A stretch of 63,099 bases of DNA, counting the filler, from Basidiobolus ranarum (taxonomy: Eukaryota), in the NCBI GenBank assembly GCA_040143965.1. It is 15 parts of 15 records of this genome, joined end to end, with 100 filler letters (N's around TTAATTAATTAA, not from the genome) between each part and the next. Parts side by side here need not be neighbours in the genome. Positions count along the whole stretch, not along the records: positions 54,807 to 58,904 come from JASJQH010002117.1; 14 more parts are not named here. One strand, given 5' to 3'. A program made the translations under genes and the position numbers. Below are positions 1 to 63,099 of this stretch, piece by piece (the stretch's first letter is position 1; every line of letters starts with the position of its first letter). The notes below the pieces were generated by a model. It was given only the letters and a program-made list of their open reading frames with translations, did not search any database and was not told the DNA's origin.

Positions 1-313
1 AGGAGTTGGTTGCTCTGGAGTGGTGGTTGGTTGGTCGGGAGTGGGGGTTGGTTGCTCTGGAGTAGTGGTTTGTTCCTCAGGGGATGGGGGGCCGTGAGGG
101 CTAGGCTTTGGGGTCGTAGAAATATAAGGAATAGGTTGAACCGTACCTAAACATAATATCCGCGGTTACTTATCAGGTTATTCAATTATCATACGTCGTA
201 AAGAACTTACCAGAGGGTTCCTGTCGAGCAACTAACGAACGAGTATCAGCAGATTTTAAGGAACTCAAATAACATAAAGCAACAAACGGTATCAAGAAAG
301 AATGATGTTTCAT
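1..313 (-). CDS. Secreted Pro/Thr-rich protein, 5' part (runs off the window start)
   Basis: Exon 313-211 (MKHHSFLIPFVALCYLSSLKSADTRSLVARQEPS, signal-peptide-like), GT-AG intron 210-147, exon 146-1 with PEQPTTT-type repeats. Not in the ORF track. Confidence 0.8.
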
Positions 314-1964
314 GATTTCAAAAATTCAACGATTTTCAAGCAACAGAGCTGCTCAAGAGCATGAAGCACCTTTATATCAAACTAAACTTCCACCTGATTT
401 GGTCGAAAACAAACTTTATCAAGATGAAGCCACAGATCAGAGCCATGCCCCATTCTATAAATAGATACTGTGGGACAGTTCATCGATTTTCTCTTAAATG
501 AAGCATCTTGATACAAGGATAATTGAAGCAACAATATAGCTTTCGGAATATCTGCCTCTTGCAAAGCTATCCGAATACGTAACTGAATCTCGTCGAATAC
601 GATCACTCCAATACGGGCCTTCGAAAATCAAATAATCCATTTTCATTAGACCATAGTTCGCTTGGGAGAGACGAGCTTTTTAGGGCTCGATTACATACCG
701 GTGCCCAGATATTTCCCCCTTTGCTTACAGTTTTGGGAAAGCCTCGGTGTCATCCAATGACTGATCACTCTGCACTCGAAATCTATGCTATTTTGGCTAC
801 TAGACGTAATTCCACAGTAATTGGGCATCTCTGACGATTCCTGTGGTCTAGGTCTACTAAAATGGTAATCAAAATCCAGATTTGGCACCCGAAAGAATCA
901 TGGGTATTGCCTGATTATAGTCATCATTTATGCACAGTCGATCTCGGAAGTTGATCGCCCGGAGATCAGTATATATTACATTAGCCCTTGCTTGATAATG
1001 TTTGATCTGGGGATGATGACAAAGAGCTAGTTGGATTTATTGAGAGTTCTTATGTGACGCAATTCGAGAAGCTGGAGAGCTGTGGATCAGATGTATGGGG
1101 TCACATTCAGGCTTAGTTGGGAGATAACAGAAGTTTAGGTTACGGGTGATAACAATAAGCGGTTCCATTCCCCATAGAACATTCTCTAGAGCATCGCATC
1201 TGAGGCATGAGCAATTTCAAGCTCAGATTCGCACTCGATGCCTGAAGCATTGTTGCAGCTTTTTTTACTATAAACCGAAGCCAGAACTGCACCGAAAATT
1301 CTTCACATCCAATATCCTATGAGGCGACTGAAGCAGAATGTGAAACAATACAAGTTGCCTCACGAAATGGATCAAAGCGAACGTATTCTATACGCTTTAT
1401 GCGTCTTAAAATAGTTAGCATTAGTCACTATCTTAATATATTCCTTTCCGTATATACCCTTCCAACCGTCCAAAAACATCAGCTCTCTCTGGATCTCGGG
1501 TGGTTTTCACAATCAAATTTATACTCCATGAATGATGGAAAGGTCATTTTCAATCATTCGGCGCTGAATCCGTGTGTATCACCCCAAACTTGGATTATAT
1601 ATGGCTTTTTAAGCTTCTTTTATATTTGAAAATTGCGAGCTTAGCACTATTTTGAATAGGATGGATCATGTTTATTGTATGTTTCAACTGAACTTGAATT
1701 TAATATCTACCACTACATTTTCAATTTACTGATTTCCAGGGGGCGTTCATAGGCCAGTTTAATCGATGATATCACCTATTACGTTGAAACCGAACTTATA
1801 TGAAGAATAGAAGGCCACGGCTCCTTTAAATCAAATACAAGTATGATATTGGTAACCAAGGTAACTTGACAGATAGATACGGGTTTATTGAGGGGGAGAT
1901 GTGAAATCCATAGATGAATCGATATTTGACTGCCACATATGTAAAGGTGCAATATCTAATATGC

Positions 1965-3396
1965 TTATACATTAAAGAAGAGTTTGACCATGGTGATGGT
2001 GACTCCAAGAAGGGCTGTGCTTTGGAAATTGTTCATAGGAACCCCCCCACTAAGTTGATAAGTCGGTGGAGGTCTTCCTGTTACTCTACTAGTTGAGAGA
2101 ACAACTATTGGCACTCCGTTGACAGTCGTGGTTGCTGTTACAACAATTTCACTCACTATCTGGCCATCAGTATGAGTACTCACAGGCTTCCCACTGCTCG
2201 TAGGGCTAGGAGAAATGCTGCTAGTTTGAGGGGGATCTGTTCTAGAAGTTTCGACTGAAGTGGTGATGGAAGATATGGGTGTCATAGTAGATGAAGGGTT
2301 GACAACTTCAGATGTTGGGGTGCTGGTAGTTGAATCAGTACTCGAATTAATAGTTGTTGAGGGATTTTCAGTTATACTTGATCCGGTGACCGATGAGTTG
2401 ATGGAAGATGGGGTGTCTGATGTAGCGGTTTGCGATTGTGTTATTATTGAATTTGTAGAAGAAAATTCAGTTGGCTTTTCTGAAACTGTAGTGCTTGTAA
2501 AATCTGAAGTGGTAATGGATTTTGATGGTTGCTGAGTGTGCGTTAAGTGACTAGTTGGTGGAGAGCTGGCCGATGTTATTTGTAATCCAGTAGTGGTTTT
2601 TGTTGGATCAGAGGAGCTGGGCAAATTCGTTGGACTTTGTGTTGTCTGTGAATTAGTATCAGTTGAGGTAGGCAAAGTTGGCTCAAATGTGCTTGACGAG
2701 ATGGGAGGATGCTCAGAGCTTGATGGCTCTGTAGGCTGTGAAGTAATTGATGATATTATGGTAGATTGAGACGGCTCAAGTGAACTTGGTGAGTCAGTTG
2801 ATTCTCCAGTAGTTGGTTGAGTACTAGATGATTCTAGCGAGGTTGGTGTTGGAAGTAATGAACTCGATGCAATGGTGGATTTCTCAGTTGTTGGTGAAGG
2901 AGTAGGAGGCTCTGACGTGGGTTCGATGGTTGACGATGAACCTTCAGAATTGGTAGGTCTCTCAGTGACAGATTTGGATGTGTCAGTAGACAGCACTTCG
3001 GTAGTCGAGGACTGTATGGACAAGCTTGATGTACTATCCAACTCTTTAGACGTGAATTGTGATCTTGCAGTACTCTCCACTGAGGATACTGGAGTTGGCG
3101 ATTCTGCTGTGGTCGGAGTTGAAATATGTATGGTCGGTGAGTTAGAAGCTATGCTGGTCGTTTTTTCACTTTTGTCAGAAGCGGATATGATGGGGATTTG
3201 AGAAACAGGAGCTGAAATGCTTGCAAGGTCACTCGTTCCTGTTACAAGTAATTTCAAAAAAAAAGTTGATTAACATTGATAAGCTATAGGATCAAATGAA
3301 GCCATTCCTTTACATACCAGGAAACGGAGCAGAGGTTACTTGGCGTGCAAGATTCGTAATTAGCAAATACAAAGTTACTGAATATACATTTTTCAT
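1965..3396 (-). CDS. Ser/Thr-rich mucin-like, probably GPI-anchored cell-surface protein
   Basis: Exon 3396-3318 (MKNVYSVTLYLLITNLARQVTSAPFP) and intron 3317-3239 (GTATGT..CAG) splice in frame into the 430-aa ORF. Hydrophobic C-terminus ALLGVTITMVKLFFNV. Confidence 0.85.
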
Positions 3397-4127
3397 TATG
3401 AACAATTCCTATGAATTCGTCGGCAGCATTCTACCACTTATATATGTTCAGCTATAGGACTCAGCCTTCCCAATTTCTGACGGAAGTACTGGTGCTAGAT
3501 GAGTGTACATGATTTATGATAAAATTGCCCAAACCAGTCCAATTTTTCGATCTTGTATCAATCTGTAGCTAACAATCGATTTTACAAGCGAATGTCGTTA
3601 ATTTCCAAAATATGGTCAGATTTTATTCATGCATTTCTGATTCTTATTACTGTGACAAATTCTGTGGTTGTGATTCGATCAGTGATTAGTTGGAAATTCA
3701 TAACCTATTGTTTAATTACTTAGCAAAATAGGAAACATACAGTCACAAATTTCTAGATACCCAACTGGATGTATCCCAAGCGATTCCCAATATGGTAGTT
3801 GCCGAGAGAATTCATCTTCAACTCCCAAAAGTCCTTGGAATTGTAGAGTAATTGGTGATTTTTCAGTAGCAGCGCCATTGGTGAGGCCGGGATTTCGTCT
3901 ATGGGAGGGACCAAATAAAGTTAATTCTGAATATATATCGACAGGCTTGGTAGCGTGTTGATTGGCAGTGAATCACGTAGTCTCAGTTTGATTATTTGTG
4001 CTCTAGTTAGCTTCTTCGTAGCAGATGTATGGTCAAGGAACAATAGCTAAGCCAATATCTTGAACATACCTGGTCAGCATTACGCCCTTAGCCCTTCTAT
4101 TTTTATGACCGAGTTGGTTTTGGTAGT

Positions 4128-4227
4128 NNNNNNNNNNNNNNNNNNNNNNNNNNNNNNNNNNNNNNNNNNNNTTAATTAATTAANNNNNNNNNNNNNNNNN
4201 NNNNNNNNNNNNNNNNNNNNNNNNNNN
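4128..4227. other. Artificial contig linker (first of 14 identical ones)
   Basis: 44 N + TTAATTAATTAA (stops in all six frames) + 44 N. The others start at 8354, 12578, 16799, 21020, 25239, 29457, 33674, 37889, 42099, 46304, 50507, 54707 and 58905. Contig lengths never increase along the window. Confidence 0.98.
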
Positions 4228-4390
4228 ACACATGTTCCTGGGACCTTCCTTAGCACATTCTACACGTTAGTTTGTTTACATCTTGACAAAACTATAAATG
4301 TCAACTGAATACTCAATAAATCAATAAGTGAAAACCACTAATTTCTCAAATTCTCCAAACCACTTCCAACAGGCTCCCAAATACTTTAAC
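4228..4390 (+). mobile_element. 3' half of Copia LTR-A
   Basis: Matches the complete LTR at 38333-38680 and ends CCAACAGGCTCCCAAATACTTTAAC. Confidence 0.85.
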
Positions 4391-4414
4391 CATAGCGTTC
4401 CTAATCATCCTGTA

Positions 4415-5818
4415 ATTAAGAAAACAAATATTCAAATATCTCAAGAACTACATGGTGAAATAATGTCGATATTTACATCGATGATTTCCAACTTCACGTA
4501 CAAATTTTGACCGCACAAACATCAGAAACAAAATTCACAACAAATACGAAATGAGTAATCTCTGACAGAAGAGTTAAAAATTTGTGGCACTCCCAAATCA
4601 GGCAGGAACACCGCTCGATTTCCTCCTGATAGCCTCTATCAATATTGCAATCAAAGTGCAGTTAATAAAGTCCCAAAATTCTACTCACCTCAAGAAAACA
4701 GTAGTAAGAAACAAGATCCTCCACACAGATATATGGTAAAAATAAAGAAATAGTCAAGGAATAATGTTAATAAATCTAGGAAATATAGTAATGCCAGATG
4801 TACAATCAGCAGTCGACTATTTTTAGAACACAACCAAAAAGTAATATCATGGAGTATGTCCAGCGCAGCAGGAACATACCTACCCAGATCTTTGCTATGG
4901 AAGAAGCAGACAAGGTATATTATTATTCCAAGATTTAGCAATAACAACAAGCAAGAAGTTCTATATTTAGATATTTCTTATGCTTACCCATCTCATACTA
5001 CCAAAAGTTACTCTCAGACTAAGATTTTGAGATCTAACAAGCCCAAAAGACCTGGCAGATTACTATGTCCAAAAGCTAGAAAAATCCGATCAATATAGAG
5101 CAGCAGCCTTGTTTTACCAAGGGGAGCAACATATAATAATATGCAAAATTTGAACATATATGGAAAGGGTAATTTCAATAATTAAAAATCAACCTTTCAG
5201 TGTTGATACACAAAGAGACAGAAAAGACACCGTAATGCTAACACAACTATATATAGAGCACCTTATCAGAGTAAAGGTATCCACAGCAGAACATGATAAA
5301 GCTACACATTGGTGGACTAAAACAATTTTCTGTTGTGTGAGGAATTAACCGAAGTGTTAGGATGGGCCACAAAACTGAATCATCAAACATAATGTCATTT
5401 TTGCAAGCAAAATAATGGTTTACTCATCTTCATATTTATCACATGTATATTTCGAAAACAAACGTCCACCGTCACCAAACTATAGCTTTCCAAATCCGCC
5501 CAGAAACAAGAAAACAAATATTCAAGAGTCTGTACCTCCAGTACTACAAGGTGAAAAACAACCAAAGTTTAGAATATCACTATTTAACTAATATTGTATA
5601 CCAGGTATACATTTTGAAATGAATAAACAGCAGAAATAAAAGTTACAAGACATTGGAAATATGTCATCACTCTGACAGATAGGTTATAAATTTGTAGCAC
5701 TCCTAAACCAAGCAGGAATGCCTCTCGATTTCCCCCTGATCATCCCTATCAAAATAACACCAACGAAATAAAGTTAACCAGTCAACCTAAGTCCCGAAAT
5801 TGCACTCACCTCAGCAAC
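4415..5818. repeat. Diverged direct repeats of about 300 bp (about 4415-4692 and 5505-5818) in decayed unclassified DNA
   Basis: Both copies share the blocks AAGAAAACAAATATTCAA, CTCTGACAGA..AAATTTGT.GCACTCC.AA.CA.GCAGGAA..CTCGATTTCC.CCTGAT and AAGTCCC.AAATT..ACTCACCTCA. Confidence 0.65.
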
Positions 5819-5840
5819 ACACCTCAATAGGTCTGAACGC

Positions 5841-5922
5841 GGTGAGATGGCTGAGTGGTCCAAGGAACTAGATTCAGGTCACAGTCTCTTCTGAGGTTAG
5901 GGCTCGAACCCTGTTGTCATCA
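5841..5922 (+). pseudogene. tRNA-Leu(CAG)-derived pseudogene
   Basis: GGTGAGATGGCTGAGTGGTCCAAGG, anticodon loop TTCAGGT, long variable arm TCTCTTCTGAGG and T-loop CTCGAAC. The stems have mismatches and the B-box is altered. Confidence 0.7.
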
Positions 5923-7401
5923 TTTCTATTACTAAATGTGATGTTTGGATTCACGCAAGTAACTTGATTCAAACTGACAATTTGGACTTTCTTTTAGAAA
6001 CTTCCCAGGCAAAAGTCAGGTCCAATACCAAAAATACAACAAGTTAATAAGTATGGATAGGGTGGGAATAAATAGATAATATACACTAAAGAATAAAGTT
6101 AGATTGGCTCAAGGATTTTTCACACATATTTCTTGAATAAAACAGCCCACTTAACACACTGATCATCAGTGCGCTCATTGAGACAAAATCCGGGAAATTA
6201 TTGGTTTTGTGTAATAGCCGATTAATCTAGTTCGTGTAACTGAAGAGTACTGCGAAATTTACAAAGAATTACGAACTTGTGACATCTTTTAGCAACCAAA
6301 GAACCAATATTAGGCAATTCAACAAATCGGGGGCACACATCGTGTAAGCAGGTAACTTGATGTTAGTGGAGTACTCCATGGTCGATATTCACTCAACACA
6401 CTAATATAGTGAGCATCAAAAGGATAAATTGTTTTACCACTTCAGCTCTACTAGTACCCAGCACGACATGTTTCTACAAATGAGCAAATGAAACCGAAAT
6501 AGTCATATTTTCATCTCACTTTAGCTTCAACCTGAAACCTTATACTTAATAAAGAAAAGTGACATACTGATACTGTTAACTATTACTGGTAGCAAATTCT
6601 TTTACTGGGAATATCGCTTGGAAAATATTTCCCACAGATTGGAATCGAACGGTGTTAAGCTGAACATAGGCGCTAATCAGATAAAGAGATATCCCAAGTG
6701 ATTCTTTTGGTATAACACTTCCATGACTTATAACACTTCCATGACTTAAAATTTGTTAAAGGGTTACTTCAGGATTGAATGGCTCACTTCGCAAGCAATG
6801 TCACTTATTCCTGGGTTAGTGTAACCTTTTCATCGCCATTCCAGATCAAGCCAGTATAATAGATTACCATTCCAAATAAGCTGGTAAGTTTGGTGAAGAT
6901 CTACACCTGAGAACAAACGCCAAATAAAAAAATATCCATTTAATAAATAAATACCCCGAAGTATGGAGTACGCAAATCCCAATAATGTGATAATTTAGTA
7001 TCGATTTTCTTAAACTCCAGATTAGGAATCAAGAATATTTGCATGTCAGAAAATTAGTTATAAGCCATTAAACATTTGTACTCGCGAATCAGACACATAG
7101 ATTTACACAAATACGTTTCCTGGATTATATAATACTCTCATTCAAGCGAAAGCCTGGGACTGAGCTAATGTAATGCAGATGAGAATATATTTTCAGCAGG
7201 TGTGGACCAACAGAGCTTAGGACACTTGCTCGTGGCACAGTATGATACCAAAGACGTTGACTATAGGCTGTAATGTTGTACTCCTAACGTGGAATAACCA
7301 TACGATTTGGTAGCTGCTTATGGTACCTACAGTATTTAAAAGAGCAACGAATTAACAGTGGAGGCAATACTGCTTCAGTTATCCGTTTAGCAACTGCTAT
7401 C

Positions 7402-8244
7402 ATGCTATCCTTAAGAGAAACTCCATCCCAAGATTCTATGAACCATCTAGCTGCAGGATCTCGCATGCCCTCAAGAAAGCAAACGAAGAGCTTGCCACTT
7501 CTGTTGGAGCAAGAACAGATATGGGATACAGAGAAGAATTCCAACATCTCTCCCGCAAATATCACATCAGCAGCTTTCGTACTGGAGGGGCAATGTGATA
7601 GTGAGGCATTAAAAAGTAGCATTGCCGAAGTAATGAATCATCATAAACTACTTACAATCAACATCGATGACGATGGAAAACCAGCACAAGTTTTCAGAAA
7701 TATAGACACTTTGAATATCCCGTTTGTGGAGAAAACCTATACCAAACCCACGGATGTTGAGTGGATACGCCAAACAGTTGCGGAAGAGTTCGAAAGAAAA
7801 TTCAATCTAACTGAGGATTTCCCTATTCGTGTAAAACTAGTGCACTTGGATCCAACAAAACACTTGTTGATTATTTCTGTACATCGCATTGCCGCAGACG
7901 CTGCCTCCTTTTTAGTTATTCAGAGTGAAATATCCGCCTTCTACAACATGTATACCAAGGGAAAAAAGGAGCCTGCCAAAGTGAACAGAGAATCATCCAG
8001 TATCCCACTACCAGAACAAATCCCAGATCAGATCCTGAAAGCCCAACTTGAATTTTGGAGGCAAAATCTGGCAGGAATTAGCCCTATAGGGCTATCAGGT
8101 GATAAAGCTTCATCTCCTGCCGTTGTTCATCATGCCCATGTGGAACACATGCTGATTCCTGAAGAGATATCTCAAACGTTAGTTCGGATTGGCGAACAAA
8201 ATCAGTCAAATTTGTTCAACATTTTTTTGTCAGCTGTTCAAAGT
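7402..8244 (+). pseudogene. NRPS condensation-domain gene interrupted by a retroelement
   Basis: C-domain motifs PLLLEQEQIW, F.LTEDFPIRVKL, VHRIAADAAS and QLEFWRQNLAG. C-domain similarity stops at 8244, where a repeat shared with 59590-59701 begins. Confidence 0.8.
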
Positions 8245-8353
8245 AGGGGGATGAAAAGCACCAGATGGTGTGGACTTTATTTAGCTTAAATACTAATCTA
8301 AACAAAGTGACAATCAAGACATCAATCTTTTAAGATATTGTGACAATACTGGA
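8245..8353 (-). mobile_element. 3' end of a LINE-like element (same family as 59075-59701)
   Basis: Reverse complement nearly identical to 59593-59701, with the same terminal base. Confidence 0.8.
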
Positions 8354-8539
8354 NNNNNNNNNNNNNNNNNNNNNNNNNNNNNNNNNNNNNNNNNNNNTTA
8401 ATTAATTAANNNNNNNNNNNNNNNNNNNNNNNNNNNNNNNNNNNNNNNNNNNNCCACTTGGATGGTCAAATTGTTACTTAAATCATATTTACACCACAGA
8501 ATCAAAGCTATTGCCACTCAGATGCATACCCATTGAAGA

Positions 8540-8753
8540 TATGTTAAGAAAGGTCCCAGGAACATGTGTGTAGAGTTTGGGGCTTCTAGCACAAGTTTGA
8601 AAAATCTATAGATCTGAGAATTCCTAAGTAGGTAAAAATTTTCCAAGTAATTTCCATTTGAGAATAATGGATAATATCTTAGTGAAATATAATATAACTA
8701 AGTACTAAGCTATATACAAATATATAGGTGCTTAGGCAATGCTAATTTCAACA
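8540..8753 (-). mobile_element. Partial Copia LTR-A
   Basis: Reverse-complement match to LTR-A with terminus TTTCAACA at 8753. Confidence 0.8.
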
Positions 8754-9077
8754 GGAAGACACTTACCAAACATGTTCTGCTGCCAACAAGATGTTTCTCA
8801 GAAGACAATTCTTTGACTTAAAGATGAGGCCATGAGAAGACATTGAATCACTAATGAATAGGGTCACTATTTTAGTGGATGAAATGAAATGCATTGGAGT
8901 ACCTACTACTGATCAAGATATCATAGTTACAGTCCTGACTAGCCTTCCACACAAGTTTCAGAGCCTACTAATGGATCTAGAATCAAGAACTGAAAATTTG
9001 ACCTTAAGTTATATATTTGGCAGACTCCAGGATGAAGATTTATGCAAATTAGGATCCAACTAAAAGAATGAAGAAAA
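8754..9077 (+). mobile_element. Copia gag fragment
   Basis: TDQDIIVTVLTSLPHKFQSL motif, homologous to the gag at 57700-58000. Confidence 0.8.
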
Positions 9078-12000
9078 TTTTAGAGTTTTGGGAGCCTGTT
9101 GGAAGTGGTTTGGAGAATTAGAGAAATTGGTAATTTTCACTTGTAGATTTATTAAGTAGAAAGTTGATGTTTATGATTTTGTCAAGATGTAAGCAAGCTA
9201 ACATGCAGAATGTGTTAAGAAAAGTCTCAGGGACATGAGTGCATAGTTTTGGGCTTCTTGCACAAGTTTGAAAAATCTTTATATCTGAGAACTTCTAAGT
9301 TGGTAAGAATATTCAAAGTAAATACCAATTGAGAATAAAAGATAATATCTTAATGAAATATTAGATAACTAAGTACTAAGCTATATGTAACTATATAGAT
9401 GCTTAGGAAATGCTAATGTCAACACTCTCTCTCAACTAAATAGTCATATAAATTAATCCCAAGGAGGGTCTAAATTTATCAAATTTCTGTCTAGCTAATG
9501 GTTTGATTAATATATCAGCAATCATAACTTCAGTAGAACAATAAGTTAAGTCAATAAACTTATTCTCTATAGTCTCTCCTATGAAGTGATATCTCATATC
9601 CATTTGTTCGCTTCTATTAAGAATCATGGGATTTTAGCTAATTTGATATAACATTGATTATCCAGAAATCTTGTAGTTGGTGAATTTGAGGATAATCTAA
9701 GTCTGTTAAGAGTTTGGCAACCATATTGCTTCTTTTGTAGCTTCACAGGCAACCAGGTATTCTGCTTCTGATGTTGACAGCATACAGTAGGTGTTTTCTT
9801 TGAATTCCAAGAAATAGCTGCATTATAGCAAAGAAATCAATTTCCTGTCATAGATCTCTTATCTTCAATATCTCTTTCCCAATTTGCATGTGAATATCCC
9901 ATCAGATCAGACTTTGATCTGGAACATATGTATTGTAAGCACAGATCCACAGTACCTTTAAATATCTGAAAACCCACTTAACTGCTACGATTTGATCAGT
10001 TCAACAGTTTTCAAGATATTGGCACATAACTCCCACAGACTATACAATATCTGGACATGTTCCAGCCATGATATACACTAAACTACCAGCCATAGACTGA
10101 TAAGGAAATATTTGGCTTTCATTTGAAAACAAGAATATCTGATTTGAGCCATTTTTGGTCAAATTGGGATTTGTCTCCATTGGGATAGATACTGGATTAT
10201 ATTCTTCCATTTTAAGCTTCTTTGGTATATCTAAAATGTACTTAGACTGGTTTAAAGTTATTATTTGGTAGTTCTTGTTACTGTATTTGGAACCCTGTTG
10301 GAAGTGGTTTGGAGAATTAGAGGAATTGGTGGTTTTCACTCATTGATTTATTGAGTAGGAAGTTGACATTTATAGTTTTGTCAAGATGTAAACAAACTAA
10401 TGTGTAGAATGTGTTAACAAAGCTCCCAGGAACATGTGTGCAAAGTTTGGAGCTTTGAGCACAAGTTTGAAAAATTAATATATCTGAGAACTTCTAAGTT
10501 GGTAAGAATATTCAAAGTAAATACCAATTGAGAATAAAAGATAATATCTTAATGAAATATTAGATAACTAAGTACTAAGCTATATGTAACTATATAGATG
10601 CTTAGGAAATGCTAATGTCAACACTCTCTCTCAACTAAATAGTCATATAAATTAATCCCAAGGAGGGTCTAAATTTATCAAATTTCTGTCTAGCTAATGG
10701 TTTGATTAATATATCAGCAATCATGACTTCAGTAGAACAATAAGTTAAGTCAATAAACTTATTCTCTATAGTCTCTCCTATGAAGTGATATCTCATATCC
10801 ATTTGTTCGCTTCTATTAAGAATCATGGGATTTTAGCTAATTTGATATAACATTGATTATCCAGAAATCTTGTAGTTGGTGAATTTGAGGATAATCTAAG
10901 TCTGTTAAGAGTTTGGCAACCATATTGCTTCTTTTGTAGCTTCACAGGCAACCAGGTATTCTGCTTCTGATGTTGACAGCATACAGTAGGTGTTTTCTTT
11001 GAATTCCAAGAAATAGCTGCATTATAGCAAAGAAATCAATTTCCTGTCATAGATCTCTTATCTTCAATATCTCTTTCCCAATTTGCATGTGAATATCCCA
11101 TCAGATCAGACTTTGATCTGGAACATATGTATTGTAAGCACAGATCCACAGTACCTTTAAATATCTGAAAACCCACTTAACTGCTACGATTTGATCAGTT
11201 CAACAGTTTTCAAGATATTGGCACATAACTCCCACAGACTATACAATATCTGGACATGTTCCAGCCATGATATACACTAAACTACCAGCCATAGACTGAT
11301 AAGGAAATATTTGGCTTTCATTTGAAAACAAGAATATCTGATTTGAGCCATTTTTGGTCAAATTGGGATTTGTCTCCATTGGGATAGATACTGGATTATA
11401 TTCTTCCATTTTAAGCTTCTTTGGTATATCTAAAATGTACTTAGACTGGTTTAAAGTTATTATTTGGTAGTTCTTGTTACTGTATTTGGAACCCTGTTGG
11501 AAGTGGTTTGGAGAATTAGAGGAATTGGTGGTTTTCACTCATTGATTTATTGAGTAGGAAGTTGACATTTATAGTTTTGTCAAGATGTAAACAAACTAAT
11601 GTGTAGAATGTGTTAACAAAGCTCCCAGGAACATGTGTGCAAAGTTTGGAGCTTTGAGCACAAGTTTGAAAAATTAATATATCTGAGAACTTCTAAGTTG
11701 GTAAAAATATTCTAAGTAAATTCTGATTCAGAATAATTGATAATATCTTGGTGAATCACAAGATAGCTAAGTACTAAATTATATATGACTATATAGATGC
11801 TTAGGCAGTGTTAATTTCAACACTCTCCCTCAACTAAATAGTCATACAAACTAATCCTAACAAAGGTCTAAATTTCTCATATTTCTCTCTAGCCAATGGT
11901 TTGTTTAATATATCAGCAATCATATCTTCCATAGAGCAGTAATTTAAGTCAATAAACCTATTCTCTATAGTATCTCTAACAAAGTGATGCTTAATATCTA

Positions 12001-12577
12001 TATGTTTGCTTCTATTATGAAACATGGCATTTTTAGCTAATTTGATACAACTTTGATAATCTTAAAATATTGTTGTTGGTGAGTTTTGAGAATAACTCAG
12101 AACTCTTAAGAGTTTTCTTAGCCATATTGCTTCTTTTGTTGCTTCACAGGCAGCCATGTATTCAGCTTTTGATGTTGAAAGTGCCACAGTAGGTTGTTTC
12201 TTTGAATTCCAAGAAATAGCTCCATTACAGCAAAGAAGTAAGTATCCTGTTGTAAATCTCCTGTCTTCAATATCTCTTCCCCAATTTGCATCTGAATATC
12301 CCATCAGATCAAAATTTGATCCAGAATATGTGTATTTTAAGCATAGATCCAGAGTACCTTTCAAATAGCTGAAAATCCACTTAACTGCTATGATTTGATC
12401 AGATCCATAATTTTGTAGATATTAGCATATAACTCCCACAGAATATGCCAAATCTGGCCATGTTCCAACCATGATATACATCAAACTACCAACCATAGAT
12501 TGATAAGGAAATTTCTGGCTTTCATTTGAATCCAAAAACATCTGATTTGAGCCATTTTTGGTCAAGTTAAGATTTGT
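9078..12577 (-). mobile_element. Nested/tandem Copia-A: three LTRs (about 9078-9424, 10276-10623, 11475-11822), each preceded by RT-RNaseH and a PPT
   Basis: RNaseH motifs GYSDANWG, KQPTVALST.KAEY, RSKHIDIKHHF and MIADIL.KPL. PPT AGTTGAG(G/A)GAGAG before TGTTGA. The ORF pairs are offset by exactly 1199 bp. Confidence 0.92.
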
Positions 12578-12677
12578 NNNNNNNNNNNNNNNNNNNNNNN
12601 NNNNNNNNNNNNNNNNNNNNNTTAATTAATTAANNNNNNNNNNNNNNNNNNNNNNNNNNNNNNNNNNNNNNNNNNNN

Positions 12678-14513
12678 TCTGAGGACTTGCTGCTAGATGT
12701 TGACCTTGGTTATTCTAGTCCCAAGGGTAGTATATTAGATGTTGAAAAAGATGACAACAGTTTTGTGACAGACTCTTTGTTATTGGCAAACATTAGTTTC
12801 CTCATAACACTTACTGTAAAGGAAGCAGCTTTGATTATTGAGGAGTGGAGAGTTCAATCCAATCTTAGCAACCAGGTGTTTATTGGTTTTCTTACACTCT
12901 ACCACATTTGATTGGCAACAGTTGCTTGCCACAGACCTGGTACAAGTGGAAAACACTTGTCATTTGTATGACTTAAAATCCTTCAGTAATTAAAGTACCT
13001 TCATGTCAAAATGGTTGTTTGGCTCTCACTGGTGATCTGAAAAGCCTGAAGTCATGTACTGTTTGCACACAATTGGCACTCACTGAATCAGGTAAATATT
13101 TTTCATATAAGGCTTACATACCATTGCTTCCCCATCTTAAAATTTTGATGAAATCACCCAAACATAGAGCATTGATGCAACACCAAATTACTCACTGGGA
13201 AGCTGATGGTATTACCAATATACTTGATGGATATCACTACCAGAATCTGAAAAATCAAGGTTTCTTTGAGAACACATATGATCATGCATTTGCATTGGCT
13301 CTGAATGGTTTCTCACTAAACAAATATACGGTTGGAAAGGCTTGCTGGCCAATAATTTTAATCAACTTAAATCTTCCTTCTTCTGAACAGTATAAGAGTC
13401 AAAATATTTTGATACCATCAATCATATCTGGACCTCAATCAGCAGTGCTTATAGATAGCTTCTTGGAGCCTTTGAATGTGGAATTTGAACGGTTATCTAA
13501 TGGGATTCAGATGGGTGAATATTTTGTTAAAGCCCATATTTTTGTATGCATTGGTGATATTCCTGCATCACTAAACTTGGAGGTTTTGTGGGCACAGTGC
13601 ACGATCTTGCTGTATATTTTGTCAAATCAAAGGAGTTTTCTCAAACAGGTGTACACATTACTATTATCCAAATACAACACTAAACTTCATGATTTCAGCA
13701 TTGAGAGCCCAGTCAGATTGCAATATGATCACTGATATCATATTCACCAAATAGTCAGTTTAACATCAAACTTGGTATTAGCTGTAAGCCTAAAATTATA
13801 TTGCTAAAGGGGATTAGCTAGAGCCAGAGCTTTCTATTAGATACTACACACTTACTCTTCAACAACATTCCACTACTGCTTACTCAGCTCTATAGTGAAA
13901 AATTCAATATGAATGAGCCATTCAAGATAGGATCAAAGTTTCAAACAATTAGGCAAATGCTTGAAAACATCAAGCTACCATCATATTTTACCAGGTTGCA
14001 CATCAATATCGACTTATCTAGGCATGTATTTGAATGCAAAGACCGGAAGTATTGCATTTACATATATTTTAAGTGGAAATTTGAAAAGATTTCTGCATGA
14101 TAAGCATTCAAAATATTGGGAGTTGTTTGTTAATATTGTATATATTTTCTTGTGGCATCAACTCACATTGGAGAGATCTCAGTAAGATATAGCAACTGTG
14201 CAAAGATTTTGTAATTGGATATGAAAAACTTTATAACAGGTTTAAACAAGATAGATTGAATCTATGCCAGTACTCAATACATTCCCTGCTGCATCTTTCA
14301 CAATGCGTAGAGATTACAGGCCCTTGTTATACCTTCTGGGAGTTCCCAATGGAGTGCACCTGTGATGAAATGATGCTTGGTGAGAAATTGTTTGTATTAT
14401 CATATGCTAATCTGATTAACAATGTATTAGCAAAATCAGTGATGGGTGTATTGCAATGGGTTAAGGAGACTCCAGAGTATATTAACCTGCCAACAAAGGG
14501 CTCTTCTCAATGT
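12678..14513 (+). mobile_element. CACTA/EnSpm-superfamily transposase pseudogene (Transposase_21 + DUF4218-like)
   Basis: Motifs NGFS..WPIILINLNLP..NILIPSIISGP..DSFLEPL..E..L.NG..GDIPA and HSLLHLSQ..GP..FWEFPME, with frameshifts and stops. Confidence 0.85.
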
Positions 14514-16798
14514 CTCTAACAAAAACAAAATCAATTTGATCTGGATTAGATCCACCCTCCAAAATGGCAAAACCATCAGCAAACTGGCACAACATTGGTG
14601 GCTTGCATTCTGCCAGGAACTTTGATGATGTGATGGCAATTTCTTGACTGATTATACATAACTCAACAACTTCAATATGCTTTACCAGCAAACTAACACT
14701 GGAAAAATTGCTAAACATCTGTAATTTTGAAAAGCACTGGCCCTTGACAAATAGCTGACTTTTGTAACCATTCACAATGAGAATAAGCTCCTGGATTCTG
14801 GCAAATTTCCTTAAAGAATTCAGGCAATATATCCCCAACTTGCAGTCAACAAATGTCCAGCCACAAGTAGATGCGTCATTGCTTGAATAGATTGCCCCAT
14901 GGCTAAAAAGATAATACTGCATATCTTAATCTATCACACAACAAGTCTTTCTTGCAGCTTTCCTAAAAATACCAGCAGATTCTCACACTAGCAAATTAGT
15001 CCAATTATTGAGGTACTTACTCAGTGTCCATGGATTAGGCTTTGTTGCTGTTATTGTGCTCAAACAATGCAAAAACCTGTGAGCACATTGAAAAGAGCAC
15101 ATTGTTGGCAGGTTAATATACTCTCGAGTCTCCTGAACCCATTACATTACATCCATCACTGATTTTGCTGATACATTGTTAATCTGATTAGCATATGATA
15201 ATACTGACAATTTCACATGGAGCATCATTTCACAACAGGTGCACTGTATTGGGAGCTCCCAGAATGTATAGCAAGGGCCTATAATCTTTGAGAATTTTGA
15301 AAGATATGGCAGGGAATGTATTGAATTTCTACATAGATTCATTATATCATCAATAAACCTGTAATAAAGTTTTTCATATCCAATTACAAAATCTTTCCAC
15401 AATCACTGTATCTGGCTGGGATTTGCCAGTGTGAGTTCATACTGTAAGAATATATTAACAATTTTGACAAACAAACCCCAATGTTGCAAACACTTATCTG
15501 GCAGAAATCTTTCCAAAATTCCACTTGAATATATAGAAATCCAATACTTCCAGTCTTTGCATTTGAATAAACACCTTGATTGGTGTATATTGAAGGGAAT
15601 ACTGGTTAAATATGATGGTATCTTTATTTTTTCAAGCATTTTCCCAATTGATTCAAAGTTTGATCCTATCTTGAATGGCTCACTCATATTGAATTTTCCA
15701 CTTTATAGCTGAGTAAGCAGTAATGGAATGTTGTTGAATAACAAGTGCATACTGCCTGATGGGAAGCTCTGGCCCCAGCTAAGCCCCTTAAGAAAAATGA
15801 TCTTAGGCTAATGGCTAATACCAAGTTTGATGTTAGACTGACAACTTGGTGAATTGATATCAGTGATCATATTGAAGTCTGACCAGGCTATTGATAGTAA
15901 AATAATGAAGTTTAGTGTTGTATTTGGATAGTAGTAATGTGTATGCCTGTTAGAGTAAACTCCTTTGATTTGACAAAAAGCACAGCATGATAGTGAATTG
16001 TGCCCACAAAACCTCCAAGTTTACTGATGGCAGGAGTATCATCAATACATACAATGATATTAGCTTTAACAAAATATTCACTCATCTAAACCCCATTAGA
16101 TAACCATTCAAATTCCACATTAAAAGGCTCTAAATAGTTATCTACAAGCACAGTTGATTTAGGTCCAGATATGATTGATGGTAACAAAATATTTTGAGTC
16201 ATATACCTTTCAGAAGAAGGAAGGTTTACAATGACTAAAATTTTTGGTGAGCAAACCTTTCCAATGGTATATTTTTTAGTGAGAAATCATCTGGAGCCAA
16301 TGCAAATACATGATCATACATATTCTCAAAGAAACCTTGACTTTTCAGATTCTGGTAGTGATATCCATCAAGTATATCAGTAATACCATCAGCTTTGCAG
16401 TGAGTACCTTGGTATTGGATCAATGATCTATATTTGGGCGATTTCATCAGAACTTAAAGATGGGAAATCAAGGGTATGTAAGTCAAATATATATGTTCTA
16501 TACCTGATTCAGTGATTGCCAATTGTGTGCAAATAGTACATGACTTCAGGTTTTTCAGATCACCAGTGAGAGCCAAACAACCATTTTGACATGAAGGTAC
16601 TTTAATTACTGAAGGATTATAAGTCATTCAATTGACAAATGTTTTCCACTTGTACCAGATCTGTGGCAAGTAGCAGTTGCCAATCATCTGTGGTAAAAGT
16701 GTAAGAAAACCAATAAACACCTGGCTGCTAAGATTGGATTGAACTCTCCACTCCTCAATAATCAAAGCTGCTTCCTTTACTGTAAGTGTTATGAGTGG
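14514..16798 (-). mobile_element. Second CACTA copy in inverted orientation, including its right terminus
   Basis: Reverse-complement homolog of 12790-14513 plus a 3' region ending TTTTTGTTAGAG at 14514. Confidence 0.88.
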
Positions 16799-16922
16799 NN
16801 NNNNNNNNNNNNNNNNNNNNNNNNNNNNNNNNNNNNNNNNNNTTAATTAATTAANNNNNNNNNNNNNNNNNNNNNNNNNNNNNNNNNNNNNNNNNNNNGT
16901 GGGTGGTAAGTGGAGTTCGAAT

Positions 16923-17310
16923 TTAAAACATCATCATCGATGTTCGCTTCTTCCCCATTGGATATACTAACAATGAGCCTATGAATAGTCCTACCGCTAA
17001 GCTCATTGCGATAACAATCATCTGGAAAGGAAGCCAGGTGCCTTGTTGAGAATCGTCACTCATTGCGGCAAGAATCCCTTTGACTCCCAAACTTCCTGGA
17101 ACTAGCATGATTGTGGCCCCAAGTACAGCAACATACCCTAGGTTATGAGTTATTCTAGAGTACAAGTTTCCAATGATAGCGATAGTAAATGTAGAAATCG
17201 CTGCTGATGTGGTGGCATCTACCACTTTGGAGGTGAAAAAGGAAACAGAGAATCCCACTGCACTCAGAATCACCATGAATGGCATTTGTCGGGGGGATGC
17301 GTTCATCGGA
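16923..17310 (-). pseudogene. C-terminal fragment of a ThrE/DUF1212 (PRM10-like) membrane protein
   Basis: GNLYSR..IMLVPGSLG..MIVIAMSLAVGLFIGSLLVYPMGKKR. No recognisable N-terminal exons before the 3' end of RPN12. Confidence 0.65.
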
Positions 17311-18505
17311 TCATTTGATATCACCTTGTCTCTAAATACGATGTAGAATATCAAGAAATAGAGCACATCCCATTCCAAACGATGTATCGAGTATTTGCAA
17401 ATCATCACCTTTGGGTTAAAATTATTCTATTTTGCGGTTATATCCAATACGAGCGAGTACTCGCCTCGGGTTTAATGCAGTCAAGGAACTCCATGATAAA
17501 CGAATGGAGTGGTGGTCTTGAGAATCCTCTAAATCAATCAGAATCAGAGCTGTTGCTTTGGAATACCCATTCCCTAGCTTCGATTTATCTGACCCCCGGT
17601 GAGATCTTTCGGTTATTCCCCCCACAAGTCTTTATGAGGGGTGAGGGTCTTAGTACCAGCTGTGCGAAAAAGGCAGTATGATTTATGAAGATGTATTGCC
17701 TCATTAACTGAGTCTGTAAAGCTACCTGCGGTATTGACCACTTGAGGCGGAGTTGAGCGATGCTGCTCATTACGTATTCATTGCTTCTGGATCTAATATA
17801 GTAAGACTTATCAACCTGTACTGTTCATCTCGCCACTATGACCATATCACTGCTTAGTCCTTTGCTCTTTGATCATTCATATTTCTAAATATTGCACAGT
17901 CCATTGCTGCACAGATCCTGCACTCTGGCTGGCAGTGTAAATTAAGGCATTTGGATGGTGCATACAGCTAGAACTCTCATATAGAGTGCTTCATTAATGG
18001 AATATGTTACCAGTTTCCCGAGCATCCAACTTTTCCCGCGTTTGGAAACTTAGACTCTTGCTTGCTTACTATCAAACCACATCCCAAACTTACAACTATG
18101 ATCATATTTATCTCCCTCAGCAAGCACTGCATTGATTAATTTCCAATCAATAATCGACTATATTCATCATCAACCTCAGGCGAGTCTTTTTCAATACATA
18201 TAATAACTGAGATATTATGATCTACTTCTTTCTTAAGGTTACTTGGTCTCTGTGCGCGTAGATAAACCATAGTGCAATTATCACTTGCCTACGCTCTTCG
18301 AGTTCATACAAGCATGTAGATTGAATGGGTTGATCTATCGCAGTAATTGATCTATACAAGTTAATCGAAACTATCCGCGCGTTTAATGATGAGAAAGAAG
18401 AACCGCGGTTTTCTGATTTATATCATTTAATGTTTACATAGGCAGCTCTTAAGTTACATGATAGTAAGAGTAGTGTATGATGATATCAATTACCCATTAG
18501 TAGTA

Positions 18506-19622
18506 TTATACAATACGTTCTAATTCGCGTGCATAATTCAAACTCTGTGCAATAATCTTATTCGAAGGAATATCAACTATCTCCTCACATTTGGTGGCGA
18601 AGTAGATCTTCTTGTCAGTAGGATTAATCGTCCAGCCACGCTATGAAGTCAATTACAATATTTTACTAAATGTTGCGTGATGCTGCTACCATAGTAACTA
18701 CTTACCTCGTGAGCGAAAGTTAGAACATCTTCGAGCTTTTTGAAGAAGAGTAAAGTAGCAGCATCTCCTAGAGGCAAACTATCATAGGCCTTTTCACTAC
18801 AGCTGGCAATTTCGTTCCTATAAACAATAGATTAGTCTATTGCGTGAGAATGTATTATATGCTAACTCTCCTCGTTACCTAATAGTCTCCATGAGGATAT
18901 CAATAAAGAAGGAGTATTCCTGAGCAGGAACCTCAGAGCGAGAATTCCATACTTTATTATAGCTTCCTTCCATTAGAGATTGCTCTAGTTCTACCGGATG
19001 CTTAATATACACATTGTTATGAAGTTGGTCTGGCTCAATAGATTCCAAAGAAGTGTGGAACTCGGAAATTTTGTTTTGGGCTAAAAGACGAAGTAAATTC
19101 AAGCCGATCAATGGGTACATCTTATCAGAAGTAGAAAGCTGAGAGCTTGACGTCGGAGTTAGAAGGTAATAGAAAAAAGATTAATTGGAGATTACATATA
19201 CCTATAATCGCTATAATAAGTTCTAAGTTGGGCAATGTAGCGTTCAAAAGAAGGGACATCTTTGGCCCGTATGCTCCATTGAGCACCTATTTCAAGGACA
19301 TCTCCTGAGAGGCAAGTTATACATTAGAAACTGCATACACTATAAGGCCTGGAAAAACAAATAAACCTACTCGAAAGAAGCAAGGATTCTTGGCTGTCTT
19401 TTTCGTTGCCATGAACGAGGAACGATAATTCAGTCAAAGCAATCTAAGTGTACGTTTTTTGTAAGCGAGGACGATTAGACTTTTTATGTGTATACAATCA
19501 ATGAAATAGCGGTTTACTTTGAGTTTACTAAGAAGTTCTCCGCATTTGTTCAAGTCGCAATTGGGGGAGTTAAACTCTTTTTTGAGATTTTCGTACAATC
19601 CTTTAGCTTCGTTTAGATTCAT
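18506..19622 (-). CDS. RPN12: 26S proteasome regulatory subunit Rpn12/PSMD8, multi-exon
   Basis: Exon 1 19622-19518 and exon 2 from 19443 (IALTELSFL). Motifs [38 protein letters not shown] and C-terminus YARELERIV*. Confidence 0.95.
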
Positions 19623-19959
19623 ATTATCACCTTTGATTATCAGGAGCTCACAATGGTGTCCCTTTGTGTTTTGAGTGAAAATTACCGTTGAAAAATCAGA
19701 TTACGTAGCTGAACTTATCCCATATAATATGGATATAAACGACGGCTATTTACTGAGTATTGATCGATTAAGACCGTTGTTAACGATCTAATATGAATAA
19801 TCAGTGCTTGATCAAGTGATAAACTAAAAGCATGTGGCTTCTTCACTCCTTGCATCTGAACCTGTAGATACGGCAAGAGTATACCATCTGAAAATCTGCT
19901 GAAGTAGATAGACCGTCAATTTGAATGCACTCTTCGCAATTGATATTAAACGTATATAC

Positions 19960-20362
19960 CACTACACATAAGCTTGGCTATTAAGGCGCAGAAGGAAGCG
20001 TAGACACGTTTCTACTGGGCAGGGTGGTGCTGGAAATACAAAACATCTCAGAGGTCGTGGCATCACCATATCGACGTGAATAAGTATCATCCGAGTTATT
20101 TCAGTAAAGTCGGTATGTATCGCTCCCATTTGACCTGTAACCAGCACTATCGTCCTGTCGATAAATTGTGGACTTTGGTTTCAGATCAGATCCGTGCCGT
20201 ATATGTTGAAAATGGGGAGATGTTCTTGTCATAGATACTCGTCGGGCTGACTATGGAAAGGCTCTCGGTAAGGTCTCCCTCCCTGAGCAGTCCGTCATTG
20301 TATCTACCGCCGTGCCGAGCAGAAGATCAAGGAGACTGGTGGATGTGTTCTCGCTGCTTCAA
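19960..20362 (+). pseudogene. RPL28: Processed pseudogene of 60S ribosomal protein uL15 (yeast L28, human L27a)
   Basis: Across frameshifts: RKRRHVSTGQG..KHLRGRG, HHHIDVNKYHPSYFSKVGM, VDKLWTLV, DYGKALGKVSLPEQSVIV, RRAEQKIKETGGCVLAA. No introns seen. Confidence 0.85.
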
Positions 20363-21119
20363 TTTTGATTTCTGTGCGCAACAAAGAATCTCGGATCATA
20401 TTCGCACTTTCCACTCATCCTAGTAGTTAGCTCTACCTATCTTTCCGACCAACATTGCGCTGCCCCAGAATCGTAGTCCTTTCTGTGAGGAGACATCCCA
20501 GGCTGGTCTTGCAGTTGAGGCAACACCACGTTCACTTGTCAATAGCAGATTCTACCACACTATTACGTCAGTTCGTGGCATGGGAGGTATCTGATTCTTT
20601 CGGAGGTGCAGTGTGTACGTCATTTCACAATAAACGGACTGCTGATGCTTGTATAAGATCATCATACACATGATGCCAACCGAATAACATTGGGAATCAT
20701 AGCTGCAGCTTTCCATTGGCTCCCTGCCACTAATTCTGTGAGTAGGTTTGAGATATCACCTTGGTACATCAGCTTCATGCGAGGTGTTTCAAGAATGTTT
20801 AAATTGAGGTTGGATTCCATGGGAAGCGCGGATTATGTGGAGATCGCGGCATTCCCAATCGCTTACTGCTGGCGAATACATATGGCCATATCTCTAACGT
20901 CCATTGTTTGGGAGATGTCCTGTCGATTGATTCTGGATGCCTTCGAGTCAACAATAGCATCAGGGGTATCTAACATTACAACATATTTTCATGGGGCAGA
21001 TCCGAAACGAATGGGCTTGNNNNNNNNNNNNNNNNNNNNNNNNNNNNNNNNNNNNNNNNNNNNTTAATTAATTAANNNNNNNNNNNNNNNNNNNNNNNNN
21101 NNNNNNNNNNNNNNNNNNN

Positions 21120-21682
21120 TTCTTGTGAAAGGCAAGAATAGCTTCTGGTGGTTCCTTTGGCTTTATTTCTAATCTGTAACAAGTCCCCAAAGGTCCTTGT
21201 CTCCTAGCACTATTGCATCTTGAACTTCCACAGGTGAAAGTCTTCACTATCAAACTTCTCTGTAGATGCAAAAATGTTGCTACAAGTACTAGTAGATATT
21301 CCTTTGACAGCTAGCTTGTAGCTTGTAGCCTGACAAAAGAGCGTAGGTGATTTGGATTTGTTTTAGAAAAGAGTTGGATTTGTGAATTAGCCACTTATAT
21401 TATATTTATTTGAATCTGTCCTACTTCTGGTTTACTCTGAAATAGACTGATTGAATATGTTTAGATCATAACAAACATGCCTGTTAAGCACAGGTGAAAA
21501 TTTGAGGTAAATTTGAAGAAGATTTTTGACAAAAGTAAAAATTGAAAGAGTGATCTAATTGATAGAAATTTCAATTAGAGCAATAAACAGATGTTTTTTG
21601 AATGGCAGAATTGATTGCTAAATAAGCAGAATATGAATAAAGCCACTACTAAATATTGATCTGCTTTTACCTAAATTCAACA
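21120..21682 (-). mobile_element. Copia-B 5' LTR (21331-21682), degenerate PBS and gag start
   Basis: The LTR is homologous to 24444-24791. 21120-21320 is an inverted homolog of 21770-21968. Confidence 0.8.
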
Positions 21683-23440
21683 AATATTCATGGTGTCTAA
21701 TTTACAATTGTGGCTCTGGTTCAAAACACCTCCAAACTCCTGAACATCTTTATTAGCTTATGAGCCTCAAGCTAGCTATCAGAGAAACATCTTCCTGTAC
21801 TATTACCCACATTTTTGTGTCAACAGAGTAGTATGATGGTTGATCTATTCATCTTTGGAAAATCAAGAAGCTATTGATGCAAGAAGACTAGGACAAAGTG
21901 AGATTTGTTGCAAGAGAGAAATAGAGCCAATGAGGCCACCACAAGCTATCCTTGCGTTTCACAAGACACCAAGAAGGGCATTCTTTACATCTTCAACATC
22001 TCAGAGCCTCATAATTGAGGCACATGTACTCAGTCAAAAACACCAAAGATACAGAGAAACACATGAGGAAAAATACTAAGAGGCCTGCTAACAAGCTGTA
22101 TGTAAGACAAAACCTTTCACAAATAAGACAAATCCTGTGATACTGTGACTAATCTCATAATTTGGACCCAGGTTTGGCAATCAGCCCTCATCCATTGGAG
22201 AACTTCTGAAAATTAACATAGTGAAGACACTACTTAGGTGCCTGCTAGACAAGTTTAGGAAACTTATAATCCCCCAAGAATCTAGATTGGAGCCCACAAC
22301 ATGATAATGATTTGAAGGCAGTCTTTTACTAAGGAGTCAAGGAGATCCAAATTACAGCAAAATCATGCAGCTTAGGCCTCTTTTAGAGCTGTAAAAGTCT
22401 GGCAAGCTTTCCTCACAATGTTTCTAACAGAAAGCCATCATCTAAATGTAGAGCATGTAACAAGGTTATTTAATGAGGATTGTTAAAGAAGGATAAATTT
22501 GGTGCAAGCAAACCAAGTAATTTGCATTTGGCATATTTCATTTGTATCTGCCATATCATTGAGTGCAGAGAAAGACTTGGAAGTCTGGTACATTGATCTA
22601 GGAACTTTCCAGCATATATCAAACTGAGCAGATTGGATTTTCAACTTGAAGCCAATCCAAACAAGAAAGGTCTATATGGGGATGATTAAACACCACAAGC
22701 AGTTGGTATGGGACAGTTGTGCTAAGTTTAGGCCAAAATTCAGCCATAACATATGCAAAAATAAATGCTGAGCTCTATGTACCAAATATAGGCACAAATA
22801 TGCTCTCTGTAAGCCAAGAAACAGCTCACACACCATACTTGTGCTGGGCTTGGTTGGATGCCCCATTTAAGATTAGTTTATGATTAAATTGCCTTTTACA
22901 GTTGAACTTCAAAATATAACTAAGCAGGAAATCAACATAAGCAAAAAAAAAAAGTATGCAAGCTTTGTCAAAACCAGCAAAAAAAGCTGTGAAATGTTGC
23001 ATGGAAGAGAAGATCCACTGGGGTGCTGCAAATGGCTCAAATGATCTAAAATCAGCTTGTTTAAGCTTTGTAAAGTGCAAATATTCCTATATTATATCAA
23101 TATCAAGGTTGCACCAATAGGAAATATTCACAGTAGCCACTTGAAGCTCTGGGATAATCTTATCAGTGCACAACTTTGTCCCAGTGCATACTGACCTTTG
23201 TGAGCCAATGTCAATGTCTGACTGGATCACAAAAGACACCTAATGACTTTAATGATGACAAATCTAGAGGCCCAAGCTACATTCAACCACCACAAAATGG
23301 TAGTAGAGAAAGAATTGCCACAAAAAATAAGGGAACTTAGGAGTGCTAATGACAAAGAATTTTTCTCTAATGACTTTGCCTGTTTTGACTCTAAATATGG
23401 AATTAAGCAGCAAAGTATTGGAATATACTTAGTTTGCTGA
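21683..23440 (+). mobile_element. Copia-B remnant: LTR 3' end, PBS (21756-21767), gag, protease, integrase start
   Basis: PBS GCTTATGAGCC, protease WYIDLGTFQHI, LYVPNIGTNMLSV and integrase VHTDLCEPM. Confidence 0.75.
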
Positions 23441-24443
23441 TTAGTTGGCTATTTTAGTCAGTATTAATGTTGACTACAGCTTCTCAATATGATCAGCCCT
23501 TCATGAAGGTCTATTTACAATTAGCAATCATTTAGATTAAGATCTTTATCAGAGATAAATTTACAAACAATCAAATGATATAGCTTGACAAACAGTGAGT
23601 TATTATATTAAGTCCCAGCCACACTCTGTTTAAAGATATAATTAGTAATTAGTGGATGAGTCAGCTGCTCAACTGATGAAAGAAATCCAGTTTATATAGG
23701 GTATCCCTCATCATTTGAAATGAAAAGTTCTATTCACAGTAGCCTTCTGTTTACATACCCCTCTTATATCACTATTCATCCTTCCTCTGCCAACTCATAT
23801 TACTCAACCATACACTTCAACACAAAATAGAACTTGCTAATAGGACATAATGGTGATGGCAGAATCAACATTACATGGTTAAAAGCTATGAAAACAGAGG
23901 TGAGCTTAGCATGTTCTTGTTGAGATCCATTCAAAATAAGTGCTCACCAAGATTGCTATAAATATCTACTCCATTTGAAACCAAATAGGGATCAAAACCA
24001 ATTCTTCACACAGTCCAGATGATTAATTGTACTTCACATTATCCTTTTTCAGCTCAATATTGTTGCAAATAAGAACTCAAAGGCAGTAAATATATATCTC
24101 TTGGTAACTTTGACAAATTTTAGATTCACTGAGTGAGAGAAACCAATAATCAGAGGTCAATTGAATGTAGAGATGTGGTTTAAAATTGGACTGCAAGTTT
24201 TGCACCTCATATGATAGTTTGAGAACAAGGTATCATAAACAGCACTTTTCATAAAGTGTCTGAGAAATTTTCAGCTGTAACTCACTCCTATTCAATCAAA
24301 AATTCAGCCTCATTTCATCATAGAATAATACAGGGCCTATAAAAATATCCAAACATTGAAATAAGCCTGGTAATTTTTGAAACACTTCCAATATTGAAGT
24401 TAACATATATGCTGCCTTCTATAACCAGCCCCAAATTTGGATC

Positions 24444-25238
24444 TGCCAAAAGTATTCAGGGGATTTGGGATTATTTTGGAGAAGATTTAAATTTGCAAAC
24501 TAGACACTTAAGTTATATTGAATACAACCTGCTCATAATTTACTATAAAATAGAAGAATTGGATGTGCTTTTGATCATTTCAAACATGCCTGTTAATCAT
24601 GGGTGAAAATGTGTGGTGATTTGGAGTGGTTTTGAGAAAATAGTGAATAATGGTAAAATTGATCTAATTGATATTTGTATTAGTTAGAGCAATAAGCACA
24701 TGTTCTTGAATGGCAGAATTGAGTGCTACATAATCAGAGTATCAGTAAACCAACCTCACAATAATAAGTTGCTACTTATCCTATTTCAACATTCCCACTC
24801 AACTAATTACTTTGTATTTGTCTTAAACCTAATGTATATCTAAATAAATCAAACTGTGCTTTAGCTAAAGTTTTGGTTAAGATGTCAGCAATCATTTCCT
24901 CAGTAAGGCAATAGACAAGTTCAATTATATCATTCTCTATTGCTTCTCTAACAAAGTGATGCCTAATATCTATATGCTTCATTCTAGCATGAAATGTAGG
25001 GTTTTTAAGAAATGAAATACAACTTTGATTATTTTCAACTACAGTAATAGCACATTTTTGCATGCATCCTAAGTCAGTAAATAATTTCCTTATTCACACA
25101 GCTTCTTGTGTAGTAGCAAAGGCAGCCACATTACTCTCATTCTGTAGTGGAAAGTGCTATGGTTGGTTGCTTCTAACTATTCTAAGTTAAGGCTCCATTA
25201 CCATCGAGCGAAGTCTACCCAGTTGGTGATCTTCTAAA
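24444..25238 (-). mobile_element. Copia-B RNaseH, PPT and 3' LTR (24444-24791)
   Basis: NPTFHARMKHIDIRHHFVRE..MIADILTK and PPT AGTTGAGTGGGAA before TGTTGAAA. Confidence 0.9.
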
Positions 25239-25559
25239 NNNNNNNNNNNNNNNNNNNNNNNNNNNNNNNNNNNNNNNNNNNNTTAATTAATTAANNNNNN
25301 NNNNNNNNNNNNNNNNNNNNNNNNNNNNNNNNNNNNNNCTGTGGGTTTACTAACTTTTGCACCTTGAGTTCTTACTTAGCTGCTTTCTATTCTTTTCCAA
25401 GTCACTAATTGCATACATCCTTGAGATATTTTATGAATAAGCCTACACTAGCCCAACAGCCATTTGGTAGTAAAAAACCCAGGATAAGCTACACGATATA
25501 ACTCAATAACCTATAGACTAAAACCAGGGTTCTGGTTTTTTTACAATTAGCTCAAATCA

Positions 25560-26590
25560 ATGTGATCTTTGGCAAGATGCCACATAGTTCACAAAATGTT
25601 AAACCACTTGTCATTAGAATAAGTGACAACAGCTCTGACTTTCACAGTCTTTTGGTTTACCGGTTTTCTGTCAAGATTTCAACTTTGATGTGCCCAAGCA
25701 ATCTCAGGTCATTGTGTAGGTGTAATGGTCCAACACCTGTTCTGCTCCACTAGATTGTCATGGTGATATTTGGATGTATGGTGTGTGACTGATTGATATC
25801 CCATACATGAATGGACAGAGGTAGCTGCTTGTTGCTGCAGCTCCAGTACAGCATTCTGAGAGTGTTGTATCACTGTTGAGTGACTCTCTAACTGTTGAAT
25901 AGTTGCTTCAGAATGCTGCATTAGTTACAGTTTTGCAGTGTTATTGTTTATCATGGCCTGTATAGCAATTTTATAGTCTTAATTTATGATTGCATACAAA
26001 TCATTATGGTGTTCTGCCTGAGATTTCCTTGTTGTAATAATTCTATCCAAATTTTCAATAGAGGGATGTTCAATAGTTGGCAAAGTGGCCATTCTGGAAG
26101 TTGATGGTTTTGAAAATGTTTTTGTTAAACTTTGCTCAACTATTGATTTACTACATAAATTGGCGATTATAATCTTGTCACTTGCACTATTAGTGGAAAG
26201 GGACATATCTGGTAAATTGATTATTACTCCATCATAACTTGAGTTAGTTACTGGCATGTTAAAGCCTTTTAAAGTGAATACTGGATAGCTGGACTACACT
26301 TCAATGAAGTCCTCTGTTCTTACTATTTTTTTTTCCTTTTGTGCCACCAGGCTTTTTCTTGAAATCTAATCTTCATTTAGATTTCAACCAATTTTAGAAT
26401 GGCAATGAAATTTTCAGAAGGTAAACTTGATGTCTTGAAATTGCTTAGAAACAGCATATAAAGAACCAAAATTGCAATCCATTACTGCAAAAGGTTTACC
26501 ATTTGCCTGATGACTCCTTTGTGACACCATCTCAGAATAAGCTGATGATATTGATGGGATATCTCTTATACACCACTCTTACATAGGAGG
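25560..26590 (-). pseudogene. Decayed unidentified ORF in CpG-depleted repeat DNA
   Basis: Successive minus-strand open stretches (25979-26257, 25709-25921) with S/T-rich and Q-rich coiled-coil-like segments. No family recognised. Confidence 0.35.
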
Positions 26591-26617
26591 TGCTCTTTTT
26601 TCTTCAACATCCTTCTC

Positions 26618-28473
26618 ATGCTGCAACACAAACAATTAAAAAAGTCCTGCCATTATTGTCACAAATTCTTGCACTATGAAAGCCAGATTCTTCATAGAAA
26701 AGATAATCACAAGCACAGTCATTGTACAAAGCCACTACTGCACAAAGCCTGGTGAATATCAACAGTGAGAAGTGCACAAATTCAATTATAGATTTGCCCA
26801 CCTTGTCCACTGGTGGTACTTTACCACAAAGTTTTGGTAACACTACTGAAAGTCAATATATATAGCAAAGCCACCACACCTATTTGACCAGATTTATGTA
26901 GGTAGAAATGCTACTTTGGTGGAACCAGTAAGTCCAGACAACTTTGAAGACATGCCGCTAGATGTTGCCCATGGTTATTACAGTACTGTTGGGAGTATAT
27001 CAGAAGATGTAGAATAAGATGATGGTTTTGTTACAGATTTTTTGCCACCAGCAAGCATCTGGCCACTCATAACACTTACAGTAAAGGGAGTAACTATGAT
27101 TATTGAGGAGTGGAGAGTTCAATCCAATCATAGCAACCAGGTGTTTACTAGTATCTGTATGGTACAACAGCCATAATATTTTGATACTATCCTTCATATC
27201 TTTGCCTACATCACCAGTGCTTATAGATAGCTTCTTGGAGCCTTTGATTGAAGAATTTCAATGTTTATTTAATGGGGTTTAGATGTGTAATTATTTTTCA
27301 AGGTCAATAACATTGTACGTAATAGTGACACTTCAATCATCAGTAACCTTGGAGGTTTTTTGGGTGTAGTATATGACCTTGCATTTAATTCTTTCATATC
27401 AATCAAGTTTATTTTACCAGGCATATGCATTGCTACTGTTCAAACACATCACAAAGCTGCATGATCTTATCATCAGAGCCTTGTCACCTTTCAACTTGCT
27501 CACTGATATCAACCTGCCAAATAGTCAGTTTAACATCAAACTTGGTACTAGCCATATGTTTTAGATTATATTGCTAAAGGGGATCAACTGGAGCCAGGGC
27601 TTTCCACTAAGCACTTTTCAATTACTTCTCAACAACTTTCTAATACCACTTGCTTGGCTGTTCAGTGGTAAATTCAGTATGTATGGGCCATTTGAGATAG
27701 AATCAAAGTTTGAATCAATTGCAAATATGCTTGAAAATATCAAGATACCGTCATATTTTACCCAGACTCCCATCATTATCCACTCATCTAGGCATTTATT
27801 CAACTGCACAGATTGGAACTGTCAGATCAGTATATATTTAAGTGGAATCTTGATACAATTTCTGCCTGGTAAGTTGTGGCAACATTGGGAGTTGTTTGTG
27901 TATATGGTTAAGATATGCTTGCAGCATCAACTCATGCTGGCAGATCTTGGGCAGAAACAGCAACTGTGCCAATATTTTGTAATTGGATATGAAAAACTAT
28001 ATGATAGGCTTGGAGAAGATTGACTAAATCTATGCTAGTATTCAATACATTCCCCGCTGCATCTTTCACAATGCTCAGAGATTACAGACCCTTGTTATAT
28101 ATTATGGGAGTCCCAAATGGAGTGCACCTGTGGTGCTATAGTGCTCATTTTGAAATTGTCAGTATTATCATATGCTAATCTGATTAACAATATATCTGCA
28201 AAACCAGTAATAGATGTAATGCAATGGTTTAAGGAGACTTCAGATTTCCTTGACCTTCCAACAAAGGGATGTTTTCAATGTGCTCATAGGTTTTTTCTTT
28301 GTTAGAGCATAATTACAGCAACCAAACTCAATTCATGGACTCAGAGTAAGTGCCTCTATTTTTGGACTAATTTAGTTGGGTGATTAGCTAATGGTATTTT
28401 TAGAAAAGCTGCCAGACAGACTTATCGGTGAGATAGATTGAGATATGCACTATCATTGTTTTAGCTTTGAGGC
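26618..28473 (+). mobile_element. CACTA transposase pseudogene with internal deletion
   Basis: 26940-27150 matches 12678-12890 and 27217-28473 matches the core and 3' region. The start at 26618 is tentative (MLQHKQLKKSCHYCHKF). Confidence 0.8.
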
Positions 28474-29456
28474 TGACAAAAGTGCTTAGGGGACTTCAAA
28501 GTGTTCTGCAAGATTTGGATTTGCAAATTAGACACTTACATTTAATTGAATTGAATATATCCTGTTTATAGTTTACTATGAGATAGAACTATAGGATGTT
28601 CTTAAATCATGACAAACATGCCCGTTAAGCATAGGTGCAAATTTGAGATGATTTGGAGAAGTTTTGAGAAAATAGTGAAAATTGGTAAAAGTGATCTAAG
28701 TGTTATTTCTATCAAATAGAGTAATAAACACATGTTTTTGAATGGCATAATTAAGTGCTAAGTATTCAGAATATGAATAAACTTACTACTAAATAATTAG
28801 TTGCTAACTTATCTAACTTCAACATTTCCACTCAACTAATTATTTTGTAATTCCCTTACATGTAGCTTTTATCTTAACAATTCAAATTTTGCTTTAGCTA
28901 AAGGTTTGGTTTAGATTTCAGCTATCATTTCTTCAGTAGGTCATAGGCAAGTTCAATTATATCATTCTCTATTGCTTCTCTAACAAAATGATGCCTAATA
29001 TCTGTAAGTTTTGTTCTAGCATGAAATGTAGGGTTTTTAGCTAATGAAATACAACTTTGATTATCTTCAAATACAATAATAACACAATTTTGCATGTATC
29101 CTAAGTGTGAAAATAACTTCCTTAACCACATAGCTTCCTGGGTACTAGCATCAGTAGCCATATTATCAGAATCGGTAGTGGAAAGTGCTATTGTTGGTTG
29201 CTTCTTACTATTCCTAGTTATGGCTCAATAACCATAGAGAAAAGTGTACCCAGTTATTGATCTTCTATCATCAAGATTTCTTCCCCAGTCTGCATCATTA
29301 TGGCCTTCAAAATTTTGCTCATCAGGAGTGGCAGAGTATTCTAAAATTAAATCTACAGTTCCTCTCAAATACCTGAATAATCATTTTAGTGTAGTTTTGC
29401 ACTCAGATCCTGGATTTCTGAGATATTAGCTGACAGTTCCCACTGCCACAGCAATG
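28474..29456 (-). mobile_element. Copia-B RT/RNaseH and 3' LTR (28474-28824) inserted into the CACTA element
   Basis: EDNQSCISLAKNPTFHART. CACTA homology stops exactly at the LTR terminus. Confidence 0.88.
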
Positions 29457-30179
29457 NNNNNNNNNNNNNNNNNNNNNNNNNNNNNNNNNNNNNNNNNNNN
29501 TTAATTAATTAANNNNNNNNNNNNNNNNNNNNNNNNNNNNNNNNNNNNNNNNNNNNGTTGGTGCAAATCGGAACTTTGCCAGGGGTTTCATGAAGCCTAC
29601 ACAGAAAACCTGGCCCTATGATGTCTGGAAGCCATCACTAATGAAAGGAGTACTGTCATGATTCTGATCTTGGCATATTGATCCACTGCAAATATAAATC
29701 TTCTATTATTAGATTATAATATCATATCTGCTGTGCCATCCCTTCTTGGCAATCTTGTGTTAGTTCATCCAGATTACCTTATATAGAAGTAATGTTCTTT
29801 TGAACATTCCATGAAACCTAACCAATAGTGTCATCCCACACATAGTGTATTTCCCTCAAGACCTTCCATGGAAGGTCACCTGATCATCCTTATATCATCC
29901 CTCTTTGTATTGGTCCTTGTAGTCCCCAAGACCCCAACACTTGAACTTGCCACAGTGTATTCCCTATTCAGTATATTATGTTTTTTACACTGCAATATCT
30001 ATATAAGCCCAATGTATTCCTTGATCAGACCTCAGTCTGAGCAATGCCAGTTATTAATAAAGATTCTTGCCAAAGTATCTTTCCTGTCCAGTCTTGTCTT
30101 GTCTTGTCTTGTGGTCTATGCCCAAGTACTCTTCTGCCTTCTAGCCTCTTATCATTGTTTCCAGTCCTTGTCCAGTTCC

Positions 30180-30754
30180 TTATTGTGACAATACTTAGGC
30201 TGAATTCTTTATGGTATTTTGCCAAAGTCCAAGAGCTTATTCTCATTGTGAATGGTAACAAGAGTCAGCTATTTGCCAAGTATTGGTGCTTTTCAAAAAA
30301 TCAGATGTTTAGCAGTTTTTCCACCATCAGTTAGCTGGTAAGGCATATTGATATTGTTGGGTTTTGTCTGATGAATCAGATGTGTGCATATGTAGAAACT
30401 AAACACCACAAGATTCTTGTATTTTTGATTTACACTATGTCTGGAATAGAAAGCCTAAAATATCTAAAGAAAGGCATGCATATTAATTCAAATTCCTACC
30501 GCAGTAAATCCAGTAATTTGCCATTTAGAAATTAGTTTTTTGAGAAAATTGTTGGAAATTAAATAATGCATGAAAATTATGAGGATCAATCTTTTACCAT
30601 ATATGAATACATTTAAATAACATCAAGAAGCCACCTTCTCACCATCAAAATATCTGGCAGATTGCAAGCCACCAATTGTGATAGTTCTCTAACAGTTTTA
30701 CAATCCAGAAGGGTGGATCCAATCCAGATCAAATCAAATTTATTTTTGTTAGGG
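30180..30754 (+). mobile_element. CACTA right end
   Basis: Homologous to 37130-37718 and ends TTTTTGTTAGGG. Confidence 0.8.
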
Positions 30755-32003
30755 TTCAGCATGTGTTAATGTAAACCTGAACAGGCAGTTCATCCCAGAA
30801 GCATATATATCTTCTTCAGAAGCATAAGTTTAGTTAACTTGAACTGTCCCTATTTCAAGGACATCTTATGTATGGACATGTCCTCTGAAAGCCTTTCTAT
30901 TTAGGATTTGCACATTATTGACAAACCAATGTTTTTTTGTTTAACAAACATTAGGCAGGTCCAGAATTATACAACACGTATAAGAACTTTTTCTTGGTGA
31001 TCCTGAACAGAGCAGAAATGATTAAGTGCCCATTTTTTGTCACTATATTTCCAGAATCAGTAAATATTTCCTCTGTTGCACTATTTTAAAAGAACTGGCT
31101 ATTTTGGCAAAGATTTCTTTCAAAGTAATTGTAGATTGTAATACTTCTCTTCATAACATACTTTTGAACTTTGTAGGAATATATCATGCTGGCTATTAGA
31201 GTCTTTTCTTCATCCTTTTGGTTGGATCCTGATATGTGTGCATCTTCATCCATGAATCTGCCAAATATCTAGTCAAAGGACAAATTTTTGGTTCTGGGTT
31301 CTAGAGCTATTGTTAGACTCTGAAGCTTGTTAGGTTGTCTATTCAGGACTGTAAATACAATATCCTGAACAGTCACAGAGACTCCAATGCATTCCATTTT
31401 ATCCAATGTGATAGTGACTCCATTATTTAGTGATTTAACATCTTCTCATAGCTTCATCTATGAGTGAAAGAATTCTCTTCTTTGAAATACCTTGTTGATC
31501 AAAAAGCATGTTTTGTGATTGTCTTCCAATGTTTTCCATACCATCTTGGCAGTTTTGGCTTTTGAATTTTGATATAGTAATTTGTCTTTGACATTATGAT
31601 ATATTATTTTAAAGGCTTTTTGTTACTTTAAACCTGGTGTATCACTTGGATATAAAACATTTGTGCATTGCTTTTTTCTTCCATAATGGTATCCCAAAGT
31701 TGTTTCTCTTTCAGCGGCATATTCACTTTAATTTCCAAACTTTTTAATTGGTTCCATCCAATTTTTCAGAAGTGGGAATAGTTTCAGAAATTTGAGAAAT
31801 GGACACAATAGAGAGTACAAGCTTGAGGCTTGTAACCTCTTGAAGTACTTTGGGAGGCTGTTAGAGGGGGTTTGGAGAACTAGATATATTTGTAGATTAT
31901 ACCTCTTGATTCATTGGGTATGGAGTTGAAACTTAGAGTTTTGTCCAGATGTAAACAATCTAACATGTACAATGTGTTAAAGAAAGTTCCTGACATGTGT
32001 GCT
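30755..32003 (-). mobile_element. Copia-A partial 5' LTR (from 31838), PBS, decayed gag-protease
   Basis: Homologous to 57230-58400, with PBS GGTTACAAGCC. Confidence 0.8.
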
Positions 32004-33177
32004 TATTTAAACAAAATCAACTCATCTCTTTTATTTGATGTATATGAAACACCACATTTGTCCAACTAATGATCCCTGTTCAAGCATAAACCTATTGATG
32101 CCACTACACATGCATGAAAGCCCCATAGCAAAGTTAAGATTTTAATCTACCATGGTAGAAATATGTTCTTACTATGTTCAGGAGAAATATCTCCCCATCT
32201 CTATAAGTCTGGATGCTTGAAGTTTCTTCTACAAATCTCAAACTTTAGTAATAAATATCTCCAATAATTATGGCAACTCATCATGGTAAACAGTAAGTAT
32301 AGGAAGTGTGTTCTGCAGCATATTTGCATGCTACTCACAGCTTAAAGCGAAACTATGTACTGGGTAGCAGATACCCAGTAAATAATAGTCCAGTACTAGC
32401 TTAAAGAAGGGGAACAATGTGATTAATGTAACTTTCTGCTATTTGCTATTTAAGTGGCTTGTTTCAGTAGATACACAAGTGGAATATTTGTTGACCAAGA
32501 TTACAACTGAGGAGTTCTGACACGTAGTATTGTAGAAAGGTTTGGTCCTATAATTTATGATTCAAATTTTGCCAAGCAAGCTACAAACTTGGTAGAAAAG
32601 TTTGTCTCCTATTATGTATACAGTGCTATCTATAGTAGAACTATCAAAGAGAGCTATGATAGTATCAACCTTGTAAACTTCCATCCTTTCTTCTACTACT
32701 TTCTGCCTGTCAAAATGTCTCATTGGTTTGGAATTTTGCCAGCAGATATTGCAATATACTAGACCTTTGCTCCTCAAATTTTAAAATTTATATAAGGTTA
32801 TTTGGCCCTATTGCTTCTCCAGTATTATAGTTCCTACGAATCTTTGTGAAACAAGGATACCTTCCGATCATTTCACCACCAATAGACGAAATACGAATTC
32901 TGATGACTGATATATTTCCGTCACGAAAGTTTTAAAATACTACTAAACTTGTCACATACACATGTTTGAGTATCAACCATCGGCATACCTCAAGGAACTC
33001 GAAACATCTGTTCAGGGAATGACTAATGAAAATGAGTCCAGGTACAAGTATAAAAGTCATCCATCTCCGATATTCAATCACTAGGTGACTGACTTTTCTT
33101 TGATATTTCACTCTCTTTTCTTTGGATAATTGATCGATTCTCGAGTTATTATAATTATTCAGTAGATTATTTTTGGG

Positions 33178-33673
33178 ATGAAACATTGGAATCTCTTACT
33201 TGTGTGCTTTTTTATGGCTATAGTTAGTCACACCATTGTTACGGCTCAACAATGTGGAAAGCAAGCCTCTGGAGCACTTTGTAGTAGTGAGCATTGTTGT
33301 AGTGAACATGGATGGTAAGTTGTAGACTAGGGTAACATATAACTTTAAGATAATTTCTCTGATGATGTTTACTTTCGAAGGTGTGGCATTGGAGCTGAAT
33401 ATTGTGGAAGTGGATGTCAAGCACAATGCTCGAACGGTGGTAATACGACTTCCATCTCTAGTACTGCGGAGACTAGCACTAGCACTGCTAGTACAAGCAC
33501 GAGCACTAGTATGAGTGCGAGTCCTAATAGTGATTCCTCAAGTAGTAGTGGTAGTACTAGTAGCAGTACTAGTACTAGTACGAGTATGAGTTCTAGCACT
33601 AGTAGCAGTGTGGATATTATTAATAGTAGTACCACCTCATCGGCTCCTACTGGCACAAATTCTCCCGAGAAAC
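33178..33673 (+). CDS. Secreted hevein/CBM18 chitin-binding protein with S/T linker (3' truncated)
   Basis: Exon 33178-33314, intron 33315-33380 (GTAAGT..AAG), exon from 33381. Spliced product [62 protein letters not shown] shows the 8-Cys hevein pattern. Confidence 0.92.
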
Positions 33674-34338
33674 NNNNNNNNNNNNNNNNNNNNNNNNNNN
33701 NNNNNNNNNNNNNNNNNTTAATTAATTAANNNNNNNNNNNNNNNNNNNNNNNNNNNNNNNNNNNNNNNNNNNNTCATTCAACTGCATGTGCAAAATTTTG
33801 GAAGTGGTGGTTTCCTGTATCAAAGTAGGTTGTGAATTAGGAAGAATCTACTTTGACATGATATGTAACTACTATATATATCTATGATGTTGGACTTTCT
33901 TGGTTTCAATCAGAATTAGAGATCTGTTTTTATTTTTGGTTAAAATGTCAAAGTTAATTTCCTATAGTGTGATCAAGCAAAATGCATTCCACTTTGAGCC
34001 ATTTCAATATGTATGCTAAATAAATTGATTTGGATCAAATTATGATTAACTTTGCTGATGCAGTTTATTGTACAATTCCATGCAATGACACATAATTGAA
34101 ATAATGAGGGTAATAAATGCAAACAGATTTTTTATTTTACAGAATGTAGGGATTTTACCATAATAAATGAAATTCTCAGACATATAACTTACATGCACCA
34201 GATTGATCAGTCTCATGCCAGCTCAATACAAGATTAATGTCTTGCTCTCTGTCTACTCTAAATGGTCATTCCTTGTTAATCCAAAAGCAACTACTGGCTT
34301 TCCTATCACCATCTGAGAAGCTATATTTGAGAAATACA

Positions 34339-35127
34339 ATGGCTCATACACTCCAATACCTACCAGAAATCAGCTAGTCAATTTGTTTTGTTAGTACACA
34401 AACTATTGTCCAATAAGATTTATGTGCACTGATAATGGTAGCAAAAGTGGGAGAAGCTTTAATACCAGGCTACAAGTAAGTGAGAATTCTCTAGCTTCAG
34501 TGATGAATGATATTGAGAGATGCTTAGGACAAAAGATTTGGAGACTCTAATTTCCTTCCATTTCCTGGAGTATTTCCCAATAGAGTTCATATCAGAATTA
34601 TTCTTGATACATTACTGGTCAGTATTAACAGGCATAGAAGCAACCAAAAGTTTTTCTATTCTGGCAAGTACAAAGCCCACTGTGTAAAGTTCCAGTCTTT
34701 GACAGATTTGGAAAGAAATATCATTTGGTTTTGTGGGTCTCATCCAGGGAAAAACCATGATAAAAGGCTTTGGGTTGAGAGGCATGCACCATTTGTAAGA
34801 TATGAGAAGACTATGGCTGATGTGGCATATGTTGGGGAAGAATATAACAGGCTAGGATATGTCACAGCTAACATGAGGCCCAGAGGAGGGATATTCACAG
34901 AGAGGCAAAAGCTTTATAATAACATTTTTTCCCATTTTAGAGCAAGAGTAGAACATAGCTGTGGTTTTCTAAAGAAATTTAATATTGTAGCAGGTAAGTA
35001 TAGAGAAAAAACATTTTGTGGGCCTCAATCAACATTACTCAAGGTAGTCAAAATCTTGATTAATTCTCATAACATTCATACTCAAAGATATCCATTGAGA
35101 GCTCTAGACTTAAGACACTATGAATAA
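34339..35127 (+). mobile_element. IS5/PIF-Harbinger (ISL2EU-like) DDE transposase pseudogene
   Basis: FYSGKYKAHCVKFQ, PGKNHDKRLW, MADVAYVG and YNNIFSHFRARVEH. The 5' boundary is approximate. Confidence 0.8.
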
Positions 35128-35320
35128 AGCTTTCATCATCTTTTGAATGTGCAATAATGTCTAAAGGTACTTTTCTTAAATATACCACATAAGTAAAATA
35201 GACTGTTTCCAAAACGGTACATAACATCATGCCAGATAGTGCTCAATCATGCCAATTTGTGCTGGCACCCTTTTTAGCTGGCCTGATCTGGCTCAATGAA
35301 ATGGAACAAGTTGTTTATAT

Positions 35321-37718
35321 TTGGCTTACATACCATTGATTTCCCATCTTAAAGATTTGATGAAATCATCTAAACATAGATCATTGTTCAAATACCAAAG
35401 TATTCATAATAAATCTGATGGATATCAATGCTGGAATCTGAAAAGTCAAGGTTTCTTTGAGAACATGTATGATCATGCATTAGCATTGGCTCTGGATGGT
35501 TTCTCACTAAACAAATATACCATTGTAAAGGCTTACTGGCCAATAATTTTAGTTAACTTAAACATTCCTCTTTTTAAATGATACAAGAGCCATAATATTT
35601 TGATACTATCCATCATATCTGGACCTAAATCACCAATACTTATAGATATCATCTTTGAGCCTTTGATTGCAGAATTTCAATGGTTATCTAATGGGATTCA
35701 GAAGAGTGAATATTTTACTAAACCTTGATAAAAGTGTTTAGGACACTTGAAAGTTTTTAGACAGGATATGTATTTGTGAATAGACACTTAAGTTTTATTG
35801 AATTGAATATGTCCTATTTATGGTTTACATTGAAATAGAACTATTGGGCATGCTTAGATCATAAAAAACATGCCTGTTAAGCATGGGTCAAAGTTTGAAG
35901 TGATTTGGAGAGGTTTTAAGAAAATGTTTAAAATTAGTGAAAGTGATTTAATTGAGATATCTATCAATTAGAGCAATAAACACACATTTTTCAGTGACAA
36001 AATTGAGTGCTAAATAATCAGAACATGAATAAACTAACCACTAAATATGAGTTGCTATTTTCCTAATTTCAACAAAGCTAATATAATTGTATGTATTGCA
36101 AACACTCCTGCCATCAGTAAACTATGAAGTTTTTGTGGGCACAATGCACTATCTTGCTGTATACCTTGTCAGATAAATGGAGTCTACTCTATCAGGCATA
36201 CACAATACTAATATTCAAATACAAAACTAAACTCTATGATTTTACCTTCAAGTGCCTGGTGAAATTTAATATGGTCACTGCTATCAATAGATCAAATACT
36301 CAGTCTAATTACAAACTTGATATTAGCCTAGAGCATAAGATTGTATTGATAAAGGGGATCAGCTGGAGCCAGAGCTTCCCATTAGACACTCTGCACTTAC
36401 TATTTGACAACATTCCAATACTACTTACTCAGCTATATAGTGGAAAATTCAATATGAATGCTCCATTCAAGATAGCCTCAAAGTTTGAATTAATTGGGAA
36501 ACGCTTGAAAACATCAAGATACCTTCATATTTTACCAGGACTCCTTCAATATCCACTCATCTTGGTGTTTATTCAAGTTCCAAGACTGGAAGCTTTGAAT
36601 TTGTATAAATTCAAGTAGAATCTTGAAAAGATTTCTACCTGCTAAGTATTGGCTACATTAGGAGCTGTGTGTGGATGTTGCTAATATATTCTTATGGCAG
36701 CAACTCACATTGGCAGATCTCAGGAGTTCCCAATGCAGCACACCTGCAGTGAAATGATGCTCTAACTGAAATTGTCAGTATTAACATATGCTAATATGAT
36801 TAACCATGTATCAGCAAAATCAGCAATGGATGTAACAAATTAGGTTTTGGAGACTCCAGAGTATACTAACCTTCCAACAAAGGGCTCTTTTCAATGGGCT
36901 CAAGGGTTTTTGCATTGTTTGATTGCAAAAACTGTGACAAAACCCAATCCACAGACACAGAGTCAGTACCTCTATAATTTGGACTAATTGCTTTGTTTGA
37001 TAATCTGATGGTATTTCTAGGAAAGCTGAAAGACAGACTTCTTGGTGAGACAGATCAAAATACAAAGTATTATTGCTTTAGCCATGCATTAATCAATTCA
37101 AGCCATGACATATCTACTTGTAGCAGGACATTTCTTGACTGCAAGTGGGGAATATTTTGACTGAATTCTTTATAGAAATTTGCTAAAATCCAAGAGCCTA
37201 TTCTCATTGTGAATGGTAACAACAGTCCGCTATATGTGAAGTGTCAGTGCTATTTGAAATTCAGATGTTGAGCAATTGTTCCACCATTAGTTTGCTGGTA
37301 AAGCAAATTGATGTTGTTGAGTTATGTCTAATCACTCAAATATGGGCATATGTAGAGACTAAACACAACAAGATTCTTGTATTTTTTGATTCTTGTTATG
37401 GCTGGAATACAAAGCCTAAAATATCTAAATAAAGACATGCATATTAATTTGAATTCTTATAGCAGTAAAACCAGTAATTTGCCATTCAAAAATTATATTT
37501 TTGCAAAAATTGCCAGATATTGAATAACTCATGCCAAACTTGAGGATCAATATTTTAACATGTATGAATACCATCAAAATGCCATCAAGAAACTGCCATC
37601 ACACCATCCAAATCCCTGACAGAATGCAAGCCACCAGTATTGTAATGGTTCTCTGATGGTTTTGCTATTTCAGAGGATGGATCCAATTCAGATCCAATTG
37701 ATTTTATTTTTGTTAGGG
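35321..37718 (+). mobile_element. CACTA transposase pseudogene and right terminus
   Basis: Homologous to 13110-14513 and to the inverted copy. Ends TTTTTGTTAGGG at 37718. Confidence 0.88.
35726..36074 (-). mobile_element. Solo Copia LTR-B with 5-bp TSD
   Basis: TG..CA ends with flanks AACCT / AAGCT. Removing it restores the site TATTTTGTTAAAGCTAATAT seen uninterrupted in the copy at about 16057-16077. Confidence 0.9.
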
Positions 37719-37888
37719 TAAAAGCATATACTTTCTCTTCAGAAGCTCCAGTTAAATTGACTTGAACTGTTCCCATTCCAATGGTATCCAATGTGTAATC
37801 ATCTCCCATGAAAACCTTTCTATATGGGACCTCTTTGTCCTCCCTAAACCAGTGTTTTTCCTTTGTGAAATGTTGGGAGGCTCCAGAA
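37719..37888 (-). mobile_element. Copia-A protease fragment
   Basis: SGASQH..RKVFMGDDYTLDTIGMGTVQVNLTGASEEKVYAF. Confidence 0.8.
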
Positions 37889-37988
37889 NNNNNNNNNNNN
37901 NNNNNNNNNNNNNNNNNNNNNNNNNNNNNNNNTTAATTAATTAANNNNNNNNNNNNNNNNNNNNNNNNNNNNNNNNNNNNNNNNNNNN

Positions 37989-38680
37989 AGCTGAATACAT
38001 GGCTGCCTGTGAAGCAACAAAAGAAGCAATATGGTTAAGAAAACTCTTAACAGATTTGGGTTATTCTCAAAATTCACCAACTACAATATTTCAAGATAAA
38101 CAAAGCTGTATCAAATTAGCTTAAAATCCCATGTTTCATGATAGAAGCAAATACGTAGATATTAAGCATCACTTCATTAGAGAGACTATAGAGAATAAGT
38201 TTATTGACTTAACTTATTGTTCTACAGAAGACATGATTGCTGATATATAACCAAACCATTAGCTAGACAGAAATTTGAGAAATTTAGACCTTTATTAGGA
38301 TTAGTGTATATGACTATTTAGTTGAGGGAGAGTGTTAAAATTAGCATTGCCTAAACATCTATATAGTCATATATAGCTTAGTACTTAGTTATGTTATAAT
38401 TCACTAAGATATTATCAATTATCCTCAGTTGGAATTTACTTAGAATATATTTAACAACTTAGAAGTTCTCAGATATATAGATTTTTCAAACTTGTGCTAG
38501 AAGCCCCAAACTTTGCACACATGTTCCCAGGACCTTTGTTAACATATTTTACACATTAGTTTGTTTACATCTTGACAAAACTATAAATGTCAACTTTCTA
38601 CTCAATAAATCAATGAGTGAAAACCACCAATTCCTTTAATTCTCCAAGCCACTTCCAACAGGCTCCCAAATACTTTAACA
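37989..38680 (+). mobile_element. Copia-A RNaseH, PPT and complete 3' LTR (38333-38680, 348 bp)
   Basis: AEYMAACEATKEAIWLR, PPT AGTTGAGGGAGAG and termini TGTTAAA...TTTAACA. Confidence 0.93.
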
Positions 38681-38881
38681 GATAAGTGGGGGTAATAAGA
38701 CATACTTGTAACATAGATATAGAGATATTACTATTTGGAATATAGGGGCTATAGATACTTTGCTATCTGTTTCTGATATATGTATCATAACTAAAGTTAA
38801 CTATGATGTTAAATAAAGATTAATTATCCAACAAAAAGTTTCATAAATTTGAGAAGTAGACATTACAGAAAGGGCAAACTT

Positions 38882-39223
38882 GGGGCTCATAACCTGTTAA
38901 AATACTTGAGAGCCTGTTGGAAGTGGCTTGAAGAATTGGAGAAATTAGTTGTTTTCACTTGTTGATTTATTGATTGGAAAGTTGATATTTGTAGTTTTAT
39001 CCAGATGTAAGCAAACTAATGTGTATCATGTGTTAAAGAAGGTCCCAGGAACATGTGTGCAAAGTTTTGGGCTTCTGGCACAAGTTATCAAAATCTATAT
39101 ATCTGAGAACTTCTAAGTATATTCCTCATGAGAATAATGGATAATATCTTAGTGAAATATAAGACAACTGAGTATTAAGCTAAATAAGACTATATAGCTG
39201 TTTAGGCAATGCTAGCTTTAACA
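38882..39223 (-). mobile_element. Copia-A 5' LTR (38895-39223) with intact PBS GGTTATGAGCCCC
   Basis: The LTR end TTTTAACA is followed directly by the PBS. The internal region is lost. Confidence 0.88.
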
Positions 39224-40416
39224 TCAACGAGTCTAGCTTTCTAAAAGCATATTTTGCAAGACTTATGAAAGTATACAATAATACAGAGATAGGAATCAAG
39301 AAATGGTGAGCATTTGACAGATGTAGTGCAAAAGTCATAACTTTCAAATTTTGAGCTAAAAAAGCAAATACGCTGAAAACTGATTAATCTGAATCATTGC
39401 ATATAAATACTGCTAGCATAGGTATATGCACTGCCAGCAAACTATACTTTCAGGATATATTTTTATAATAAATACGAAGTAATAAATGTATATATGGTGA
39501 CTACTTGTCATGTATTGATCAAATCATTAACATTTATATTCAATCGTGAATATAATTGTATAGGTGAAGAACGTTAGTATAAACATAAGCGTCAGGTAAT
39601 ATCAAACTCACCTATTGGTCAGTACTAAAGCAAGCAGTATTTTATGTAAACAATAGATGGTTAAGATATTTGTAACATTCATAAAAGTGTAATAAAGGTG
39701 TATATATCATCATGGAGATATCCCTAGGTTTTGGATAGGATATGTCTTGTATATTTTCTTTGGCCACAACTTCTCAATCAATGAGTTATAGAACACATTT
39801 GAACCTGTGAGTTGTATGGTTATGGTATTTCAGATTGAGCAGGTTAAACTATCGAAAAAAGCAATTAAAGTTGGATCTAATTCATCCGTTAAGCATATGG
39901 TCTACTTTTCACTATCAATTCTCCGATATCTCTTAGTAACATCCAGAGCTGAAGAGTTAGAAAGTACTACTGGAACGAAGCTTACCTTGAAACAATGGCT
40001 GGTCTAACTCTCTAACAGCATCATCTCTTCGCCCCAACTGGCGGATCGCGTAAATCTCAGTCACTTTCTACAATTGATATTTCCAACTCTATTTTGGGTA
40101 CAGACTAACCTGTCTTGATAAAGTTGGATCACAAATCATCGGCCAACTACCATATCTAGAATTTCATCTCGAAATAATACTCGTGTTTCTTCAATTTAGG
40201 TAATTCCTTGACTTTTATCCTATTGGTCATAGAAGCTTTATAATCACAGTAATTAATCCAATCATATACGAATGCGTTTTTCCGCAGATTATAAACCGGG
40301 TGAACGGGCTCCATATGATACTTACAAGCTATAAATCAAATATCGGCATAATGTTTAACTCGTATATGTACGTAAATATTTATTAAGTATGTGGTGATTC
40401 ATTTAGACAAACCAGT

Positions 40417-40857
40417 CTACAAGAGGAGTTTCACCGAGTTATATGCGATAGTGAGGAACATGCTGAGAAGAGAAAGGTTCAAGGTTGCAGCACCAGCTAA
40501 ACGACCTTTGGGTCCCTTGGAACGATACCCGGCAGCGTAGATCTGACGACCAACAATGTAAGTAAAACCTAATAATCCAGCAAGCTTAGGTTGGAAAAGA
40601 CCAGTGAGGAGTACAAAGACTTGAGCAGAAGAAATTTGTTCCACGTAGTTTTGGTGTGATCTTTGAACGTTGTTGAAGGCAACCCAATCTTCGTCACTAA
40701 GTTTGGCAGCATAACGGCCACATCCCATGTCAGGATAATCAACCTTATACTTCTTTCTAGCAGCACCTACACCGGCACCTAGAACAACAAGTTGAATACC
40801 CATGGAAGCGGCAGCAAGGACTGACCAGGCAAAATCGGCAGAAATGACGATGGACAT
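40417..40857 (-). CDS. MAPEG family microsomal glutathione S-transferase (MGST3-like), intronless
   Basis: ARKKYKVDYPDMG, FNNVQRSHQNYVE and GRQIYAAGY..PKGR. ATG at 40857. Confidence 0.93.
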   Translation of the reverse strand: MSIVISADFAWSVLAAASMGIQLVVLGAGVGAARKKYKVDYPDMGCGRYAAKLSDEDWVAFNNVQRSHQNYVEQISSAQVFVLLTGLFQPKLAGLLGFTYIVGRQIYAAGYRSKGPKGRLAGAATLNLSLLSMFLTIAYNSVKLLL

Positions 40858-41268
40858 TTGATTAGCTTTCAAAACTGGCGATAGTAGGAATTGGATTATG
40901 AGCTTTCAGTCACTTGAGTGCCCTTTTATACATCATACTTCGTAATCTGGAGATGGATGAAGGAACATTCTCGGCCAATATCTCTGTACAAATCCCATTT
41001 GTCAGCAACCTATTTCTTCTTCACGGCTAGATATTTTCGGCATTTACCATTTGGCGAATTTTCAATAATCGTCTTAGATGTTCACGTGTAGACAGATTGA
41101 GTGCTTGCAACTGGGCTCAGAAAAGTCGATCAATTATATAATCAGGGCTTATATGGAATTCGATTTTAAATATTGATGGATAAAATGTTTTACGCATACT
41201 TTTTGCCATTCTGTTGCTTTATTCATCTGGGTTATTGAGAAATTGGAATTCAGAAAAGATTATTCATT

Positions 41269-42022
41269 CTACTGAATCAACTTCAGGGATTTGGCAGCAC
41301 CAAAGAGAGTAATTCCAACCCAGCCTAAGAGGCTTACATCAATAGGAACTACGCCCCAGATACGTCCTTCATAACTAGCTTTCTTATAGCCTTCAGTGTA
41401 AAGAACTCGGCCAAGCTACATCGGTAGAAAACTTGTCAGTAGAATAGTTGAGACGAGCCTCACATTAATCCATCACTTACGATGTAGACGGCGCCCAGGG
41501 AGGCACTGATGTCGGGGAAGTAGAGGCCTCCGAGTAAAACCAAGCTTTGAACAGTGGAGATTTGTTCAACCTATGCAGGATAAAGAGATGAGATGGAATC
41601 AAAACAACGAACCAGCTCGGTGGTGCTTACGTAGTTTTGGTGTGTGCATTGAATGTTGTTGAAGTCAGTCCATTCTTCATCGCTAATTAGTTCAACCAAT
41701 TAGTAGGGATTCCATGGAAGGGGCATGCATCATTGAGACATACGTGAGTTTGGTGGTTAAACGACCATTGCCCATATCAGGGTATATAGATGCATGAGAT
41801 AAATAAGAGAGCTAGTAATGAGAGTTAATCGCCGAGAAACACTTACTGGGACATTATACTTCTTTCTGGCAGCCCCACCGGCTCCTTCAGTCAACAGAAG
41901 TTGGAAACACATACCAACGGCGGCAATCACGCAATTCAACATCCTACATTAGACATTGCACTAACGGCCCGCACGACTTGTCCACTTACCCAGCTCTACG
42001 TCGGAGTAATAACAATGGACAT
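41269..42022 (-). pseudogene. MAPEG paralog with 5 introns, likely pseudogene
   Basis: Exons MSIVITPT*SW / CVIAAVG..ARKKYNVP / YPDMGNGR / DEEWTDFNNIQCTHQNY / VEQIST..VYI / LGRVLY..LIQ*. Stop at codon 9, two acceptors lack AG at the expected position, and a conserved Arg is changed to Cys. Confidence 0.82.
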
Positions 42023-42198
42023 GGCACCAATGACAAGACCTAAATACTCGCAGATCAATCTCTAATTCCATTATAAAGAGGTGGGCTACACCAAATTGNN
42101 NNNNNNNNNNNNNNNNNNNNNNNNNNNNNNNNNNNNNNNNNNTTAATTAATTAANNNNNNNNNNNNNNNNNNNNNNNNNNNNNNNNNNNNNNNNNNNN

Positions 42199-42803
42199 GA
42201 GAAGATTCAGTAGAGTGAGCAGCATCGGAAGAGTGAGAAGCATCGGAAGAGTGAGAAGCATCGGAAGAGTGAGAAGCATCGGAAGAGTGAGAAGCATCGG
42301 AAGAGTGAGTAGCATCGGAAGAGTGAGTAGCAGTAGAATGAGATGCTTCAGTCGAATGAGTAGCTTTAGTAGAATGAGCAGCTTCGGTAGAATGAGTAGT
42401 GCTAGCAGTGTTATCATCTTTATGTTCCTTATACCAATTACAAATTGGTTTCCATTCAAGCGCAGAAGCGTCCATTTGTTCCTTGGGACACTTACCTATG
42501 CATTGGTAGTTTGAACTAATATATTTCTGAGTTTTAGCGACATCTGAACCACAAAGACATGAGAGGGATTTCACAAAGTTAGCGTCTTCTGGATTCGAAG
42601 TGTAGTCAGGCATACATTCTTCACCAGCCGCCTAAGATTAAGAGCTGGTTATCATCTTGCAATAAACTATCAAAATATCAATATCACTATACCTGTGCAC
42701 AAGCAGCGGCACATTCTCCCGGACTTTTGAATGGGAAATCCACTGACTGAACAGCGACTGCTGCGAGAACAACAGTACTAGCGACAAGAAGGGTGGAACG
42801 CAT
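42199..42803 (-). CDS. Secreted Cys-rich protein with His/Ser repeat tail (3' truncated)
   Basis: Exon 42803-42693 (MRSTLLVASTVVLAAVAVQS..ECAAACAQ), intron 42692-42632, then in frame with the 156-aa ORF. Confidence 0.85.
42216..42330. repeat. 18-bp coding tandem repeat (SSDASH) x about 6
   Basis: GAG(A/T/C)AGCATCGGAAGAGT units. Confidence 0.95.
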
Positions 42804-44202
42804 TTAGAAAATCTCTTTAACAAAGAATGGTGTCTTTGTAATATCAAACTCAAATTATATATACCTGCCAACAACATGTTAATTTGGGTAAAACTGAGGC
42901 TTATGGCAATCGGTTAAATCTTTCAGATAAGGAATGTTGAAGTTCTAGGTCAAATCTAATGATCAGTCAACAACACCTGCCCATACAGCAAGAGCATAGA
43001 TATTACAAGTAAAATGAAGCAATAGTTAGCGAGATACTTGGCACAGATATTAGCACATTCGGAAACACCTAAATGACGGATTACCTGGGTACCATCTTCC
43101 GTAACCTAGATTAGGAAAGCGTCTGCTTACACTGGAATATCAAATTGAATTATTTCTAATGAGGTTCTATGGAAGCAATTATATTTGCCCATATGTAGTC
43201 AAAACAATCCCAGGTGAGGTTTTATAAGTATCTAACATATCAACAACCCTAAAAAGCACAGATTAGTCAATTTTAGAAGATCGTTTGGATATATATCCGT
43301 TAACTCTCAATAATACGAATATCATCAGTGTTCTACCTTACCTTGTAAGAAATTTGAATTGGAGCAATAAATTCTCGGGCAGCTAAATATCAGACAATAA
43401 AACAAAATCAAAAGCATTGTTAGCAGGACTTTGAGATTTCTGGGATTGTGGATTCATACCAAGAACATGCTACAATGCTGACAGACACCCATGCGAGTAA
43501 AAAGTGCAACAAATAAAAAGAAATTTCCAAAAGAATTGGCCCCTTTTTTAGCAAAGTTGACATCTTCTACTCGGTGGGTCTGTTCGGGCCCAAAATCAAT
43601 GCGTCTCATAGTGTATTACCCCTCCTACCGCAAATCATTTAGAAGTAGATCTCTTGAAAATGCTCATATGTTGATCATAGTAACGGCTATTTCCTTCAGT
43701 CGAGACTTGTGATCTAGACCAATCATATCACACACGGTAGTACTCGATTTTGAATTTGTGGCCAAGAAGTGAAGTGTTTCTTCGACTATGATGGAGAATA
43801 GATGCTTTTTTACATGCTGACAGTAAAAAGAAGTCTATCTTCCTAGAAACTTCAATGTTTTTCTTCTACAGTACAGTGGCTGTGAATGCCTGTACCCGTA
43901 GAGGTGATTGGAAATTAGTAAATCACAACTCATTCGGCGTAGGAAGAAAAATTGCGTTGCGCACTCAGGGCACTTTGTTTGTCGCCTCTACCCAACTTGG
44001 ATACACTAAAATTAATTCTCAAAGAGGAGGCCTCTCTAGACATATATATGCTAAACCTACTGCATTTTTTTCTTGGCATTGCAAAAATCACGTGTGTCAA
44101 AAAATTCGCCGATTTCCCTTGATCTGTGTTTTATATATATATATATACATATTGGACGCCAGTCCTCAAAACTCTTTGTCGTAGCATTGAAAATAACTTA
44201 AT

Positions 44203-46303
44203 ATGTGGAAGATACACATATTCCTCCTATGTACGCTGACCTTTTTGAAGTCGGCAATCGCAGATGTCAGTGTTTCTTACGCACCAACTGTTACTGTTAC
44301 CGTTTTCCCCACCAGTACGAGTAAGCCGCTGCCTAGTTGCAAAGACGCTGGGTGTCTTAACTTCGGCACATGCAACGATTTTGGTACTTGCTCTTGTATT
44401 CCAGGATTTAGCGACTATGACTGCGGAAGACTCGCCTGCAACTCCTCATCTACCTTAGAAACTAGTAGACAACTCGCTCCAGTGAATGCAGGATGTGAAT
44501 CGTGTGACAAAGGATTTACAGGGTTGAATTGCAATATCTGTACCACCAATGAAGGTTGCTCATCTCAACGGCAATTGTATAAGCCAATCACTACCGGTGA
44601 AACTATGGTCTGCAACACCAAGCCGGAGGTTGTACATCAGAGTTATTTACAATGTCCTGTAACCGGTAAAGTACATTATTCGCTACGTGCTATTCTAACT
44701 TTGCAATTCGTTACTAATCCACTTAATCCTCGCTAATAGACGCAATGTTAACCACTCTTTACCCAGGAGACGTTCAAATGGCATTTACACGGAATATCAC
44801 GGGTTATTCGTACGCTCAATTATTTTGGAATAATAAAGAGCAATTTTCGTGCCATATGACAGACTGCACTCAGAAACTCGTCGGTAAGTAGCAACTCAAG
44901 GATGTCTCCGGTCAAAAGTCTTACCCTTATATATAGGTAACGTTGAATGGGCGTGCAATGATATCAAATGCGAATGTATTCCAGGGGCGGCTTTTTGTGG
45001 AGGTCCTGGTGTGGTTGTAGATATTGGGTCTACAATAGAATCGATGTCTGGATACAACATATTGAGTTGTCATAACGATTCATGCACATGGAAAGGTACA
45101 AATAATTTACTTTGATATTTTGACAAGCAGGCATTAATTTCTGTTTTAATTTCCAGAAAATACCATCTCGGGAATATTCCCTAACGGTTTTCCTCTAAGT
45201 CATTGCAATTTTGGCGAATGTGCCTATCCTTCTGAATTAGATTTCACCATGGGCTCAGCTGTGGGTGTATTGATCCTTTATCGCATGCAAGAAAACACGT
45301 ACTGAACTCTATTTTCTTTCATTTAGACTGCTTATGCAATCAGTACTACTGTTTTGGCAGTGATCATTATCTTTGCATGTGTTATTGCCGCTTTGGTTGT
45401 TCTCTGTGGCTTTGCTAAGCGTACCCAATTGATCATGCGTCGTCGCGACGTTCCTCCACCATCCATGGGAGCAAATATCGAATGGAAAAATCTTACATAT
45501 GAAATTATGTTAAAAGGTAAAAAGTCCAAGAGTGTTACCATTCTCAGTGGAATCTCTGGATGTGCTCTGAAGGGTCAGGTATTGGCCATCATGGGACCAA
45601 GTGGTAAGAATAGCTATCGCATAGTTTTTCAACACAACCAGACCATTTAAGCCTCGTTGTTTTCTGATTAAATTTAGGTACGGGAAAAACCACTCTAGTG
45701 GATATATTAGGTGGGAAACAAAAGAGTGGTAAAGTTTGCGGTAGTCTTCTTGTGGATGGCAGGCCTATGTCTACAACGGAAATGCGTCAATTAGTTGGCT
45801 TTGTCGATCAAGAATTCGTACTGGCTCCTGAACTCACGGTCTTCGAGTCTTTGATGTTTTCCGCTTGCTTGAGACTTCCTGAGTGTATACCCTATGAAGA
45901 AAAACTTGCTAGAGTAGAGACTCTAATTCAGAAATTGGGTTTGGAGAAAGTCAGAGATAGAAGAGTAGGAAGTGTAGCTACTCGAAGCCTCTCTGGTGGT
46001 GAAAAACGGCGTGTTGCCATTGGTTTAGAGTTAGTTAGTGAGCCTGCAATCTTGATTTTGGATGAGCCACTTTCTGGGCTGGATTCATTCTCTGCCTCTA
46101 TGGTTATTGACATTTTGCATGAATTGGCCAAGGGACCCAACAAAACCACAGTAATTCTTACTATACATCAGCCTAGAAGTGATATTTTCCAAATGTTCGA
46201 CAGCACTCTGATTTTAGCCAAAGGCACCACTTTGTATTTCGGACCACCATCGAGAGCAGCTGGCCACTTTGCAATGGCGGATTTGCATTGACCAGCTAAT
46301 AAT
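44203..46303 (+). CDS. ADP1: ADP1-type ABCG half-transporter with N-terminal EGF-like Cys-rich domain (multi-exon, 3' truncated)
   Basis: Signal peptide, EGF repeats (CLNFGTC..CSCIPGFSDYDC), one TM helix, Walker A GPSG|TGKTT split by an intron, LSGGEKRRV, ILDEP and TIHQPRSDIF. Confidence 0.88.
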
Positions 46304-47999
46304 NNNNNNNNNNNNNNNNNNNNNNNNNNNNNNNNNNNNNNNNNNNNTTAATTAATTAANNNNNNNNNNNNNNNNNNNNNNNNNNNNNNNNNNNNNNNNN
46401 NNNTTTGTTTTCGCTAAAATACAAAGGCTCATGATATATAAGCAGTTTCGGAACAACTGAACAAAAATCATCCCTCTATAAGAATGGCTGTCACTCTACT
46501 TAACTAAAGTGACTCTCATGTAAGAATCAAGGCAGGATTTCAAATGTTTATGGGGAATTTTAATACTGACATGATAGAGCTGAAATCTTTGGGAATATGG
46601 CAAAGCACTTCGGATTATCGCACACAAATTTAAACACGAGATGAAAATAATCCACTGATCATTTGGTGGGATTTGAACTCACGAACTAAATTTATGAATC
46701 ATAATAGCACAAGTGCCTTTATTTATTGGGAGTATTGGCTCATTTGTGTTACATGATATAACGGTGTCATCTATCTTCGGATGTTTTCGTGGAGAAGATT
46801 TGATCTACATACATGGATGGCAGGTCACGATTCTTCTAGCAGATTGAGGCAAGCATTGGTTAACTCAAACTTTATGTTAGATTCCATCATAGAAGTTAGC
46901 TCATGGCATATCATACAATTAATATGGATACTCTTGAATCCGACATACTGGGGAGTTAATTGAAGCTTCCAAAAACCTGCTTTGATGAGGTCTATATGTT
47001 TATCTTGTAAACCAACAACCTCATGGTAATCGAGCTGGTCAAAGACCTCCTTTGGAGGTGGAAATTTTGTTCTTATTGATAGTCGATGGATTCGGTGTGA
47101 GGGTATTAACAAGGATCTCACTTTCATAGGATTACCATTAGAATAGCTCCTCTCTTTGGATAAATAATTCTATTTGATGCAAACCATATCACAAGGTATA
47201 AGGTACTGGAGTATTTGTAGCAGCGTTGTAAGCTCTTTTGGTATTTATAGCTTATTGGTATTTCCTTTACCTGCTTGTTAATCAATCCCCGCTTTCTTCC
47301 GATCTTTGTAGTACATTAGAATCATTCACATATGCAAGGGCGAATATATATAGTCTAAGACATGACCTTTCTCTACCAAATGTAGTAAACCTATCAGGTG
47401 TATCTGGTGAATACATCTTATTGTATTCCCAATCGATGATGGAATTGGATTAAGCGAATCAGAAATATCAGCAAAGATCCATGCAGTTATGGCTGGTGTT
47501 CTACGGCAGTCATTGGTGTGTATTATATACTCTACGGTAAGGAAGTTTACCCGTTATTGGGAGGCCTTCAGCCATGTTTAATCGATGATCAATCGAATGA
47601 TCGATTAATCAAGTAAGCGCCATTTTCATTGATTAGTATTAGTGGCGTTAGAAGTGCATTTTGATGAGTGGTGTTAAAATATTACCTCTACTCTTTCGGC
47701 TTGCTTGTATATAACATATGAGTACGGTCAGTGAATAAATACCAATCTAAGTTAATGGAGTTGAGACTGAACTTCTGGAAATATATCCACGTGGGAATAT
47801 TTGAGTTTGCTCAATGTCAGCTGGATTATTCGTGATCATTTGAGAACAGACGAGACATGTATTAGTGGTACTACCTTGAATTTGTACACCTCTCTACGTA
47901 TACATTAAGTGGCTAATTCCAAATATTCATGTTAAATTTACATGGGAACAGGTGCTCACCAAGGATTCGCTGGTTTAAGCTAATCTGTGTCTAATCGAA

Positions 48000-48840
48000 A
48001 AAGAATGAGTGATGATAAATCCAATTAAGGACGTATAAATCGTTGTTAACAGGATTTTGAACATTTGGTACTAGTCCGAGTATTCCCAGTCTAGAATGTC
48101 TTGTTTAAATGGTTCATTTCATCACAAGTTTGGAGGGTAAAACCTGATTGTTGTGCTTGGTGATGATTTAAAATCATCCAGTGCTAAATATATATTCGGT
48201 TCCAAACCTGAAGTGCAATCCACTCATGAGAAAATAGCCAAACTTTCGACCAGCACTAGTGTCAAGTGTACATTCTAGCGGATGTCCAGCCAATTTAGTC
48301 TATTTATGGATTTAAATCAGTTGTAGTAATATAAATTCCTTAGACACCTGGGTAAATGGTAATATAATTCCCCCTTATCGAAAACATAAGGTCAGCTCAA
48401 CTCTAACATCAAAGTTGTATCATGGTAAGACCAACCCAATACCTCGAGTTTCATATGATATATCTATATGTCGCTCGATCATTAGCCCATCGTGTGATGT
48501 GATGCCTGTCCTAAGAGGCATCATGTCCATCTGTTCTGATGTGCTAAACAGCATGTGCCAGAAAGGTTTTTGCATTTAATAAAGCATGCTGCAACAGAAC
48601 ACCATCCTTATTAATGCCACTGATGCCATCGATTATCGTCACCAAATGAGGGCCATTTTGTTGATCACTGGCAGGCTGTCCTTCTCCAGATCTTTTGATA
48701 TTCAAGTAATCCTTCTGGAGTCTATTCCCATCATTGAAATAGCAAGTGACCCGTGTATTATGCGTTCCTTGTGAGCTACGGAATATCCAATAAACACCTC
48801 CAACCATGGATTCTTCTCTTGGATGCATAGGACGAGTCAT
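48000..48840 (-). pseudogene. Possible tyrosinase pseudogene (C-terminal half)
   Basis: QNGPHLV..IDGISG..DGVLLQHA resembles a decayed CuB site (E.GPH...H..IGG..DP.F.LHHA). Many stops. Confidence 0.3.
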
Positions 48841-49790
48841 AATATCGAAGCTTATTCATTTTTATTGGCGAGGGCTGAAAAGAGGCATGCATAGCAAACA
48901 AGTTCAATGACTCACTTTTGAAAGACAATGATATATTGAACCAAAACTAAGAGAAAGCGGGTTCGTGAATTAGTATACCAGAAATTTCACTTTAAGGATT
49001 GATTTTACTCCAAGTGTAAGGAACCGTACTAATGCGAACCCAGGCTATTCATCAACTACTCTTGCATTGCTTAAGTGCGACTCAAAGAAATCTCTCATCT
49101 GCCGTGATACCATTTTTCTTCAAAGCAATGCAATAATCAATTGATGATTTAGAGAGGGCTCACCATCAAACAATGCAAGGTTGACTAATTCCTGCTTGTT
49201 GGAAGTTGTATGGGTAAATTATCGAGCATAACTGGGCTGCAACACAGCCTATCTTCTGGATGCTCACTTAATACAACATCAGGTAAGCTAGACCTGGTTA
49301 TTGTTCATCGCTTATCAATTGTAATCACTCAGAATATTACCTGGACTATACAAATAATTCTTTAGGAAAATAGGGGGCAAGAAAAGCTCCACAATACTAT
49401 ATCAGTGATATTCGTTTATAGTACCGATATGCGAAAGTACTACTGCCCATCGATTCATGCATACCTTCCTTTGGCAAGTGACAAAGCGGAGGGAGTATGG
49501 AATAGGTTTATCAAGACATCTAATATTTTACATTTTGCACTTGGACTTTTGCTATAGCATTCTTACTTGTGCCACCATTCATTTCTACGCATTCCTAGAC
49601 GATTACTCTATCTGATATTAATGAACTACCCTTCCATTGGTCTCTCTAGGCTGGTTCCTGACAATGTTCAGTCATTAGTTTCAATTCCAGTTTCTGATCT
49701 CTGGCCAGCACTTAGTAATAACTAAGTCTATCTTTGGCAACTATCTTTCAGCTGCGCCGTCTCGTTCAATAGATAATGATTCGAATCACT

Positions 49791-50021
49791 TTATGATTAA
49801 GTTGTAAAACTTGTGCTTACTAGAATCAGGATTTCAGAATGGAAGCAATAACTAGGAGTCCTCTCCCCATGTTGTTGAATATGCGATTAATTGGAAATAC
49901 TAGCGGGATACTTTTGTTACGTGTTAAGAGGGTTGAGGAAATCTTTAGGGAGATCTTTAGGGAGTATTAGAAGGCATTCTAGAATCCTGATTCTTGTAAG
50001 CCCAAATTAATCCTAGCATAA
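49791..50021. repeat. MITE-like inverted repeat
   Basis: GCTTACTAGAATCAGGATTTCAGAATG (from about 49816) is near reverse-complementary to CATTCTAGAATCCTGATTCTTGTAAGC (about 49975-50001). Confidence 0.55.
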
Positions 50022-50124
50022 CATATTTTGTTAAAGTATTTTGAGCTGGGCATTTAAGCAAAGATGGCTGTAAAAGAATTGCAAAGGAATAAAAACACAC
50101 TGAATCTGGATATATGGCTACAAC

Positions 50125-50462
50125 TGTTAAGGTACTTGATAGCCTGTTGGAAGTGGTTTGGAGAATTAGAGAACTTGGTGGTTCTGACTTATTGATTTAT
50201 TGAGTTGAAAGTTGACATTTATAATTTGGTCAAGATGTAAACAAACCAACATTTAAAATGTGTTTAGGAAAGTCCCAGAAATATGTGTACAAAGTTTAGG
50301 GCTTCTAGCACTTAGGGTTAGGGTTAGGAACTTCTAAGTTGGTAAAATATTTTAAGTAAATTCCAATTTGGAATAAAGGGTAATATCTTAGGGATATATA
50401 GGATAACTGAATACTAAGCTATATACTACTATATAGGTGCTTAGGCAATGCTACTTTCAACA
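50125..50462 (-). mobile_element. Copia LTR-A containing a short telomere-type insert
   Basis: TG..CA ends and a full-length match to LTR-A except 50312-50327. Confidence 0.9.
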
Positions 50463-50606
50463 CTCTCTGATGGATAATTAACCTTTATTCAACATCTTAA
50501 TTAACTNNNNNNNNNNNNNNNNNNNNNNNNNNNNNNNNNNNNNNNNNNNNTTAATTAATTAANNNNNNNNNNNNNNNNNNNNNNNNNNNNNNNNNNNNNN
50601 NNNNNN

Positions 50607-52109
50607 GATGAATTTATGGACCAAGAAAACCCTAAAACAGTTTTCAGACTCCAGAAAACACTCTATGGCTTAAAACAAGCTCCAGGAGCTTGGAATAGCA
50701 ACACAGACCCTTTTTTGGAAACACTCAAATTCTAAAAGGGTAATACTGACTATAGTAACTACTTCTGGCCAGATAATACAAACCCAGTTTTATTAGCCTA
50801 ATATGTAGATGCTCTTGTTATGGCAACCAATGACTTGCAGACTTTGGAGAAAACCAACTCCAGCTTATCAGCCCATTTCAAAATGACCAATCTGGGTGAA
50901 CTGATGTATTATCTTGGAGTCCAAATTAAGATAGACAGAACTACCAAAACAATAACTTTAAACCAGTATAAGTATGTCCTACATATACTAAAGAAGTTTC
51001 AAATGAGAGAATGTAATCCGGTAACTACCCCAATGGAGACAAATCTTAACTTGACCAAGAATGGCTCAAATCAAAAGTTTTTGGATTCAAGTAAAAGCTA
51101 GGAATTTCCTTATCAATCAATGGTTGGTAGCTAGATGTATATCATGGTTGAAACATGGCCAGATATTGCATAATCTGTGGGAGTTATATGCCAATATCTT
51201 CAAAATTATTGATCTGATTGAACATAGCAGTTAACCAGATTATCAGATATTTGAAAGGTACTGTGGATCTGTGCTTAAAATACAACAATTCTGGATCAAA
51301 CTTTGATCTGATGTGATATTCAGATGCAAATTGGGGAAGAGATATAGAAGATAGGAGGGCTACAACAGGGTACTTATTTCTTTGCTGTAATGGAGCTATT
51401 ACTTGGAATTCAAAAAAACAACCCACCATAGCACTTTCAACAACAGAAGCAGAATACATGGCTGCCTGTGAAGCAACAAAAGAAGCAATATGTTTAAGAA
51501 TACTCTTAACAGATTTAGGTTATTCTCAAAATTCACCAACTACAAGATTTCAAGATAAACAAAGTTGCATCCAATTAGGTAAAAATCCCATGTTTCATAA
51601 TAGAAGCAAGCATATAGATGTTAAGCAACACTTCATAGAGAGACTGTGGAGAATAAGTTTATTGACTTAACTTATTGTTTTACAGAAGACATGATTACTC
51701 ATATATTAACCAAACCATTAGCTAGACAGAAGTTTGAGAAATTTAGACCTTTATTAGGATTAGTTTATATAACTATTTAGTTGAAGGAGATTGTTGTAAT
51801 TAGCATTGCCTAAACATCTATGTATTAATATATAGCTTAGTACTTAGTTACCTTGAAATTCACTAAGATATTACCCATTATTCTCAATTGGAATTAACTT
51901 ACACTACTTTTACCAACTTGGAAGTTCTCATATTTATGGATTTTCAAGCTTGTGCTAGAAGCCCCAAGCTTTGCGCACATGTTCCTGGGACCTTCCTTAA
52001 CACATTCTACATGTTAGTTTGTTTACATCTTGACAAAACTCTAAATGTCAACAGAATAATCAATAAGTCAATAAGTGAAAGCCACAAATTCCTCTAATTC
52101 TCCAAACCA
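50607..52109 (+). mobile_element. Copia-A RT-RNaseH and truncated 3' LTR (from 51792)
   Basis: LQKTLYGLKQAPGAWN, YVDA (for YVDD), SDANWG, RNaseH and PPT. Confidence 0.92.
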
Positions 52110-54270
52110 AAACATGTATATTCTAAGCACACATCCCATGTATGCTTCATATATCTGAAAATCTACTTAACTGTTATATTATAAGCAGATCCTTAAATTC
52201 CAAGATATTGGCACACAACTTCTGCTAAGCATGTTTCCACAAAGATATATATAAACTTTCAATCATAGAGTGATGAGGGAAATTACAACATTCATTTAAC
52301 TTAAAGAGCATATAATTTGAGCAATTCTGAGTCAAGTTAATATTTGTCTACACTGTGATAGATACCACATTGCATTCTTACATTTTGAGCTTTTTGAGTA
52401 TATCTAGCATTTACTTGGTCTGGCTTAAAGCTATTGTTTTCACAGTTCTCTCTGTTGTAATTTGGATGCCAAGATTGTGTATTAATTCACCACAATCAAT
52501 CATCTCAAATTCAGCTTATAAGCTGGATTTGGTTTTCTTCAAAGTCTTCAAGCTACTGGTTGCTATACTAAGAGTATCTTGATATAAGGATAATAAAACT
52601 AGACTAGTCTTATCTATCTTGAGATATATATCATAGTAAGCATTATTCTTTTGTAATATAAGTGTTTGCAAACTTCTTCTATATTGCAATTCCAAGCTCT
52701 TAGGGATTGTGTTAGGCTGTGGAGCATTTTTTGGAGTGTGCAAGCTATTTTAAGATTTTCAAGGCCCACAAGTCCATGTGGCTGGTCTATATAAATTTCT
52801 CAGCAAGCTCACCATTCAAGTGGCTGTGTTTACACCCTCATGATGTTTAATAAAATGATATTTAACTTAAATTGCTATGGGCAATCAAATTGAACAAAAC
52901 TTTACTCCAAGTACAAATCTTTCTGTATAATCTATCTCTGGTTCCTGGGAATCATCTCTGGATACTAGTCTAGTCTTGTACATTTCCATATTGCCATCAG
53001 AGTTTTATTTACCTTTAAATGCCTATTGGCAGCCCATATATAGATCCCTCAGCAAGCTTGCCATTCAAGTGGCTGTTCTTACATCCTGGTCATGTTTAAT
53101 AAAATGATATTTGGCTGAAATTGCTAAAAGTAACCTAATTGAATAAAGCTTTACTCTAAGAACAAATCTTTCTGTAGGATCTATTCCTGGTACTTGGGAA
53201 TCATCTCAGGATACTAGCCTAGTCTTGCACCTTTCACATACCATTAGAGTTTTATTTACCTTTAAACACCCATTAGCAGCCTGTTGATTTTCTATCATCT
53301 GGTAAGTTGGTAAGAGTCTAAGTTTGATTACCAATCAAAGCCTGGTCCTCATCAGCATTTGCAGCTCTCAAACATTTAGCATAAGGGCCATTCAGGTCCT
53401 TTTTCACAGTTGAGGTTGTTCTGCCTGAGATATGAAGGCACAGGACCAATTTTGAATCCTTTTAATAGTACTTAGGGCTTTTTTCCAATCCTATTCAACC
53501 TCCAAGCTTGGAATAAAGATGCTACAGCTTCTGCCCTTATGTTGCAGACTTCAGTATCCTGCAAGTTGATTGATAGGTTCTAATGTATGTTATTTTCTCC
53601 ATTGTTTTGGTTTAGGAGAAAATTGATGTTTGTCATCATCTGATGTCATTGTGTGTTAATATTTTTATATCATCAACAAAACATCCCTGAACTTGATTTA
53701 CTATGAAACTTTGATATCATAGAGTCTGTTGGTCTTAGTTTGAGTACTATAACTTTGAAATATGCATATCTTGCTTTTGGATCAACTTTAGGCCATTTTT
53801 TGGTCATAATTTTTTACACAAGTAATGCATACAGAGATCCTCAAATGTTTTATATCAGGTTAAACTCCAAACCAAGCTTGATATGGTGTAGGGTCAACCA
53901 GAATTCTAGTATAACTGCAATTCAACAGCTAAGCAGCTGTAGAATCAGCTGCGTAACATTCTGGATAATTTATCTTAACTTAGAACTGGACGAGTTTAAA
54001 TATACCTGGTTTGAAGCAGTTTTGGCAATACTGAAATGTAATATTGGATTAGTTGAATTGCTAGAACTTACCAGTTATTTTTACACAAGTATGCAGCTTT
54101 TCTTTAACAGGAAAATTGGCATCATACAAAATCACAATATATTTCAGTTTTCTATATAAGAATGCTCAATCTTTCTTTGCTACCCAGCCTTAAATATGGC
54201 TAAATTTAGGTTATTTTCTTTAGGAACTGTTGTCACCTTCACTATACTGTCAGCTAAATCTCCACTTGTT
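52110..54270 (-). mobile_element. Heavily decayed Copia integrase-RT, with an internal duplication of about 250 bp (52798-53037 vs 53047-53283)
   Basis: Minus-strand YK.RLV..D..Q.P.IDY.E.F, TATLNGELAEEIYIDQPHG and D.VDLGEL..NLGIQI remnants. Confidence 0.75.
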
Positions 54271-55249
54271 AATGCCTCTAATTATGATACTAGCGAAGGT
54301 GGAAATCTCCGATATGAGATCCTTAATTTATGAATAGCTAATAAGCTTTTTAACATATAAGATATATACCCTAATGACAAGCGCCCCAAACTTGAAGACA
54401 GCCTCACTCATTTAATTGATGGTAATATCACTATCCCAGGACATAATCAAACACGGAAAGTTCTGTAAAATTGCAATTGTGCCAAGGTGATCAACACGTA
54501 CATGGGTGATAGTTAGATCAAGATCAACTGTTTTAACTCAACGTATGGAGCTATCTACCAGTATAGTGATCCTACGTGTAGGTTCTTAAGTGGTATCTAT
54601 TCTGGTGGCGTGATTGTATGGGCTAACGACACTCTTGGCTATGAGGTAAACTGTACCAACATGTTAATATGCCCAATATCAAAGGAGTTGCGAAGTGAGG
54701 CTGTAANNNNNNNNNNNNNNNNNNNNNNNNNNNNNNNNNNNNNNNNNNNNTTAATTAATTAANNNNNNNNNNNNNNNNNNNNNNNNNNNNNNNNNNNNNN
54801 NNNNNNTTTACTTACATCAGTAGTAGATGTATCTGCATAGTGATAGTTTCAGGACCCTAAACAAAGCTGTTATATGTAGAATTGAACTGAATATCCTACA
54901 ATAGAACTGAATATCCTGCATCTCCAATGGCTATAGTGCACACTGATTCATACCTGTCTATGCTAAGAGAATCAAATCCCTATCCCTACATTACTTTCAT
55001 TGTCGGATGAATAAAAACTCCATGAGTAGCAGGATATTATGCCTCTAATACGCAACCTAGTCGTTCCTAGACACAACAGGAGTCGAAAGTGCTCCTTGCG
55101 AATTTGAGGCGTGTTTTAATAATAATCATCATCACTGCTTCATCTATGAGATCATCTAACTCAGACACAATACTTACAAGTCATGCGACTTCGTGAATTG
55201 CATTATCACCCACTACTTTTCACAACCTATTTATATGTGTATATACAAG

Positions 55250-55790
55250 AGAGCTGCAGGAGTCTTGATCATAGATATAATTTCTAGTCACGATGAATAT
55301 CTTATTGATTAAATAAACTGCGATCTACGATGGATACCTTATATAGATAGACCACAATCTATTGTCACAATTGATGTCGTATTGATATACTAAAGAATCA
55401 CTTCAATCTGCATCCCTTCATCAAAACCCATGCTAAGGCCATTACCAAATGGAGGGCGCATCATAGTTGGGACTACACCTGCCACTTTCTTGACGACATC
55501 TTTTGTTATCTGCATCTCCCGTTTGGTTTGATCAACACTAAGCTTGTTTAGATCGGCATGGTTATTTGTGTGAGAAGCGATTTGATGGCCTTCATCTCGG
55601 TGGAATGCACAACTGATTTGCTTATTTGCATGTATTTTCCAAATGATCGTAACTCTGCATTCATTCCATGATTCAACTTGATATTCCTCACATAGCTCAG
55701 GAAAAGCCCAAATAACAGTCTTTGATAGTGTGAAGGTGACTTCACTACGCTTGGTGATATTCATCACAGTTGGTGAATCAGTATTAAGTA
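55250..55790 (-). pseudogene. Polysaccharide/chitin deacetylase (NodB domain) pseudogene
   Basis: EGHQIASHTNNHADL and PTMMRPPFG motifs present. The TFDDGP motif is not intact. Confidence 0.7.
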
Positions 55791-56099
55791 CAACCAATTT
55801 TTTCACTAAGAATATCCATTTTTGGCTATATTTCGAAATGCTATATTTTATCAAACGGAAATTTTGGATATTATGAGTTTGCTATAACACTGTACCTTTC
55901 ATAGCACTATCATTTGCTAGCACTAATCAAATCTCTCAGAAGCGATCCCAATGGATGTGGCCTGGCCAAATGATCAGAATTTCTATAGATTCCATTTTTC
56001 CATATTTACTATTATTCCATATTCTTATTAATAGCTAAAAGATGCTGCTTGTTAGGAATTCTTGAGTTTGAAGTAATTTTCTCCAACAAAACTTACAGA

Positions 56100-57050
56100 A
56101 TGTATGTTGTCAAAGAAATTGTCTCAAGCAATGATAAAATTGTGTGAAATTGTTCTGTTCTCTTTTAATTGGAATAGCTCACAGTCTTCATCGATAAGCT
56201 CCTGGAATTGGTCATTGACTAGTGTATCTTGACGGAAGTAAACATTTCAAATCCATCAGCATAACCGATCAAATCAGTGTAGGTACTAATGATAGGCCAC
56301 CAGTTGGAGTTCCATTTCATTAGATTTCCAACACCAATCCAGGCAATGAAGACACAGGTGGAAATGAACGCACTGACTCCAGAACCAACATTATCTGCGT
56401 AGTGGTTGATAGCTCCCATGTCATAGCCCCCCTTAAGGGTTGAAATCTTAGGACGAAGTAGAGACGCTAACTCATAATCTGCCTCTTTAACTGAGGCGAG
56501 GCACTTGTCAAAATACTCCGTATGAATCCGTCGGGTATGTTGGAGAAACATGGAGCAGAAGGTGAGCTGAATAGCAGAGGCGGTGTTAATATAGAGTTAC
56601 CACATGTTACTCCCTTGAAGTGGAGCACCTGTATCAACCCATACGAATATACCAATCCAGTAGAAGACGACATAATAGATTGAACCAACGAGAAGAGAAA
56701 CCCAATTACAGAGTTTGTGGAACCAGTTTTCCAAAGGCAATTCTACAGCGTCGCCCACCTTAGCCTCAGCCATTTAACGATCTTTATTTACCTCTAATTC
56801 GTTGATCTTCTTTGCAATCTTGGGATTGCGTAGCAGTCGCATGTATGTAAGATTTCCAGAACGCAACTGGGCAAGGGTGGCTAACGACTTATTGAACTGG
56901 ATATGCTGTTGACAGATTAAGAATGAGTCCGAGATATATCAATGGATAGAACCACCATCAGAAAATGCAATCTGCTAATTAGCTGGAGCTCCTAGAACAA
57001 TACCCGGTATAGCCCATCCAGAAATCCTAATATATAGGTATCACAGTTAG
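56100..57050 (-). pseudogene. FET4: Low-affinity iron permease Fet4-like pseudogene, cut by a Copia insertion
   Basis: W*LYINTASAIQLTFCSMFLQ and WWPIISTYTDLIGYADGF, with several in-frame stops. An LTR starts at 57064. Confidence 0.8.
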
Positions 57051-58400
57051 AGAGGGCATATTATGTTGAAATTACCATTGCCTAAGCACCTATATAGTTA
57101 TATATAGCTTAGTATTTCTTTATCTTATATTTCACTATGATATTACCCATTATTTTCAATTGGAATTTACTTACCATATTGACAACAACTTAGAAGTTCT
57201 TAGATATATATATTTTTTGAAGAATTCCCAAACTTTGCACACAGGTTTCTGGGACCTTCCTTAACACTTCCTACACGTTAGTTTGTTTGCATCTTGACAA
57301 AAGTATAAATGTCAACTTTCAACTCAATAAACCTACAACTTAAAGCCACCAATTTCTCTAATTCTCCAAACCATTTCCTACAGGCTACCAAATACTTTAT
57401 CTGGCTATGAGCCCCAAGCTTGCACTCTCTGCAATGTCTACATCCCAAACTTCTGGAACTTCTTCCTTGTCTGAAAATTTGGGTGGAACCAGTTATCAAG
57501 TGGTGAAAGTGAAAATGTTGCTGCAAGAAAAAGGACTTTGGGATACCATTGTAAGAGAAGAAGACAAAGCAAAGCTCTCTGAGACCAAAGTTTTACTCCA
57601 GGCTAAAAAAAAACAAAATGCCTTGAACACAATATATCTTGATGTTAAAGACACATTGCAAATTCAATATTCAAGAGCCAAAGCTGCCAAGAAAGTATGG
57701 AGAGCCTTGAAAGATTCCTACCAAACGTGTTCTGCTGCCAATAAGATGTTTCTAAGAAGACAACTTTTTCAGTAAAAGACAAAGCCAGGAGAATGTATTA
57801 AATCACTGAGAAATCTGACACTATTTTAGTGGACGGAATGGAATTCATTGGAGGACTTACTACTGATCAGGACATCATAGTTATAGTCCTGAACAGCCTG
57901 CCACATAAATTTCAGAGCCCAGTGATGGATCTACAATCTAGAATTGATGATTTGTCTTTAAAATATGTATTTGGCAGATGTCTGGATAAAGATATATATG
58001 TGGCTTTTCAACACAAACAAGGAAGGACGTGCTTTAATAGGCAATGGGAAACATTTTTACAAAGATCAAAAATATTTTAAGCAGAAAAGTAACACATTCT
58101 ATCATTACTTTAAATGAACTGGCCTTTTATGCAAAGATTGCTCCCAAGAAATGCAATAGAAGAAGCACATGCTGAATCTGGAAATGTGATTATAACACAA
58201 GATCACTTGTTCATATTGGCTTTATCTATCACTATCAACAAGGACTCTGCAATATGGTTTATTGATTCTGGGGCCTCCCAACATTGCACAAATTGAAAAT
58301 ATTGGTCTTTTGATTATGAAAAAATCCCAATTAGAAACATTTTCAAGCAAGATGACCATGCACTGGATGTCATTGGAAAGGGAGCAATTCAATTCACTTC

Positions 58401-58682
58401 TATTGAAATTATTTAGGGAGAAATATTGGTCTGGCCAGGATTTGAACCTGGGATCTCCTTCACTCTAGCAAGGTGCTCTAACTACTGAGTTACCAGTCCT
58501 TGTATGCTATGCCTATATTGCTAGGGAACTTTAACCTAGTCTGTCTATGTATGGTACTTTGGCATTTCATCTATATAAGCAACTGATTGGCCTTAGACTT
58601 TGTGTTCAGATGCAGTCACCATACTCCATATTTTCCTCTTTGGGAGTTACTGCTTGTACCACAAGTCACCAGACTTTCAACA
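58401..58682. mobile_element. 282-bp LTR-like element containing a tRNA-like sequence, 5-bp TSD
   Basis: Ends TATTGAAA...TTTCAACA with flanks ACTTC / ACTTT. Excision restores the Copia frame GAIQFTLTGISEEKVYTFKDV. Confidence 0.88.
58427..58499 (-). ncRNA. tRNA-like sequence inside the element (copy 1)
   Basis: 73 nt, GGACTGGTAACTCAGTAGTTAGAGC..CCAGGTTCAAATCCTGGCCAGACCA. Confidence 0.75.
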
Positions 58683-58732
58683 ACTTTGACTGGTATATCT
58701 GAAGAGAAAGTATATACTTTTAAGGATGTAAC

Positions 58733-58904
58733 TATTGAAATTATTTAGGGAGAAATATTGATCTGGCCAGGATTTGAACCTGGGGCCTCCCTGACTCTAG
58801 CAAGGTGCTCTAACCACTGAGCTACCAGTCCTTGTATGCTATGCCTATATTGCTAGGGAACCTTAACCTAGTCTGTCAATGTATGGTACTTTGGCATTTC
58901 AGCT
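58733..58904. mobile_element. Second copy of the tRNA-bearing element (cut by contig end)
   Basis: Highly similar to 58401-58572 with the same TATTGAAA start. Confidence 0.88.
58759..58831 (-). ncRNA. tRNA-like cloverleaf inside the element (copy 2), anticodon position AGA
   Basis: GGACTGG TA GCTC AGTGGTTA GAGC A CCTTG CTAGAGT CAGGG AGGCC CCAGG TTCAAAT CCTGG CCAGATC A. A-box and B-box are both present. Confidence 0.8.
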
Positions 58905-59074
58905 NNNNNNNNNNNNNNNNNNNNNNNNNNNNNNNNNNNNNNNNNNNNTTAATTAATTAANNNNNNNNNNNNNNNNNNNNNNNNNNNNNNNNNNNNNNNN
59001 NNNNATCCCCCATACCCCCTGCTTTCTTTTTATACTGGGAGGACTACGTCCCCCAGACCCCCTCTTTTCATCCT

Positions 59075-59701
59075 TACCCTCCCTTACCAGAACATCTATA
59101 CCCTAACTATTCCAAGCTTGATAGATTCATTGGCTACTGCCTCAGGCAGCTGACGCCTGACTTGCCTGAGACTCCCTATGATCATGCTCTGAATGGAACT
59201 TTTGGATTCTTCCCATATCATATCAGAGTAATGCTACTGAGGGCCAGATTTTTACACCAACTAAATGACTACAGCAATCCACTGGTCAAGAAGTGGCTAG
59301 CTATATCATCTTCAAATCCACTATCATGATGAAATCTGATAGAAGATCACCCTCTTGTTTCTGAATTAGCTTTACAACTACATGAAACAAAACAGCCCAA
59401 AATTATTGCTATAGACTTCCAGCTAGACCTTTGGAAGCAATACCTTGCCTCCAAGACACCAGGTTTTTGTCCTATTGTCCATTTGGTTTGTACTGAGTAT
59501 CTTCCTTTCTGCTTAGCACCTGTGCCCCTTAACTCTCTATTTACATCCTCAGAACTGGATTACATTGGTCATCAAGTTAAGTATGGATATGATCCTATTT
59601 TGTTACAATATCTTAGAAGATTGATGTCATGATTGTCACTTTGTTTAGATTAGTATATAAGCTAAATAAAGTCCACACCACCTGGTGCTTTTCATCCCCC
59701 T
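59075..59701 (+). mobile_element. Non-LTR retrotransposon (LINE-like) 3' end
   Basis: Frame of about 185 codons with two internal stops, KLDRFIGYCLRQL..TP..FGFFPYHIRVMLLRARFLHQL (RT-thumb-like). AATAAA lies about 30 nt before a terminus shared with 8245. Confidence 0.55.
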
Positions 59702-62441
59702 GACCCTGACCATACAATTCCAGATCCCCTTTTCTATCATAGCCAGATTTGCCATAGAATTAACTACATATACTAACTTAGCTAACACAGAAATATTTCT
59801 GCCTGATTCTTACAGACCTCTAGCATATATGCTTACATTACCAGTTAGCTCTACAAGACTGTCAAGTTAGAATAACCTATATTAGAACGATACGTCTCAG
59901 AGTATAGACTTAACAGTATGATGGAGAGCTTTCACATGGCCTCATGGTTTAGATATTAACCCACTTGGTAGACTTGTTTGCTGCTCAAGCTAAAAGAAAT
60001 GTACTGTTTTCCGGTTCATCAGCGAGCTTATTGATCAGGCAATTAAAGACAATCAAGTGCTGCATAAAACAGCACTCCATATCGCAACTGCCTGAAATTG
60101 AAATGACCTGTGTTCAGAATTGACTCCTAGTATCAGCTCTCTTCCCATCAAGGTTATTCGCCCTCTATGCTTCGCGGCTTCTAGCAGAAAATATAGCAAT
60201 AGCTACCACCGAGTCAAATATACTTCATTGGTACGATTCCATTTTCCAAACTTAAATGGTTACATGTTGTCTGCTCCTCATGTCACAGCTGGTGAAGAAA
60301 ATACGAAGCTCGTATTTCAGAGCATTTGTCCTGGTATTATGCGCGGTACAGAATTCATCGAACAAGAGGTTGTACTAATGCGTGACCTAACCCTAAATTG
60401 ATGTTCTACCAGTCACAAGTTGAACCAGCGACAATCCGATAATAGTCACAAGGCTTCTAATCATAGGGATTAATTGTGTTTAGAGGGTGCATGCAGAGAT
60501 TTTACGTTCACTTTTACAGGTGTAGATTGCTGATCACATCAATAAGTATAGCACGTATATTTCAACGGTCAGCACTAACAATAGATTCACACGCTTGCTT
60601 AGGTATTGTATGATCAATTATATATATTTGTATATCAATCCTCTAATCGTAGATATGTTCAGGTAGACTCAATCGTCCGAAGTGCTAGCCTTTGCTCGTG
60701 ACTGTTGTGTATTGAGCGCGTGAATTAGTCATAAACACTAACTCAGGTATTGAACTTACAGAATGAATGGCTTCTATGATATATCTAAGTAATATTAATA
60801 AATACTACTAAAATGGCTGCAGTAACTGAAAGTTTATGAACGTAGCACCAATTAACCGAACCGTATTTGAGGATTAAGATTAATATCGGGAAATTAGCAT
60901 GCTCAATTAATGAGAAACCTATGTTATGGCAAGTTAAGGTATACAATATTTAAATGTGACTAGACCCATTTCAGAGCACTGAGCTTTTAATTTGACTGTA
61001 TTTGGGGCAACAACTTCTCTCAGTTCTCGCTACTTGTAGCATATTTTGTTATGACATCTGCTTTGCTGATTATTTTTGGAAGCTCTCTCTTAGCACAAAA
61101 TATTGTCACACTAAGCATGTAGTTCAACTAATTATGCTTTGGCATGCATTTCTTAGGTTTAGGATACAAATAGCATGTTAAACAGCTGCTTACGGTAAAC
61201 GAGATGTCTATGTACCATAGATCACTGAACAGGCCTGGCTTTGATACACATCTCTGTCATTATTGAAGAAACCAAGCATTAAGTTTGATCTATCTTCACA
61301 TGAAGAAACTGTTAGAGCTATTCTTGTGAACAAGCCCTGTTTTGATGCTTCTATATATGTTTACTAAAGAGACTGAATAAGCCTCCTACAACTTTAAACT
61401 TAGTCTCACCATTACTATGATCATGCTATAAATTCGAAGTATTTAGTAGGAAAAGCTATCTGATGTATTTTCCTCTATGGATAGATTGCTCGCCATCTCA
61501 GCTTTATAAATATGAAGTATGTAATATTTGCAATATGGTTAACTACAATGAATACCAAGTAGGTAACATCACCAAAAGTAGTGGAATCACAATCATAATT
61601 CCAAACACTTTTACTTGATCTTGAATTACGCTGTGTCATAAACATCAAATTAAATCATGCAAAGAATGGAGAGAGATGGCCATAGAAAATGCTTGAAGAA
61701 TAGTGAATTGGTTCTGAGCAATAAAGTATAATTCTAAAAAATGGGACCTTTTTGCTCAAGACTGTTTGCCATCCCTTTAGAACTAGTCTCTTCCTTGACA
61801 CCTTTCTTACTATATACTGTATCAGATTTTTAACTTGGCATTGATATGACGATATGATAAATATATTAATTCGTTAAGATTTATGCGCACTTAATAAAAT
61901 GTAAGCAAACAGATATTACTAGAATCCATCGAGGTAAGACGAAGGTATGCTGAACTGATGAGTAATTAGAATATATTCCGAACTTGGGGCATACAAAAAT
62001 AAGCGCTGTGAGCGATACTGGGGAAGTGTTATGCCTTTCTCCAATAAGCCTCTCCAATCCGTAAAGATCTATCTCAGCCGTCGCAGTGTCTGATTTTCCA
62101 CCATATGCATGTATTAATATATGATACAGAGTGCACAGCAATAAAATCCATTGTACACCAACAAACAACCTCAAATCTCGAATGCAACTGAGCAAGCACT
62201 GCCGTGGAAACTCCTCCAATCATATCTCCAGTGCACTTCGGTACTACCCTATGGACGCACCAAACAGAGGGCAATAGAAATTCCTGAGTGATACAACCAG
62301 ATTCCTTGGTAAAGAAGGCATGTGCTACCAGGCAGGTATTTGCCAAGATATTAACATATACCTCAAACCTCTCTATGAATACGAGCAGCACAATTCATTA
62401 TCCTTCATTATTCCAGAGCGGTGAAGAGTCTTTTGGAAGGC

Positions 62442-63099
62442 ATGTCGACAAACCTGGCGAGACGAAAACCTATTGTTAAAAAGGAATGTGAGGTCAGTCA
62501 GAAGGAAGGTTTCTACCAATTTAGCTCTCTGAACCCTAAAACCACTCGCTTTGAATTTGCGGGTCCATGGGGGGCCACGGCCTTACTAATAGCCATGCCT
62601 CTATTAACACTACATTTTATGTTTGAATGCGATGGTATTCACTCATGTTCATTCTTTCCGGAAACTGCTCATTGGTCATTTAAAGGCATATTTGATCTCG
62701 AAGCTACTATCGCTTACTTTGGATGGGTATTATATTTAGTTGGTTTATTTTATATTTTACCAGGAAAGTGGGTAGAAGGAACTACGTTACGGAATGGAAA
62801 GAAGCTTGAATACAAACTTAATGGTAACCATATGAAGCGTCCTGTCTGTTGGCCAAATTCACTCACTTTCTTTACTTACAACATACGATGACTTAGGCTT
62901 AGCGACGTTCTATACTACTGTAGGATTGTGCGCTATAGTGACTCTAATCTTTGGGCATCAGCCATTTCTCTTTATCCCTAGACATCTTACCGGGATTGCC
63001 AGTACATCGATAATGTTTTCGTTCGCTGTGGGACTTCTACTCTATGCCAAATCATTTTTTGGAGCGGGAAGTCTACTAGCACTACCAGGTAACTCTGGG
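62442..63099 (+). CDS. ERG24: C-14 sterol reductase (3' truncated)
   Basis: LNPKTTRFEFAGPWGA and LPGKWVEGTTLRNGKKLEYKLNG, intron 62824-62896, exon 2 ending LALPGNSG. Confidence 0.9.

Follow-up and report, generated by a model that had tools for sequence, protein, structure and literature searches.

LTR-like insertions with a tRNA-like sequence in a Copia element of Basidiobolus ranarum, probably LTRs of a retrotransposon of Helenus/TRIMp3 design

Introduction

A 282-bp unit with LTR-like ends and an internal tRNA-like sequence interrupts a Copia element of Basidiobolus ranarum (Zoopagomycota), and a second, incomplete copy lies a short distance downstream. This locus raises the question of what kind of mobile element the unit belongs to, how the two copies came to lie side by side, and what part the tRNA-like sequence plays, or once played, in the element. 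An earlier description made from the sequence alone (the sequence-only reading) had proposed a fungal LTR or TRIM family with a whole tRNA gene in antisense orientation. The unit was analysed here by comparison with related Copia copies, profile and covariance-model searches and comparison with published elements.

Sequence analysed

The analysed DNA, referred to as the window, is 63,099 bases long and is composed of 15 contigs (approximately 4.1-4.2 kb each, in descending order of length), not of one locus. The contigs are joined by N44-TTAATTAATTAA-N44 linkers (e.g. 4128-4227 and 58905-59004), and adjoining contigs are not genomic neighbours. On contig 11, an ABC-transporter ORF (45668-46291) shows 100% identity to a protein assigned by NCBI to B. 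ranarum and 92% to one of B. meristosporus, which identifies the host as B. ranarum and rules out a rust or another basidiomycete. Both copies of the unit make up the extreme right end of contig 14 (54807-58904, 4098 bp), and the features of this region are listed in Table 1. Elsewhere in the window, long open frames at 12977-13735, 27565-28023, 34528-35127 and 36121-36618 resemble DNA-transposon transposases, as judged by eye from their translations, with related sequences on three contigs.

Table 1. Coordinates of the two units, the host Copia element and the paralogous site, counted along the window
Feature	Position	Strand	Basis or remark
5' LTR of host Copia ("LTR-A"), ~336 bp, starts TGTTGAAATTA	57064..57399	+	10 other matches on 6 other contigs
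PBS-like sequence TATGAGCCCC	57405..57414	+	adjoins 5' LTR; common to the 2 of 8 aligned LTR-A copies running into gag
Host Copia gag, decayed	57407..58080	+	Pfam Retrotran_gag_2, E 3.3e-13 (57407-57775) and E 1.3e-4 (57802-58080)
Host Copia Pol, beta-barrel/protease-like region	58114..58400	+	Pfam Pol_BBD, E 2.6e-9, 37.7 bits
Target-site duplication, left copy, ACTTC, 5 bp	58396..58400	.	paralog has one AATTT here
Unit 1, complete LTR-like insertion, 282 bp	58401..58682	.	boundaries set by uninterrupted paralogous Copia site
tRNA-like sequence 1, 73 nt, anticodon AGA	58427..58499	-	ARAGORN; Rfam tRNA, 48.9 bits
TATATAA motif	58572-58578	+	other strand reads TATATAG; function putative
Spacer, 50 bp, host Copia Pol coding (TLTGISEEKVYTFKDV)	58683..58732	+	in frame; paralog alignment
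Target-site duplication, right copy, ACTTT, 5 bp	58683..58687	.	flanks unit 1
Unit 2, first 172 of 282 nt, cut by contig end	58733..58904	.	94.2% identical to unit 1
tRNA-like sequence 2, 73 nt, better preserved	58759..58831	-	ARAGORN; Rfam tRNA, 55.7 bits
Paralogous Copia copy with empty site	37719..37888	-	contig 9, another contig; aligns across the site uninterrupted

Host Copia element

The host Copia element could be followed from its 5' LTR through a decayed gag to the Pol region, where it is interrupted by unit 1 at position 47 of the 81 positions of the Pol_BBD profile. The Pol_BBD match covers profile positions 1-47 and was read with X at one in-frame TGA. The PBS-like sequence is complementary to ...GGGGCUCAUA, which would be the anticodon loop of an initiator tRNA-Met type. 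The LTR-A family ends in ...ACTTTAACA in its better-kept copies, and a polypurine tract, GAGAGAG, precedes LTR-A in the 3' copies.

Two further observations concern this family. Contig 3 (8454-12577) carries a head-to-tail LTR-A array of the order LTR-internal-LTR-internal, with a 1199-bp period and three full periods. The internal part measures about 860 bp, portions of two periods are 100% identical, and the inner border is without the TATGAGCCCC seen beside full Copia LTRs; the array could represent tandem copies of a small derivative that is non-autonomous. Within one LTR-A copy, a telomere-like CCTAACCCTAACCC is present (50315-50328, minus strand) at a place where other copies have unrelated sequence; the number of matches of this kind expected by chance is about 0.02.

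Insertion site and ends of the unit

Unit 1 is a DNA copy whose insertion, with a 5-bp target duplication, took place in a Copia element already resident in B. ranarum. The paralogous Copia copy on contig 9 matches the left flank over 134 nt (72%) and the spacer over 38 nt (84%) in one continuous stretch, and its translation spans the insertion point within Pol_BBD (profile positions 5-51 of 81, E 2.5e-10). The unit-bearing copy reads TTCACTTC-unit-ACTTTGACTGG and the paralog GTCAATTTAACTGG; the duplicated bases are exactly five. When the unit and one duplicated 5-mer are taken out, the Copia frame continues as ...GKGAIQF TLTGISEEKVYTFKDV. Since the paralogous copy is uninterrupted at this site, unit 1 represents a true insertion with a 5-bp duplication, the two flanks of which agree at four of five positions and differ by one mismatch. 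The duplication that had been proposed from the sequence alone was thus confirmed by the single AATTT of the paralog, and the claim that the spacer is in-frame Copia sequence was borne out by the paralog alignment together with the restored frame.

The unit begins with TATTGAAATTAT, and its terminal pair is TATTGAAATTA...ACTTTCAACA. Its inverted ends follow T[A/G]TTGAAA, with nine of the 12 terminal bases inverted-identical. The termini read TATTG...CAACA on the plus strand and TGTTG...CAATA on the minus strand; both copies depart from the canonical TG...CA at one end, as TA...CA on the plus or TG...TA on the minus strand. The length of 282 bp, the TATATAA motif and the short LTR-like inverted ends, all of which had been noted previously, are present as described.

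The ends of the unit also resemble those of the host LTR. Ten of its first 12 bases match LTR-A, and the 3' ends, ACTTTCAACA in the unit and ACTTTAACA in LTR-A, share ACTTT(C)AACA, a resemblance that exceeds the generic TG..CA. In the body of the unit, local alignment with the Copia LTR on both strands gave scores of 16-22, against 19 +/- 2.5 for shuffled sequences. As the bodies are no more alike than shuffles, the unit is not a derivative of LTR-A.

Searches for the unit beyond the window were negative within their scope. In metagenome contigs, a 26-nt pattern combining the end and the tRNA gave no matches, while a 21-nt anticodon/D-arm pattern gave two, both chance 21-mers without a tRNA or further similarity. 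A protein-database search with the internal 55-aa ORF of the unit, looking for ORFs called on other copies, returned no candidate.

The paralogous Copia copy on contig 9 (37585-37719, minus strand) stops matching 10 nt before the site of the unit 2 insertion. Beyond the end of the match, its open frame runs on into unrelated sequence starting with CCCTAAC. The Copia Pol_BBD region is thereby broken a second time within a few bases.

tRNA-like sequence

ARAGORN and Rfam each found exactly two tRNA matches in the 63-kb window, one in each copy of the unit, and ARAGORN calls both Ser(AGA). The covariance search, which had been suggested as a check on the sequence-only reading, confirmed the tRNA-like sequence in both copies with scores well over the Rfam gathering score of 29 (Table 1). 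Thermodynamic folding z-scores of -0.5 and -0.3 were uninformative, and the tRNA claim rests on the covariance-model scores. Sequence 1 begins 26 nt from the left end of unit 1, and on the tRNA strand the tRNA-like part occupies positions 184-256 of 282.

A 73-nt cloverleaf with A and B boxes had been described in the unit. This was borne out. Copy 2 has the A box TAGCTCAGTGG and the B box GGTTCAAATCC, and its minimum-energy fold is a cloverleaf. In copy 1, the B box GGTTCAAATCC and its GGTTC are kept and the A box is degraded (TAACT...TAG, with two box A substitutions).

The variable loop of the 73-nt body is 5 nt long, and the body is without a long variable arm. A long variable arm is typical of tRNA-Ser. 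A Ser(AGA) anticodon in a body without this arm therefore identifies the sequence as a pseudo-tRNA. No T4 terminator was found on the tRNA strand within the unit, an absence that is not significant (shuffle P 0.45), and the nearest run of four or more T on that strand lies 77 nt outside the unit. A genuine tRNA-Ser gene was ruled out by the short variable loop and by the lack of an adjoining oligo-T terminator. The earlier description as a whole tRNA gene had to be given up on the same features, namely the Ser(AGA) anticodon, the short-variable-arm body and the lack of T4 in the unit, and we infer that no working tRNA is encoded by the tRNA-like part.

Differences between the copies are concentrated in this part, with 7 of 73 positions affected against 3 of 99 in the remaining LTR. 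The tRNA-like part being the most diverged, no sign of constraint on it is seen in these copies. On the plus strand, a C of copy 2 mostly corresponds to a T in copy 1, at five sites, a pattern that suggests C-to-T decay of copy 1. With box A partly lost in copy 1 and a mismatch in the target-site duplication, both copies are presumably decaying relics.

The orientation of the tRNA-like part had been given as antisense. This is correct relative to the plus strand of the window and to the host Copia element; for the LTR's own direction, two indirect tests disagree weakly. Which end is U3 is not shown by a solo LTR, and the direction is therefore not given by unit 1 alone. The similarity of the ends to LTR-A (AAATTA at the 5' and ACTTT at the 3' end) weakly favours a plus-strand LTR, i.e. 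an antisense tRNA. A strand read by Pol III needs to be depleted in T runs. On the tRNA strand, no runs of T4 or longer and two of T3 or longer were counted, against nine runs of A3 or longer, and the composition-adjusted P values of 0.45 and 0.34 are not significant. An antisense tRNA would be a misfit with the TRIMp3 idea, in which the element is transcribed from the promoter of the tRNA.

Second copy of the unit

The claim that a second copy lies 50 bp downstream proved accurate: unit 2 starts at 58733, exactly 50 bp past unit 1 and in the same orientation. Both copies begin at the identical terminal base, TATTGAAATT, and differ at 10 of 172 positions, by seven transitions and three transversions. 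A single tiny TRIM composed of unit 1, spacer and unit 2 was considered as well and was rejected, as the spacer is Copia coding sequence and, in the paralog, runs on from the left flank without a break.

Two copies in the same orientation and only 50 bp apart, the second of them lying on the final 172 nt of its 4098-bp contig with its right flank unseen, could also be explained by a local tandem duplication of unit and spacer, or by misassembly where the contig ends in a repeat. This explanation is improbable. Copy 2 starts at the terminal base of copy 1, which is predicted by integration and not by a random duplication breakpoint, and for this reason a second integration is favoured over a local duplication. 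In addition, the differences between the copies show that they are not one copy onto which the contig folds back. The proposal of two independent insertions is thus supported by the shared terminal start base and by the Copia spacer.

Interpretation of the unit

Judged on its sequence features, the unit is probably the LTR of a non-autonomous retrotransposon of Helenus/TRIMp3 design, known here from one solo and one truncated copy, with unit 1 as a solo LTR and unit 2 as a solo or terminal LTR. A 5-bp duplication together with TGTTG-type ends is the signature of a Copia integrase. Such an integrase would have inserted the unit, and its likely source would be the abundant co-resident Copia family, the LTR ends of which are mimicked by the unit. 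The simplest reading is that the solo LTR would have been recognised by the integrase of the LTR-A Copia family or of a close relative. Recombination between two LTRs would then have excised the short internal part, with a single LTR remaining. The A and B boxes that are still present most likely act, or may have acted in the past, as an internal promoter for RNA polymerase III. An integrase-type insertion with a tRNA-like unit of Pol III type, as had been put forward from the sequence alone, is supported by the 5-bp duplication, the LTR-like ends and the Rfam scores.

All of the LTR evidence would fit equally well if the unit came from a full-size LTR retrotransposon, either autonomous or large and non-autonomous, with a chance tRNA-derived segment in its LTR, and not from a TRIM of Helenus type. 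Unit 2 could then be the terminal LTR of such an element, the long remainder of which would lie beyond the contig end, and tRNA-like segments do occur in "not a few" Repbase LTRs, the label Helenus being kept for elements of less than 1000 bp (PMC10886601). We nevertheless regard this explanation as unlikely: BLAST of the unit within the 63-kb window found the two copies only and no coding element bearing the unit as its LTR, and the tRNA-bearing fungal LTRs with 5-bp duplications described in the same paper belong to TRIMs. Far less credible still is a tRNA-derived SINE or a MITE. Like SINE2, the tRNA-derived SINEs, the unit does contain A and B boxes within a tRNA-like sequence, and its short inverted ends could recall a MITE. 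In SINE2, however, this sequence forms the head, whereas in the unit it is internal and near the 3' side, and the 183 nt upstream would be out of reach of transcription from an internal Pol III promoter in that position. The unit ends in ...AATTTCAATA, with no A-rich or simple-repeat tail and no tail of LINE type, and a fixed 5-bp duplication and LTR-like ends further separate the unit from SINE2. Inverted ends that match at 9 of 12 bases only are LTR-like rather than MITE-like. The earlier exclusion of a SINE is accordingly upheld by the position of the tRNA-like part, the absent tail and the LTR-like ends.

A more speculative possibility, which we consider doubtful, is a tRNA-LTR family that evolved independently in Basidiobolus, with the Pol III unit placed antisense in U3 as a landing pad that draws the Copia integrase, so that new copies arrive beside old ones. 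In this arrangement the tRNA-like unit could not drive the element's own RNA, since it would be antisense in U3, and two insertions in the same orientation 50 bp apart would follow from an integrase drawn to Pol III genes. In yeast, Ty1 integration is drawn to Pol III genes. With one such pair of copies, targeting to Pol III units cannot be shown.

Comparison with known systems

Returning to the Helenus/TRIMp3 reading, the closest published counterparts are the TRIMs with tRNA-derived sequence in their LTRs described as Helenus/TRIMp3 by Kojima (2024; PMC10886601). A Helenus element consists of two direct LTRs of up to 323 bp around a short internal region, which contains a PBS and a PPT, the whole being smaller than about 1.3 kb. 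Its LTRs carry the box motifs TRGCY and YGG (box A) and GGTTC (box B). The fungal members, which make 5-bp duplications and of which solo LTRs are often the sole survivors, comprise 113 families from Pucciniales (rusts) plus the three Agaricomycetes Agaricus, Coprinopsis and Amylostereum only, and rely on Copia elements with primer sites for tRNA-iMet's anticodon loop. The tRNA part has been proposed to derive from a SINE, and an origin in rust fungi about 130 million years ago has been suggested (PMC10886601). The idea that the unit belongs to an uncatalogued family could thus not be maintained as such, for the kind has already been published, though not from this fungal lineage.

Several properties of the unit agree with this description (PMC10886601). 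Its length of 282 bp is inside the published size range, copy 2 has all three boxes (TAGCT, TGG and GGTTC), and the duplication, ACTTC/ACTTT against the single AATTT, has the 5 bp of the fungal members. The PBS-like site of the host Copia would use the same primer type, the tRNA-iMet anticodon loop, as the Copia elements linked to Helenus. The combination of a 73-nt body of class I with the anticodon AGA (Ser) is likewise matched, as some Helenus were scored as tRNA-Ser-AGA and the anticodon and the body disagree in most of them. Predictions of tRNA-Thr-AGT, Ser-AGA, Ala-AGC and others in rust genomes were found to be mostly Helenus and unlikely to be working tRNAs; tRNA-bearing LTRs inflate tRNA gene counts, as shown for rusts (PMC10886601). 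Because both tRNA calls in the present window are of the LTR-borne kind, such LTRs should be masked in the tRNA annotation of Basidiobolus.

The unit also differs from the published Helenus. Its host, as a member of Zoopagomycota, is outside the host range given by Kojima (PMC10886601), and membership of Helenus therefore rests on design and not on sequence homology. In a literature search that covered the main text of Kojima's paper, no Helenus-type element reported for Basidiobolus or Zoopagomycota was found; as the screen in that paper followed relatives of known hosts, the absence of Basidiobolus from its list is not a tested absence. The unit is known from one solo and one truncated copy, whereas paired LTRs, PBS and PPT characterise Helenus, and its tRNA-like part, which may be antisense to the LTR, is separated from one LTR end by 26 nt. 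If paired copies were confirmed, Helenus/TRIMp3 would no longer be confined to Basidiomycota among fungi, and its known range would include a phylum that diverged early. Such an extension would imply either repeated independent capture of tRNA or SINE sequence by LTRs, or an origin older than about 130 million years.

The plant TRIM Cassandra (PMC10886601) is alike in having a small-RNA gene of Pol III type inside the LTR of a small element. In Cassandra, however, the LTR carries 5S rRNA with conserved Pol III terminators, whereas the segment of the present unit is tRNA-like and without a terminator, and an Rfam scan of the whole window gave no 5S at the gathering score or at E<=1. Measured against Kojima (PMC10886601), the kind of element found here was published in 2024, its host lineage is new and the orientation of its tRNA-like part is possibly new.
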